In this document: positions 1 to 64,000 of the stretch, in pieces
How positions within the stretch are numbered: the stretch's first letter is position 1
Layout of the letters: each line of letters starts with the position of its first letter
NCBI GenBank assembly: GCA_951406725.2
Contig: OX597829.1
Span: 14,508,001-14,572,000, forward strand
Direction: 5' to 3'
Source: Octopus vulgaris
Lineage: Eukaryota
DNA length: 64,000 nt
The notes under the pieces: model-generated
Databases searched by the model: none
Told to the model about the DNA's origin: nothing
What the model saw: the letters and a program-made list of their open reading frames with translations, nothing else
Made by a program: the position numbers and the translations under genes

Positions 1-200
1 AGTCATACAGGTATTCATCGTCGTAACCGACGGAGTGACAGTATGAACAGAGTTGAGACTTATATACACTGGAAGCTGTGCCAGCACTGCGGAATGACGA
101 CAGAAGAAATATGGTATAGGCACATCTCAGAAAAAATCTAAGAAAATTACAAAGCAACCGTACTCTAGGACATGCACCTCATACACACAGAGAGATCAAG

Positions 201-506
201 TTCCTTCTTCGCGATTGTGTTCCTTCGCGAGCCATGCCTGGCTCATAAGGGCCGGTTTCCCGGTTTCCTTGGCGTATAGGTTCCCCACCTGGACGGGACG
301 TCGGTCCGTCGCAGGTGAGCTGCAAGATGCAGAAGGAAAGAGTGAGAGAAAGTTGTGGCGAAAGAGTCAGCAGAAGTTCGCCATCACCTTCTGCCGGAGC
401 CGCGTGGAACTTTCGCTCATAAACACACACGTCGCCCGGTCTGAGATTCGGACCCGCGATCCCTCGACCGCGAGTCCGTTGCTCTAACCACTAGGCCATG
501 TGCCTC
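201..506 (-). mobile_element. tRNA-derived SINE, family A (octopus OR-like), full length with 15-bp target-site duplication
   Basis: Minus strand starts GGAGGCACATGGCCTAGTGGTTAGAGC (A box) ... GGGTCCGAATCTC (B box). Flanked by direct repeat CACAGAGAGATCAAG at 186-200 and 507-521. Near-identical copy at 37255-37567. Confidence 0.9.
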
Positions 507-1100
507 CACAGAGAGATCAAGGCACATGGGCCAGATATTGTTGTCAGGGGCTTCCAAGAATGATAAATGCCTTCTAAGCAAAATATTAGATCCAACGGGT
601 GATAATATATCCATAAACAAATTGGAGAATCTAACGTAATAATAAGATCTGTATTAGGAGATAAACCCGAAAGTGAAACGTGAAGAAAGTAGTAATCCCT
701 ATAATATTAAGTGCTTTGCGTATTGGTAAAGGAGCATACATACAAATACATAAGCAAAAACACCCGGACTTACGAATAAATATAACATACAGAAAATAGT
801 ACTGTTCGGCATCATATACGTTCTACGGAAAGCATTTTGAATAGAGTAAAAATACAAAAACACTACATAACAAAGACAAACCAGCACAAACCACAACACG
901 TTCCAAAGGCATAAAGAAGTGTGCTCGGTAGTACAGTGAAAGCACGCAGTAAAAATGAGACTGGTGAAAAAATAGTGAAGATAATGTATATACATATATG
1001 AATGAGTGCTTGCATTCATGCATGCATGCAAATATACATAAGCACACACATACATACGCAGTCATACATACACACATGCATACATACATGTGCAGATACT

Positions 1101-1146
<46 letters not shown>

Positions 1147-1147
1147 C

Positions 1148-1195
<48 letters not shown>

Positions 1196-2283
1196 GTATG
1201 TACGTATATACGTCACATGCAAACACAAATCTATGTAGATACATATATATGTACACACATACATACATGCATATTTATGCATTTGAGTATCTACATAAAA
1301 TATATATGCTCGCAAAACATACATATATATATATATATACTCCACACATATATGTTTATAAATACAGTATTGAGAGTGCATTGTATATATACATTTGTCA
1401 GTGTGTACAGCCACCTCTAACTGCACATAAGTGAATAGGATGATTGCGCATGTATACATCCACACACACACACATACACACTCGTTATTTTATTAATAAC
1501 TGTAGAAGTTACACAGCGACTCAAGGGCCGATAATTTCGTGCGTTGGCACTTATCAAACGCTTTAAACTCTCGGCCCTTGAGTCATTCTGTAACTTCTGC
1601 CGATTATTAATAAAAGAGAAGGGAAACGTGTGTGCGTGTGTATGTGCACATACATACATACATACATACATATATATGTTTGTGTGTATGTATAAACTTA
1701 TCTACATACAGTATACCGTTCCTGTTGGCATCACCAAATGCATGCATACATATATACACACAAATATATATATGCACGTGTTATACTCTCAAACATTTAT
1801 ACACTAAGCTAACACCAAAAACCAAGTGTTTTCTATTAATACTAGCCTTTCTAGACACGTGATATATCACACATGCGCACTCTCCTACAAGGTCTTACGC
1901 ATTTACAGACAATTAAACACACGTACCTCTCTTTATCTCCCCATCATCTCACACATATACATCTTGGCCTAATAGAATTATACAAACATCGTAAGAGATA
2001 AGTCAATATATATATTGTAGACTGCAGATATATTGTGTAGATATGAGTATGTCTTTGCGTGTTTGTATATATATCTGTGTGCATGAGAATATACTTGTAA
2101 TCCTATTCATGCACACGGTGGAATACAAACGCATTTATACGCAAGTATATATGCATATACAGATGTGTGAATGTGTTTGTAATGAAAATATACATGCAAT
2201 TATACAGATTTACACATTCATGCTAAGTAAATCACACATATAGTCATTTATAAGTGCATATATGTGTAGATGTGTACACCACA

Positions 2284-2435
<152 letters not shown>

Positions 2436-2662
2436 AATGCACACATACACCGATACATAAAGACGAATATAACATATTATATAGTGCATGTGTATACACA
2501 GACACACATCATATATACACTAAATCACAACGGATGGGTATGTGCATACAGAACACCTCGAATCAACATGAAAGGTATACAATATAGATGTTGACATTAG
2601 ATAGGAAAGTGTTTGGTTTGGGAGAGAGGTCTTCCTATATCATCTTGGTGTGTATTATGGTA

Positions 2663-3005
2663 TGCAGGCGTGGATGTGAAGCAAGAAGCTTGTTTCCCAA
2701 ACACATGGTTTCGAGTTCATTTCCACAGCGTGGCACCTTATGCAAGTGTCTTCTACTATAGCCTCGAGCCGACCAAAGCCTTGAGAGAGGATTTGCTAGA
2801 CTGAAACTGAAAGAAGCCTGCCTTATATATATAAACTCATATATTTGTGTGTATTTGTGTTTATCCCTCCACCATCACGTGACAACCGATCTTGTAACGT
2901 AGCGATTCGGCAAGAAAGACCGATAGAATAAGTACCAGGCTTACAAAGAATAAATCCTGGGCTCGATTTATTCGACTAAATGTCGGAGCTCCAACATGAC
3001 CATAT
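2663..3005 (+). mobile_element. tRNA-derived SINE, family B (diverged copy)
   Basis: Matches the 29601-30026 copy: GCAGGCGTGG...GGCACCTT..GCAAGTGTCTTCTACTATAGCC...GACCGATAGAATAAGTAC. Confidence 0.85.
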
Positions 3006-3133
3006 CTAATTTAAGTTTTCCTATTGAAATATGTATATATATGTAATATATATATAATTGTTTTCGTTCCAGCACACGATCTCAGATCATGTCACTTGCT
3101 ATGCAAGTACATCTCCGTAAAACACACACACAA

Positions 3134-3218
<85 letters not shown>

Positions 3219-3473
3219 CATATACTTTAATTTATTTCACTCTGAGATATTTCAGCCGAAAGACTGTGACCTTGCTGGAGCACCGCCAGTGTACTCATCT
3301 TTCCACTGACCATTCTTATGCGATTGTTTTCTGGCGAAGGGGGAAGTTGGACATAATTGCCCTCTTTTGAGCATCTTACCTTGGTATAGGTTCCTCTGGA
3401 ATTTTAGACACCAGGAGATCAAATTGTGTCGTGAATACATCTACCCCTGCTCCATGAAAATGTCTCAAATAAA

Positions 3474-3830
3474 GGCGGTGAGCTGGCAGAAACGTTAGTA
3501 CGCTGGTCGAAATACTTAGCTGTATTTCGTTTGTCTTTACTTTCTGAGTTCAAATTCCGCCGAGGTCGACTTTGCCTTTCATCCTTTCGGGGTCGATTAA
3601 ATAAGTACCAGTTCCGCACTGGTGTCGATATTATCGACTTAATCCGTTTGTCTGTCCTTGTTTGTCCTCTCTGTGTTTAGGTATTTCGTCTGCCGTTACG
3701 TTCTGAGTTCGAATACCGCCGAGGTCGACTTTGCCTTTCATCCTTTCGGGGTCGATAAATTAAGTACCTGTTACGCACTGGGGTCGTTGTAATCGACTTA
3801 ATCTTTTTGTCTGTCCTTGATTGTCCCCTC
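3474..3830 (+). mobile_element. tRNA-derived SINE, family C (Meta-domain-like), head plus tandem second body
   Basis: GGCGGTGAGCTGGCAGAAACGTTAG head, GAGTTCAAATTCC B box, GCCTTTCATCCTTTCGGGGTCGAT central domain present twice. Confidence 0.88.
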
Positions 3831-3834
3831 TCTC

Positions 3835-4190
3835 AAAAAAATCTCTCAAATAGTTTGGTAAGCCCTTGAATCCCAAGCTACTATATCACTGTATACATCT
3901 ACTGGTCTTCGGTAGAGTCGTAGTTCCTTCAGTCTCTTCCAGTTGCTCAGTGGTTCGTCTGATGCAACCTTCTTGGTATAGCACCGTTGAAATGTCTCAA
4001 GTTCCACTATTGATTTAACAGTGTAGTGACCACAGTTCAGAGCAGTAACCCAGTAGTCTAGACGGCTGAGTAGAAATGTCTCATAGCTTGCTGGTCCCTT
4101 GTTCTGAAGGTTTTCAAAATCTGGCCATTCGCTTGCACATTGCTACCATGATGGTGATATGCACGTCCCCAAATTGAAGTGAGCAACGTC
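3835..4190 (-). pseudogene. CR1-group LINE ORF2 C-terminal fragment
   Basis: Minus-strand peptide GQILKTFRTRDQQAM resembles EWILRTFKSRNQETIM of the LINE at 45740; followed by LLGYCSELWS-like motif. Confidence 0.6.
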
Positions 4191-4497
4191 CATACACACA
4201 CGTGCACACACGCACACACACACACACGCACACACACACACACACACACACATATTCGGGCACACATGTATATATATATATGTTTGCCTATTTAAGTTAT
4301 AACTCTGTATGTAAGAAACGATATCGATGTGAAAAATTCGTCAGTACATTACGGCTTGTAGAAAAATTACTTAGAATTAATGTCTTACCTAAAACAGTCT
4401 CCCTTAATTATGCAAAACAATTTTACCGAACACTAATTGCCATTAAAAACCAATTATTTTACCGTTTGCCTTGTTCTTAATCCTTCTTCTTCTTGTT

Positions 4498-5157
4498 TTT
4501 CTTCTTCTTCTTCTTCTTCTTCTTCTTCTTCTTCTTCTTCTTCTTCTTCTTCTTCTTCTTCTTCTTCTTCTTCTTCTTCTTCTTCTTCTTCTTCTTCTTC
4601 TTCTTCTTCTTCTTCTTCTTCTTCTTCTTCTTCTTCTTCTTCTTCTTCTTCTTCTTCTTCTTCTTCTTCTTCCAGTTGCGTCTATGATTATTTTTGTCAC
4701 TATCATCATTATTACTCCTTTTATTATTGTTATTGTTGTTATTGATATTCTTATTTTTATTATTCTTATTAATATTGTGATCATTGTTCCTATTATTTTT
4801 GTTGCTATTCCTCTTCTCATCATGCACCCCTCTTCTTCTTCTTTTTCTTCTTCTTCATCTTCTCTTTCTTCTTCTTCATCATTTTCTCATTCTTCTTCAG
4901 CTTCATTTTCTCTTTCTTCTTCACCTTCTCTTTCTTCTTCTTCTTCATCATTTTCTCATTCTTCTTCATCTTCATTTTCTCTTTTTTCTTCATCTTCTCT
5001 TCTTCCCCCTCCTCCTCCTCCTCCTCCTTCTTCTTCTTCTTCTTCATCATTTTCTCATTCTTCTTCATCTTCATTTTCTCTTTCTTCTTCATCTTCTCTT
5101 CTTCCCCCTCCTCCTCCTCCTCCTCCTTCTTCTTCTTCTTCTTCTTCTTCTTCTTCT
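4498..5157. repeat. (CTT)n microsatellite followed by compound (ATT)/(CTT)/(CCT) low-complexity tract with internal duplication
   Basis: Pure CTT run about 4498-4672; repeated TCATTTTCTCATTCTTCTTCA units 4870-5100. Confidence 0.95.
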
Positions 5158-5284
5158 CACCATTTCAGGTCTTTTTAGGCATTTAAATATGGAGTCGTAT
5201 CTGCCAAATGTTTCTGCAGTCTTGTTTGGATGCTGGGTTGGCAAGTTTAGAGATGCTTGTAGCTTGCATAGTGAACACACACAC

Positions 5285-5327
<43 letters not shown>

Positions 5328-5773
5328 TGTGTATGCACGCACCCATTTATATATACACACTGGTAAATATGTTTATGATATATATTCATGTACATATATA
5401 GCTTGCATTAAGCATGTGTATGTGTGAGTGTATAAATATATATATATATATATACACACACACATATATATATACACACATGCATACATATACGACTTCC
5501 GCTGGGCATGTGTATATATATATATATATATATAATATATGCATGAATGCATGCATACCTAAATACATAATTACATTAAATATATATATATATATAATAG
5601 ACACATATATACATGCCGCACTTCACGGTGAATACCGATCAATATACCAATCGATAAAGACTATATTGATCACTCCTGTGGTATATGAAACGTTCATAAC
5701 ATATTCAATACCCTACCCTTATTATATATGCTGTTTTTATCCAAGGTATATATTCTTTTAATTTTTCATTATC

Positions 5774-5930
5774 GGCGTGGGCGTGGTTGTCAGGTAGGAA
5801 GCTTGCTTCCCAACAACTTGGTTTCGGGTTCAGTCCCACTGCGTGGTGCCTAGGGAAAGTGTCAAATTCCCTCCTGAGCCAACCAAATCGCGTGAGGGAA
5901 TTTGATTGACGGAAACTGAAAGCCTGTCAT
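5774..5930 (+). mobile_element. SINE family B 5' part
   Basis: GGCGTGGGCGTGG...GGGTTCAGTCCCACTGCGTGG...GACGGAAACTGAAAG. Confidence 0.8.
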
Positions 5931-5945
5931 ATATATGCATATACA

Positions 5946-5980
<35 letters not shown>

Positions 5981-5984
5981 TTAC

Positions 5985-6031
<47 letters not shown>

Positions 6032-6033
6032 TA

Positions 6034-6742
6034 TATTAAATTAGAGATAAAACCGCTATTAGGCAAATCATACAATGAAAAACTTAAGCCAATACATAAG
6101 ATTAATTAATTTATATTATTTTAAATATATATCAAAATTATTTCTAGAAGCAAAATCCTTAATATTATTAACAAGTTTCAAAATGAATTCCTTTCTAGAA
6201 GGTACTGGAATATCCTTCAATGATGAATTCCAAAATAGCGGTTCTATCTTACCTGTAAATTCCATAATTTACGAAGTTGAGATATAACAGTCAATATACG
6301 TAATTTATCAATATATTAATTAATAATAAAATATTAGGGAATAAATCCAAACTTACAGGGAAAAATCAGATTTAGGATTGAATCCAATTTTATAGTAAAA
6401 TATTATATTATATTATATTATATTAAATTGGAGATAAAACCACTATTAGGCAAATCATACAATGAAAAACTTAAGCCAATACATACGATTAATTAATGTA
6501 TATTATTTTAAATATATATCAAAATTATTTCTAGAAACAAAATCCTTAATAATTTTGATATATATTTAAAATAATATAAATTAAACAATCGTATGTATTG
6601 GCTTAAGTTTTTCATTGTATGATTTGCCTAATAGTGGTTTTATCTCTAATTTAATATAATATAATATTTTACTATAAAATTGGATTCAATCCTAAATCTG
6701 ATTTTTCCTGTAAGTTTGGATTTATTCCCTAATATTTTATTA
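6034..6742. repeat. Tandem plus inverted copies of an AT-rich repeat end (probable PLE pseudo-LTR) embedded in (TA)n
   Basis: ATTAAATT(A/G)GAGATAAAACC(G/A)CTATTAGGCAAATCA at 6034 and 6422 (direct); 6327-6530 is inverted at 6551-6742. Further copies at 25144 and 37900-38152. Confidence 0.75.
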
Positions 6743-6760
6743 TATATATATATATATATA

Positions 6761-6897
<137 letters not shown>

Positions 6898-6921
6898 GTA
6901 TATATATATACATATATATGC

Positions 6922-6963
<42 letters not shown>

Positions 6964-6964
6964 G

Positions 6965-7640
6965 TTAAGGTATGTAGAAAAATACAACATGGACAAGAAC
7001 GTATAACTCTTAGAAGACGACACAATAAACACGGACAGGACATTCGAAACCCTCAGTCTTCAGTCAAGAACCGGATCATCGTAGTAATTTCGGCTGATTA
7101 ATCTTGAGATTACTAGATCACGGCCAGCCCTCCAAGAAAAACCAAGCAACAAGCATTAGAAAAACTAAGCTGGAAGCGTAGATTTCCTGGAAGAAGGATC
7201 GAATGCATACGAACACCAGGACAGCAAAAGGGACAGATATAAAAAAACAAAAAACAATAATGGAATACAGAAACATGAAATACAGAAGCATTAACGGTGA
7301 AAACAACAGTGTCTTACGACTGATAACAAGCAAACAAATTTTTTCTCTGGCGCAATGGAAAAAGCCTTTATAGTGGCGGACGAAAACAGCGATGTTAACA
7401 AGACAAGGGTCAGAAGCTGAAAGGCAGATTTCGGCCAACAGTCACGTGACAGAGAAGAGGGAAAAGAAAAGAAAGGGAAGCAAAGGAAGAGAGAGAGAGA
7501 GGGAGAGAGAGAGAGGAGGGACAAACGCAACAAAGAGAGAGAAGAGAGAGAAAGAAGGAATCAGAGAGGAGAAGGGATGGGTGTCGAAGAATGACCTGTG
7601 AGTGCAGAGCGAGACAAAGAAATAGGAGGGTAGTGGAAGA
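6965..7640 (-). mobile_element. Non-coding retroelement 3' end (PLE-like) carrying a permuted hammerhead
   Basis: Unique-looking segment between (TA)n tracts; on the minus strand a pyrimidine-rich tract precedes the ribozyme fold. PLE assignment is inference, no ORF present. Confidence 0.5.
7041..7205 (-). ncRNA. Non-circularly permuted hammerhead ribozyme fold (copy A)
   Basis: Stem II GGCTG/CAGCC then GAA; stem III TAGTAAT/ATTACTA; C17 at 7108; stem I TCAAGA/TCTTGA then CTGAAGA; extra stems CCG-GATC/GATC-CGG and CATTCGA/TCGAATG. Confidence 0.8.
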
Positions 7641-7778
7641 CTAGACCAAAGAATCAGAGGAAAGAGAAGAGAAAAAGAGGATGAGTAGAGAGAAAAGAGA
7701 GAGAGAGGGGGACAGATCAAGTAAAAATGAGAGAGAGAGAGAGACAAACAGAGAGTCGTACCAATTATTAAGAATATA

Positions 7779-7837
<59 letters not shown>

Positions 7838-7850
7838 GCATATATATGTG

Positions 7851-7887
<37 letters not shown>

Positions 7888-7900
7888 GCATATATATGTA

Positions 7901-7934
<34 letters not shown>

Positions 7935-8108
7935 AAATAAATGCTTATTTGTATATGCATATATATATATACATCCATATATAATATATATATTTATATA
8001 TAATATATGCATATACATATATGCATATATATATGAAAATATATATATATATATCCATATATACATATGCATATATATATCCATATAATATATCCATATA
8101 ATATATCC

Positions 8109-8150
<42 letters not shown>

Positions 8151-8153
<3 letters not shown>

Positions 8154-8735
8154 TGAGAAAGTTGGTGTGTGATAGCACGTGGTTGAATATATAGAAAATA
8201 GTAAAAAGTGAAAAAACTAAAGAAGGCTTGTTTTAAAAGGTTAAAAAATATATTTGAGTCATTATGTCAGAAGAATGTTATAAAATCTTTTCATACAGTT
8301 ACAGAGTTTTTGAAGAAATTACCGGTTTCGTGTTAACTTTTCAAATTTCTCAAAACATCGTGTTATGTTTTCGTTATGAAGTGTAAAGAAGAGTTCCAGG
8401 TAAGGGGAGGTAATAAGTGATTTCTTCCGGTGTAAGGGAGATAATCGCTTTATATTTCTGGCCCCTTTTATTTAATGGGGTGAGTTTCTCTGTATAAGAA
8501 TGTTAGAGTGGTTAAGTTTGGGCTTATATTTTTCAATGAAGAATGTTTCCTTGATTTGTCTAATTTATGTTGGTGTTCCAATAGCACATTGATAAAATGG
8601 AAAGATTAAAAATTGTGGTAGTAGTTGCTTTGCGCATTTCTCAATATGCTCACTAAAGGGTATCATTCTGTATTCTGGGAATGCAATCTGTTGTCGATGC
8701 AGTGTGCATCTACGTCTGAGTGATAGTCCCGTTCT
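8151..8735 (-). mobile_element. 5'-truncated Penelope-like element: GIY-YIG C-terminus plus 3' pseudo-LTR
   Basis: Minus-strand 8733-8510 reads TGLSLRRRCTLHRQQIAFPEYRMIPFSEHIEKCAK...FPFYQC...*IRQIKETFFIEKYKPKLN (R..H, H, E, P.LN of PLE GIY-YIG). A hammerhead follows downstream; flanked by microsatellites. Confidence 0.8.
8314..8350 (-). ncRNA. Minimal type I hammerhead with U3-A8 core variant
   Basis: AGAAAT-TTGAAAA-GT(TAAC)AC-GAA-ACCGGT-A-ATTTCT: 6-bp stem I, palindromic stem III, GUA site. Confidence 0.75.
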
Positions 8736-8758
8736 TTAGTTTTTTTCACAATTTATTA

Positions 8759-8828
<70 letters not shown>

Positions 8829-8889
8829 TTATTCTTTTATTTATTCTTTATTCTTCTATGCCCAAACGTTGTCACCATGCGGGGGGACC

Positions 8890-10302
8890 ACGAGTATCAC
8901 CCCCTTTTTAGTAGCCATTCTCATGTGGTTGACTTTAGTTGAAGGTTGGAAGTTGTTAATTCTGTCATCTTTTGAATTTTTTGCCATGATTTAAGTTCAT
9001 CTCGAGATTGGAAAACACAAGGTCAAGTAGCTTTGTGAAAATATCTTTTCCCACTCCATGTAGATCTCTCAGGCTTTTACGCATGGTATTAAATAAGTGT
9101 GGGCCTTTGAATCGGAAGCTATTGCAGTACTTGGTCTTCACGCTAGGTGGGGTGGGTGGCAACTGTAGAACAGTGCAATGGCACCTTGTTCGGGGTTTTG
9201 TAACACTCGATGCCAAAGGTTGGTAGCAGACTCTCTGGAATCTTCCACATGTAAGTCGCTGTATATCTCTCTCGTCTTCGCTTCTTGGTGTAGAGTCTCT
9301 TGGATTAGTTCAACTGTTTTACTGAAGCGATCTTCTTCGTGTAGCGCTGCTGAACTGCTTCGAATTCCGATATTAAGCTGGCTGAGTGAAAACATCCTTC
9401 AAAGGCTCGGAAAAAATTTTCTGGTTTCTTCTGAAATTTCTCAGAATTCATCTGGCCATTCGTTTGCACATTACCACCCCCTAGTGATATGTATATGAAA
9501 TATATATAAATTTCCATGTCATACACAGTGTATGACCCTGGGAGTACTGCTCGTTTTGCTCCAAAATATCCTTGTTGTGGAGTGTCAGTGTAATCAGGCT
9601 TGTAACAGAGAATTTGGAATTTTCTTGCATTAAACTACTTGTTTTCTTTGGCCCATTTATACAAGGCATCTAGATTTTTCTGCAGGAGATTAATACCAAG
9701 ACTATCCTTATCTGATCGTGCTACTTTTCTGTTGCCGGCATAACTAGAATGAGTGGTTTCCTGAATAACTGATGGCACCACCAAAAAAAGCCTCGCCACC
9801 AAGACAGCTATATGTGGAACTTCACTTGATATTAGTGTCTCCTTCGAGAGGGCCCCATTAGCTGCTACAGCGTGGCTTACGTATTTTAAGATGTCATTTA
9901 TTCTGAGTATGCCGAGTCGCCCTAGTTCCGCGATCAGTCTTAGCAGAAGCCATTGCAAAATCGAGATATATAACATCCACTTTTGAGCGGCACATACATT
10001 GTTTCAGGCATAATGCTGCAAAAGCTGTGTAAGGCATCTTCTTTCGAAGTGAACGCCACGCTGGGTGTCAGAGAGCACGTCATTATCTTCAAGATACGCG
10101 TCCACCCTCCTCCTGACAATTCCTTCCTAAGCTATGCATAAGTTGTTTCAACACCCAGTCATTAAGCTACAGGAGCTGTGTAAAGCATAGTCTTCCAGAA
10201 CGAAAGCCATTCTGGGTGTCAGGGAACAAATCATTATCTTCTGGGAATGCGATTCCCTCCCTCCTGACAATTTGTCCCATAACTTTGCTGATATGTGAGG
10301 TT

Positions 10303-10335
<33 letters not shown>

Positions 10336-11670
10336 CTCTAACTTTTAGCATCTACACTTTCTCTTCCTTTGTGGATAGAACATATTACACCTTTAACATT
10401 CTGAGAATTCTACCACTTCCAGAGAAACTTTGGAAGTGGATCTGTAGTTGTCCTGCTAGGGTCCCTTTAAATGATTTAAAGGAGGATTGCTGGGAATCAA
10501 TCAGGGCTGCAGCTGAGTTTAAACTAATTTCTTCAATGGCTGATATTATTTCGATGTAATTGATAATTGCCATACCTTTGTGAAGAACTGTGGTATCGAA
10601 GCTCTCGCCAGGAATAGTTATTTGCAAGTACCTCAAGATGCGAAAACATTTGTATTGCACGTTCAGTATTTTGCTTATCCCCCGGGAGTCCGCAGTCAGT
10701 GGGCCGTTTTCTCCAAACATTGGCCTTATTTTGCAAATCGGTAGGCTTTAGAGTTTGTCTTTACATTTTTTTTTTACAGTTCTGACTATTTTCACCCCTC
10801 TTCTTTTTCATGGGAGTATTTTAGCTCACTTTCAATTTTAAGCAGTGTCTGTTTTAGGTAGGATTCCTCACTATCTTTTTGTGGCTCATTTAGACAATTT
10901 GAAATCTTTGTTCGTTTCATTGGAATTTTCCTGTTTCTGAGAATTATGTTTTTCTGTCGGTTTGATATTCTCTCTCTGCAGAAAACTTACTCCAGATGTC
11001 TTGCATGATTGTCATAAAGTGTTGTAGCTTTATGTCTATACGCTGCGCAAAGGCACTGGCTGACCAATTTTCTTCCAGGACCTTTTCCTGAATGTTTTAT
11101 ACAAGTTTCGACTGGAACGGAGTCGAGTGTTTCTAGTAAACTGCATGTCCGCAATTTTCCTCGGACCATGCATTGTTAGTTCTACTAAGGTATAGTCCAA
11201 GAAAATGGTTGGTATCACCTTAACTTTAAGTACCGTGTTATTTGTGAAGCAGAGGTCTAGAACATTTTCACTCTTTGTTGGATGTATCTCATTTTACTTC
11301 ATGAAGAGCATGTTTGTGAGGTAAAGCAGAGATACTGCCTGCTTCTGTTCATGCATTGACTTAACTGAGAGGAAGTGACTTCACGCCATTTGATATTTTA
11401 GAGATTGAAGTTTCCCACAAGAAATACATTTAAAGATGTTGGTTAATGCCTCTTACATGATTTCGAGGTATTCTTCGGATGAGTCCCAGTGATCTGGAGT
11501 ATCTGGGGGGCAATATGTAGTTCATATTACCATTTTGATCTGTTTCATGAGTACCATAAGTTTATCACAGACAGCTAAACTACAGGCGTGACATCATCCC
11601 GGATGTACATCGCAACTCCACCTTTAGTTCTTTCTATACCAGCGGTCAGCGGTGTTTCCGTTAGTGACAT
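8890..11670 (-). pseudogene. Decayed CR1-group LINE ORF2 (APE endonuclease + reverse transcriptase + C-terminus)
   Basis: RTKGGVAMYIRDD and ENVLDLCFTN (endonuclease); SSEVP...SYAG...LLQKNLDALYKWAKENK (RT); EAVQQRYTKKI and SFRFKGPHLFN...KLLD (C-terminus). Many stops and frameshifts. Confidence 0.85.
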
Positions 11671-11974
11671 ATATATTGATTGATTGCATTTAACCATGTC
11701 TCTCAGGTATGATAATATGTGTAGATGGAATATTAAAAGTCTAATGGAGTTCAGCAAGAAAACTGGTGGGAAGTATTGGGGGTCAATAGTGACCACTTTC
11801 CTGAAAGTAAAGGATTCAGGCATGGTCACCCTTTCCCCCCCACCTTATTTACAGTGGTCTTGTATGCTCACATGTGTTTCCATTATTAAGGTTTTGATTT
11901 AGCCAGGTCAGCTTCCTTACGATACTTTAACATGGCAGAATTAATAGCCAAACCTGTTTAAGCATTTTATCGGA

Positions 11975-12389
11975 TCAAATTCATCCTATAGTTGCGGAAC
12001 TGTTTCCAGAGGTAAATGTAATCTTTCAGGATGATAATGTAGCAATTCACACAGCTAAAGTTGTTACTGAAAGGCACGAGGAAGATTCCAGTGATGTTGA
12101 ACGTCATATCTGGCAAACCTCAGTCCCCAGATCTCAATATTATTGAACATTTATGGTGCGTTTTAGAAAAACAAGTAAGGAGTCAATATCCTACACCATC
12201 ATCACTACAAGAACTGGAGACTGTTTTAGCTGAAGAATGGACAAAAATTCCTTTGGAAAAAATTCAAACTTTGTACGAGTCCATACCTCGTACAATTCAA
12301 CCTGTAATTACTGCCGAAGGCAGTCATACTTCATAATAATTTTAAGGTGAAGTTTTAAGGTGTTTCCATTACTTTGTCCAACCAGTGTA
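11975..12389 (+). pseudogene. Tc1-family transposase C-terminal fragment with 3' terminal repeat
   Basis: FQDDNVAIHTAK ... QSPDLNIIEHLWCVLEKQVR...LQELETVLAEEWTKIP...LYESIPR (DDE); ends TTTGTCCAACCAGTG followed by TA. Confidence 0.9.
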
Positions 12390-12448
12390 TATATATATTT
12401 ATATATATATATATATATATACATATAGATCAAAAAATTTTTCCTTAC

Positions 12449-12515
<67 letters not shown>

Positions 12516-12518
<3 letters not shown>

Positions 12519-12950
12519 TAATGAGGATATTAGAGCTAGTAACAGCATGCTAAAATAGCAGCCAGAAACGTCTTAAGATCACAAATTTTCACTAAAGCAC
12601 AAAGGTGAAACCGGGTATTTTTTATAATCTTTATTCACTTCGATTACCTTAAATTTGTTGCGGCATTAAGAACAGTCATCGCACACATTGGTTGTGATAG
12701 ACAAGCTTTATGACCCTTGGTCAGTAAGACTCGCTGAAAATGACTAAGTGATATTTTCATAAAGCTTGAAATCGCTGCGATACGGGTATGGCTTTTCCAA
12801 TTACAACCTTTTTTCGTCATCTGTATGAGTTATTTTTGCCCAATCTCCCGATTTCACCTTTGTGTTTTAGTGAAAATGTGTGGCCTTAAGTCGTTTCTGA
12901 CTGCTATTTTAGCATGATGGTGCTATCTCTAGTAGCCTTCATTATTAATT
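12516..12950. repeat. About 100-bp inverted repeats (12516-12615 / 12847-12950) around a structured core, between (TA)n tracts
   Basis: ATGCTAAAATAGCAG.CAGAAACG.CTTAAG...TTTTCACTAAA.CACAAAGGTGAAA has its reverse complement at 12852-12916. Confidence 0.85.
12674..12787 (+). ncRNA. Decayed hammerhead-like fold with stem II supplied by an upstream strand
   Basis: ACTCG-CTGAAAA...TCATAAAGCTT-GAA-ATCGC-T-GCGAT-A-CGGGT; upstream AAGCTTTATGA pairs 11 bp with TCATAAAGCTT; AGTCA/TGACT stem directly after the core. G8 is A. Confidence 0.5.
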
Positions 12951-13022
12951 AATAACTATTTGCCTTTGTGGTATTTTACGCATGATAAGCCACTGATATT
13001 ACTGTAAACAATATCCTTATAT

Positions 13023-13090
<68 letters not shown>

Positions 13091-13096
<6 letters not shown>

Positions 13097-13398
13097 ATCA
13101 CGTGACCGACCAGGCTATCAGATGTTGCTACACATCGCTGGTCACAATGCGCTTCGCATTGTTTTAGCCTTCAAATAACGCCATCCCGCTGGGTAAGCTA
13201 GCAGGCCAACAGCAGAAAGAATGAGAGAAAGTTGTGGCGAAAGAGTACTGCAGGGATCGTCACCACCCCTGCCGGAGCCTCATGGAGCTTTTAGGTGTTT
13301 TTTTCTCTAAACACCCATAACGCTCGGTCTGGGAATCGAAACCGCGATCCTACGACCGCGAGTCCGCTGCCCTAACCACTGGGTCATTGCGCCTCCAC
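13091..13398 (-). mobile_element. tRNA-derived SINE sharing family A head but with a different, RTE-like tail
   Basis: GGAGGCGCAATGACCCAGTGGTTAGGGC...GGTTTCGATTCCC head; shared CTCTTTCGCCACAACTTTCTCTC body; tail GCATTGTGACCAGCGATGTGTAGCAAC. Confidence 0.85.
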
Positions 13399-13526
<128 letters not shown>

Positions 13527-13544
13527 CGCACACAATACTTTTCC

Positions 13545-13866
13545 ATTTGTCAAGCTTAGTACTTATTCTATTGGTCTCTTTTGTCTAACCGTTAAGATAA
13601 CGGAAACGCAAGCACTCCAGTACCGGTTGTCAAGCGGTGATGGGGGGAAAACGCTGACACGAAAACACACACACATACACACACTTACAGATACATGTAT
13701 ATATATACGACGGGTTTCTTTCAGCTTCGCTCTACCAAATTCACTCACAAGGCTTTGGACAACCCGAGGCCATAGCAGAAGACTCTCGTCCAGGGTGACA
13801 CACAGTGAGACTGAAACCCGAACCACTCGGTTGGGAAGCAAGCTTCTTACCGCACAGTCACGCTTG
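13545..13866 (-). mobile_element. SINE family B
   Basis: Reverse complement of family B head, internal (TG)/(TA) tract and ACCAATAGAATAAGTAC tail. Confidence 0.8.
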
Positions 13867-14016
13867 AGACTAAATATATGCTCAAACATTACTGAGTGGT
13901 AAGAAAATTGTTGCTCATTGACTGGGGTCGATTCGTTCAAGTAAAACACTTCAAGCCGAAGCTCTAGCTTTGTCACATTACAATGACCGAAGCAAGTAAA
14001 TGATAAAAGATAAAAG

Positions 14017-14077
14017 ACAAATACACATACACATCCCAGTATATACGTATGTACACATATACGTAGGCTTATATAAA

Positions 14078-14122
<45 letters not shown>

Positions 14123-14206
14123 ATGTATATATATATATATATGCATTTATATAAGCCTACGTATATATGTACATACGTATATACTGGGATGTGTATGTGT
14201 ATTTGT
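14017..14206. repeat. Foldback inverted duplication centred on (TA)n(TG)n(TA)n
   Basis: ACAAATACACATACACATCCCAGTATATACG...GTAGGCTTATATAAATGCATA is present as a near-perfect reverse complement ending at 14206. Confidence 0.9.
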
Positions 14207-14552
14207 ATGTGTGTGTATGAGTATACATACATATATGTATATATATATATATATATATCTATATATATATATATACATGCACATATATATATATGTGTGT
14301 GTGTGTATGTATATATACATATATATACATATATATATAAATATATATATACATACATATATGTATGTATACTCATACACACACATACATATACGTATGC
14401 ATATATATATAGATGCATATATATACATATGTATATATATGTATGTGTATATGTATGAATATATATGTGTGTGTATATATATATGTATATGTATGTATAT
14501 ATATATGTATATGTATATATATGCATATATGTATACATATATGTATATACAC

Positions 14553-14629
<77 letters not shown>

Positions 14630-14634
<5 letters not shown>

Positions 14635-15340
14635 AATGAAAAATATGCATATATATAAACATATATGTACGTACCTACCTCTACATGTACATATACACGC
14701 ATATATGTGTACAGGACACCAAAAAGACGTCGAACACATAGAGAGACGAAAAACATAGACACAAACCAAGGAACAAGACAGGCAAAAAAAGGAGAGATAC
14801 AGGACAATAAGCACAACGAAAAATCCCCTTCTTCAGTCGCTAAAGTTTCATCTACTAAACGTTTCGAAGGATAAAAGCGAGACGTATACTTCGAATGAAA
14901 AATTCCTTCCTGCGAAAAGCAAATCAATTAAAATTCTGAGATCTTTTCGCAGAGGGGTAAAAAAAAGCAAGACGGTAACGACAGTACAAACATATAAACA
15001 GTAAAAAATATATATATAAACAGTGGAAAAATAAATATATAACAGTGAGAGACAGGACAAGGAGAACAAGATAAGAAGGGCTGTTAACGCCAGACGAAAA
15101 AAGTATTGCAAACGCTGGATTATAGTGGACGACGAGAGAGGAAGATGTCGACCAGTGGCCTTAGAAGGCGGGCGAGAAAGGACAGGATAGCAGTTACGAC
15201 GGAAGTACCGTCGCAGATGGACGACGGGAATGGGGGAGGAGGAGCAAGAGGAAGAGAGAGAAGAAGGGGAATGGTGCGAGGAGACCATGAAGAACAGTGA
15301 GGGGGAGAGAGATATATATATAAATATATTTATACTTATA
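14630..15340 (-). mobile_element. Non-coding retroelement 3' end (PLE-like) carrying a permuted hammerhead
   Basis: Same layout as 6965-7640: pyrimidine tract, ribozyme fold, TGTCCTGT motif, then (TA)n. Confidence 0.5.
14825..14957 (-). ncRNA. Non-circularly permuted hammerhead ribozyme fold (copy B)
   Basis: CCCCT/AGGGG; 10-bp hairpin CTGCGAAAAG/CTTTTCGCAG; stem II GAAGGA/TCCTTC-GAA; stem III ACGT/ACGT; GUC site (C at 14881); stem I TCGCT/AGCGA-CTGAAGA; extra TTTCAT/ATGAAA. Confidence 0.85.
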
Positions 15341-16527
15341 TTTACATTATATAGAAAAAAGCATACGCGTACACATACACGCAATAATATATATAGTTAA
15401 CACACCTTTTTGTGTGTTATTACTCATGGTGTAGACTTCATGCTGATAATATTATAGTAATATGTATGTGTGTGTGTGTTCGCACGTGTGTGTAGCTGTA
15501 AAGGAACCCTACCTCTTGGGGTGAAGCATATATAAAGTTTATATCACCTTTAGATGTTTACTAGCAAAGCCTGCATGTATACATTAGCATCGATCCACGT
15601 TAAATCAATGCGCTCATTTCTGTGGCTTTATTAAAGTAGTGTTTCGTATATCGATTCTGGAAGACCCAGTTTAGTTGGAATGTGACCTGGTATGTCTTTG
15701 GTTCTTCGATTATATCATACCATTGGTTTATGGTCCGAACGATTTTGATCAAGTGATCAGATTCTATATGGTCATGAAATAATAATGTTTATAATATTAA
15801 CAATATATATATACACAATATTCATATATATAAAAAAAATTTCCAGTAATATATTCATATTGTAGGTGTCACTCGGTAAATTTACCAAGTGTTAAATTTA
15901 TGGCCGGGACCAGAACCGATTGAATCAGTATAAGTTGAGTATGTTGGTTTGTTTACACCCCAGAAACTTAGCGTTTCGATGAAAGAAAATAAAATAAATA
16001 TTGGGATCAATTAGTTCTGGAAAAACTGTGCAAGGCAGCGCCCCATCATGGCTGCACTCCAATGACTAACACAATTATAATATAAAGTATGAAAGACCTA
16101 TCTTTCCGTCTGTCCGTACGTCTGTCTGTCCGTCCGCATATATACATGCATATAGATATATGGATATAAACTAATCAGTCAATATATGAAAATAACTGAA
16201 ATATACTTGAAATGTGTGTGTATGCGTATACACACACGCACACCCATATTTATACGCGATAGGCCTTGAGTTTCCGTCTACCCACTCGTCTCGAAGCTAT
16301 AGTACAAAACACTTGCCCAAGGTGCCGCGTAGTGAGTCTGAACTTGCAACCATGTAGTTGAGAAATAAACTTCTTATCGCATAGCTACGCCTGCGCAATG
16401 CATTATAGTAACGAAAATGAAAATGAAAATATTTAATTGTTGTCCCAGTATCGCTTCAATATGGCTGAGAATCATCGAAATTTTACAATTGTTTACGTCT
16501 TGTATAGACATCTACTGAGTTACACAA

Positions 16528-16584
<57 letters not shown>

Positions 16585-16592
16585 AAGTGAGT

Positions 16593-16623
<31 letters not shown>

Positions 16624-16974
16624 GGAGAGAGGGAGAGAAGTGCATACATATGGGTAGATGTGTGTATCCATTACGTTCACGTATGCATTTATTCATACAT
16701 ATTCATATTCACATACACTCATGTATATATGCAGCTATTTTTTCACATGTGTGTATGTATGTGTGTATAAATACGTGTTCGCGTATGCGTAGGCATATAG
16801 TTATATGTATAGTATAGAAGGGTAGGGTGCTACAAATGTCTAAAGTGTTATCATTATCAAAATACTTTTCTGATATCAAAAGATACTGCATCTATATTCG
16901 TCACTCTCCGTCAATATCGTTGATTTCCGCCTGAGGTACCGATATATGCGTGTATGTGTGCGTGCGTGAACATG

Positions 16975-17023
<49 letters not shown>

Positions 17024-17066
17024 ACAGCATAACGTTTAACATATATATATGTGCCTGTGTGCATGG

Positions 17067-17067
<1 letters not shown>

Positions 17068-17127
<60 letters not shown>

Positions 17128-17220
17128 CCTACCTACTTGCCTATCTACCTACCTACGTGCCTATCTACCTACACATCTACCTATCTACCTACATATCTAC
17201 CTATCTACCTACCTACCTAC

Positions 17221-17312
<92 letters not shown>

Positions 17313-17327
17313 ATCTATCTATTTATG

Positions 17328-17415
<88 letters not shown>

Positions 17416-17450
17416 CATCTATCTATCTATCTATCTGTCTATCTATCTAC
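17068..17450. repeat. Compound (TCTA)/(CCTA)/(TCTG) microsatellite
   Basis: Direct inspection. Confidence 0.97.
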
Positions 17451-17605
17451 ATACATATATATGCACAGCACGCACACATCACACAGGTATACTTATAAAT
17501 ATATACGTGTGTATACATATACATATGTACGGCAGCACGCGAACATGTATGAGTATATGTGTTTGTAGCTATTTATATAGGTCTAAACATATACATCACA
17601 GAAAC

Positions 17606-17646
<41 letters not shown>

Positions 17647-17924
17647 AAGTAACATTTTATCTTCCTTACAAACATCTTATTTCCTTCAGGCTTTTCTGCT
17701 CAAACTTTTGACGATAGACTTTCAAAAACTCTATTTTCGTCTTACATTTGCTGTGTGTATCTTCACCCTATAATACAAATTCTGGTTATTTTGCGCATCT
17801 TTTCAATATTTCTTCATTGTTCAGTCAATTTATGCTATTGAATATCTTAAAAGCTTGCATGAATAGTAGCGAAGCTTGCACGGATGGATATTTTCTCGTC
17901 GATAATAACGATTGCTTCACGTTT

Positions 17925-19745
17925 TAGCACAAAGCCTGCAATATTATAGTGTATGTGTGCGTGCGTATGTGTGTGCGTGTGTGCGTGTGTGTGTGTGTGT
18001 GTGTGAGGTTTAGTCGATTACATCGACCACAATACTTGACTGGTATTTATTTGATATATCCAGCAATGATGAAAGGCAAAGTTGATCTTGGTAGAATATG
18101 AACTGAGAACGTAAAGAACCAGAAGAAAGGCCACTTTTAAATGGCTCCAGATTTGGCGCAAGGCCAGTAATTTCAGGGGTTGAGGTAAATCAAATTATAT
18201 CGAACCCAGTGTGTAACTGGTACTAATTCCATAGAGCTCGAAATGATGAAAGGTAACGTCAAACTCGGCGGCATTTGAACTCAGAACGTAAAGATGGATG
18301 GAATGCCGCTAAGCATTTTTTCCCGGTGCTTTAACGATTTCTATAAGCTCACCGCCTTAACAACAACAGCAATAATTATTATTCTTTTTACTACTGACAA
18401 GGAGTCTCAGATTTTGTGGGTAGGGTCTAATCGAATATATCATTTTATCGACCCTGGAAGGATGAAAGGTAAAGCCGACTTCGGCAGAATTTGAACTGAG
18501 AACGTAAATAGCCGGAAGAAATGACGCTGTTTTGTTCAAAAGCTTTCACGAACCCTAGGATTCATAAAGCATGTTATGCGGATTCCATGGAGTATAAGTG
18601 ACCGAGATCATGGCATTTTCCCTGAACGGATGCTGGTCCGTTACAAAGTTCAAGACAAACAATTTGAAGGAAAGGAACCAGGTCGATTACATCAATCCCA
18701 AGTGCTAAGCTGCTCCTTTATTTTATCAACCCCGAAAAGATGAAAGACAAACTTGACCTTGGCAGAATTTGAACTCAGAACGTTAGGAGTTTGAAGAAAT
18801 CATGCTCAGCATTTTCTCCGACGCTCTAACGATACTGTCAGCTCTCCGCACCTCGTTGTTAATAATTTCTTTTTTCTATAGGCACAAGGCCAGGAATTTT
18901 GAGGGGGAGGGCAAGTCGATCATTTTCATCCCAGGGCTCAATTAGTACTTATTTTAACAACCCAGATTGAATGGAAGGCGGAGTCAAACTCGAGGGAATA
19001 TAAAGACCGACGAAATGTTATAAAGTATTTTGTACAACGTGCTTACAAGTCTACTAGCATGTTGCCTCTAATATAAAATAATAATTCTTTTCTCCTCTAG
19101 GCACAAGGCCCGAAATTTTTTTTTTTTGGGGGGGGGCAGTCGATTAGATCGACCCCAGTTCGCAACAGGTTCTTAATTTATTGACCCCGAAAGGACCACG
19201 GCGGAATTTGAACTCAGAGCATAAAGACAGATGACATACCGGAAATACCTATTTCTTTAATACCCACGAGGGGCTAAACACAGAGAGGACAAACAAGGAC
19301 AGACAAACGGATTAAGTCGATTATATCGACCCCTGTGCGTAACTGGTACTTATTTAATCGACCCCGAAAGGATGAAAGGCAAAGTCGACCTCCGCGGAAT
19401 TTGAACTCAGAACGTAAAGATAGACGAAATACCTATTTTTTTACTACCCACAAGGGCTAAACACAGAGAGGACGAACAAGGACAGAGAAACGGATTAAGT
19501 CGATTATATCGACCCCAGTGCGTAACTGGTACTTATTTAATCGACCCCGAAAGGATGAAAGACAAAGTCGACCTCGGCGGAATTTGAACTCAGTACGTAA
19601 CAGCAGACAAAATACCTATTTCTTTACTACCCACAAGGGGCTAAACACAGAGAGGACAAACAAGAACAGACGAACGGATTAAGTCGATTATATCGACCCC
19701 AGTGCGTAACTGGTACTTAATTTATCGACCCCGAAAGGATGAAAG
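17925..19745 (-). mobile_element. Cluster of co-oriented family C (Meta-like) SINEs; young tandem array of about 184-bp units at 19242-19745
   Basis: GATGAAAGGCAAAG..GAC...GG..GAATTTGAACTCAG recurs at about 18070, 18245, 18460, 18740, 18970, 19200, 19371, 19554; AAATACCTAT junction near 19242, 19426, 19609. Confidence 0.9.
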
Positions 19746-19839
19746 AATTTTTGTTGAGCATGAGTATTATATATTTAGCGCATTCGGGTAGCATTGTACA
19801 TTTAGCTATTATATAAAATGTGTATGTAGTTGTTGGTGT

Positions 19840-20250
19840 AATTGTGTGTGGAAAGACGTTTTCTTCCCAACCACATAGTCCCGGCTTCAGTTCCACAAGT
19901 TGGCAACTTAGACGAGTGGCTTCTACTATATCCCCGGGATGACCAATGCCTTTTGAGTGGATTTGGCGAACGGAAACCGAAAGAAACTCTTTCACACTCT
20001 TTCACTCTCTTTCTTTCTCTCTCCCTCTCCATCACTACTTATCTATCTAACAATCAGTATGATAGTCAGTCCACCACTACCGCTTGACATATGGTGTTGG
20101 TTTGTTTACATCCCCGCAAACCAGGAGATCAGCAAAAGAAACCAATGAAATAATTAAGTGACGTGGTCGATGTGTTCGACCAAAACCTTTCAAGACGATA
20201 CTCCAGCATGGTCACAATCCAACGTCTGAAACAAGTAAAACATACAAGAT
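19840..20250 (+). mobile_element. SINE family B (diverged)
   Basis: CTTCCCAACCACAT...GAGTGGATTTGG...CTCCAGCATGG...TGAAACAAGTAAAA. Confidence 0.8.
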
Positions 20251-20564
20251 AACACACACACACACAAGTTTCTAGCATCAATGTTGTAAAAAGAAATAGA
20301 TTTTAAAATAAAATACATGAGCGTATATGTAAAGTCTATAAATTATATTCACTTTAGATAAAATGAATAAATGAATATGTTATCAGGCAAAAGATAGGCA
20401 TATATATTAACAGATCAATGTCTGTCTATATGCATATATACATGCACACACACACATATATGTACGTGTGTGTTTGTGTGTATGTATTTGTCAATGTATG
20501 CATATATATATGTTTGTGCATGTATGTATATAGTATATGCATGTATATATATACACATACACAC

Positions 20565-20656
<92 letters not shown>

Positions 20657-20808
20657 TGTGTATAACATGTTGCGACTTGCCTGAAGATCCTGTATATCTA
20701 GAAGTAAAACTCAATGTATGATTCAACCAAACTAAAATATATTATTAATTTCTACTATGATACTGAGTACGCCTTTTCTGACGCTTAACTCACCTCCCCT
20801 CCATTTCG

Positions 20809-20864
<56 letters not shown>

Positions 20865-21041
20865 GTGTAGTCAACAGTGGTGTCCCGGAATGACCGCAGC
20901 TTTGAAGCTGATACATTTTAAAGAATTAAAGAATATATATGTACACACATATATAGACATATATACACAGACACACATACATATATATACATATATGCAT
21001 ACATTCATATGTGTGTGTATATATATATGTAATATATAAAA

Positions 21042-21077
<36 letters not shown>

Positions 21078-21346
21078 TAATTCATACACCCACACGCAAG
21101 CATACACACACACATATACATTCGTACATAGATATATATTGAAATAAAATAGAATGATATACTTCAGATTGAACAAAAGACTAAAAGAAATGAGGAACAT
21201 CCGCAAACTATATTAAATATATTCACTTTAGTTAACATGAATAAATGAATACATTAGTGTCCAAATAAATACGGAAACTTAAAGAGAGGAAGAGAGGGAG
21301 AGAGAGACAGGAAAAAAATCGAAAATCGAATATAAATTTATATACA

Positions 21347-21399
<53 letters not shown>

Positions 21400-21413
21400 G
21401 TATTAATACATTT

Positions 21414-21497
21414 GAGAGTCAATAAAATTGTTTAAATGAGTTATAAGTTATTCAGCTTGCAATAGCAACAATGTTTAATATATATCTGAAGATGAAC
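21414..21497 (+). ncRNA. Decayed permuted hammerhead (copy E)
   Basis: Same order: GAGT...ATTGTT...GTTAT-A...GCTT-GCA-ATAGC-AACAAT...CTGAAGA. Stem III and the extra stem pair; GAA is GCA and stem I is eroded. Confidence 0.4.
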
Positions 21498-21724
21498 ATG
21501 TTTTTACTCGTGTGTGTGTGTGTGTGTGTTTAAATATATATGCATAGTATTTTATGTGCATGCCTGAATTTTTTAATGCACATATGTGTATATGTATTTA
21601 AATACATATATGTGGGCATGTGTTTTTGTATGTCTGCATGCATTTATATACTTATATATTTAAATTCAAATACGTGTGAATGTATTTTATATGTATGCAT
21701 GTATTATATGTAATTGTATATATG

Positions 21725-21756
<32 letters not shown>

Positions 21757-21794
21757 TGTTTGTATGTATCTTATATATTTGTGTATGGATGTAA

Positions 21795-21832
<38 letters not shown>

Positions 21833-22638
21833 ACTTGTAGATATTTGTAGGGGTATATATGTATGTTTATATGTGTAGATATGTATATGTATGTACGTAT
21901 GTGTATGTATGTGCATGTATGTATATGTGTGTATGTATGTATATGCATGTATGCATTTAAGTATACATGTATGCATGCATGTGTGCATATATGTATTTAT
22001 ATGCGTACGGATGCGTATATATTCGTATGTATATTTATATGCACATATGTTTTTATATGTGCATATGCGTTTATATATGCGTGCAGATATTTATGTGTGT
22101 TTATGTGTACAGAAGTACGTTTATATATATGTGTTTATATATACATAATTATGTATATGTTTATGTGAACGTGGGTACATTTATGTATATATGCATATGT
22201 GTATTTGTGTGCGTATATATATATATATATATATGTGCATGTAGAGAGAGATATATACATATGTATAAGTGGATGAGGAGGAAATGAGCGAGAGAACATG
22301 TATGTGTATGAGTGTGCGTGTCAGTGTGTGTGCGTGTGTGCGTTTGTATCCGTGGGTAAAGAGATAGAAGGGAAGGGAGAGGGGAGTAGAAGAAGGATTC
22401 CCTTTGGCCTGCTGGAACCCCAGGGGAGTTCTAGGAACTTTTGGCGTTTGTCTATTCTAGCGTAACTGAATGTGTGTCGGTGGGTAGGCAGGTCATAAAT
22501 TATACCTTTTATGATTTTGAGGATGTTCAGTTGCTATTTGGGGTCTAAGAACTTCGTCTACTTTGTATGATTGTACTGTGGAGGTGTATGTGTGTGCGTC
22601 TCTGTGAGTACGTGTGTGTTTTTGTGTGTGTGTGTGCG

Positions 22639-22673
<35 letters not shown>

Positions 22674-22852
22674 CTCTGTGTGTTTGGAGTAGGGGGAGAG
22701 ACAAATAGAGAAAAGGGAAAATAAAAATAAAGATGAAATAAGGGAGGAAGAGAAAAAATATATATATGTGTGTGTATATGTGGGTATATATATGTGTATA
22801 TATATATGTGCGTGTGTTTGCGTGTTTGCATGTATGTGTATGTGTATTTGTA

Positions 22853-22892
<40 letters not shown>

Positions 22893-23267
22893 CTTGTGTA
22901 TTTATATGTATGTGTGTGTGTGTCTGTATGTATATACATGGGCATATGTATGTGTACATATATGGATATTCGCATGTGTATGTATGTGGGTTTGTATGTA
23001 TATTTATTCTATATGTTTTTTCATGTATATTTATCTACTTCCTCCCTCTACTTAACAACAACAAACTGACTAAAAGCAATTGTCTTCTAATTTACCTAAA
23101 ACTCTATTCAATTATTCTATTTATTCATTTATTTACTTTATCACTGATTCTTTTGACTACTCCCCTAAGAACGATAGTTTGTGCCCTGCTTACCCCAAAA
23201 ACGCCTCCCACCACCACCCCATTAAATCTGCCTAAATGTATAAATACCAGACCTTATTTTGACAGCC

Positions 23268-23318
23268 AGCTTCCTGAAGATTTCATTTGAATGAAACAGT
23301 TCTAGTCCTGTAGAAGCT
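23268..23318 (+). ncRNA. Type I hammerhead with closed stem III
   Basis: AGCTTC-CTGAAGA-TTTC(ATTT)GAAT-GAA-ACAG(TTCTAGTC)CTGT-A-GAAGCT; only the 10.1-11.1 pair is non-canonical (U.U). AATAAA follows, then (TA)n about 80 bp later. Confidence 0.75.
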
Positions 23319-24524
23319 CCTTCTATAAAATAAATTAATTTACTCTGCTATGTATTGAGTACCTTATTTACTGTGGTTAACCCCTACTCAACCCGGGACC
23401 TATATATATATATATATAGATATATATATATATATATACCCGGGATATATATATATATGTATATAGATATATATATGTATATAGATATATATATATATAA
23501 TGTTTGCGTGTGCGCACGCACGCGTTTGTCCTCGTAATTTAGCTTAGACGTTCGTCATAAGAGAACGAAAGCCTAAGTACCAAGCTTATAAAATAATTAA
23601 GAATTCATTATTAGAGTTGATCCGTTCATCTTCAGAGTCGTGCGAAACATACTCTCGGTGACATGACTGAAATGAGTAAAAGATAAAAGCGGAGCATAAA
23701 GATTCTAAATCTTCGCATATTCAATGCGCGCGCGCGCACACACACACACACACACGCACACACACACACACAACTATAGATTTTCTGCAGAATTCAGACC
23801 CAGCACTGTATGTTACGACATTTCCTATACGATTACGTCTATGTAAACAATTCGATTGGAGGCAGAAAAAGTTGATAATGAGTATATATGCATATTTCAA
23901 GAGTTATTGTCCTTTCATCAGTGTCATATCCAACCAATCAGTAATCAACAAACGCATTGCTTGCGTCTCCACTAAGTTTAGCGGTGCAACACTATTGGTT
24001 AGACTAATTTACTTACTAAACTCATTCCTGGCGGCTGATACCTTAAATAGTAATTGTTAGCAAGGCCATTATATTTTGTTTGGCAACCATAATATATTAC
24101 CAAGTATATTAAAGGCTTACAAGACAATTCTGTGTCTTAAATTTTGTGTTGAGAGTACGATATTCTCATACACTTGGTTGTGTACTGGTCGCAAATTGAA
24201 TTACTGAGTCGTCCTTGTTAGTAATACATGCATATATAATCTTCCGGTTACAGATTACGAGACGATATCTTTAAGTATCTCCAAGTTTTGCAATGGGTCA
24301 ACGCTAGCATTTATTTCTTTAAATTAATTATTCTTAAGAAGGAAAGCGATGAGGATTTTTGGCGAGATTATATTTCATAAGTAATACGGCTTAATGTTTC
24401 TGCCAAAATACATTGAAAGATATCAGACTACTTAATAAAATTATATGGATAGTTGCAAGTAACATTCAGGATATGCCCGATATGTGTTCGATAATGTTTA
24501 CGACACTAGCGCTGCTTCTAATTC

Positions 24525-24610
<86 letters not shown>

Positions 24611-24784
24611 GTATATATATATTTATATATATATTTACAGGTATATATATATATACATACATATGTATATATATATATTTACAGGTATATATATACACAC
24701 ATATATATATATATATTTACAGGTATATATATATATATATATATACATACATATGTATATATAGATATTTACAGGTATATATAT

Positions 24785-24849
<65 letters not shown>

Positions 24850-25004
24850 CATATATATATATATATTTACAGGTATATATATACATATATATATATATAT
24901 TTACAGGTATATATATATATACATACATATATATTTAGAGGTATATATATATACATACCTAGGTATGTATATATATATAGGTATGTATATTTATACATAG
25001 GTAT

Positions 25005-25036
<32 letters not shown>

Positions 25037-25512
25037 TATAATATATAGGTATGTATATATATACATAGGTATGTATATATATATATATATATAGGTATGT
25101 ATATATAGAGGTATGTTATATATATATATATATATATATATTATATTAAATTAGAGATAAAACCACTATTAGGCAAATCAAACAGTGAAAAACATAAGCC
25201 AATACATAAAATTAATTTAAAAATATAAAAGTTAAAAATAAAAAATTATTTAAATAATTTAAACTTATAAATTTTATATATATATACAAATATATATATA
25301 TATGTGTGTATGTATATTTTTATATTTATATATTATTTATTAATTAATTAATTAATTAATTAATTAATTTATTTATTTATTTATTTTATTTTATTTATTT
25401 ATTGTTTTTTTTATATATCAAAAGTATTAAAAGTTTGATAAAAGATAAAGAGTAAAACACTACGATCGTTTCATGGCTGTACCAATTCGAATAACAATAC
25501 TGATGTGCGTGT

Positions 25513-25557
<45 letters not shown>

Positions 25558-26543
25558 CAAGCACATCAGTATATTTGGATAATTGTATATGCGTCGATAT
25601 ATTTATATATATATGGATATTATTTGTATGTTTGTATATACAAACATGTGTATATTTACATTTGTACACATTTAAACGTATATTTGTACACACACATCCA
25701 CACATATATATGTCTGTCTGTAATTTTACAGTTTGCCAAACTGGGAAAAGTATCTTACCCAATTTTCCCCGAGATTAAAGATTACAGTTTTGCAATGGGC
25801 CAAAAACTTGGTCAGCTATCCAAAAGATAGTATTCCTTTCTTTAGAATATATTATTCTTAAGATGCAAGATGAGGAGGAATTTGGCAGAATTAGATTTTG
25901 ATAATAAAACGTTTTAAACTTTCTGCCAAGCCACCTTGAAGATATAATTAAACTAAATAAAAATATTTGTATGTTTGCTGCTAACATTCATGACATGTCC
26001 AACGTACTTATCGTTCTATCTTTCGTTGGCTTGTCTTATGTATGGGACTTAGTTTGGGTTGACTTCTATCAGCGACCTGGCTTTGTTTGCTTGGTTGGAT
26101 TAGAAATTAGGCTGAGATTGGTTTGGATTTTCTGAGGTATCTGACTTAGTTTAGAGACCAAATTTGGCTTGTCTTGTTCCAGGGACCAAGCTTTGATTGG
26201 CCCATCTGTGAAACCTAGCTGGGCTTCTCTTATGGACTTGGTCCTCTTGATGTAAAGACATGTCTCTCTCTCTCTCTTCTCTCTTTCACACACGCACACA
26301 AACTGCATACATACACAAACTGCACACATACATAAACTGCACACACACACACATACACACACACACACACACTAGTTTATATATATACATATACATAAGA
26401 TACATATATAGGGTTGCGAATATTCGTTATAAATATCACCACCAGTGGCTTAGCATGTATAAATAGTCAATAGACAACATATTCATATTTTAAAATAGTG
26501 TACAGTTAAAGGGTAGTTTTCTTTTGTGTTTAAATGTACACTA

Positions 26544-26604
<61 letters not shown>

Positions 26605-26617
26605 ATGTATGTGTATG

Positions 26618-26747
26618 TATGTACGTATGTATGTACGTATGTATGTATGTATGTATGTATGTATGTATGTATGTATGTATGTATGTATGTATGTATGTAT
26701 GTATGTATGTATGTATGTATGTATGTATGTATGTATGCATGTATGTA

Positions 26748-26801
<54 letters not shown>
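26618..26801. repeat. (TATG)n(TG)n microsatellite
   Basis: Direct inspection. Confidence 0.97.
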
Positions 26802-26804
<3 letters not shown>

Positions 26805-27559
26805 TATTTCAGTACGCTCGCTCTTTAGTGCTACTGGTAACAAGTAACCCAGCGCATCCAGTTTCAGGTTCGGATAATCGGCGACTAAAGTAGCAGCCCG
26901 ACCGAATTTGTTTGGGTAGGAGGACGAATGTTGAACACTCTGCAGTACGAAAATTAAAACATAAGATCCAACATTGTGTACATGTGTATATGTTGTATGT
27001 TTTTATGCTTTAAAATTTTATATATTTATATATTCAATTTCTTTTATACTCCTGTGACACATTTTATATTCTTGAACTCCTACTGTCTTGTAGATTATCG
27101 TCTTTTGGGAAATACTAACAGAAGGATACTCTGATGTAGCACCTACTAGATATTTGGCTTGTTTTGCGAGTACTTCACACTAATAGAAAGAGTCTTTGCA
27201 AAGCAGTGCAAGTTGCATGAAGCATAAATTCTGTTCGGGCCTTTCTAACACCATTGTTTTTTGTTCTTTTTGACTTTTTGTGTCACAAAACCTGTGCCGA
27301 TGGGAAGATGGCATCGGGTACAGGACTTGACGGTTTGGCGGCATGTAGTCATCAACCTGTACGCAAGCGGCCTTTTGATATGTATAAAGTCGCTTCCTCA
27401 TGTATGCGAGGTAATGGTGGGATTCGGCTTCTCTATTAGGCGTCTGAGCAGTCCTTTTAGGACTACACTATTCACCAATTAGTTGAGGAGGGTCTAGAAA
27501 AGGTAAATCCAAAATTGTTTTCCTCATAAAAACTTGGTCACTTTAGCGCGGCTGGCGGA

Positions 27560-29500
27560 TGTCCATACGAAGCTCGAAACTCGAATTAGTGAATATTAGC
27601 CAACCAACATGACTTAATATTTCTTGACTGAATATTCGAAATAGTAGCTAACAATGCAGGAACTTGATCTGCGTAAAACAGCCATTTTAGCTAGCGGACA
27701 ATGAAAATATTTAGTAGCTATTCCTACACTCTCAGAGATTCATTGATTGGTGATAGGTCACAGAATTAGGTGCAGAGTAACAGCATATAGAATAACATCA
27801 TATGGAAGTGGATGTAAGATTTGCCATTAAAAATGAGGAAGTGTCAAAGCTGTGTGACTCACAACAGAATATTAATATGCGATAATTATGAGTACACATG
27901 TACTGACACTAGATAAGAGTGAAGAAGCGACACTGGAATTTTACGAGACCTTAAATGAGTGTTTGCGTACTCTTTTACTATTTTACTTGTTTCAGTCATT
28001 TAACTGCGGCCATGCTGGAGCACCGCTTTTAGTCGAGCAAATCGACCCCGGGACTTATTCTTTGTAAGCCCAGTACTTATTCTATCGGTCTCTTTCAGTT
28101 TCCGTCTACCAAATCCACTCACAAAGCATTGGTCGGCCCGGGGCTATAGCAGAAGACACTTGCCCAAGGTGCCACGCAGTGGAACTGAACCCGGAGCCAT
28201 GTGGTTGGTAAGCAAGCTACTTACCACACAGCCACTCCTGCTGATTCTGATAAATTATTTTGCTTGGTGACTGTAGCACCAGAGTTGGCATTGAATGGAA
28301 CATCTGGAGGTGTCTTAGAAAGGATGGAGTTGAGAAAATGAACGCTAATGGTTTGCTACTCATTTATATTTGCACAGTGATGGACTTATTTATATTAAGA
28401 ATCCAGTTAAAACATAAAGAATGCCACATTGCAATATGGATGCATCTTCGATCCAAACAGAAGCGTCTGAGTGATTTTGTAATTGTTAAGCAGTGAGATA
28501 TAAAAGAAGTATTTAATGTGTGTTTCTTAAATGGAGCGAATTGTTGGTCCGATCATGCACTTGTTAGAGCAAGATTTAAGATGACAATAAGTCTTAGGAA
28601 CAGGCGGTTTTAAAAATAAAGCCCTACCGAAATTATATTAATGTAGAAAAGCTTAGAGATCCTGTTGTACAGGAAGATTTTAGGAATATCGTTCATCGGC
28701 AGAGGATCAACCTTCATGAGTTGAATTACAAACTAATTTATATGATACCGCTATTGAATTCCTTCGATTTCAAAAAGCCGATAATAGATTGGTTAGACGA
28801 AAATGATACAAAGATTAACCAGCTACATGAGCATAAGTCTGCGATTAGAGAATGATTTATTCCGTAATAGATGCAAAAATATACAAGATGCGCTGAAACG
28901 AGTCAAACAAGAGCAGAGAAAGCAATAAGAGGTATAGAGGAAATTAGTGGAGGGATATATTTTAAAAGATATTCAGCCAGATACTGATTGCCATGACGCT
29001 AAAGAGATTACTGCTAAAGACATTGATATCCATAACAAAATCTAAATGTCCATGTCTTTTGTTGATTTGACAGAGGCCTTAGATACAGTGAGTAGGCATA
29101 CACTATGGGAAGTTTTGCATTAGCTTGACTGCCCGATGCATTTCATGAACATAAGGTCTTTTCATGATGACACGGTCGCATTAGTTAACGTTCAGAGTTT
29201 TTAAAGTGAAAAAACTGAGTGGAGCATAGTGAAATTCCTGGACCAACTTTTTCTCTCTACTTTTTGGTTGTGCCTGAAAATGCATTCAAAAATCGCAGGG
29301 AAAGGACCGGTAAATTATTTAATGTAGCCAAAACTGACTGCAAAAAGAAAGGCATTTACCTTTATAATGAAATTTAATGAAAGTCGGTGATTGTGACTTG
29401 GTAACCCATTCAATTAGTAACATGCATCACGTAATGCTTAAACTTAATGGATCCAATAAAGATCTAATGCTAACAATAAGTTTAGATAAAATTGTTATAT
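27560..29500 (+). pseudogene. Decayed RTE-clade LINE (endonuclease and RT fragments), interrupted by a SINE
   Basis: LLGDCSTRVG...GVEKMNANGLLL...WMHLRSKQKRLSDFVIV...GANCWSDHALVR (APE); FVDLTEALDTVSRHTLWEVL...SFHDD (RT). Confidence 0.8.
27968..28241 (-). mobile_element. Young SINE family B copy with internal deletion, nested in RTE relic
   Basis: Near-identical to head and tail of 29601-30026 but lacking the central microsatellite segment. Confidence 0.9.
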
Positions 29501-29600
29501 TCTAATCAGCTTCTAACTCATATGAACCCGAGATTTTTCTTCACAATACAAACTGAATGTTGTGAATAAATTTAGATATTCTATAAAAGATGAAATATAT

Positions 29601-30024
29601 AGGCGCAGGAGTGGTTGTGTGGTAAGTAGCTTGCTTACCAACCACATGGTTGCGGGTTCAGTCCCACTGCGTGACACCTTGGGCAAGTGTCTTCTGCTAT
29701 AGCCTCGGGCCGACCAATGCCTTGTGAGTGGATTTGGTAGACGGAAACTGAAAGAAGCCTGTCGTATATATGTATATATATATATATATGTATGTATGTG
29801 TATATGTTTGTGTGTCTCTGTTTGTTCCCCTAGCATTGCTTGACAACCGATGCTGGTGTGTTTACATCCCCGTCACTTAGCGGTTCGGCAAAAAGAGACC
29901 GATAGAATAAATACTGGGCTTACAAAGAATAAGTCCCGGGGTCGATTTGCTCGACTAAAGGCGGTGCTCCAGCATGGCCGCAGTCAAATGACTGAAACAA
30001 GTAAAAGAGTAAAAGAGTAAAAGA

Positions 30025-30026
<2 letters not shown>
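29601..30026 (+). mobile_element. SINE family B, full length, with internal (TA)/(TG) tract and (GTAAAAGA)n tail
   Basis: GGCGCAGGAGTGG.TGTGTGGTAAG A box, GGGTTCAGTCCC B box, CORE-like GACACCTTGGGCAAGTGTCTT. Confidence 0.92.
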
Positions 30027-30121
<95 letters not shown>

Positions 30122-30475
30122 AGTCATAAAACGACGAAAGATATCATTACCCATCTTCACAAGATTTAAGATTAAATTTTGCAATCAGCCAAAAGACTTG
30201 GTCTGTTAGGCAAACGCTAACATTTCTTTCTTTAGAATATTTCATTCTTAAGATGCAAAGCGGTGAGGAGTTTGGCGAGATTACATTTTGAAAATAAAAA
30301 GATTTAATGTTCCTGCCAATGTACCTTGAAAGATATAAGAAAACTTAATAAAACTATTTGGATGGTTGCAGCTACCATTCGAGTCATGTCCGGCAAGTTA
30401 ACTATACTAGCTTGCCTTAGGCACACACACACGCATGTACGCTAACGTGTGCGCACGCACACATACACACATACG

Positions 30476-30524
<49 letters not shown>

Positions 30525-30585
30525 CTATAGTCTCGAGTCTTTTGAGTGAATTTTGTAAACGGAAAGCGAAAGAATCCATCCCGTC

Positions 30586-30621
<36 letters not shown>

Positions 30622-31205
30622 TCACGTATTGTTTGATCCACTGTTTGAACAATTTTGATAGAGATATCTCACATGTTTCTCCCAAATTTTACAATTTTGT
30701 AACACCTATTAGCAAATGGAAGACGTGTTATAGCGAATAAATAACACCAAAAATTATTTCCAATTTCTTGTTTTGATATGTAATTTACTCTGCTAAATGC
30801 ATTTTCCATAATTTTCAACTCTTATACATGCTTCATACAAACATAAAATCTACAGACGATTTTGGAGTACTGGAATAATCGGATACGGGTCGAGTTGACA
30901 CAGCTTTGATTATAACCAAATGTTAGATCTCGAACTTACATTGGATGCCGGTATACAAATGGTATGTAATTTCATGCACAATTATATCTATACGTATGAG
31001 ATGTATGTGTAAGTGTATGAATATGTCTGTATATGCATGGGTATATATAGATATGTTTGTATATGGTATACACACAAATGTGCAAATCTCGACCCTTGAT
31101 TGGTGTACTTAATATTTAAATACCTTGATTCTAACGAATCATACAATTATACATGTATATATGTATGGGTTTATATATATATAAATGTCTATGTATATAT
31201 TTCTG

Positions 31206-31270
<65 letters not shown>

Positions 31271-31447
31271 TCACATATATATATGCGTATGTTTGTACAT
31301 TTAACTAAGTATATCAGATATGGGGTTTGAGCTGGTAGAATGTTCCAGCAGGAATAATGGTGTGACATATGGGGTGTCAGTAGTGGTCACTGGTCTGACA
31401 TTTGTAGAGGCAAGTCTTTATACATACATACACACACACATACACAC

Positions 31448-31495
31448 GCTGATGTTTAGCTTGGTGTTAAAATCAACACCAAGCTAAACATCAGC
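31448..31495. repeat. Perfect 21-bp hairpin with 6-nt loop at the truncation point of a transposase relic
   Basis: GCTGATGTTTAGCTTGGTGTT-AAAATC-AACACCAAGCTAAACATCAGC. Confidence 0.95.
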
Positions 31496-31977
31496 AACAT
31501 TCTGTAAGCTGAATTGCTTCCATGGGTCTATGTGCACTTTCAAGGCGCACCTTGGAGGTCCCAACAGGACTCGGTACCATTCCACAACTCCAAACAGATA
31601 CAACACTGGATTCAGAAAAAACAAAAACATTTCGTCGTTTATAGGCAAGGATGTATGGTCTTCAAGAAGCTCCGATCTCAACCCGTTGGATTTTTCTGTT
31701 TGGTCCATTTTGGAGACAAGAGTTTCGAGCACTCTTCATGCTTTACTCAACGCTCTGAAGGCAAAACTGCGCCAGGAATGGGCTTCGATTCCGTAACAAC
31801 AGCTGAAAGCAACGTGTGAAGCATTCGCACCTAGACTGAATGCTGTGACTCGAAACAGAAGAGGTCATATAGAATAAATGTAGTAGTGTCATAATTGTGT
31901 TTCTTTTACCATTGCATTGCAACGTTCTTTGGCAAAATTGAAAAAAAAGTTGGTTGCCTGAATTTTGGAATTATATG
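31463..31977 (+). pseudogene. maT/DD37D-like transposase C-terminal fragment
   Basis: GVKIN...QQDSVPFHNSKQIQHW...WSSRSSDLNPLDFSVWSILE...LKAKLRQEWASIP*...FAPRLNAVTRNRRGHIE; frameshifted. Confidence 0.85.
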
Positions 31978-33795
31978 TATGTATGTATGTAAGTATGTAT
32001 GTATGTATGTATGTATGTATGTATGTATGTATGTATGTATGTGTGTGTGTATGTATGTATGTGTGTGTGTGTGTGTGTGTATGTATATATGTATGTATAT
32101 ATATATGTATGTATGTATATATATATGTATGTATGTATATATATATGTATGTATGTGTGTGTATATACACATATGAATGTATAGATATTTATATGTATAT
32201 CTATACATGTGTGTATATATGTATCCATATGTACATACATACATGCGTGTGTGTGTGTGTGTGTTTATTATAATTTGGAAAACAAGGAGAGATATATTTA
32301 TCCACCATTCCAGATTAAAGATTGCAGTTTTGCAACGAGCCAAAACCTTGGTCTGATAGCCAAGCTTCTGTTGGCTTTTCTTAAGGTCCTGGCATATACA
32401 TGTATATACGCACATACACACACATATAGGCGTGTATGTTGTATTCACACACACACACACACACAAACATACACACGTATATTACTATACATGAACGTAT
32501 TCATACATGTATGTATCCATGTATGTATGTATCCATGTATGTATATATGTATGTATGTATGTATGTAATATTATTGTTACAATTTGGAAAACTAGGAAAG
32601 ATATCTTTTTCCGTCTTTCTAAGAATAAAGATTATTGTTTTGGAATGGGCCAAAAATTTGGTTCTGCTAGCCAAACGATAGCATTTCTTTCTATAGAATA
32701 TTTTATTCTTAAGATGTAAGACGATGAGGATCTTGGCTAGATTAGAATTTGAAAATACCAAGATTTAAACTTTCTGCCAAACTACTTTACAGATATAAGA
32801 AAACCTAATAAAAGTATTACAATAGTTGCAACTAACATTCTAGATATGAGCGGTCGTTTGGCAATCTAGATAGATATTTAGTTATTTGGCTGGTTAGTTT
32901 GTTAGTTTAATAGGTAGGCACGTTGGTAGGTTTATGGGTAAGTAAATTTGTATATAAGTTACTAGATTGCTAAGTAGCTGTACACATAATCATACTGATA
33001 TATGCATATATCATGGTTGTTAACTTGTAGACGAGTATACCCATCAATGATAAATCATCTTATCCTAGATGTTAAAGACAGTGGCTGACAGCAATGCTCG
33101 TGTCGAAATTTAAGGTCAATAATAGTTTGCAGAGCACCGCTTAGACTCTCATCTATAAAGCCAAATAGTCTAGAAATAAACAAGAGTAAGCTCTCTGGTT
33201 TCACAATGATATATGTGTCATATCGGAATTTTCTTTTCCTAAAGAGATGTCTAAATAAAGGGCCTCTCATTTACAATTGTTGGATGTTCGTTGACTCTAC
33301 TGAGTCATCTGTCCTTTTATAAATTTGTTTTTCCGCCCTGCAGGTTGTCCAACGAAAATCCGCCTCTTTACTAAGGTTAGTAGGGTTACCAGATTATTTG
33401 CCGACAGCCCGAACATGCAATAAATTGTACGTGTTATACGATACGAGTAACATTCAGAGTGACCTCACACAATATTTATATGTACATAAATACAACCAAA
33501 TGTATGTATATATATATATATATATATATATAACCACACACACACACACTCACGCACTTACACACACATATATGTTCTATCTTTTATTTGTTTCAGTCGT
33601 AGGTCTGCAGCCATACTGGAGCACTGCCCTGGAGGAATGCAATCGAAGAAATTGATCCGAGATTATTTTGTTTTGAGTTCGGTACTTCTATCGGTTTATT
33701 CTGCTGCATGGCTAAGTAACGAGGACGTAAACAAATCAACACCGGTTTTTAAGCGGGTGTGTACACACACACACATACACATATGTACATATATG

Positions 33796-33858
<63 letters not shown>

Positions 33859-34227
33859 GGCGCAGGAGTGGCTTTGTGATAAGTAGCTTGCTTATCAACC
33901 ACATGGTTCCGGGTTCAGTCCCCCTGCGTGGCACCGTGGGCAAGTGTCTTCTACTATAGCCTTGGGCCGACCAAATCCTTGTGAGTGGATTTGGTAGACG
34001 GAAACTGAAAGGAGCACGTCGTATATATGTGTGTGTGTGTTTCTCCCCTCCCCCTCAACATCGCTTGACAATAGATGCTGGTGTGTTTTTACGGTCCCGT
34101 AACTTAACGGTTCGGTATAAGTGACTGATAGAATAAGTACTAGGCTTACAAAGAATAAGTCCTGGGGTCGATTTGCTCGACTTAAAGGCGGTGCTCCAGC
34201 GTGGCCACACTGAAACAAGTAAAAGAG
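33859..34227 (+). mobile_element. SINE family B, full length
   Basis: High identity to 29601-30026. Confidence 0.92.
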
Positions 34228-34259
<32 letters not shown>

Positions 34260-35239
34260 ACAGACTACCACATAGTTTCCCTTCTACCAAATCGTCGATC
34301 TGGAGCTATTGGGGAAGAGCTACTGGTGCATATAAGTGACCGAGTCACAATATATCCCCACCCAAACAACAGAACGCGGGGCCGAAGTAGGATTCAAGGC
34401 CAGCAATTTTTGAGGGAAAGAGCCAAGTCGATTACCCCGAACTCCGTGATCAACTGATGTTTTATTTTATCGATCCCCAAAAGATGAATGGGGGTGGAAT
34501 TCGAACTCGGAAAAAATGCCGCTTAACATTTTGCCCGGTGTACTAAAGATTCTGGCTTAGCTTGTCTTATCTTTGGGACTTGGATTGGCTTGACTATTGG
34601 AACCTGGCTTGTCTTAGGGACTAGACTTAGTGTACCTTAGGGACCTGGCTGGCTTCGCTTGATTAACTTGTCTTTAAGACTTAGTTGGGTTTAGTTTGTC
34701 GTAAGGAACTTGCTTGGTTTGGTTTAAGGAATTGGTCTTTGCTTTCAGCGAGAAGAGTTTTCCACAGCAAATATATTTGAATACGGCCTTTTTTTTTTTT
34801 TGTACATATTTGGATTAATCTAAATTTTGTTTTCCTGCAACATTGCTTTCGCGTGTTCATTACAATATTTTGTTTAGCTAGGGGCCAGCGTCGCACATAA
34901 TCAACTCGTGGTTTGAAGGTGAATTACTATAAGGTAACGAATGCTTCCAAAATCATTTCAGGGTTGCCTCTCTTGCGGTACACAGTGCTGATGATAGCCA
35001 GAGACCTAGAAATGCATTTACAGTTTTGCCGAGAGAGGCGCCTTGAAAAGATTGTTGATATTTTTCAATACCTATTGACTAAACTGAAAAAAAGTTCTCC
35101 ACGGTAAATTAGAAATGAATACTGCCTTTGTACAGGTCAAATATGCCCCAAACATATTTGAGCTGATCTAAATGTAAAATAAATGTTATCGATAATCGAT
35201 ATGTTGTGAAAATCTTGAAATATAGGTTTTGTTTTTTTT

Positions 35240-35549
35240 AAACCGATTTTTAAGAAAGAAAATCTATAAACTTACAAAAGTATAACATATGAACATTATC
35301 GATCAAAATCTATAGATATTAGAGTACACGAGCCGGCAATAATGACGGAGCTATTGTTGAAAGATGTATACGATGAATGTTGCTAATGATTCTATGAGGA
35401 TGTAAATGAAAATGCCAAAAGACCAGGGAAAAAAAATATTTATCACTCCCCATATATTGTACAGGTTTGATTACTTTTAATATATACAATATGTCAAGGA
35501 TTCACTCGTTATTCTACATTGTTATTTTCTACAATAAATACTCTACCTA

Positions 35550-35613
<64 letters not shown>

Positions 35614-36920
35614 GAAATAGACACGTGATCTTACAAATAGGTTACATACATCTTCTAAAAGTTTGAAGCGACTGCAGATTTAGTTTTATGCAAAAGTGTT
35701 GCATTTACAACATATTTGACATACTCCATACAAAAGTTGCAGATGTGTATAATAATCATTATTATTCACATTCACTGCAAAAGTTCCGAAGAACTGCATT
35801 TCTTGTATATACATGAGGAGGCGCCAATACACCTTGGACTTCTAAATTTTCAGTTTGTAATTGCTAATTATTTTCTGCTTTTTTTTTCGTTCGTTCTGCA
35901 TAAAGCAAGAAATACATACATGCAGTGTAGCAAGTAATTAGGCCGAAGTTGAATACATGATACCTCTCATTACGATGAATATAAAAAGGAAATAGTAGAA
36001 TATCTGAAGTAGAATAATTAATAGTGGAATAAGTGTATATACATATACGTATAGCGTATTAAATATATATTCATGACGCACAGCGTATTATATTTATTGA
36101 TTAGATTTACCAATAGACTTTTTTTCTCTTTTTTTTTTCAGCCGATTTTTGAGAAAGAAAATATATAAAGATTTACAAACGTATAACATCTGAAAATTAC
36201 CGATCAATATCTATAGATATTAGTGTTAAAATATCTAGCGATATTTTGGAAACTTTAAACTATAACGAGGAAATCGATGGCGATAATAGAGGGCCTGATC
36301 TATTATCGGAAATACATGAAGACTGAGACAACCAAAGAACTATTTATTCTAAACCAGAAACTAATCTTCTAATAGCCTTCTGTATATCTTACTTAACGTG
36401 AATACATTACTGAAAGTCACAAAACTGCCATATTCGTCTTCTTACCGACTAATAGTGTTAAAAAGCACAGAAGTATATCAGTAACTGATAGTTTTCGAAA
36501 AGGCCGCTCAGAGGGCTTCCACGACTATGGTAGTAAAGAAAGGTGCAATGAAGAGCTTGAAGCGAATTTTTAGTCGAGACAGAGGTGTTCATATATATAT
36601 ATTCGTTATGAGCGACGAATGCTGTATAGGTTCAAAACAGAAAACTGTATATCTTACTTAACGGAGATATGTCTTAGAAAGCCACAAAATTATCCGTCTT
36701 ACGACTAAAAAGTATAGAAGTGCATCGGGTAGCAGACGAAAACGTGTCCAGTAGTAGTGGCGAAAATGCTAGATCAGGATTTCTCTGTCTTTGCACATCA
36801 TCAATAGCAAGGGTCCACTATCAAGGACATGTTTAGACAAATTTCGATTCTGTTGATATGCCGAAGTGGGGATTAACAAATTACTAGTACCGTAAATAAC
36901 TGGCAGATATTGTGAATACC
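35240..36920 (+). repeat. Old, partly tandem repeat family (35240-35325 duplicated at 36140-36225; 36380 and 36645 units); homologous to 60180-60815
   Basis: CCGATTTTT.AGAAAGAAAAT...ATCTATAGATATTAG twice; TGTATATCTTACTTAACG...GAAAG.CACAAAA twice; GGATTTCTCTGTCTTTG.ACATCATCAATAGCA at 36777 and 60267. Confidence 0.75.
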
Positions 36921-37254
36921 CAGATACCCAGGGTTCTAGTAATTCTTTTCGTCTTCGGTTGATACACTTTTCTGCTTTTTAACCCTATACATCTAAACGA
37001 GAAACTCTCTATAGTCGAATACCAGTGTATTAAGGCTTACTTGCAGTAAGTTCATGTAACGTAAAGACACAAAATATACTATATTGAATAAATACCACCT
37101 CCATCGTTTCTAACAAATTTTAATCTCTTAAGCTTAGTTAGGTTTAACAGCGACGGCATCTCTCCTGCTGACTCATTGGCTATTTAGAATTTTAGCTGGA
37201 AATTGTATAGTAATAGAATAACGCAGTTTTTTCATCACATACACACAAGTGCAT

Positions 37255-37567
37255 GTTTGTTCCTTCCTTCTCGAGCCATGCCTGGCTCATAAGGGCCGGT
37301 TTCCCGGTTTCCTTGGCGTATAGGTTCCCCACCTGGACGGGACGCCGGTCCGTCGCAGGTGAGCTGCAAGATGCAGGAGGAAAGAGTGAGAGAAAGTTGT
37401 GGCGAAAGAGTCAGCAGAGGTTCGCCATTATCTTCTGCCGGAGCCGCGTGGAGCTTAGGTGTTTCGCTGATAAACACACACATCACCCGGTCTGAGATTC
37501 GAACCGCTCGATCCCTCGATCGCGAGTCTGCTGCTCTAACCACTAGGCCATGTGCCTCCACCTCCAC
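37255..37567 (-). mobile_element. SINE family A, full length
   Basis: Near-identical to 201-506. Confidence 0.9.
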
Positions 37568-37801
37568 ACGTGCATGCGCTCGCGTGTGTGTACAGACACA
37601 CACATGCACACAGAAAGAGATTTTTTGTATAAATATGTGTATATGTATGGTAAAAACGGTAAGATAACAAAAGAAAGAAAGAGACCTCAGTATTATGTAA
37701 ATAGAGGAAATTTATGTGTAAAATAATATGTGACAATTATTCAATAGCCAAGATAAAATTCTGAGTTTCGGATGCCGAAGTGGAAATCCGCAACAAATCT
37801 C

Positions 37802-38152
<351 letters not shown>

Positions 38153-38305
38153 GTATATATATATATATATATATACACATGCATATATAGGTATCTGAAT
38201 ATATGTATACGTATTTATATATACCTATTATATGTATATGTATATATATATGTAGATGTAAATATACGTATACATATATATAAACATATGAGTGTCTGTC
38301 TGTCT

Positions 38306-38530
38306 GAGGCCGCGTGCCATAGTGGTTTGGTTGTTGCTCCCGCGGTCGCTAGATCGCTGTTTCAGTTCCGGTACCAGGTGGTGCGTTGTGTTCTTTAGCA
38401 AAGTCCTCTTATCTGAGGTTGCTCTGCAAGTTTTTCAGGCAACGTCGATTTGACGGAGAGAATGAGCGAATGTACAGCACAGACCATGTTATCATTATAA
38501 ACATATCGTTTGTGCAGGCTGTTCAGAGAG
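38306..38530 (+). mobile_element. Old tRNA-derived SINE
   Basis: GAGGCCGCGTGCCATAGTGGTT head and GTTGTGTTCTTTAGCAAAG CORE-like segment; related relic at 58338-58650. Confidence 0.55.
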
Positions 38531-39301
38531 ACTAACATTGTGTGTGTGTGTAAGTGTGTGTGCGTATGTCGATATTTGACTAGAAACTACTGCTATTGCT
38601 TATAATTGTTTGTGGAGTGAGAGAGAGATTACTTAAGGGACGAAAGAGAGGGTGAATATTCTTCTTAAGGGGAGAAAACCGCTTCAGGATTTATATATAT
38701 ACCAGATTACCCGTGACCCGTTGGGTCACCTGGAAAGTCTGAGCTTCCTAGCAACGGAGTTTTGGTTCGGGTTTTTTGTTTTGTTTTCCAAGTTATTTCG
38801 TATGCTTTTAACGAATGTGACATCCAAATCACGCGTAAGCGGCTCCTTTCCCCGGAAAAGGAAAGATGTGGCTGCTATTTCTTGCATGCCCTGCAACCAC
38901 GTAACAACTATTTCAGGTCCCTTATCGCAAATAGCTGTTACGTGTTATCTGGGCGTGCTAGAAATAGCAGCCCAAACCTTTGGAGCTGAGATACGTTGAA
39001 TGCACTTGGAAAAAACCCATGGAAAAAAATTATTTCACTCCGAGTATTTGAACGGGTCTTTTACAAAATATTTATTGCATTTTTAAAGTAATTTTTACTT
39101 TAAAATATTTTTTAAATATGCCAAAATAAATTTTTGTGCTAGTATTCACATTAAAATATTGTCTGTTTAAAGAAAGCTAAAATATAAATACTTACTGTAC
39201 AAACAACTTACACTTTTGAAATCACATTCGCTTAAAAATATTTCTTCATGATTAGAATATTGCGTACGTCAAAAAGTCAACGGTTTTTTCTTACTGAGTG
39301 A

Positions 39302-39335
<34 letters not shown>

Positions 39336-40005
39336 ATGAACGAAGACAATGTGTGTGTTTATATGTCACAGGTAGCGTCATACGTTTGTTTGTGTTGATT
39401 CACACGCCATGACATTCATTATATGTGTGTGTATTCTGTATGTGTCTGTTTACGTCACGGAAGACATGTTTTCTTTTGTCAAGAAATAACAAACAAAAAT
39501 TGTGTTTAATCGTTTTCATTAATAAACAGAAGTCACAAAAATTCATCATATTGCACTGCATAAAGTAAATATGAAAATATATGTGTAAAAATAATTAAGA
39601 TAAAATATACTATTTCTGAGACAAACAAACTATTTCGGGAACAAACTTCTAGAGTATTAGTATTATTAAGATATTTTCCTTATGTTGAGAGATATTTTTT
39701 CTATGAGTGAAAAGAGGAAAAAGCATATAATATTTTCATATAATTCATTTATCAGATATTCAAGTTTTGCCCTTGTTCAGAGTTCTTCAGCACAACAGAG
39801 CTCGAAATTTTAAAATTAGTCTGTAATCATTTAGAAATTAAGAATTAAATACGTGTAAGTATATGTACATATATCTACATATGTATATATGTATATATAT
39901 ATGTAATACAGTTCTATATTTAGGAGATGAGGAATAATGTATATTATTTGCATTTATTTACATTTGACGGTTATTTGTCATCATCTTTTTTTTTTTTTTT
40001 TTGTT

Positions 40006-40051
40006 AACACAATGTTTCGGCTGATATACCCTCCAGCCTTCATCAGGTGTC
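40006..40051 (-). ncRNA. Minimal type I hammerhead (stem III G-to-A lesion)
   Basis: GACAC-CTGATGA-A-GGCTG(GAGGGTATAT)CAGCC-GAA-ACAT-T-GTGTT. Confidence 0.75.
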
Positions 40052-40105
40052 ATGGAGAAATTTGGAACCTGGGTTCTCATTCCTAAGTTATTTTTCGATG
40101 TTATC

Positions 40106-40162
<57 letters not shown>

Positions 40163-40209
40163 TCGAAAGATACCTTAAGAATGAGAACTCATGTTCGAAA
40201 TTTCCCCAA

Positions 40210-40255
40210 GAGACCTGAAGAAGGCTGGAGTGTATATCAGCCGAAACGTTGTGTT
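40210..40255 (+). ncRNA. Minimal type I hammerhead (one stem I mismatch)
   Basis: GAGAC-CTGAAGA-A-GGCTG(GAGTGTATAT)CAGCC-GAA-ACGT-T-GTGTT. Confidence 0.78.
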
Positions 40256-40374
40256 AACAATAAACAAGATGAGGACAAATATCTTCAAGTGTAAATAATG
40301 TAAATAATGGATATATATAGGGATGTACTTGCATAGCAAGTGATTTGATCTGAGATCGTGTGCTGAAACGAAAA

Positions 40375-40570
40375 CAATTGCAGCGTGGAAGGTGTTTGTA
40401 AGCCATTTAAGAAACACACAAAAGCCGTTCGATTCACCAGTTTTTGTCGGTGAACAGGTCGTGGTCTTAAAACGACGAAAATATTTTGACAAATTAAACT
40501 TAAATGTTGATGTGAATCGAACGGCTTTTCTGTGTTTCTTAATTGGCTTATAAACACCTTCCACGCTGCA

Positions 40571-40574
<4 letters not shown>
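40375..40574. repeat. 63-bp inverted repeats (40375-40437 / 40512-40574) enclosing a hammerhead
   Basis: CAATTGCAGCGTGGAAGGTGTTT...AAAAGCCGTTCGATTCAC and its reverse complement; adjacent 40320-40380 is homologous (inverted) to 3055-3115. Confidence 0.9.
40443..40493 (+). ncRNA. Minimal type I hammerhead with G3-C8 core swap
   Basis: TTTGTCG-GTGAACA-G-GTCGT(GGTCTTAAA)ACGAC-GAA-AATATT-T-TGACAAA. Confidence 0.75.
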
Positions 40575-40621
<47 letters not shown>

Positions 40622-40841
40622 TAGAGAAAAACCACTGTTATGTAATTCAACCAATGATAGACGTAAATCACACCGTATGGAAAAAATAAAATATATGATA
40701 AAACATTTATCTAGATCACAATAAGGTACATAATAAACAAACAGTATATAATTAGTAAATAGACTACGTACGTTTCGTGGCTATATCTTCAATTTGAATT
40801 ACAATTTGAATAATATATATATATGCATATATGTACATACA

Positions 40842-40901
<60 letters not shown>

Positions 40902-40929
40902 ACATACATGTGTGTGTGTGTTTACACAT

Positions 40930-41155
40930 ACGTTTGTTTCCCAATCATGTGGTCTTGGGTTCAGTGTCACTGGGTAGCACCTTGGGCAAGTGTCTTCCCC
41001 ACAATTTCCTTCTACTAAAACCACACACAAGACTTTGGACGGCCAAGGTTATATAGTAGAAGACACTTGCCCAAGTTTCTTCGCTTTGGGATTAAACTCA
41101 AGCCCATATGATTGGCATGGAAACTTCTTAAACTTACAGCCACGCCTACCTCTGC
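40930..41155. mobile_element. Two family B SINE 5' halves in opposite orientation
   Basis: GCACCTTGGGCAAGTGTCTTC on + at 40977 and GAAGACACTTGCCCAAG at 41058. Confidence 0.7.
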
Positions 41156-42352
41156 GTAATTGTTGGCTAATGTAAAAATGCATTTTACTGAAAAGTAAAC
41201 TTTTATCTCTTCGAGCAACACTGTATATGCTTCTAAGAATTCCATCCAACCTTTTCGCCCATTATTCCTGAGATAGTCCTGTGAGTAGAACCCGCAGGCA
41301 TTTCATAAATAGGCTTCTGTCAGAAGCAACCGCCATTAGATTTTCAGGCTGGAGTTCATTGAGTAGCAAACTGATATTTTTATTATTATCAAATCATCTC
41401 GTCCACATCTCGTTATTGGTTAAACCTCTTGGTCTACTGAAGAATCTATCATGCGATTCCCTCCTTTGATATTCTAATCCAACGTGACGGAACTATGACT
41501 CTCAATACGCGAGAGCAGCGGCTCAACTTGGACAGTCTCTCTGATCTCCTAGCTATGCACCCTGTCGAGTAGCCTTACTTCAGAGATCCTCTGTTGAACC
41601 CTCATTTCGGCCACTAGTATTCGTAACCGTACACTTTCAGTCATTAGCCAACATTAATGACTATTAGTGAAGTTATTGATTTTAATGAATTGGCTATTTT
41701 TTTTACCAACGGTTCCTTCGTCATGATCTGGTGCATAACTGTACCAACACCTGCAAATTCCTCCTGCCCCCATTATTCTCGAATACAGCCTCGAGATAAA
41801 CTTTTCCACTTACTTCTGAAATGTTCCACAAACATGCAGAGTGCACTAGGAAGACTTTCTTGTAAGAACTAACAAAATAAATTGTTCTGAGACCAGAAAT
41901 TAGCTGGAACAACGAAATCGCGAATTTTCTGTAAAACCATATTATAAACTCGTTCTTTCGTTCCCTCTCTCTCCCTCTCTCTCTCTCTCTCACTCACTCC
42001 CTAGGTTTTCCATAGTTTCTTAACAACCTTCATTTCGAATTCAATAGAATTATTTCTTGGCACAGAAATGGAGAGTTATGACCTGAGAGAACAGCATTAA
42101 TTGTATGAACGTATCTTCGACTATGAGGTTAGGATATAAGAACAAAATAAAGAAAAGAAAGCTATTAGATTTTATGGAAGAAATAAGAATAGAAGAGCAC
42201 AGACTTTGCAATGAATAAAGAAATAAAAGTGCGAAGATATTTTAAAAGGTTAGGATGGGAATAAAAGAAAAAGTGAATGAGATTCCCAAGAAGTTCCGGT
42301 TTTAGTGTTATTAAGCGAGTTTAGGAACAACAATAGTCCCACATACACCCTC

Positions 42353-42432
<80 letters not shown>

Positions 42433-42733
42433 CATGCATGCATATATATATATATACACACATTTATACATATACTTATATATGTATGTATTCATACATA
42501 CATGCATACATACATACATGCATACATACATACAAACATATATACATACATACATACATACATACATACATACATACATACATACATACATACATACATA
42601 CATACATAGATACATACATATATATCTCGGATATGGTAAAATTTGTGTTGATTTGTGTGGGAAAAAGTGGAGTGAATACCGAGTGGCGAATCCACTTATG
42701 TATCGAAATCTGATGTCCCAAGCATATATCTAT

Positions 42734-42793
<60 letters not shown>

Positions 42794-43367
42794 AGAGAGA
42801 GGTTGACAGGTAGGCCTATAGATAGGTTCATAAATGCATACTTAAATACACACAGAAGCTCACCGTATAACTTTATGGTTCCAGGTTCAGTCACACACCG
42901 CAGTTAATTTGGACAAGGTATCTTTTACTATAGCTCGGAGTCAACTAAGCCATATGAATGAATTTTGCTGTCGGAAACGGCGAGGAAGCCTGTCGTGTAT
43001 ATGTGTGTGTGTGAGTAATGTCTTTGTGCTTACTCCACCAACTTACTGTTTCACAATCGGTCTTAGTTTGTTTAATTCCCCCAAAATCAGCGATTTATTA
43101 TAGATAGGTAGATAGACTAATCAACTGACCCTTAAATAAGATGCATATACGTTGATAGGTAGGAAAAGAGATTGAAAAAAGACAGAGATAAAGACAAAGA
43201 TAAATTAATTGATAGGTAGATAGGTAGATAGTTATATAGACAGAGAGCCACCAGAAAAAAAATGGACACATAAAATTTGACACATAAAAACATAGGTGCT
43301 TAGATAAATAGATAGATAGAAACATATATACATGCATATATGCGCAGATAGATCGACAGATAAGATA

Positions 43368-43368
43368 A

Positions 43369-43458
<90 letters not shown>
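43368..43458. repeat. (ATAG)n microsatellite
   Basis: Direct inspection. Confidence 0.97.
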
Positions 43459-43460
<2 letters not shown>

Positions 43461-44006
43461 GTCACTTCGGTCACCATAGTACAAGAAAAGCACAAATATA
43501 TCACAACCAGGACTGTTAATTCTAAGACAGATAGATTGAATGATAGACAAACAGAAGGAGAGATCGATACATAGATAGTTAGACAAACAAACAGGCAGAC
43601 AGACAAATACATAGATTGATCGACCGATAGAGATATAGATAGACAGATCAGTCACCTCTGAAACAGCAGAGCTAATCCCAAGTTATTATTGACGTTTCTT
43701 AAACTAAAACATTAGTTCTTATGTCAAACATCATTTTGGCAGAAACAAAACAAATAATAATAATAAAAGATCAATAAATAATCATTTGTAGGTATTGATT
43801 CGTAGGTATTGTGTCAATACCGAACAAATGTGTGGTTACGATCGTATTGTATCATCTGCCTCAACAGTCAATAAGACGATACATACGTGTGTAGCTACAC
43901 ACACACACACACACACACGCACACATACATACAAACACACATACACACATATATATATATGTATATATACACGAACACACCCCCAAACACACACTCGAAT
44001 ACAAGC

Positions 44007-44055
<49 letters not shown>

Positions 44056-44469
44056 TGTATTTGTGTGTGTGTTTGTCCACCCACCATCGCTTGACAACTG
44101 ACGTTGGCGTGTTTACATCCCTGCAACTTAACGGTTTGGCAAAAGAGTAAGATAGAATACGTACTAGGCTTACAAAGTACTGGGGTCGGTTTGTTCGACT
44201 AAAGGCGGTGCTCCAGCATGGCCGCAGTCAAATTACAATATATATATATGTATATCGACATGAAACTTTGGTATGAACATGAAACTTCAACAATTCATGT
44301 CTGTAATGCAAGCCATATGCTACAAAAGTGTCCCGGAGAGAAAAGCCACTGTGCACAAGCACAAAAACTTCAGGGAGAGGAAAGTTCTTATGAGATGCTG
44401 TACAAAGATTTCAAATCGCCTAAACAAAATAAATTGAAAGCAGTGAAAAATCTCGTCTGAAAATATAAC

Positions 44470-45799
44470 TGCTGGAGATTGAAAAAAGTCTGAAAAAGAA
44501 AGAGCAAAGAAGCCTGGGTTATTATAGACAATATAAAATCTAACCCCAAGGCCTTTTAGAAGTTTGCCAGGGAAACAGCCTCGGCGCACTGCAGGATAGG
44601 GCCACTCCTCGAAAAAGATGGTTCACTCACAGGAAACCCAATGAGGATAAATGAAATACTAAATGAGCAATTCAAAAGTATTTCGACCTACACCGCAAGG
44701 ACACTTGCAAGTCAGCAATCAAGCTGACCTTTCCGCCCTTGCAGATACAAAAACTGAGGCAGTTATGATTGATTACATCAGTATGAAAGAAGACGATATA
44801 ATATGGGTTATAGAAGAGATGAACCCGAACTCAGCTACTGACCCTGATGAATTCCCAGCAATCCTTCTAAAATCATGTAAGCGAGTCCTAGCAAGCCCAC
44901 TGCAGTCTCTCTTCCAGAGCAGCTGAAGGAAGGTAAAATACGTTCCATTCATAAAAGAGGTAGCAGAACAGAAGCCCAAACTACAGACCTATCTCTCTGA
45001 CCTTGCACATCAACACAGTCATGGAACGAATAGTTAGAAGAAAATTAATCATCTTCCTTGCTGGCTGACATCCAACATGGATTCCGACCAGGAAGAAGCT
45101 GCCTAACTCAGCTCTTACAACATTATGAGTGGGTATTGAAACCTCTCAAATGTGGATGCGATATATCTCGACTTTGCAATGGCTTTCGACAAAGTTGATC
45201 ATGGAATGATATGTCACAAAGTGCGTGATCTCGACATAGCCGGGAAATTGTGAGAATGGCTGCATGACTTTCGGAAAGATAGAAGTCAAGCAGTAGTTAC
45301 CAATGGGGCCACCTCCAATGACACGCGAATAGTGAGCGGTGTTCCGCAAGGCACTGTTTTGGGACCACCACTGTTTATAATGGCCCTCTTAGATATGCCC
45401 TCAGCCACACAGAGAGCCACAATCACAATTTATGCAGATAATACAAAAGACTCACTGGTGACACAGAACCCCGAAGACGATTTGCACCTGCAACATGAGT
45501 TAGATGAAACATACCTGTGGGCTAAGAATAATAATATGCAGTTTAATGTTAAAAAGTTTTTAAGCCCAATGCTATCAGCATACAAAACTAAGTGCAATAC
45601 CAATTAAATTCACTAGACTTGGAGGAATTACTATCCCAGAAACACAATCAATGCGAGACCTAGGTATTTACATGAGTAATGATGCATCCTTCCATGTGCA
45701 TGTTGCTAAGATGGCAATGAAATGCAGACGGCTGACCGAATGGATTCTTAGAACTTTTAAATCGAGAAATCAGGAAACCATTATGGTTATCTGGAGGAC

Positions 45800-45803
<4 letters not shown>
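44470..45803 (+). pseudogene. CR1-group LINE reverse transcriptase, frameshifted
   Basis: NIKSNPKAF, SATDPDEFPAILLK, YRPISL, QHGFRPGRSCLTQLL, VDAIYLDFAMAFDKVDHG, SGVPQGTVLGP, YADNTK, WAKNNNMQFNVKK, RDLGI. Confidence 0.93.
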
Positions 45804-45842
<39 letters not shown>

Positions 45843-46426
45843 CATATATAGGTATGAATGTGTGTAATATACATAGAAACTACAAATATAGCATGTAGAT
45901 GCATACATATATATGTATATACATAAATTCCTTCATCTCATACATATATATATATATATATATATATCTATGCATATAGACAAATATATCCCGCGCGTAC
46001 TAAAAAACACGTATGCTTTATCTTTGTTATCTTTAACTAGTTTCAGTTATTAGATTGCGGGCAAGCTGGAGCACAGCTTGGAAGGGTTTAGTTGAGCAAA
46101 TCGATCCATGTGCTTATATTTTTATCCTTCAAAATTGTGGGGCTTATCCTTTCATTTCTTTTTACTGAACCAGTAATTTACAGTCACGTAAACAAACCAA
46201 CACTGGTTACAAAGCGGTTGTAGGGGACAAACGCAAAGAAACAAACATGCGCATGTGCGCGCAAACACACACGCACATATAGAGAGATATACATATACAC
46301 GCGCACTTATATTATTTATATTGTACTGAGAAGTGAGGTTAAAATAAAAATTAGAACCCTAGGATAGCTGCAGCCGCTGCCTGTAAGATTAATAAGCATG
46401 AAAAATAGTATACAGGAATTGCGTGT

Positions 46427-46517
46427 AAAATTTACGACAGCTGTTTCGGTTGAACTTTATTTGACGTAGTGGCAAAACATTATATCATATGTAATTCGCC
46501 ATCACCAGATAAAATTT
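46427..46517 (-). ncRNA. Decayed type I hammerhead in an inverted PLE pseudo-LTR
   Basis: AAATTTTAT-CTGGTGA-...CC-GAA-ACAGCTGT-C-GTAAATTTT; A6 is G and stem II region is expanded. Homologous + strand relic at about 50300-50390. Confidence 0.55.
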
Positions 46518-47204
46518 CAAACAGGTAAGAATTTAAATGTCAATCTGGACATAATCAACATGTGTTGGACTAGTGTTGCTTTCAAGTTCTGCATTTGAAT
46601 TTATTGAAGAATTAGGTATGGTCTTTAGCAGGCAATTAACAATCAAGGATAGGAAATATACAATGGGATAATCTAAATTTAATTCATGGTTCAACATAGA
46701 CGCCGAAATAATCTGAGGCTCTATAGACAGAGTGGTGCCAAAGAGTGTAATTAAAAAGTCATGAAATACGTAGCAGAATTACCACTAGTTAAAGGGGACA
46801 AGCAAAAGGATTTCACCAACCACCAACATCAAACATTGATCGGCTTTCACCCTCTTATAGCCATATGCATACAAGTAATGTAGTTGTAGTAGTAGTAGTA
46901 GTAGTAGTAATAATAATATGAACAATGATAATATCAATAACAGTATTAATAACGACACTAAAAGTTGTAAAATTAATGCTTGTGAAACTGTAGCATCTGT
47001 GCTGAATATAAATGAAAGTAATGATTGTTGTATTAATATTAGTAATATTGATTACATTAATGTTATTAATAGTAACGGTAATGACAGTAGCAGCAATAAT
47101 GTTAATAATAACGGTATCAATACTAATGGTATAAATAAAGCCATGAATAATGCCCGTAATTTTACTTTCCAAAACCCTACAATAAACTCCGAGATCGGCG
47201 GAAT

Positions 47205-48370
47205 TTACGCAGTAATGACATAACGTGTTATAATCCGCCGTAGTCCGATAATATCCAACACGCTAAAAAATATTTTGGTGTTTTGAGAAAGAATTTCCCT
47301 ACATCTAGTAAAAGTTATCGTATCTTTAATAAACGTAAAAATGAAAAATTCCAGTTCGATCTTACTTAATTTAGGGGATAATATAACGAGTATTAATAAA
47401 AGTAATATTAGCAAAAACTGGTACCATAAGATTAATAATTGTGATAATAACAATTACAACAGTAATAGCGACAATCGGTACAGTTAGATCACTTGCAATC
47501 GCTGTGGTAAAAACGTCCGTCAGTCAGCTGCTACAATCTGTCACATAAGTACACTAAATTGTGCCAGCCGTCATAGTAGCAGCAACAGTTGTAGTGCTAT
47601 TAACATTAACGTGAATAATGGTAGGTCCCACGCCAATAGTGCCTGCTGCGATTTTAATGTAAATACCAATTGTATTAATAATAACATAAATGATGTGAAA
47701 GTACAAATTGCTGATATCAGCAATATTAACAATCCGTGTAACTGTATTAATAATTATTCCAGGAGTAAAAGTACTAACCGAAGTGATAATAACCTCGACG
47801 ACCGTAGTTTGATCTTGGATAATGGAAGTGGATCTAATGAGTTCAACATTAACTATAGTTCTCCTAGGATTGCATGCACACAGCGAATTAATATAAATAT
47901 TCCTACTTCTGATTCTTATTACGTTAATGTCTATCCACATACAGAGTTATGTAATTGTAGATATAAACTTATATGCCCACTTAATATTTTATGCTTCGTT
48001 AAAAATATTGTTTATGGATGTGATACCCGAACTATCATAACTATATTTACTTATATTGTCTCATCTGAAAATGTATTTAAAAAGAGATTTTATATCTATA
48101 TTCATACATTTAAGAGACGGGACAAAGCTAAAATTTGTTAAAAAATTGGGAAATTGAAGGGTAAAAATGTTGAGTTCCATATTATCTGGAACACAGTCAA
48201 GCACGCTTTGCCCTATACATATGATAGGTATGGGTGTAGAGTTTGCTGCACTGAATTATTGAAAATCTTAAAGTGTTCCTGTAAAGTTGTCAACAAATCT
48301 AATGAACCTAGGGTAAAATGCTCATACAATATCAAATACACTTTTTTATACTTGAAACCTGAATATTCAT
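47205..48370 (+). pseudogene. Penelope-like element (Nematis-type motifs): thumb/linker plus GIY-YIG with Asn-rich expansion
   Basis: ITCYNPP*S...NFP...YRIFNKR; then CNCRYKLICPL..CFVKNIVY...FKKRF...LKGKNVEFHIIW...PY...CRVC..E...VN...E...KC. Confidence 0.8.
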
Positions 48371-49790
48371 AATTTCCTGCTATCTCCGCCTAGTAAAGAA
48401 TGCAAACTATCATGACTCACTAGTATGAATTTATGTTATTGGACATACCTCACGTTAGTTGCAGCAGTCATATCTTCCATGCTAGCTTAGGGCATGTTGG
48501 AAGACGGTATTAGTTTTGGGGTTTTCTTCTCCATGTTTGATTACTTTTGTTGCAGTTTAGCTCAGTCTACCCTTACAAAAATTAATTTAACCCATAAGTG
48601 GTACCCTGGGGTATTACAGTTCCAGGTTAGAACGAACCTGGGAATAATGGTGATTAAAGAATAACTCCACTCTTTACACAATTCCAGAACTCCCTAACTG
48701 GAAGTCTCACCACTGGGTACAATTTAATGTCTTACCCAGGAAAGTTATAACTACTTTTATCATACTCTTTCCTCCAGACATCTATTTTCACCTATATTTT
48801 GCAATTTAGATTGATAGCCTTTTCACATTACTGTACCATTTGAATATTATTAAGTACTTTGAGTAATATATAATTTTACTTATATATCAGTATTTGCTTA
48901 GCGTTAAATCATCTACCATTTACCTTTTCTCAGTTCATTAGTAACCATGGGACGTTATACCGTTCATTCTTCCTAGTTATATATCCTTTAAATGCAACGT
49001 TTTTCGGCACCGCGTGTGGTGCTTTAAACCACCAGAGAAATATTTGATCTCCAGTGTATGACTTCTCATTTCCTGTCGCTCTTTGTGTGTGTGTATATAT
49101 ATATATATACAGAATGTATTTGTACTTGTGTGTATTGTCTGTATCTACCTTTATGTGCGTGTGTATGTATGTTTTATGTGGGTGTATTTCTCTCTCTATA
49201 CATTATGAGTGCATCTACATGAATGTAAGAATGTACGCGCATGTCAATGTATGTCTATGCATGCGTATATATGTATGTGTATGTACATATATGTGTAAGT
49301 ATTTGCTTGTGAGTGCGTATCTGTACATATATACATGCATATGTTCATGCTTGTATGTATCTATGTGTATATATTTATATCTATGTGCGTGTATATTGTG
49401 CGTACATTTGGGAATGAAGTGGGTGGTGGAAAGTCCATGGATGATGTTGGCTGTTGATGAAATCCTTTTGCTTGTGTCCTTTAATTGATGGTATATCTGC
49501 TACATATTTGATGACATTTTAATTACACTCCTTGGCATCATTCTGTCTAGAGAAACTTCGGATAATTTTGGTGTCTAAATTGAACCAATAATTAAATTAG
49601 AAGAGAAATTAATTTACATTTACCCATCGTATATTTCTATGATTTCCCATCATTGTTTGTAAAATACTTGCTTTAAACCAGAACTTCTAAATCTATAAAT
49701 TCGAATGAAGAACCTAAATGCAATATTAGCCCAACAAATGTTGGCTATATTCAAGTCGGCTGTTTAAAATCTTACCGGTATAAAATTTTA

Positions 49791-50260
49791 GCGGCGAAAT
49801 GGCAGAAACGTTAGCACGCCGGGCGAAATGCGTAGCGGTATTTCGTCTGCATAGGTACATGGGTCAGTTTGTTCGTATAATTTTTTTTCGGAGCCTGGTG
49901 CTTATTCTGTCTATCTCTTTTGTTGAACAGCTAAGTCAAAAGGACATAAACACACCAACACCGGTTATCAATTACTGGTGCTATATAAACACATAGGGAC
50001 ACGCACACACGTATAGACACACACGCACATACACCCATATACATCAAGCTTCTTTCAGTTTCTCCCGTCTAGCAAATCCATTTACAAGGCTTTGGTCGGC
50101 CCGAGGCTATAGTTCAAATTCCGCCGAGGTCAACTTTGGTTTTCATCCTTTCGGTGTCGATAAATTTAGTACCAGTTACGCACTGGGGTAGATGTAATCG
50201 ACTTAATCCGTTTGTCTATCCTTGTTTGTCCTTTCTTGTGGGTAGTAAAGAAATAGGTAT
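49791..50260 (+). mobile_element. Family C SINE with target-site duplication, containing an inverted family B SINE piece (about 49855-50112)
   Basis: GGTATAAAATTTTAGCGG at 49777-49794 and 50256-50273; family C head, reverse family B, then family C body. Confidence 0.85.
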
Positions 50261-50595
50261 AAAATTTTAGCGGTATAAAATTGTATTGACATAAAATCTT
50301 ACTTGATGGCGGATTATGCATCATGACGTAATCTTTTAACAACCTAAACAGCTGTCATAAATGTAAATTATCTTCGTGTTGACTATTTTATATCTATGTC
50401 ACACTAAGGATCCACCAGTGAGTGGAACTTATGGTTTAAAATTGAAGTTGGTACTTGCATACCTACAACATCCCGGCAGCACTTGAAGCATACGATGTTT
50501 TGATTTCCCTGTGGAATCAGTGTTTGTATCTCACCTTTTTGTGGTAGTTTACATAGTTGATGTGCTTTGATTTCTAAGGAATCCTTATAAATAAA

Positions 50596-50635
<40 letters not shown>

Positions 50636-50999
50636 CAGCTGAATTGACAAGCAACGTGAAATGTGTTTTGCTCAAGAATAGATCGGCCACACATTTGCTA
50701 GTCAAGGAATCGAAATCACGATTTTGAAATCATGATTTACAACACAATAACAACCAGAACAAGCCCCGTCATTATATATGATTTACAGAGGGCTATTTTA
50801 ATCTAATACTCTTTCTGTTGCATATAGCGAATATCTATCGTTATTTTCGTTGTTGTTAACACCGTTACTATTGTTGTTCGTTCCTACCCTACTCTACATC
50901 AATGAATGAAGCTATTACTTATTCGTTTTCATTCTCATTCACTCTCACCAAATGGCATTATATTTATCCTGCATCTATTGATTTGTTTTATCGCTTTTT

Positions 51000-52130
51000 C
51001 GATGCATTTTTTATGAACCTGTTGCTGTTTTTGTTACCATCTTTAAATATTTTAAGAAGGTTTCTCTTACTTGAATATCTGCCAACGTATTTTCAGTGTG
51101 TCTGAAAATATACGCAGACATCTCAGAAGTAAATAGACACCTCTCATTATGCAGTTTCGTCTGTGCAGACACTGCCCGGTGGTTCAGAGCATCCTTATAT
51201 AAGCTCTTTTTGCACAAGATACAGTTAACTCTTTTCTTAATTATGATTAGACCCATTATATTTTTGGAAACCCAACCATATCTTCAGCAGATATTTCAGT
51301 GTCACGAGCATTTCATTTCAAATAGGGAGTTGTTGACTGAGATGTATCCAACCTGGTAACCCTTATAAAACTTTGTCTAGATATCGTTTGAAGAGGATGA
51401 AATCTTCTTCTTTGATTTGTTAGTTAGAGTAGGTCCTGTTGAGGAAAAGCAAATGTGTCGTATAGCATCTATGTGTTGTCAGATTGATTGTATAAGGGGG
51501 TGTATTGCACGAGTACCCAGTCGTTTGGGCAATGCTGGTGTTATTTTCTCCACATTATGTAGCGCTCACGGTAGCGTTAGAGAGAACAAAATTTCAATGT
51601 TACATATATCCTTAGAAAATTGCGTGACATTCTAACTTAATCTTGTCGGGTGACTTGCCCAGACTAATGCAACTCTTCCACGCCAGATGTCCTGATCAAA
51701 CGATAAAGCATGAATGTCTTTCTTAAGTTTTAATCACATTGGTCTTTTCCTGACTGAAATATCTCATCTGTGCACACCACAACTTCAGATGATATCAGTA
51801 TTTCACTTACTGAACTGGTTGATCTTGGCCGTCGACAGTTTGTTGTCGGTTCATCCGATCAGCATCTAATGATATTTACCATTGATTCAAGAAATTTTAT
51901 TTGTCAAAATAGTTCATTACCACGGTGCTGCATTACATAATTTCAACCAATCTTAGCTCGAGTACTTACGTGCTATTTAACCTATAGCTGGAGCCCTTTC
52001 AGGTGATACTACTCCGAGTCAGATAAGACCTAAGAACAATAGTGGCTAAGGGGTCATTCAATACTTATCAAAACCCAGAACTGCAGAATCAGGAGCCCAT
52101 TATAGGATTCAGCATAAAGGCATACCCGGA
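51000..52130 (-). pseudogene. Highly decayed RTE-like LINE relic
   Basis: Weak RT/C-terminal resemblance (CPNDWVLVQYT...QHIDAI; HRAVSAQTKL). 52000-52130 is a repeat also seen at 48605-48745. Confidence 0.4.
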
Positions 52131-52801
52131 ACAACGATTATATTGGTGTATAAGTGTGTCACCAAACTTTGCCATTTAACAACTTCTTTTAAGTTGGTCA
52201 GACACCGTACCTTTTGTTTTAATGGCTATTTGTATTCGTTTTTTTTCTTTTATGTCTGCTTTTTCCATGCCAACATGAGTCACATAGATACATATAATTG
52301 AAACATTGCTTTTTGAAGTAAGGAAGTCTCAGACAGTAAAGCGCAGATCTAACGGATAAATTGTCGACTAGGGATAACTACGAACTCACCATTTACAACT
52401 TCTCACCTTTACATGTAAACGTTCACGCACACATGTATTTACCAGATCAAGCTACAACGTATTATTCAAAGTTATGCTACAATAAAAAAACAAACACTTA
52501 CTCCAGATATCATACACTAGGAGTGAACGCAAAACTGTGGGCGTGAGGAGCAAACTACTTTAACACGTAAAACTTGGCAGATTTTAAAATTAAAAAACAA
52601 ACGAATGGATTAACTAGAAATGAATTCGCTTCCTGGCGATTCTCAGCATTCTTGGTAGCTTGCTTGGTAGGGTGTCACTAAAGTGTTAGAAAACCACATA
52701 TAGAAAGAAAATCTCCAAATTATATGCCTCCAAGTTCTCTGCCCACTACTCTTCTGAGGCACCTCCTCTATAAGGTCCTATCAGAACTAACTCACATTAC
52801 A

Positions 52802-53225
52802 GGCGGCGAGCGGGCAGAACTGTTAGCACGCCGGGTGAAATGCTTAGCGGTATTTCGTCTGCCGTTACTTTCTGAGTTCAAATTCCGCCGAGGTCAACAT
52901 TACCTTTCATCCTTTCGGGATCGATTAAATAAGTACCAGTTACGCACTGAGGTCGATGTAATCGACTTAATCCGTTTGTCTGTCCTTGTTTGTCCCCTCT
53001 GTGTTTAGCCCCTTGTGGGTAGTAAAGAAATAGGTATTTCGTCTGTTGCTACGTTCTGAGTTCAAACTCCGCCGAGGTCAACATTGTCTTTCATACTTTC
53101 TGGGTCGATTAAATTTAATACCAGTTATGCGCTGGGGTCGATATAATGGACTTAATCCGTTTGTCTGTCCTTGTTTGTCCCCTCTTTGTCTGGCCCCTTG
53201 TAGGCAGTAAAAAATAAGAAATAAG
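52802..53225 (+). mobile_element. Family C SINE, head plus tandem second body
   Basis: GGCGGCGAGCGGGCAGAA head; junction AAAGAAATAGGTATTTCGTCTG at 53024-53045. Confidence 0.9.
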
Positions 53226-53945
53226 AAGTAATTGACATTATAATTTCCGGTTGGATTCCCAAGCATGATCACCTGAGACTATAGATATTATCCGACCATA
53301 TCATGCTTGGTCTACCCCTAGGTGTTCCGCCAGTTGGCTCTGCCTGCCTGTCTGTCTGTCTGTTTGTCTGTCTATCTGCCTGTTTCCATCTTCTTTCCCC
53401 AATATTCCTGGGAGGAGGGTGGAGTGGAGTCCTAGGAATTTCCGATGTGATCTCTTGTAGTGTCTCGGTTTAGAGAGTCTCCCTGATCTCTGTAGTGAGC
53501 ACCCTGTCGAATAATGTTACTCCAGAAATCCTTCACAGGAACCCCATTTCGGTCACTTGTGTATACGTATATATATTTGTGTGTATGTATATATATAAAT
53601 ATTTGTGTGTGTGCGCCTTAACAAGCAGTAGTGGTTTTTTTACGTCCATATGAATTAGCGGCCCGACAAAAGAGCCCGGTAGAATAAGGTCCAGATTTGA
53701 TATATAAGTACTGGAATCGATTTGTTCGACTAAGCCCTTCAATACCTTGCTCTAGCATGGTTGTAGTCCAAAGTCTAAATCAAATACGTACCCGACACAC
53801 ACATGTGTGTGTGTGTGTGTGTGTGTGTGAATATACCCAATCAGACACTGTACGCTGTACAAGCTTGTCCGATCGTAGTGCTTTCAGAGGTATGAAACTA
53901 ATACTAGCTCGCACCTGAATCGTGTGTATTTTAAAATATACCCCA

Positions 53946-54044
<99 letters not shown>

Positions 54045-54273
54045 CACACACACACACACCCTTTCTTTTATTGTATCCCTAGTTACAGCCCTGCATATGT
54101 TCCGAACTTCTGAATTTAAATCCCCCGAGAATCATCTTTGCTTTTCATCGCTACCAGATCGATAAAGGACGAAGCACTCCCAGGATCAATTCACATCTAT
54201 ACAATCTATTAAATATAAATATATATCGATTACCTCAACTGATCTCTGCTTTGACAACTGCGATCAATTACAC

Positions 54274-54304
<31 letters not shown>

Positions 54305-54409
54305 TTCACACACACATACACCGACGCATATCCGCAACTACCTCACCTTGTAGCCGGATGCTTGAAATACTGGGTCAATCTCTTATATACTTTTCATTTC
54401 TTTTTCCTT

Positions 54410-54790
54410 TTATCTTCTACTTTGTTTTGTCATTGGACTGCAGCCAAACCGGAACGCTGTCTTGAAAGGTTTTGGGAGAATGATGCAACCTCACTACTTA
54501 CTTTTTAAGTTTTGGTTAAGTCTGACACTTATTCTATCGTTCTCGTTTTCCGAAACGCTAAGTTATAGGAAATGTAAACACGCACGCACACACGCACACA
54601 AACATACACACACACAAGAACGCATACACACATGTATGCACGATGAGCTTCTTTCAGTTTCCGTCAACGAAATCCACTCAGAAGGTTTTGGTTGTCCTCC
54701 AAGCCACAGTAGAAGCACCCGTCCAAAATGACTCTCAGCGGGGTTAGACTCATGCCTCGTAACTGCAGCCGCACAGCCATGCTTGCGCCT
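54410..54790 (-). mobile_element. SINE family B (diverged)
   Basis: Reverse complement of GGCGCAAGCATGGCTGTGCGG head and GACGGAAACTGAAAGAAG body. Confidence 0.75.
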
Positions 54791-54813
54791 ATATAAATAT
54801 ATATATATGTGTG

Positions 54814-54879
<66 letters not shown>

Positions 54880-54933
54880 CACATATATATACATATATAT
54901 ATACATATATATATATTTGTATATATATATATA

Positions 54934-56109
54934 ACGGGAAGCTTTATGAAAATAGACAAAAGACGAAGGCAGGTGGAAAACAAACAAACAATTGTATTAG
55001 TATGGCGCTCAGGAAATATAAATAAAACAAGTCTTTAACGTTTCGAGCCTACGCTCTTCAACAGAAAGATACACAGAGAGAAAAAAAACACAGAAAGGAG
55101 AGAAAAAAATGCGTGCAGTAACTAACGAATCAACATGGCGATCTGATTTCGGCCAGAAGTCAAAGATCAAACATGAGACGCGAGAGCGAAATAAGGGGAG
55201 ATAATAGGGTTGATAATAGGGTTGAATGACCACCTATTAGTGCGTAGGAGGGGTCTGGACGTGTGTATGTATAGGGTTGGTGTATGTATTAGTATGTATT
55301 AGTATGTATAAGGGTGTGTGTGTGTGTGTATGTATGAGAGAGTATTAGTGCGTAGGATAGGTCTGGACAGGCGTATGTGTGGGGTTGGTGTAAGTATTAG
55401 TATGTATTAGTACGTATTAGTATGTATAAGTGTGTGTGTGTGTGTGTATGAGAGAGTATAAGTGCGTATGAGGGGTCTGGACGTGTGTATGTATAGGGTT
55501 GGTGTATGTATTAGTATGTATTAGTATGTATTAGTACGTTTTAGTATGTATTAGTTGGTGTATGTATTAGTATGGCACATCATATATGATGTGATGTGTA
55601 AAGTCGTGTGGTGTAGTGAGGAGAAGAGGGGGAGGGGAGGAGATGGGGGAGAAGGGGAGGGGAAGAAGAGGGGGGAGAGGGGGAAGAGGAGAGGAGAGGA
55701 GGAGGAAGGGGAGGAGTAAGGGGAGGAGGAGGGGGAGGAGGAAAAGAGGGGGAGGGGGAGAGAATGGGAGGGGGGAGCAGAGGGAAGGGGAAGAGGGAAG
55801 GAGGGAGGGAGAAAGAGGGAAGAAGGGAAGGGGAGTAGGGGTGAAAGGATGAAGGACTGAAGAGAAGTAGGGGTCGGGGGGAAGGATAGGTGAGGAGGGG
55901 GAGAGGGGTTAGATGAGGAGGGGGAGAGTTGAGACCAAATGGCGTATAAGAGCGAAGAGAGAAGATTAATTCCTGTTCACGGCGCAAACGGGAATCCGGA
56001 TGGCCTCTGTGTAAGGACAAACCGAACACAGATAGGTGTTGCAAGGAGTGACCGGTGGATCGGAAATGGCGTGAGACCGGTGTGTCGTTCGCAAGGTGGA
56101 TGTCACGAA

Positions 56110-56110
<1 letters not shown>
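54934..56110 (-). mobile_element. 5'-truncated Penelope-like element: GIY-YIG end, pyrimidine tract, 110-bp tandem repeats, pseudo-LTR with hammerhead
   Basis: 56110-55928 reads [31 protein letters not shown]...RLRREQELIFSLRSYTPFGLN; three tandem units from 55235, 55343, 55457; both ends in microsatellites. Confidence 0.88.
55032..55069 (-). ncRNA. Minimal type I hammerhead with A6U core variant
   Basis: TCTTT-CTGTTGA-A-GAGC(GTAG)GCTC-GAA-ACGT-T-AAAGA. Confidence 0.72.
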
Positions 56111-56198
<88 letters not shown>

Positions 56199-56218
56199 TA
56201 TATACATATATATATGTA

Positions 56219-56831
56219 CTAGCAGTATCGCCCGCAGGGTCTCGGAGGAGATAGTGTTAGTTGAAGGTTACCAGACCTGGCGCACACAGACAACTGAAGT
56301 ACACTTGCAAATTAATACTACAAAAACTTAGCGACGAGTAAAGCATTTGAAATGAGAGAGGGAAATCGTAAAATATTGAGTTTTCTCGAATTTTTGCTTA
56401 GTTGGAGGTCAAATTGAGAGAAATTTATATGCCATGACCCAATGGAATGTACTTCGAAAAATCATAGGTAAATTCCAATTGAAGAAATTGTATGAGGAGT
56501 AAATCGTTATGTATTTATTTGTTTCTGTTTCCTGTGTATTTTTTTTTGAGTAGTGGTTGAAGGTACACTTGCAAAGAGAGAGTAGGAGAAAGTGTGGTAA
56601 TAGCATGAGTGAAGCAGTTGAAATTAGAGAGGCAAATCGTAAAATATTTAGTTTTCTCGAATTTTTGCTTAATTGGGGGTCAAATTGAAAAAAATTTATA
56701 TGCCATGACCCAATCGAATCTACTTCGAATAATCATAGGTAAATTCCAATTGAAGAAATTCTATATTGTACAATTGTATTAAAAAGAAACATAGTCACAG
56801 GCAGAGAAAATCTGCCTTTTATCATAAGAGA
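56219..56831 (-). mobile_element. Probable non-autonomous Helitron with internal tandem duplication of about 250 bp
   Basis: Minus strand A|TC...CTAG|T termini, short CCC-TGC-GGG subterminal hairpin; 56336-56494 is repeated at 56587-56764. Confidence 0.62.
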
Positions 56832-56879
56832 TACATATATATATGTATACATATATATATACATACACACACACACACG

Positions 56880-56924
<45 letters not shown>

Positions 56925-56925
56925 G

Positions 56926-56961
<36 letters not shown>

Positions 56962-57074
56962 CATATATGTATATACAGAGATAGAAGGAAAGGTAGCAAG
57001 ATGAATATTCTCGGTTAGGTTCAGCACACAAGAAAAACCGGGATTTTCCAATACTATTTTATTCCCTTAGTTTC

Positions 57075-57660
57075 ACATGTTTACACTTTTATTGCCTTCA
57101 AAGTATTCTCCATTTGAAGGAATGCTTCGGTCTAGGCGCGTTTTTCATTTATCGCTGGAGTACTGGAACTCTTGCGAAGTGATGCTTTTTAACGCCCCCG
57201 TCATTTTTTTCTTCCACCTCTTCCACATCTGCAAATTCCGTAGCATCAGCTTTCGCCACCAGTGATGACCTTCGAAAAAAAGGTCCGGATCAATTTCCAA
57301 CTGTTCTTTCAGTTCACACCACGCATTCATTTGTGGCGCTAGCGAGACATAAATTTTGCTGCAACTTTTTCATTCGCGATTCCTCGCTCCAAATTCCTTG
57401 GCAGGAGCTACAGAACACACCAGTCATATGAACAAGTTTGTCAATTGTTCGGTCATTAGTTCATGATTAGTTCATAAATTTTCATGATATTTTCATTCGT
57501 TCGGGAGGTCAACAGGCGCCCTGAAGAAAATTAGCATCAAGGGACCATTCCTAAAGCGTGGAAACCACTCGGAAACTTGTGTTTTGCTCATGGCAGCATC
57601 CTTTTAAGCTGTTTGAAGCATGGCAATATTATTAAGTTTAACCATTTCACACACATAAAT
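57075..57660 (-). pseudogene. Internally deleted mariner transposase relic
   Basis: SGRLLTSRTNENI...MKKVAAKF (N-terminal) joined to FADVEEV...LKSITSQEFQ...RLDRSIPSNGEYFEG (C-terminal). Confidence 0.8.
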
Positions 57661-58048
57661 ATATATGAAATTAAATACTACACTCTTTTGTTTTCAAACT
57701 ATCGTTCATATATGAACGCACGAATGCCCCTGAAACACAAGCAACGAAAAAAAAACGACATTTGAACTCTGATCTCCCATGTATGTCTATCTGTCTGTCT
57801 CTCTTCCTCTTTTTCTCTCTCTTGTTGCCCACATGTAACCATCGTCCATCTTTCTTTTCCTCACATGGGCATCTTTCTTTTCCTGCACTATGTTCTAAAG
57901 ACTGGACTTCTCTTCCTTTCTCTTTCTCTTTTCTCTTTTCAAAGAAAATATTTCTCCCAGCGTTCACTATTTTCCTCTCGTTCTGTTTGTTTTTGTTCGG
58001 TTTCCATATTTGTTTTTGTTCGGTTTCTCTGTTTTTGTTCCCAACTTT

Positions 58049-58171
58049 GACCCTCTAGAAATCCAGAATTTTATTTTGGAATTTATGGGAGCAACTGTCT
58101 TCGAACATTCATATTGTCGTTGAATGCTCGAAATGAGGAATAGATAGACAGCCGACAACTGATGAAGGGTC
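58049..58171 (+). ncRNA. Non-circularly permuted hammerhead ribozyme fold (copy C)
   Basis: GACCCT/AGGGTC; hairpin; stem II GAGCA/TGCTC-GAA; stem III TTCAT/ATGAG; A17 at 58113; stem I TTGTCG/CGACAA-CTGATGA; extra CTGTCT/AGACAG. Confidence 0.85.
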
Positions 58172-58281
58172 GTTCTCTGTGTTACCTGTCCTGTTTTCCA
58201 TTTTTTCTCTTGTTTGCGCATTTAACTCGTTTGTTATCGTACTTCATGTTGTTTACTGTTGGTGACATTCTGTACCCATGT

Positions 58282-58325
<44 letters not shown>

Positions 58326-58659
58326 GTATATACTGAAGATGCGTAGCTTAGTACTTAGGTTAACTGGCTCACATTCTTAAGGTCGTATGTTCAGTTTCCA
58401 GCGACATGTTGCGTCCTTGAGCAAGACACTTTACTTTACATTGTTCTTATACACTCACCTGGCAAAAACGAATAATACCTGTATTTTAAATGGCCAGCCT
58501 TGGGATTTTCTTTGTCAGGTTCACTCTCCCTCAGAAAGACGTTAAAAGTACGCGTGTCTGTAGTTCTGAGTCACTTGCACTTTGATTTAACGGACTAAGT
58601 GTTTAGCTGATAAGATCAACTGGAATGCTTGTCGTCCTCACCCACGGGATTCCAGTTCA

Positions 58660-58766
<107 letters not shown>

Positions 58767-59337
58767 GTATGTATGTATGTATGTATGTTTGTGTCTATCT
58801 ATCTATCATTTCATTTCATTAGTTTCGTCTATTTTTCAATACTTGACCTTCACCCCACTGATCCTTATTTCGTTGCCGAGTAAAGGATAGCACATTTACA
58901 CCCACATACGCATACACACATATACACATATGTATATATATGCACAAGCATTAATGTATATATAACTATGCGTGTAAATGTAGGAGTCTATATATATATA
59001 TACAGATAGGTAGATAGATATGCAACCCTATAGCCCAGGGCTAATCAGAGCTTTGTGAGTGGATTTAGTAGATGTAAAGTCAAAGAAGCCTGCCGTTTAA
59101 ACACCTGCATGTGAGTCTTTGTGCCTGCTTTTTTTCTCTACCACTCCGGAATTAGCGGTTCGGCAAAGGACACCGATAGAAGAAATACCAGATTCAAAGA
59201 ATAAGTAGAAGTGCAAATTCGTTTAAATAAAACGTCTGTATTACATGGTTGCAGTCTAGGGTGGAAGATGTCTTGCAAACAACTTGCACATGCAAGTGCT
59301 ATCAGTCAAAAATCCCGCATACCGGAGGCCGGAAGCC

Positions 59338-59443
59338 AGCAAGTGTATGGGGTCATCAGGAGAGAATGCGCGCCGTTTCGGGGCCTACTTCTCGACGGCA
59401 TCAATATGCACCGCCCCTTCACTGATATGAGGCCCCGCTTGCT
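59338..59443 (-). ncRNA. Non-circularly permuted hammerhead ribozyme fold (copy D) in LINE 3' UTR
   Basis: Stem II GGGGCCT/AGGCCCC-GAA; stem III TGCCGT/ACGGCG; GUC site (C at 59394); stem I GAGA/TCTC-CTGATGA; closing AGCAAG/CTTGCT. Confidence 0.78.
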
Positions 59444-59468
59444 AGATCAGCTGGTTATCAAATAAAGC

Positions 59469-59720
59469 TCAATATCCTTCTAGCCATCGCTCATCGTCTC
59501 TTTTGAACCAAATCCAGTGGCTAGCCTTCTCCACTGTAGTTTGGATATCGGTTATGGTGGTATTGACTTTACGATGAGTTAGGCCTAACGATAACAACAG
59601 TCGTCTCACACTGTGTCCAACGAACCCTCTACATCCGACTTCGATTGGAAAAAAAGCGTCTTCATATTCCTCGAGGTGGTTTACATAACGGTCAATCTTT
59701 CGAGCCCGAGTGGCGTCCAT
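59469..59720 (-). pseudogene. C-terminal restriction-like endonuclease fragment of a HERO-like non-LTR retrotransposon (5'-truncated)
   Basis: RKIDRY...FPIEVGCRGFVGHS.RRLL..LG...EKASHWIWFKRDDERW matches the K..KY/P.EVGCRGF/AS.W.W.KR pattern of HERO-clade elements. Confidence 0.8.
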
Positions 59721-60179
59721 ATTACCTTATTATTCGCTTACTGATATTCATCAATGGTTTTTTCTCATTGTTTTGATGCGCCATTTCTATCACTAATAAC
59801 ATGGTCAGCGTTTTTGACGACACGTGTTTGCTGTTATTGTAGGATACACATATCAAAGGTGTCACATAGTGGGACTGAACACAGAATCATATAGTTAGGT
59901 GTCAGAAATCTTATCACGCCTGCGCGTATTTTATAGCCTTTCATTAAATATATAAAGATTAGCCTGGCGTCTTAACTGAAAATTGTTATTATGAGGAAGA
60001 CGCTTTTTTTTAAACTATTTATTCTGAGAATAATTGTATCTTTCTACGCATACGACACCAACGCCAACACATATTTGTTATCAGTAACACAAGTATTGTT
60101 TGAGAAATCTGCATAGCTTACTTATTGTGGGCATACTATAGAAAGCAAATTGCAGTGCTCATCTTGTAAAAAAACATCT

Positions 60180-60815
60180 ATAGAAGTAGAGTGCTAAAAA
60201 AATAATCGAAATACATCGGGTAACAGAAGAAAAGCGTCCAGTAGCGGTGGCGAAATTATTAAATAAGGATTTCTCTGTCTTTGAACATCATCAATAGCAT
60301 GTACCCACTATGAAGCGCATGCTTAGACAAATTTAGCCTCTACTGATATAGAGAGAGACTGTGATTAGCAAACTACTGGTGTTGCAATTAACTGGAGAGC
60401 TGGGTAAAAATTCCTTATTAACAACTTATGTATTATTGGTACCGAATGGCATTTTGTATGTATTACTTAATGAGGATATACTGAACCAGTAAATGTGAAA
60501 TTCGTCTCAACATACGGTTGGTAGTGGATCTCTGTTACTGATCCGGATTTAGCAATTCAATTACTGATGCTGGACAATTTCCATCTGATACTGATACTAC
60601 TGTGCTTTTTACCACGATACGTCTGTACGAGATGCTTTTTAAAACGAATACCGCAGTTTTGTGGCTTTCAATAGTATATCCACGTCGCGTAGGATATACA
60701 AAATGCTAATCTGAACCAATACTGCTTCTGTCACTAATTACGAATTTTCACCCAGCCTGCCAGTTTTTTTTGCGACACTAGTGATTTGTTAATCATTGTT
60801 TCCTATATCAGTAGT
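60180..60815. repeat. Old repeat homologous to 36380-36920, with a diverged inverted copy (60340-60490 / 60650-60815)
   Basis: CTACTGATATAG...TGATTA.CAAA..ACT.GTG..GCAA...AACTGG...GCTGGGT.AAAATTC present on both strands. Confidence 0.7.
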
Positions 60816-61044
60816 ATATACAGACAGACAGACACCCTCATTGACATACCCACACAATCGCAGATATTGTTGTGAGGTTAAGAAGCACAGGTCTACATTG
60901 CATTTGTATTTGTTCGTCTTTCATTCCCTTTAATCAAAAATTTAAATCTAATCGTCATCTTTATATGTAAAATCATGATATATAGTCCCTCGCCACGTTT
61001 ATATTGTCCCCTTTATGTTTGGCCCCCTGTGGGCAATAAAGAAA

Positions 61045-61400
61045 TCACAAGGCTGAAGTTACAGCTACGCTTCAAGACAAATCAGTTGAAAAGAATAGCT
61101 TCAGGGTATGTGAAGGCGAATTCAGGAGACGTTATGTACTTCTTTCAAGTACATCGATAAAAGTAATGCAGCTAAGTTGGTTAGCCACGTATGGAATTTG
61201 AAGATCAGGTCCACACCACATACAGTTAAGTGTAGAATAGTGGAGAAATCTGAACCATATGTTAATAGATCTGAGAGATTCATCTTATGTATACCAAAAA
61301 GATAGCATATATTTCTTAGAGCCAGCAATTCAAACACTGCTTAATTCGAAATCTGAAATTTTTAGCAGGTGTAGACACATGTGCAGGCTTCTTTTACCGA
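61045..61400 (+). pseudogene. Penelope-like GIY-YIG fragment (Nematis-type motifs)
   Basis: HKAEV...CEGEFRRRY / SFKYIDKSNAAKLVSHVWNLK...VKCRIVEKSEPY...LC / LNSKSEIFSRCRH; frameshifted. Confidence 0.78.
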
Positions 61401-61642
61401 TTAGGAGGACAACACCCGCTCCGAATTAAGTTACTATCTCGCAAGCTTTGACATATTTTCTATTATTTTGTTCTATACCAGCTGTATATAATGAACTTTC
61501 TGCAATCAAAGAGGACGAGGATCTTAGTTTCCTTGATTTCGCCTCATTTTTCTCGTTCTATTTTTTGCACCAACCTTCTTCAAGTTTTTACTCATTTCTT
61601 TCTGCCCAGGATCCTTGTTTTTAAAATATATATAACGTCAAT

Positions 61643-61871
61643 GCGGCGAGCTGGCAGAAAAGTTAGCGCGCTGGGCAGAATGCTTAGCGGTATTTCGTCT
61701 GCCGTTACGTTTCTGAGTTCAAATTCCACCGAGGTCAACTTTGCCTTTCATCCTTTCGGGGTCGATTAAATCAGTACCAGTTACGCACTGGTCAATGTAA
61801 TAGACTTAATCACTCTGTCTGTCTTTGTTTGTCCCCTCTCTGTTTAGCCCCTTATGGGTAGTAAAGAAATA
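61643..61871 (+). mobile_element. Family C SINE, monomer
   Basis: GCGGCGAGCTGGCAGAA head to GGGTAGTAAAGAAATA tail; ATATATAACGT on both sides. Confidence 0.9.
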
Positions 61872-62449
61872 TATATATAACGTATAAACAGAGACTGAGT
61901 GATTGTTTTAAGATACATTGCATATTTTATAAATATGCCTGTTCAAGTATCATAAAAGCATGAACATATTAGTAGCTCTTTCGGTTGTGTTTTTAAATTG
62001 ATATACAAAATTTCATCTTCCTTTTCAACACAATTTTGCTAAATCCGAAAGGACCATGTTCTTCCCAATTAGCTTTATCTTCGCAAACGTCTTGTATTTT
62101 CCGTTATTGTCTTTACTTATTCGTTCTCCTCATAAATTTTCTTCTGTACAGTTCGGTCTAGAGACCACATCTTTCTTTCTACTTGGCTCATTCGGTTTTC
62201 ATATTCACTCATTAATACCCCAGCAATGTTTTGCTGTTAACACCACCAAATTGAGCAATATGATCGATAGGTAGTCGAAATAGTATGATTTTAGGCTCAA
62301 TAACTGATGAGAGTAAACGTGTCCATGTTGTTGGTGCATTGTTGGTTCTATTGTCCGTGTCTCCCTTCGACGTTGTTAAAAGAACTTGAAAGTAAGACAC
62401 AGCGGTCCGAAAATATAGTATAATTCCGAGAAGAGGAACAATGTGATCG

Positions 62450-63272
62450 AAGAATTCCAAAACCAGAAATTTGTCGCAAGACTCACTGACATCAAGTAGG
62501 CCCTTGAAGTTGTCGAGTGTTATCTAAGAGATCGGAAAAGGCCGATTTGAAGGCCATCACAACTATAGGAAGAAGATTTAGTTAAGATATTCGAGTCAAA
62601 ATAGAAAAAAAAACTGCGCAATTAAGATAGAAGGGGAAACCCATTGAGACCAACGGTGTATAGTCGAAAAACACCTGTTGTTATGTCCTGTTATATGAAA
62701 TCGACGAGGTAAAGGAGTACGTCTACTTAGAACATACAGTGAATATGCGCTGAAACAAGGCTGCTGAAATCTTGAAGGGAATAAAGGCAGGATTGAAGGC
62801 CTTTACCTCAAAGAATGTGCTGAAAACAAAGCTTGAAAGACCGTACATTCCAGACTCTTCAATGAAGCCGTCTTACCTGCGTTCTCATAAGCAGGTGTTA
62901 TGTGGGTTACTACAAAGAGGGAAAACATCGATTGGATCCAACGCAAAGGGTCATGGGAAGATTTGATCTTGGAATACCATTCCCAGATTATATCCAAATT
63001 AAGAAACTTCAAGAATAGAGAGAAATAAGCGACATAGTCGCAGTATGACGAAGGTACAAGTTCCGCTGGGTCAGAAATGTCGCAAGATTCACAGACCACA
63101 GGCGGACCCGAGCAGCTGCCGAAAGATATCCAAGATAACGGAAAAAGGTCATTTGGAAGATCTCAACGACGACAGGAAGCCCATTTAGTTATAAGATTTG
63201 GGCCAATATGGAAAAGAATGGTGAAATCTAGAAAGAATTGGAAGTGCATTGTGACCAGCAATGTATAACAGC
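62450..63272 (+). pseudogene. RTE-clade LINE RT C-terminal/3' fragment
   Basis: IDEVKEYVYL...AEI...IKAG..AF...LFNEAVLP...WKRMVKSRKNWKCIVTSNV*. Confidence 0.7.
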
Positions 63273-63279
63273 TCCGTTT

Positions 63280-63740
63280 CCCTAGTATTTACTTCTTCCC
63301 CTCCGAAATTCTTCCGTCGAGCTCCTGCTGGTTTGAAGTTATTGCTTTCTATATGCAGCTTTTAATTTTCTGGATCAGCAAATCGTAATCCTCATTGAAC
63401 TCTGCAAGTTGACTCGAATTTTTCTTTTTGATAGCTTCCTGAAACTGCTTCACATCAAAGGCGTCTTTCAGATGTGCAGAGCTTTTTTCTCTCTGATTTC
63501 CCTGATTACAATCTTCACCTATAGCTAGCGATGATCATTGCTTGCGTTGAATGGCGCTACTACTGTGATGTCCTGCAATATGCGCCATTTATTGACCATG
63601 ATGTAGTCAATTTCTTTTTTGTATTGAGTGTTCAGATCCCTCTCTTCCCTGGTTGCTTCATAAATAGCCTGTTCCGAATCTAAAGTCTTCTTGTTTCTGC
63701 TACGGTAACCCAATGTTCTTTTTTGTTTCTCATTCAAATA
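63280..63740 (-). pseudogene. RTE-clade APE endonuclease C-terminal fragment
   Basis: KKEIDYIMVNKWRILQDITVVAPFNASNDHR. Confidence 0.7.
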
Positions 63741-64000
63741 CCATCCTGCTTCAGAAGAGGGATGATAAAGAATATTTTAAAAACTATCGTCCTATAATAC
63801 CGCTTACTTCACCTCTATAAACTGTGTACAAATATAGACTACTGAAACACGTCGTCGACCAACAGCCGAGAGAAAGAGAAAGAGAGAGAGAGCAGGTTTC
63901 TGTATGAATTGAGTACAATGGATAACATATTAACTCAAACACAGCTCATAGAACGAGCGAATGAATACAAGCTTCCTCTGTATAATCACTTTTGTCGATT

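Follow-up and report, generated by a model that had tools for sequence, protein, structure and literature searches.

In the account of hammerhead permutations given by Eckert et al. (2023; PMC10085705), the core strand CUGAnGA is covalently followed by stem II, and the resulting 'block C' was assumed to be unbreakable. The described forms closest to the present locus are type-SGC (HRIMA-1 and its variants), found only in metatranscriptomes and in none of the genomes of known organisms, and type-CSG, known from two metagenome sequences; ribozymes of these types cleave in vitro (PMC10085705). Hammerheads and other ribozymes also accompany retroelements. According to the accessible parts of the respective sources, animal non-LTR retrozymes have been proposed to depend on Penelope elements (PMC7229834; bioRxiv 10.64898/2026.07.22.740005), retrozyme monomers are circularised by RtcB (PMC7229834), Penelope reverse transcriptase (RT) initiates internally and prefers AT-rich DNA (PMC11167929), and R2 carries an HDV-like ribozyme at its 5' end (PMC6765202). 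Naiads are described in the available text as lacking canonical hammerheads, some having cores that fit no descriptor, with 17 families flagged (Craig et al. 2021, PMC8557442).

The locus considered here, copy B, lies in a stretch of 64,000 nucleotides from Octopus vulgaris (hereafter the window). All conserved hammerhead nucleotides are found on the minus strand between positions 14957 and 14825, in the non-circular order S-G-C, and the elements of the core and its helices are as follows.

14953..14957, minus strand: 5' strand of P0 (CCCCT), five Watson-Crick pairs with the 3' strand
14910..14952, minus strand: hairpin with ten Watson-Crick pairs at its base (14952-14943 / 14919-14910), flush with P0 on one side and stem II on the other
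14904..14909, minus strand: 5' strand of stem II (GAAGGA, G10.1 at 14909), displaced upstream of the cleavage site, six Watson-Crick pairs
14894..14900, minus strand: 5' strand of P4, six Watson-Crick pairs and one terminal U-G pair
14876..14885, minus strand: block S, comprising a stem III strand, GUC (C17 at 14881) and a stem I strand, with the predicted cut at 14881/14880
14859..14871, minus strand: block G, comprising the 3' strand of stem II (TCCTTC, 14871-14866), GAAA (G12 at 14865) and a stem III strand
14846..14852, minus strand: 3' strand of P4
14830..14841, minus strand: half of block C, comprising a stem I strand and CUGAAGA (14836-14830; C3 at 14836, A9 at 14830)
14825..14829, minus strand: 3' strand of P0 (AGGGG), directly after A9

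The strands follow each other in the order P0a - hairpin - II5' - P4a - S - G - P4b - I5'/CUGAnGA - P0b. No linker nucleotides occur at the P0-hairpin, hairpin-stem II and A9-P0 junctions, and the linker from S to G, between the stem I strand of block S and the 3' strand of stem II, is 4 nt long. The sequence-only reading had proposed a permuted hammerhead with GUC at 14881, and every helix it described was recovered at the positions it gave on the minus strand, including the abutment of P0, a perfect 10-bp hairpin and stem II without linkers (5 + 10 + 6 Watson-Crick pairs). Stem I has five Watson-Crick pairs and stem III four, and P4 has six together with its terminal U-G. CUGAnGA, GAAA and an NUH triplet with A15.1-U16.1 are all present in B. 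The sequence shows that this strand order belongs to the SGC/CSG/GCS group by circular permutation, the break lying between A9 and G10.1 and being filled by two helices.

B and type-SGC ribozymes share the S-G-C order, a short linker from stem I to stem II, an extra helix tying the stem I and stem II regions, and all core nucleotides. They differ in that the 5' strand of stem II follows CUGAnGA in type-SGC, whereas in B it lies upstream and two helices occupy the gap. B would be expected to work like type-SGC but, as it fails the covalent link that defines that type, is not filed there. Type-CSG has the same cyclic order as B, with the 5' strand of stem II ahead of S and G, but keeps I5'-CUGAnGA attached before that strand, while in B this half has moved to the 3' end. 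The orders of types I, II and III (CGS, GSC and SCG) are also not those of B, which reads SGC and has no Rfam hammerhead match. A scan of B alone gave two chance snoRNA matches and no hammerhead; for the whole window, the 150 matches listed out of 545 were nearly all miRNA models on TA repeats, all below gathering scores, and six loci of the LINEs discussed below gave no match. The split ribozyme is invisible to type I descriptors as well as to Rfam. No description of this form was found in the open-licence PMC and bioRxiv literature searched, nor in the accessible portions of Perreault 2011 (PMC3088659), PMC6765202, the Utopia paper (PMC4640811) and the Naiad preprint.

Taken alone, copy B is ambiguous, since a weaker stem II, mismatched at 10.1/11.1, could also be built from the bases that directly follow A9. 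This raises the reading of B as an ordinary type-SGC ribozyme, with stem II built from the strand right after A9 and with the upstream strand, the hairpin and P0 either incidental or inhibitory. That strand could form 6 bp in B alone (-5.0 against -6.5 kcal/mol for the upstream strand), and P4 has a downstream alternative (-3.3 vs -3.7), but the pair at 10.1/11.1 is an A-C mismatch. The junction score of B was 19, against a best of 15 among 30 shuffles of its upstream sequence. Its single-strand minimum free energy was unremarkable (z -1.37; 23 of 200 shuffles fold equally well), and the nested minimum-free-energy fold regains P0, the hairpin, P4 and stem III, with CUGA buried in a competing hairpin.

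Further cores were sought with a descriptor scan of the window in all six block orders, followed by a looser scan. In the first, three SGC cores with a covalent stem II of 0 bp were detected, namely B, A (at 7063) and C (at 58159), and the second added D (59359); a further family, E, was found elsewhere in the genome.

7050..7197, minus strand: family A split hammerhead with a 2-nt linker after A9, in the 6958-7777 copy of an 861-nt monomer
58050..58170, plus strand: split hammerhead of family C, an older family homologous to B
59330..59445, minus strand: split hammerhead of family D, located in the 3' UTR of a remnant RLE-type LINE whose ORF end is at 59472-59726
L055:488-610, plus strand, and L114-L128: split hammerhead of family E, a second RLE LINE family (1,757 candidates)

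Across the genome, the B core pattern had 1,803 matches (902 + 901 on the two strands) against 0 + 0 for a reversed control; one looser pattern had 5,584 + 5,551 against 47 + 56, and another had 5,213 forward matches against 173. Twenty 10-kb pieces of the genome yielded a single core, of family E, so the window, with its four cores, is richer than average. The 3' UTR of family E also contains an E-box and a TATA-like motif upstream of the ribozyme. Another repeat family (L612:1500-1545 and L621:1500-1530) displays GAAA...CTGATGAAG with flanking complementary arms.

The ambiguity in B is settled by comparison across families and LINE loci, in favour of the upstream strand. Families A, D and E are unrelated in sequence, yet in each of them II3' is matched by a complementary strand upstream, which abuts a hairpin, and the hairpin in turn abuts P0. 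The strand after A9 is absent from A, D and E, and was not kept in 20 loci of B subfamilies. A junction fit was applied to 51 cores, five from the Octopus genome and 46 from metagenomes (one further core was cut off). Zero linkers at all three junctions were obtained in 42 fits, the remaining nine needing linkers, and 39 fits exceeded all 30 of their upstream shuffles while 12 did not; the automatic fit picked wrong or weak helices for C, D_L098, L151, L159, L160, L192, L214 and L223. The covalent stem II amounted to 0 bp in 46/51 fits, with one (L214) permitting a 5-bp covalent stem, and G10.1-C11.1 was supplied by the upstream strand in 47/51.

In a MAFFT alignment of 23 LINE examples, which were selected for good fit to the model and cut at the fitted P0 so that pair counts lean towards it, the split structure was 93.1% paired and 28 of its 31 pairs had changes on both sides. 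The covariation score over these 23 rows was 0.836, compared with 0.241 for shuffled alignments (0/500) and at most 0.186 when slid. The covalent rival scored 0/23 at 10.1/11.1 and 49.6% overall, which is the chance level, and this failure is independent of how the rows were selected. Stems I, II and III thus surround the core with covariation and with G10.1-C11.1 in place, as expected of a hammerhead, stem II being provided by the upstream strand. The earlier suggestion that A9 connects to position 10.1 through a helical junction and not covalently is strongly supported by the 51 fits together with the LINE alignment, and the ordinary type-SGC reading of B appears highly improbable. The same suggestion came with a recommendation of B as the best candidate for bench work, which the comparison does not support: a P0 of 5 bp, a stem III of 4 bp and an A-U-rich P4 place B at the weak end of the examples, and a misfold is predicted for it. 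The split ribozymes carried by LINEs have a P0 of 10-15 bp and a length of 110-125 nt.

Searches outside these elements for loci carrying words of the G and C blocks returned the split layout in 0 of 77 prokaryote loci and, among the matches listed, in 0 of 242 viral loci, with narrow patterns that are not proof of absence. The LINE 3' UTRs of L203, L206 and L152 keep the whole helical scaffold with TTGACAA or TTGAAGA at the CUGAnGA position, and may be decayed copies or carry a variant core.

The catalytic nucleotides were all invariant in the aligned LINE examples. The triplets in the 51 fits were GUC (21), GUA (14), GUU (14), AUC (1) and AUA (1), and none of the 37 fits in which G was allowed at position 17 had it there (no GUG). 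Avoidance of G at position 17 is a signature of hammerhead cleavage chemistry, and both observations argue against a non-cleaving, hammerhead-derived structure whose function at retroelement 3' ends would be to bind protein or recruit RT. We regard such a role as quite improbable, although a location 30-250 nt ahead of the point where RT starts, common to all the families, would suit it, and the break between A9 and G10.1 could loosen the core. Cleavage of the RNA at GUC is predicted with high confidence.

The D and E cores follow the C-terminus of an RT/RLE open reading frame. The LINE protein was aligned with 18 of 74 homologues, and 80 metagenome loci were taken, 67 of them with at least 150 nt after the ORF and 13 with less. 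An intact SGC core was found within 400 nt after the ORF in 47 of the 80. Of the 33 loci without one, which include the 13 with a short flank, 23 were read by eye, and showed 17 broken or cut-off cores and six with nothing. In viral contigs, no occurrence of the LINE protein was confirmed. The LINE clade of family D is probably HERO, as judged by C-terminal motifs. In the window, the remnant of this RLE-type LINE covers 59270-59726 on the minus strand; the variable terminal direct repeats and fixed 3' end of its young relatives are unusual for a LINE.

A young, intact LINE (L259-L270) consists of a 3,738-nt unit with one RT-RLE ORF, an open frame of 1,175 codons whose best PDB matches are R2 proteins. 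These LINEs resemble R2 in this protein, but differ in placing a hammerhead behind the ORF and in their variable terminal direct repeats. All 12 intact copies end 116-126 nt past the cut, and six of the 12 are 1.06-1.36 units long, with a terminal direct repeat of 242 to at least 1,350 nt that includes the ribozyme; the loci were chosen for full-length ORFs, which enriches long copies. The over-unit copies are dispersed singly and not arrayed, and the flanks are mostly not (TA)n. At seven metagenome loci, a short tail follows the ribozyme and leads into the N-terminal end of that ORF; at two others, the sequence opens with a duplicate of the 3' portion of the ribozyme.

The element that carries copy B has no comparable protein: no credible ORF was found in its tandem monomers. 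This mobile-element setting had gone unnoticed in the sequence-only reading. The repeat search of the window was dominated by microsatellites, and the parts of the host element are listed below.

14631..15312, minus strand: host element of B, 5'-truncated (0.82 unit), 99% identical to an 835-nt tandem non-coding monomer, comprising monomer positions 406-835 and then 1-250
14500..14630, no strand: target microsatellite, (TA)n, adjoining the fixed 3' end
15120..15128, minus strand: TATA-like motif that also occurs in the monomer of family A, located roughly 240 nt upstream of the cut

The TATA-like word is found at positions 520 and 595 of monomer A and at position 592 of monomer B, 240-265 nt upstream of the cut site; monomer A also has an E-box, and together these could form a possible internal Pol II promoter. 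The B family is very young. A 151-nt query from B had at least 40 matches in the genome at 100% identity, among 1,617 candidates, and the family was also present in four further contig sets, with some subfamily variants. One array contains six ribozymes at a spacing of 834-843 nt, with an inverted truncated piece on its 5' side. Like the animal non-LTR retrozymes, as far as the accessible parts of their descriptions go, B consists of non-coding tandem monomers with one hammerhead each in dispersed high-copy arrays; those retrozymes are defined by type I hammerheads and monomers of about 300 nt, whereas the present monomers are 835-861 nt long and not type I (PMC7229834; bioRxiv 10.64898/2026.07.22.740005).

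The ends of the B elements were surveyed in 32 segments from 30 loci, representing 26 distinct insertions. Of 31 visible 3' ends, 28 are at monomer position 257, some 257 nt beyond the cut, where (TA)n begins, with one each at 240, 258 and 262; owing to TA microhomology, the true junction lies somewhere in 250-257. All 24 visible 5' ends, from distinct insertions, differ, and about 16 of the 26 insertions exceed one unit. In family A, 21 of 22 3' ends are at monomer position 150. Fixed 3' ends with variable 5' ends and over-unit copies imply that copying is initiated at one constant internal point and proceeds across the cut. In 72 B-type copies, found with a search pattern that counts only near-exact ones, the junction spanning this site was exact, and the cut site is intact in all genomic copies.

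These end structures point with fair probability to a circular RNA template. The main rival is a set of uncleaved multimers: the ribozyme would be real and the template not circular, tandems arising from uncleaved read-through multimers or from RT jumps between linear monomers, and cleavage serving to trim or regulate the RNA. Uncleaved oligomers have been proposed for Penelope elements in the accessible part of PMC6765202, over-unit copies can arise from such multimers, and an intact cut site in all genomic copies would also be explained by an uncleaved template. A ribozyme with full covariation across diverse LINEs would nonetheless be expected to cut often, and the single LINE copies of 1.06-1.36 units are dispersed and form no arrays. 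RT template jumps tend toward imprecise junctions, whereas the 72 B-type junctions are exact. We therefore consider the non-circular template rather doubtful, and retain the circular template as the working model.

The insertions of B show what is expected of Penelope-mobilised elements: a fixed internal 3' end, variable 5' ends, partial tandems, an inverted truncated copy and a microsatellite target. L031 (3' half) and L267:1-4614 also contain inverted duplications, large and perfect, that have (TA)n at their centre or lie at a truncated 5' end; these are either real Penelope-style inversions or assembly fold-backs. In the available text on Naiads, (TA)n targets, partial tandems and inverted truncated copies are likewise reported (PMC8557442); unlike Naiads, B has no ORF. 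Naiad sequences were compared by eye, using 36 windows at published sequence ends in the accessible material of that study (PMC8557442). The split layout, with P0, hairpin, upstream stem II strand, P4 and stems I and III, was recognised at the 3' ends of Naiad_Amil, EuTe, 2_Movir, Obim and Ovul; the ends of Naiad_Aacu and Anas are near-identical to that of Naiad_Amil and have the same layout, and Plae fits it as far as its end is visible. P0 has only three Watson-Crick pairs in the two octopus consensuses, and in 2_Movir it has one mismatch, at the junction. The ends of the nematode Naiad-1_Nbra and Naiad-2_Nbra read as covalent type-CSG, with 5-bp stems I and II and GUC, and are a possible evolutionary link to the split form. 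Most other ends examined, including the bivalve and hemichordate ends, were without such a motif over roughly the final 420 characters of the published sequence.

The motif of the octopus Naiad ends had 432 matches in the Octopus genome against 0 for the control, in copies that end in (TA)n. No recognisable Naiad ORF was found within 1.5 kb of 15 of these Naiad-like remnants, and the Naiad link for this reason rests on the published consensus. Cephalopod Naiads are described as long inactive in the accessible text of PMC8557442.

B and the Naiad ends share the ribozyme fold and the target. No shared sequence proves a link to a Penelope or a LINE helper: the monomers of A and B could not be aligned with those pLTRs, or UTRs of LINEs and Penelope elements, that were compared. 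A young and abundant family of Penelope elements with a C-terminal EN ends at CA|TAT, as do A, B and C. At L139:1330-1370 a 5'-truncated copy of a B subfamily is joined, without any intervening microsatellite, straight to the end and tail of a Penelope element, possibly through a template switch. From these sequence features, B was probably mobilised by a (TA)n-targeting Penelope-like element, and mobilisation by an RLE LINE seems unlikely. In the abundant Penelope family L590-L609, with many frames of 791 codons, a degenerate hammerhead-like motif with a core other than CUGAnGA lies about 70 nt before the end of the element, which is followed by (TA)n, often with a tail of 25-30 nt. The window also contains a Penelope-like remnant (54935-56110, minus strand) with a pyrimidine-rich UTR, ending in (TA)n, whose C-terminus we take from its motif to be GIY-YIG (Pfam gave no match). 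A minimal type I-like hammerhead variant lies near 55030-55065, inside this remnant.

Together, these comparisons indicate with good confidence that B is a predicted self-cleaving hammerhead of new connectivity, in a non-autonomous, retrozyme-like tandem retroelement. Stem II stacks on the G12.A9 core in hammerheads generally, and would do so here as well; P0 would stack on the hairpin, forming a linker-free four-way junction with the stem II stack, and P4 would serve as the tie between stems I and II. A transcript across two tandem units would be cut at both ribozymes. Since the cut is spanned by P0, II, P4 and III, which total 22 bp in B, the two ends of the unit RNA could re-pair and be held for ligation, which may proceed unaided or through RtcB. 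A retrotransposon RT would then prime at a (TA)n nick, begin at a constant internal position some 250 nt beyond the cut, pass through the sealed junction and run round the circle for a variable distance. Such rolling reverse transcription would explain the fixed 3' ends, the exact junctions and the over-unit lengths.

The hammerhead connectivity that emerges from the analysis is real, widespread and, it appears, previously undescribed, and it is associated with two groups of retrotransposons. The layout contradicts the explicit premise on which the count of six permutations of the hammerhead rests, and would imply that the backbone link between A9 and G10.1 can be replaced by a helical junction, a new place for attaching domains in engineered ribozymes. 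It also places non-circularly permuted hammerheads, so far known from metatranscriptomes and metagenomes, in animal chromosomes at more than 10,000 sites, and offers a possible answer to the published puzzle of Naiad hammerhead cores that match no descriptor. On balance, we consider slightly more likely than not the view that the split hammerhead is a seventh natural connectivity, its catalytic strand being interrupted by a four-way junction, that it is standard in a whole clade of R2-like LINEs and in many Naiads, and that it enables these autonomous LINEs to retrotranspose via covalently closed circular RNA, the junction clamping the cut ends for ligation. This view predicts that an R2-related LINE lineage would copy circular RNA.

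Follow-up and report, generated by a model that had tools for sequence, protein, structure and literature searches.

Copy C, a repeat in the 64,000-nucleotide stretch of Octopus vulgaris DNA analysed here (the window), is probably an aged, non-coding retroelement copy carrying a hammerhead ribozyme with a displaced stem II, which would cut 3' of A58113. Tandem transcripts of such repeats would be cut once per unit, re-joined and copied by a Penelope-like enzyme. The strands of copy C follow one another 5' to 3' over 58049-58171 as P0, hairpin, stem II, P4, stem III, A58113, stem I, stem II, GAAA, stem III, P4, stem I, CUGAUGA and P0 (Table 1). The elements of a hammerhead core (CUGANGA, GAAA and a NUH site) are all present. 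The NUH site is an AUA triplet (58111-13), and the cut is predicted after its last base. Stem III (58108-12/58133-37) forms 5/5 pairs, one of them U-G, and stem I (58114-19/58153-58) forms 6/6. An earlier note, drawn up from the letters of the sequence, had read this segment as a permuted hammerhead with a six-helix plan. Pairs were recounted from the sequence, and the six helices and the core all lie where they had been placed. The reading and the plan hold. The genome contains five families that conform to them, and inspection by eye adds Naiad elements of other phyla.

Table 1. Features of copy C and of the other copies of the plan, in window positions
Feature	Position	Strand	Remarks
Family A copy	6958..7777	-	Young, tandem-array family; putative ribozyme 7205-7041; H17 at 7108
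Family B copy	14631..15312	-	Young, apparent sister of C; putative ribozyme 14957-14825; H17 at 14881
Family C repeat copy	57786..58279	+	5'-truncated, non-coding, pyrimidine-rich; carries the fixed 3' end of the family
P0, 5' strand	58049..58054	+	Partner 58166-58171; 6/6 pairs
Hairpin between P0 and stem II	58055..58088	+	Unpaired linker absent; base 7/8, one G-A
Stem II, 5' strand	58089..58093	+	G10.1 = 58089; partner 58125-29; 5/5 pairs; 70 nt upstream of CUGAUGA
P4, 5' strand	58095..58100	+	Partner 58146-51; 6/6 pairs; ties stems I and II, equivalent to the 'I' helix of types SGC and CSG
Block S	58108..58119	+	Stem III strand 58108-12; H17 = A58113; stem I strand 58114-19
Block G	58125..58137	+	Stem II strand 58125-29; GAAA 58130-33; stem III strand 58133-37
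P4, 3' strand	58146..58151	+	Pairs with 58095-100
Split block C	58153..58171	+	Stem I strand 58153-58; CUGAUGA 58159-65; P0 3' strand 58166-71
TGTCCTGT after the core of copy C	58187..58194	+	Common to B by descent
Microsatellite, (CA)n then (TA)n	58283..58312	.	At the 3' end of the element
Copy D, fourth window copy	59336..59445	-	Partly decayed; H17 at 59394; immediately 3' of the C-terminal end of an ORF from an RT element

Copy C is old and truncated at its 5' end, and it departs from its family in six private differences. Its core is exact, and an intact core is found in 19/25 aligned rows of family C. The base of its hairpin is weakened by private changes at 58056 and 58058. The private changes favour a rival hairpin; in the predicted fold the strands of stems II and III are taken up by this hairpin, and stem III has a probability of 0.05. 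Judged from its sequence, copy C itself may be a poor cleaver, the two possibilities being about evenly balanced.

Pairing across families and controls against chance

The plan was found, built from different base pairs, in five families of the octopus genome, designated A, B, C, N and D. Pairing was tallied over the first five pairs of each helix in eight hand-segmented representatives of these families, three further copies being left out. Standard pairs occupied 39/40 cells in stem I, 40/40 in stem II, 38/39 in stem III, 37/40 in P4, 29/34 in P0 and 33/35 in the hairpin, fractions which the hand-picking of segments inflates, with the registers of stems I and III fixed by the core. Two to six pair types occurred at most helix positions. 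The sole pairs that never changed were G10.1-C11.1 and U16.1-A15.1, which place stems I, II and III in the core register in 8/8 representatives. Within family C, 94.7% of the helix cells are paired, and covariation did not exceed that of shuffles (one two-sided change, with 459 of 500 shuffles as high). Such an absence is expected because copies decay after insertion, yet it lends the structure no support.

Chance complementarity in a repeat-rich genome could have been read as a hammerhead. CTGATGA is no commoner than expected (7 vs 9.5), and isolated copy C RNA folds no better than its shuffles (z = -0.69, with a folding program that does not handle pseudoknots). A loose descriptor gave three matches in 600 kb of random genome sequence, one of which looks spurious, versus three in 1.8 Mb of control sequence. 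Single-strand folding is uninformative for the core, because stems I and II cross the other helices and are beyond the reach of the program. Against a chance origin stand the different pairs by which the plan is formed in five families and in other phyla, and two further descriptor controls. A three-helix descriptor, requiring stems I, II and III in this order, matched the window four times (A, B, C and D) versus three times in 60 Markov-1 copies of the window. A strict six-helix descriptor matched once in 9.6 Mb of control sequence; among the four window copies it passes copy A only, C failing at its weakened hairpin base. The structure of copy C is, by these controls, more than chance. Cross-family pairing appears largely to refute chance complementarity, which is considered very improbable. 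The 600 kb of random genome also held six family matches of at least 50 nt and no new families carrying the plan.

Families A, B and C as mobile repeats

The genome searched comprises 2.8 Gb in 227 contigs. Family C gave 3317 first-look candidates, the best 40 others being 90-93% identical to copy C; a 31-mer of this family has 453 exact matches, and a 28-mer of family B has 428. Identity between copies is 99-100% within families A and B, which are arranged in head-to-tail arrays with units of 835-860 nt; the unit of C measures at least about 620 nt. The output listed contained no real ORF in the units of A, B or C.

C had been described in the earlier note as a sequence independent of B. This does not stand, as the two units align over their whole length, with local scores of 134 and 149 against shuffle maxima of 89 and 96. 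When 25 rows of family C were used to build a covariance model, it found B (33.4 bits) and an older B (37.5 bits). B and C thus appear to be diverged sister families, and their differing pairs would therefore be compensatory changes. No homology of unit A to B or C was detected (scores of 121 and 83 against shuffle maxima of 131 and 122).

The presence of TGTCCTGT after the cores of A, B and C, noted before, was confirmed. The microsatellite said to come next lies about 70-170 nt further on; it marks where the element, at its fixed 3' end, was inserted into (TA)n/(CA)n. The motif is found at most 45 nt from the core in 19/30 C copies (26/30 with one mismatch), 25/25 B copies and 25/25 A copies, and in D (0/15) and N (0/30) it is missing. 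The idea of a shared, general downstream signal was rejected on this conservation count across families. Older A-type copies have a different sequence in its place, and it recurs elsewhere in the B and C units. These units also have in common an AAGTAAG motif near their start, resembling a splice donor and followed by a pyrimidine-rich tract (three C loci and one B locus).

The anatomy of family C insertions was surveyed at 30 loci, taken in chromosome order. Their 3' ends are mostly fixed and run into (TA)n or (CA)n, the 5' ends vary, and an inverted piece was flagged at 7/30 loci. The family thus combines the (TA)n target, fixed 3' end and inverted 5' copies of Naiad-type insertions, and the same anatomy is described for Penelope-like insertions in the accessible text of PMC8557442. 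A following unit was present at only 3/30 loci. As many as 24/30 insertions start upstream of the predicted cut site, so most templates were uncut or re-joined. In 7/30 the 5' end is placed from -11 to +23 relative to the site, with one coinciding with it; as a hint this is weak, and the search pattern biases it.

In the proposed mechanism, P0 would stack on the abutting hairpin, A9 and G10.1 meeting at the nick within one continuous helix, and this stacking would allow the usual hammerhead core to form, with P4 holding stems I and II together. Tandem transcripts would be cut once per unit. By virtue of the topology, both cut ends would be kept together through stems II, III, P4 and P0, and the monomer could be re-joined into a circle. 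A Penelope-like RT/endonuclease may then copy the circle into (TA)n sites, as in non-LTR retrozymes. Ends that stay paired should favour re-ligation, which would fit templates spanning the site; such templates fit a slow or inactive ribozyme equally.

The plan might instead be a real conserved structure with little or no cleavage, namely a 3' RNA element bound by the RT or protecting the transcript, whose core serves as a folded scaffold. It lies about 100-250 nt from a fixed 3' end in all five families, a position at which a cut would detach the end copied first; in addition, most insertions span the site, and minimal Penelope hammerheads cleave poorly in vitro (PMC4209133). However, it is precisely the catalytic bases (CUGANGA, GAAA, NUH and G10.1-C11.1) that stay constant while the helices vary, and the 5' ends on and near the site also argue, weakly, for a cut. 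The non-cleaving element is judged unlikely, and a cutting ribozyme is preferred.

A search of 16 stretches around RT matches yielded no autonomous partner for A, B or C. A young Penelope-like family has intact frames of 900-1200 aa elsewhere in the genome, with RT and a weak C-terminal GIY-YIG domain; a fragment of it lies in the window at 54874-56109 (-). Its intact members carry, instead of the split-block plan, an ordinary minimal hammerhead with a UUGAAGA core. It was rejected as the partner of A, B or C, since this hammerhead is of minimal type I and there is no link to these families; as a helper for A and B it is a candidate. Two contigs starting at 14881, the predicted cut of B, were explained by a variant 30 nt off at 14911 and discarded. 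Contigs from four runs covering part of B contained no ends at the predicted cut. One contig set over family B bears template-switch adapter ends, lying away from the predicted cut, and its library is therefore cDNA.

Other hammerheads and repeats occur in the neighbourhood. Minimal type I hammerheads at 40215 (+) and 40046 (-) form an inverted pair around an (ATA)n tract, with an additional A inserted between A9 and G10.1. De la Pena and Flores reportedly found in 2001 that a viroid hammerhead tolerates a single extra base at the A9/G10.1 position. Two other loci of the genome hold hammerheads of canonical order with a long stem II, in one case as an inverted pair. Tandem copies (159-185 nt) of a common short repeat, which we take to be SINE-like, are found at 3522-3831, 19243-19746 and 52849-53216 of the window.

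Reverse transcriptase elements that carry the plan

Copy D, overlooked in the earlier note and with 2305 candidates in the genome, sits in the 3' UTR of an RT element that has no relation to Penelope. The end of the ORF that precedes it lies at about 59480-59700 (-). Relatives of this ORF are RT proteins reaching about 1180 aa in length, and a Pfam search with the ORF end returned no family. The element is presumably of the HERO type, with a restriction-like endonuclease. The literature searched contained no report of HERO and a hammerhead jointly.

Naiad elements are described as being without canonical hammerheads, eight of them, the octopus one included, being marked 'HHR_half_core' in the accessible part of Craig et al. 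(2021; PMC8557442). The last 400 nt or so of 51 published Naiad consensus sequences were judged by eye, nothing being computed. The full split-block plan was seen in 6/51 of these ends (Amil, Aacu, Anas, EuTe, Obim and Ovul). Judging by the sequence names, corals and crustaceans are presumably among the bearers. The plan was also recognised by eye in the ctenophore Naiad Bfor, whose stem I is short. Five nematode ends (three Nbra, Hcon and Hpol) resemble plain CSG, a type of which the accessible text of Eckert 2023 (PMC10085705) gives two metagenomic sequences only, and the spider Naiad Smim appears to have the S-G-C order. The remaining ends displayed no plan to the eye within the same stretch of about 400 nt.

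The genome contains 218 exact matches to a short motif taken from the published end of the octopus Naiad. The motif of family N lies downstream, on the same strand, in 14/30 loci found with a Naiad-like RT. A fragment upstream of it matches RVT_1 (E = 1.3e-5, below the curated cut-off), and homologs of this fragment have an N-terminal GIY-YIG domain. In family C loci a Naiad-type ORF (N-terminal GIY-YIG plus RT) is absent, and no sequence link between family C and Naiad was found beyond the ribozyme plan. It is likely, as far as sequence can tell, that the plan is the 3' ribozyme of many autonomous Naiad elements and the candidate cutter they had been missing. Naiad may have seemed ribozyme-free because standard descriptors cannot see this block order. 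Naiad elements dominate many invertebrate genomes, and the plan offers a testable answer to their apparent lack of a ribozyme.

Comparison with known hammerheads, Naiad and retrozymes

The hammerhead was split by Eckert et al. (2023; PMC10085705), in the part of the paper available, into blocks C, G and S, which were assumed to be unbreakable. That study describes SGC and CSG forms from nature, in which a helix connects stems I and II, and gives cleavage rates of 0.004-0.19 per min in vitro. Between A9 and G10.1 the known alignments of that study have one or two inserted bases at most, and in the accessible text of Perreault 2011 (PMC3088659) core insertions are likewise of one or two bases only. 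In the literature searched, the term 'type-SGC' occurs in Eckert 2023 only, whose accessible text places no such RNA in genomes of known organisms, bar one GCS candidate.

The blocks of copy C run in the order S, G, C (58108-19, 58125-37 and 58153-65), and P4 joins the free strands of stems I and II. This order is that of the non-circular SGC class of Eckert 2023 with one departure, the 5' strand of stem II having moved to the front. Block C is consequently not continuous, with no stem II strand right after CUGANGA; the bases there pair with the P0 strand, and the partner for stem II is found 62-79 nt upstream. No unpaired base separates P0, hairpin and stem II strand in C, B, D, N or an older A copy; copy A has two such bases. 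The displaced strand is tied back to A9 via P0 and the hairpin, and a block that Eckert took as unbreakable is thereby broken. The octopus plan is otherwise like type SGC (HRIMA-1; PMC10085705, as far as its accessible text goes) in block order, full core, the P4-like helix on the other strands of stems I and II and the short linker leading from stem I to the stem II strand.

An ordinary type-SGC hammerhead has also to be weighed, in which stem II would be formed by the bases right after CUGANGA with one bulged A, leaving P0 and the upstream strand as an alternative, perhaps inhibitory fold. A weak stem of four to five pairs can be drawn after a one-base bulge in C (-2.2 kcal/mol) and B (-4.5 kcal/mol), and the canonical hammerheads at 40215 and 40046 have their bulged A at the same place. 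In A, D and N, however, a stem of this kind containing G10.1-C11.1 is absent, and the upstream strand pairs with the strand preceding GAAA more strongly than the bases after CUGANGA in 7/7 cases and covaries across families. An ordinary SGC fold is thus improbable, and the upstream strand is taken as the partner in stem II.

Type CSG, as given in the accessible part of PMC10085705, resembles the plan in its circular block order, with the 5' strand of stem II followed by the helix between stems I and II and then by the site. Its block C is whole and comes first, whereas in the octopus the CUGANGA half stands last. An Rfam search with copy C yielded 0 matches at the gathering score, and the circular C-G-S order of types I, II and III is not that of copy C. 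Within the literature searched (titles and abstracts, with few subscription journals), no precedent was found for two helices between A9 and G10.1, and neither the split-block form nor permuted hammerheads in animal retroelements were described. If the reading is true, non-circularly permuted hammerheads, known until now from unnamed metatranscriptomes, are present in many copies in animal genomes, and the rule that CUGANGA stands directly before stem II is broken.

A broader proposal is advanced tentatively, with the balance lying slightly against it. The plan would add a seventh topology to those of the hammerhead, in which the catalytic block is opened from within and a stacked pair of helices closes it again. 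It would represent an ancient ribozyme of Naiad elements from corals to crustaceans and octopus, perhaps also ctenophores, and would have spread to an unrelated RT element as well as to thousands of retrozyme-like repeats. The products would stay paired through four helices, and monomers could thus join themselves into circles without a host ligase.

The octopus repeats share with Naiad Penelope-like elements (PMC8557442, in its accessible text) the (TA)n targets, partial tandems and inverted 5' copies, family N being the octopus Naiad 3' end itself. That text reports no canonical hammerhead for Naiad and draws no structure.

For non-LTR retrozymes, cutting, re-joining and copying by a Penelope-like enzyme have been proposed (Cervera and de la Pena 2020, PMC7229834; Li et al. 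2026, preprint 10.64898/2026.07.22.740005). Going by the accessible parts of these two sources, they and the octopus repeats are alike in being non-coding head-to-tail repeats with one hammerhead per unit, present as monomers and short arrays and likely moved by Penelope-like elements. The arrays of families A and B consist of such non-coding tandem units with one putative hammerhead each. These young, near-identical families would offer ready substrates for studying how Penelope-type elements process and circularise RNA. The known retrozymes, in the same accessible text, have type I hammerheads and units mostly of 150-450 bp, whereas the plan of A, B and C is not of type I; their putative hammerhead is non-circularly permuted.
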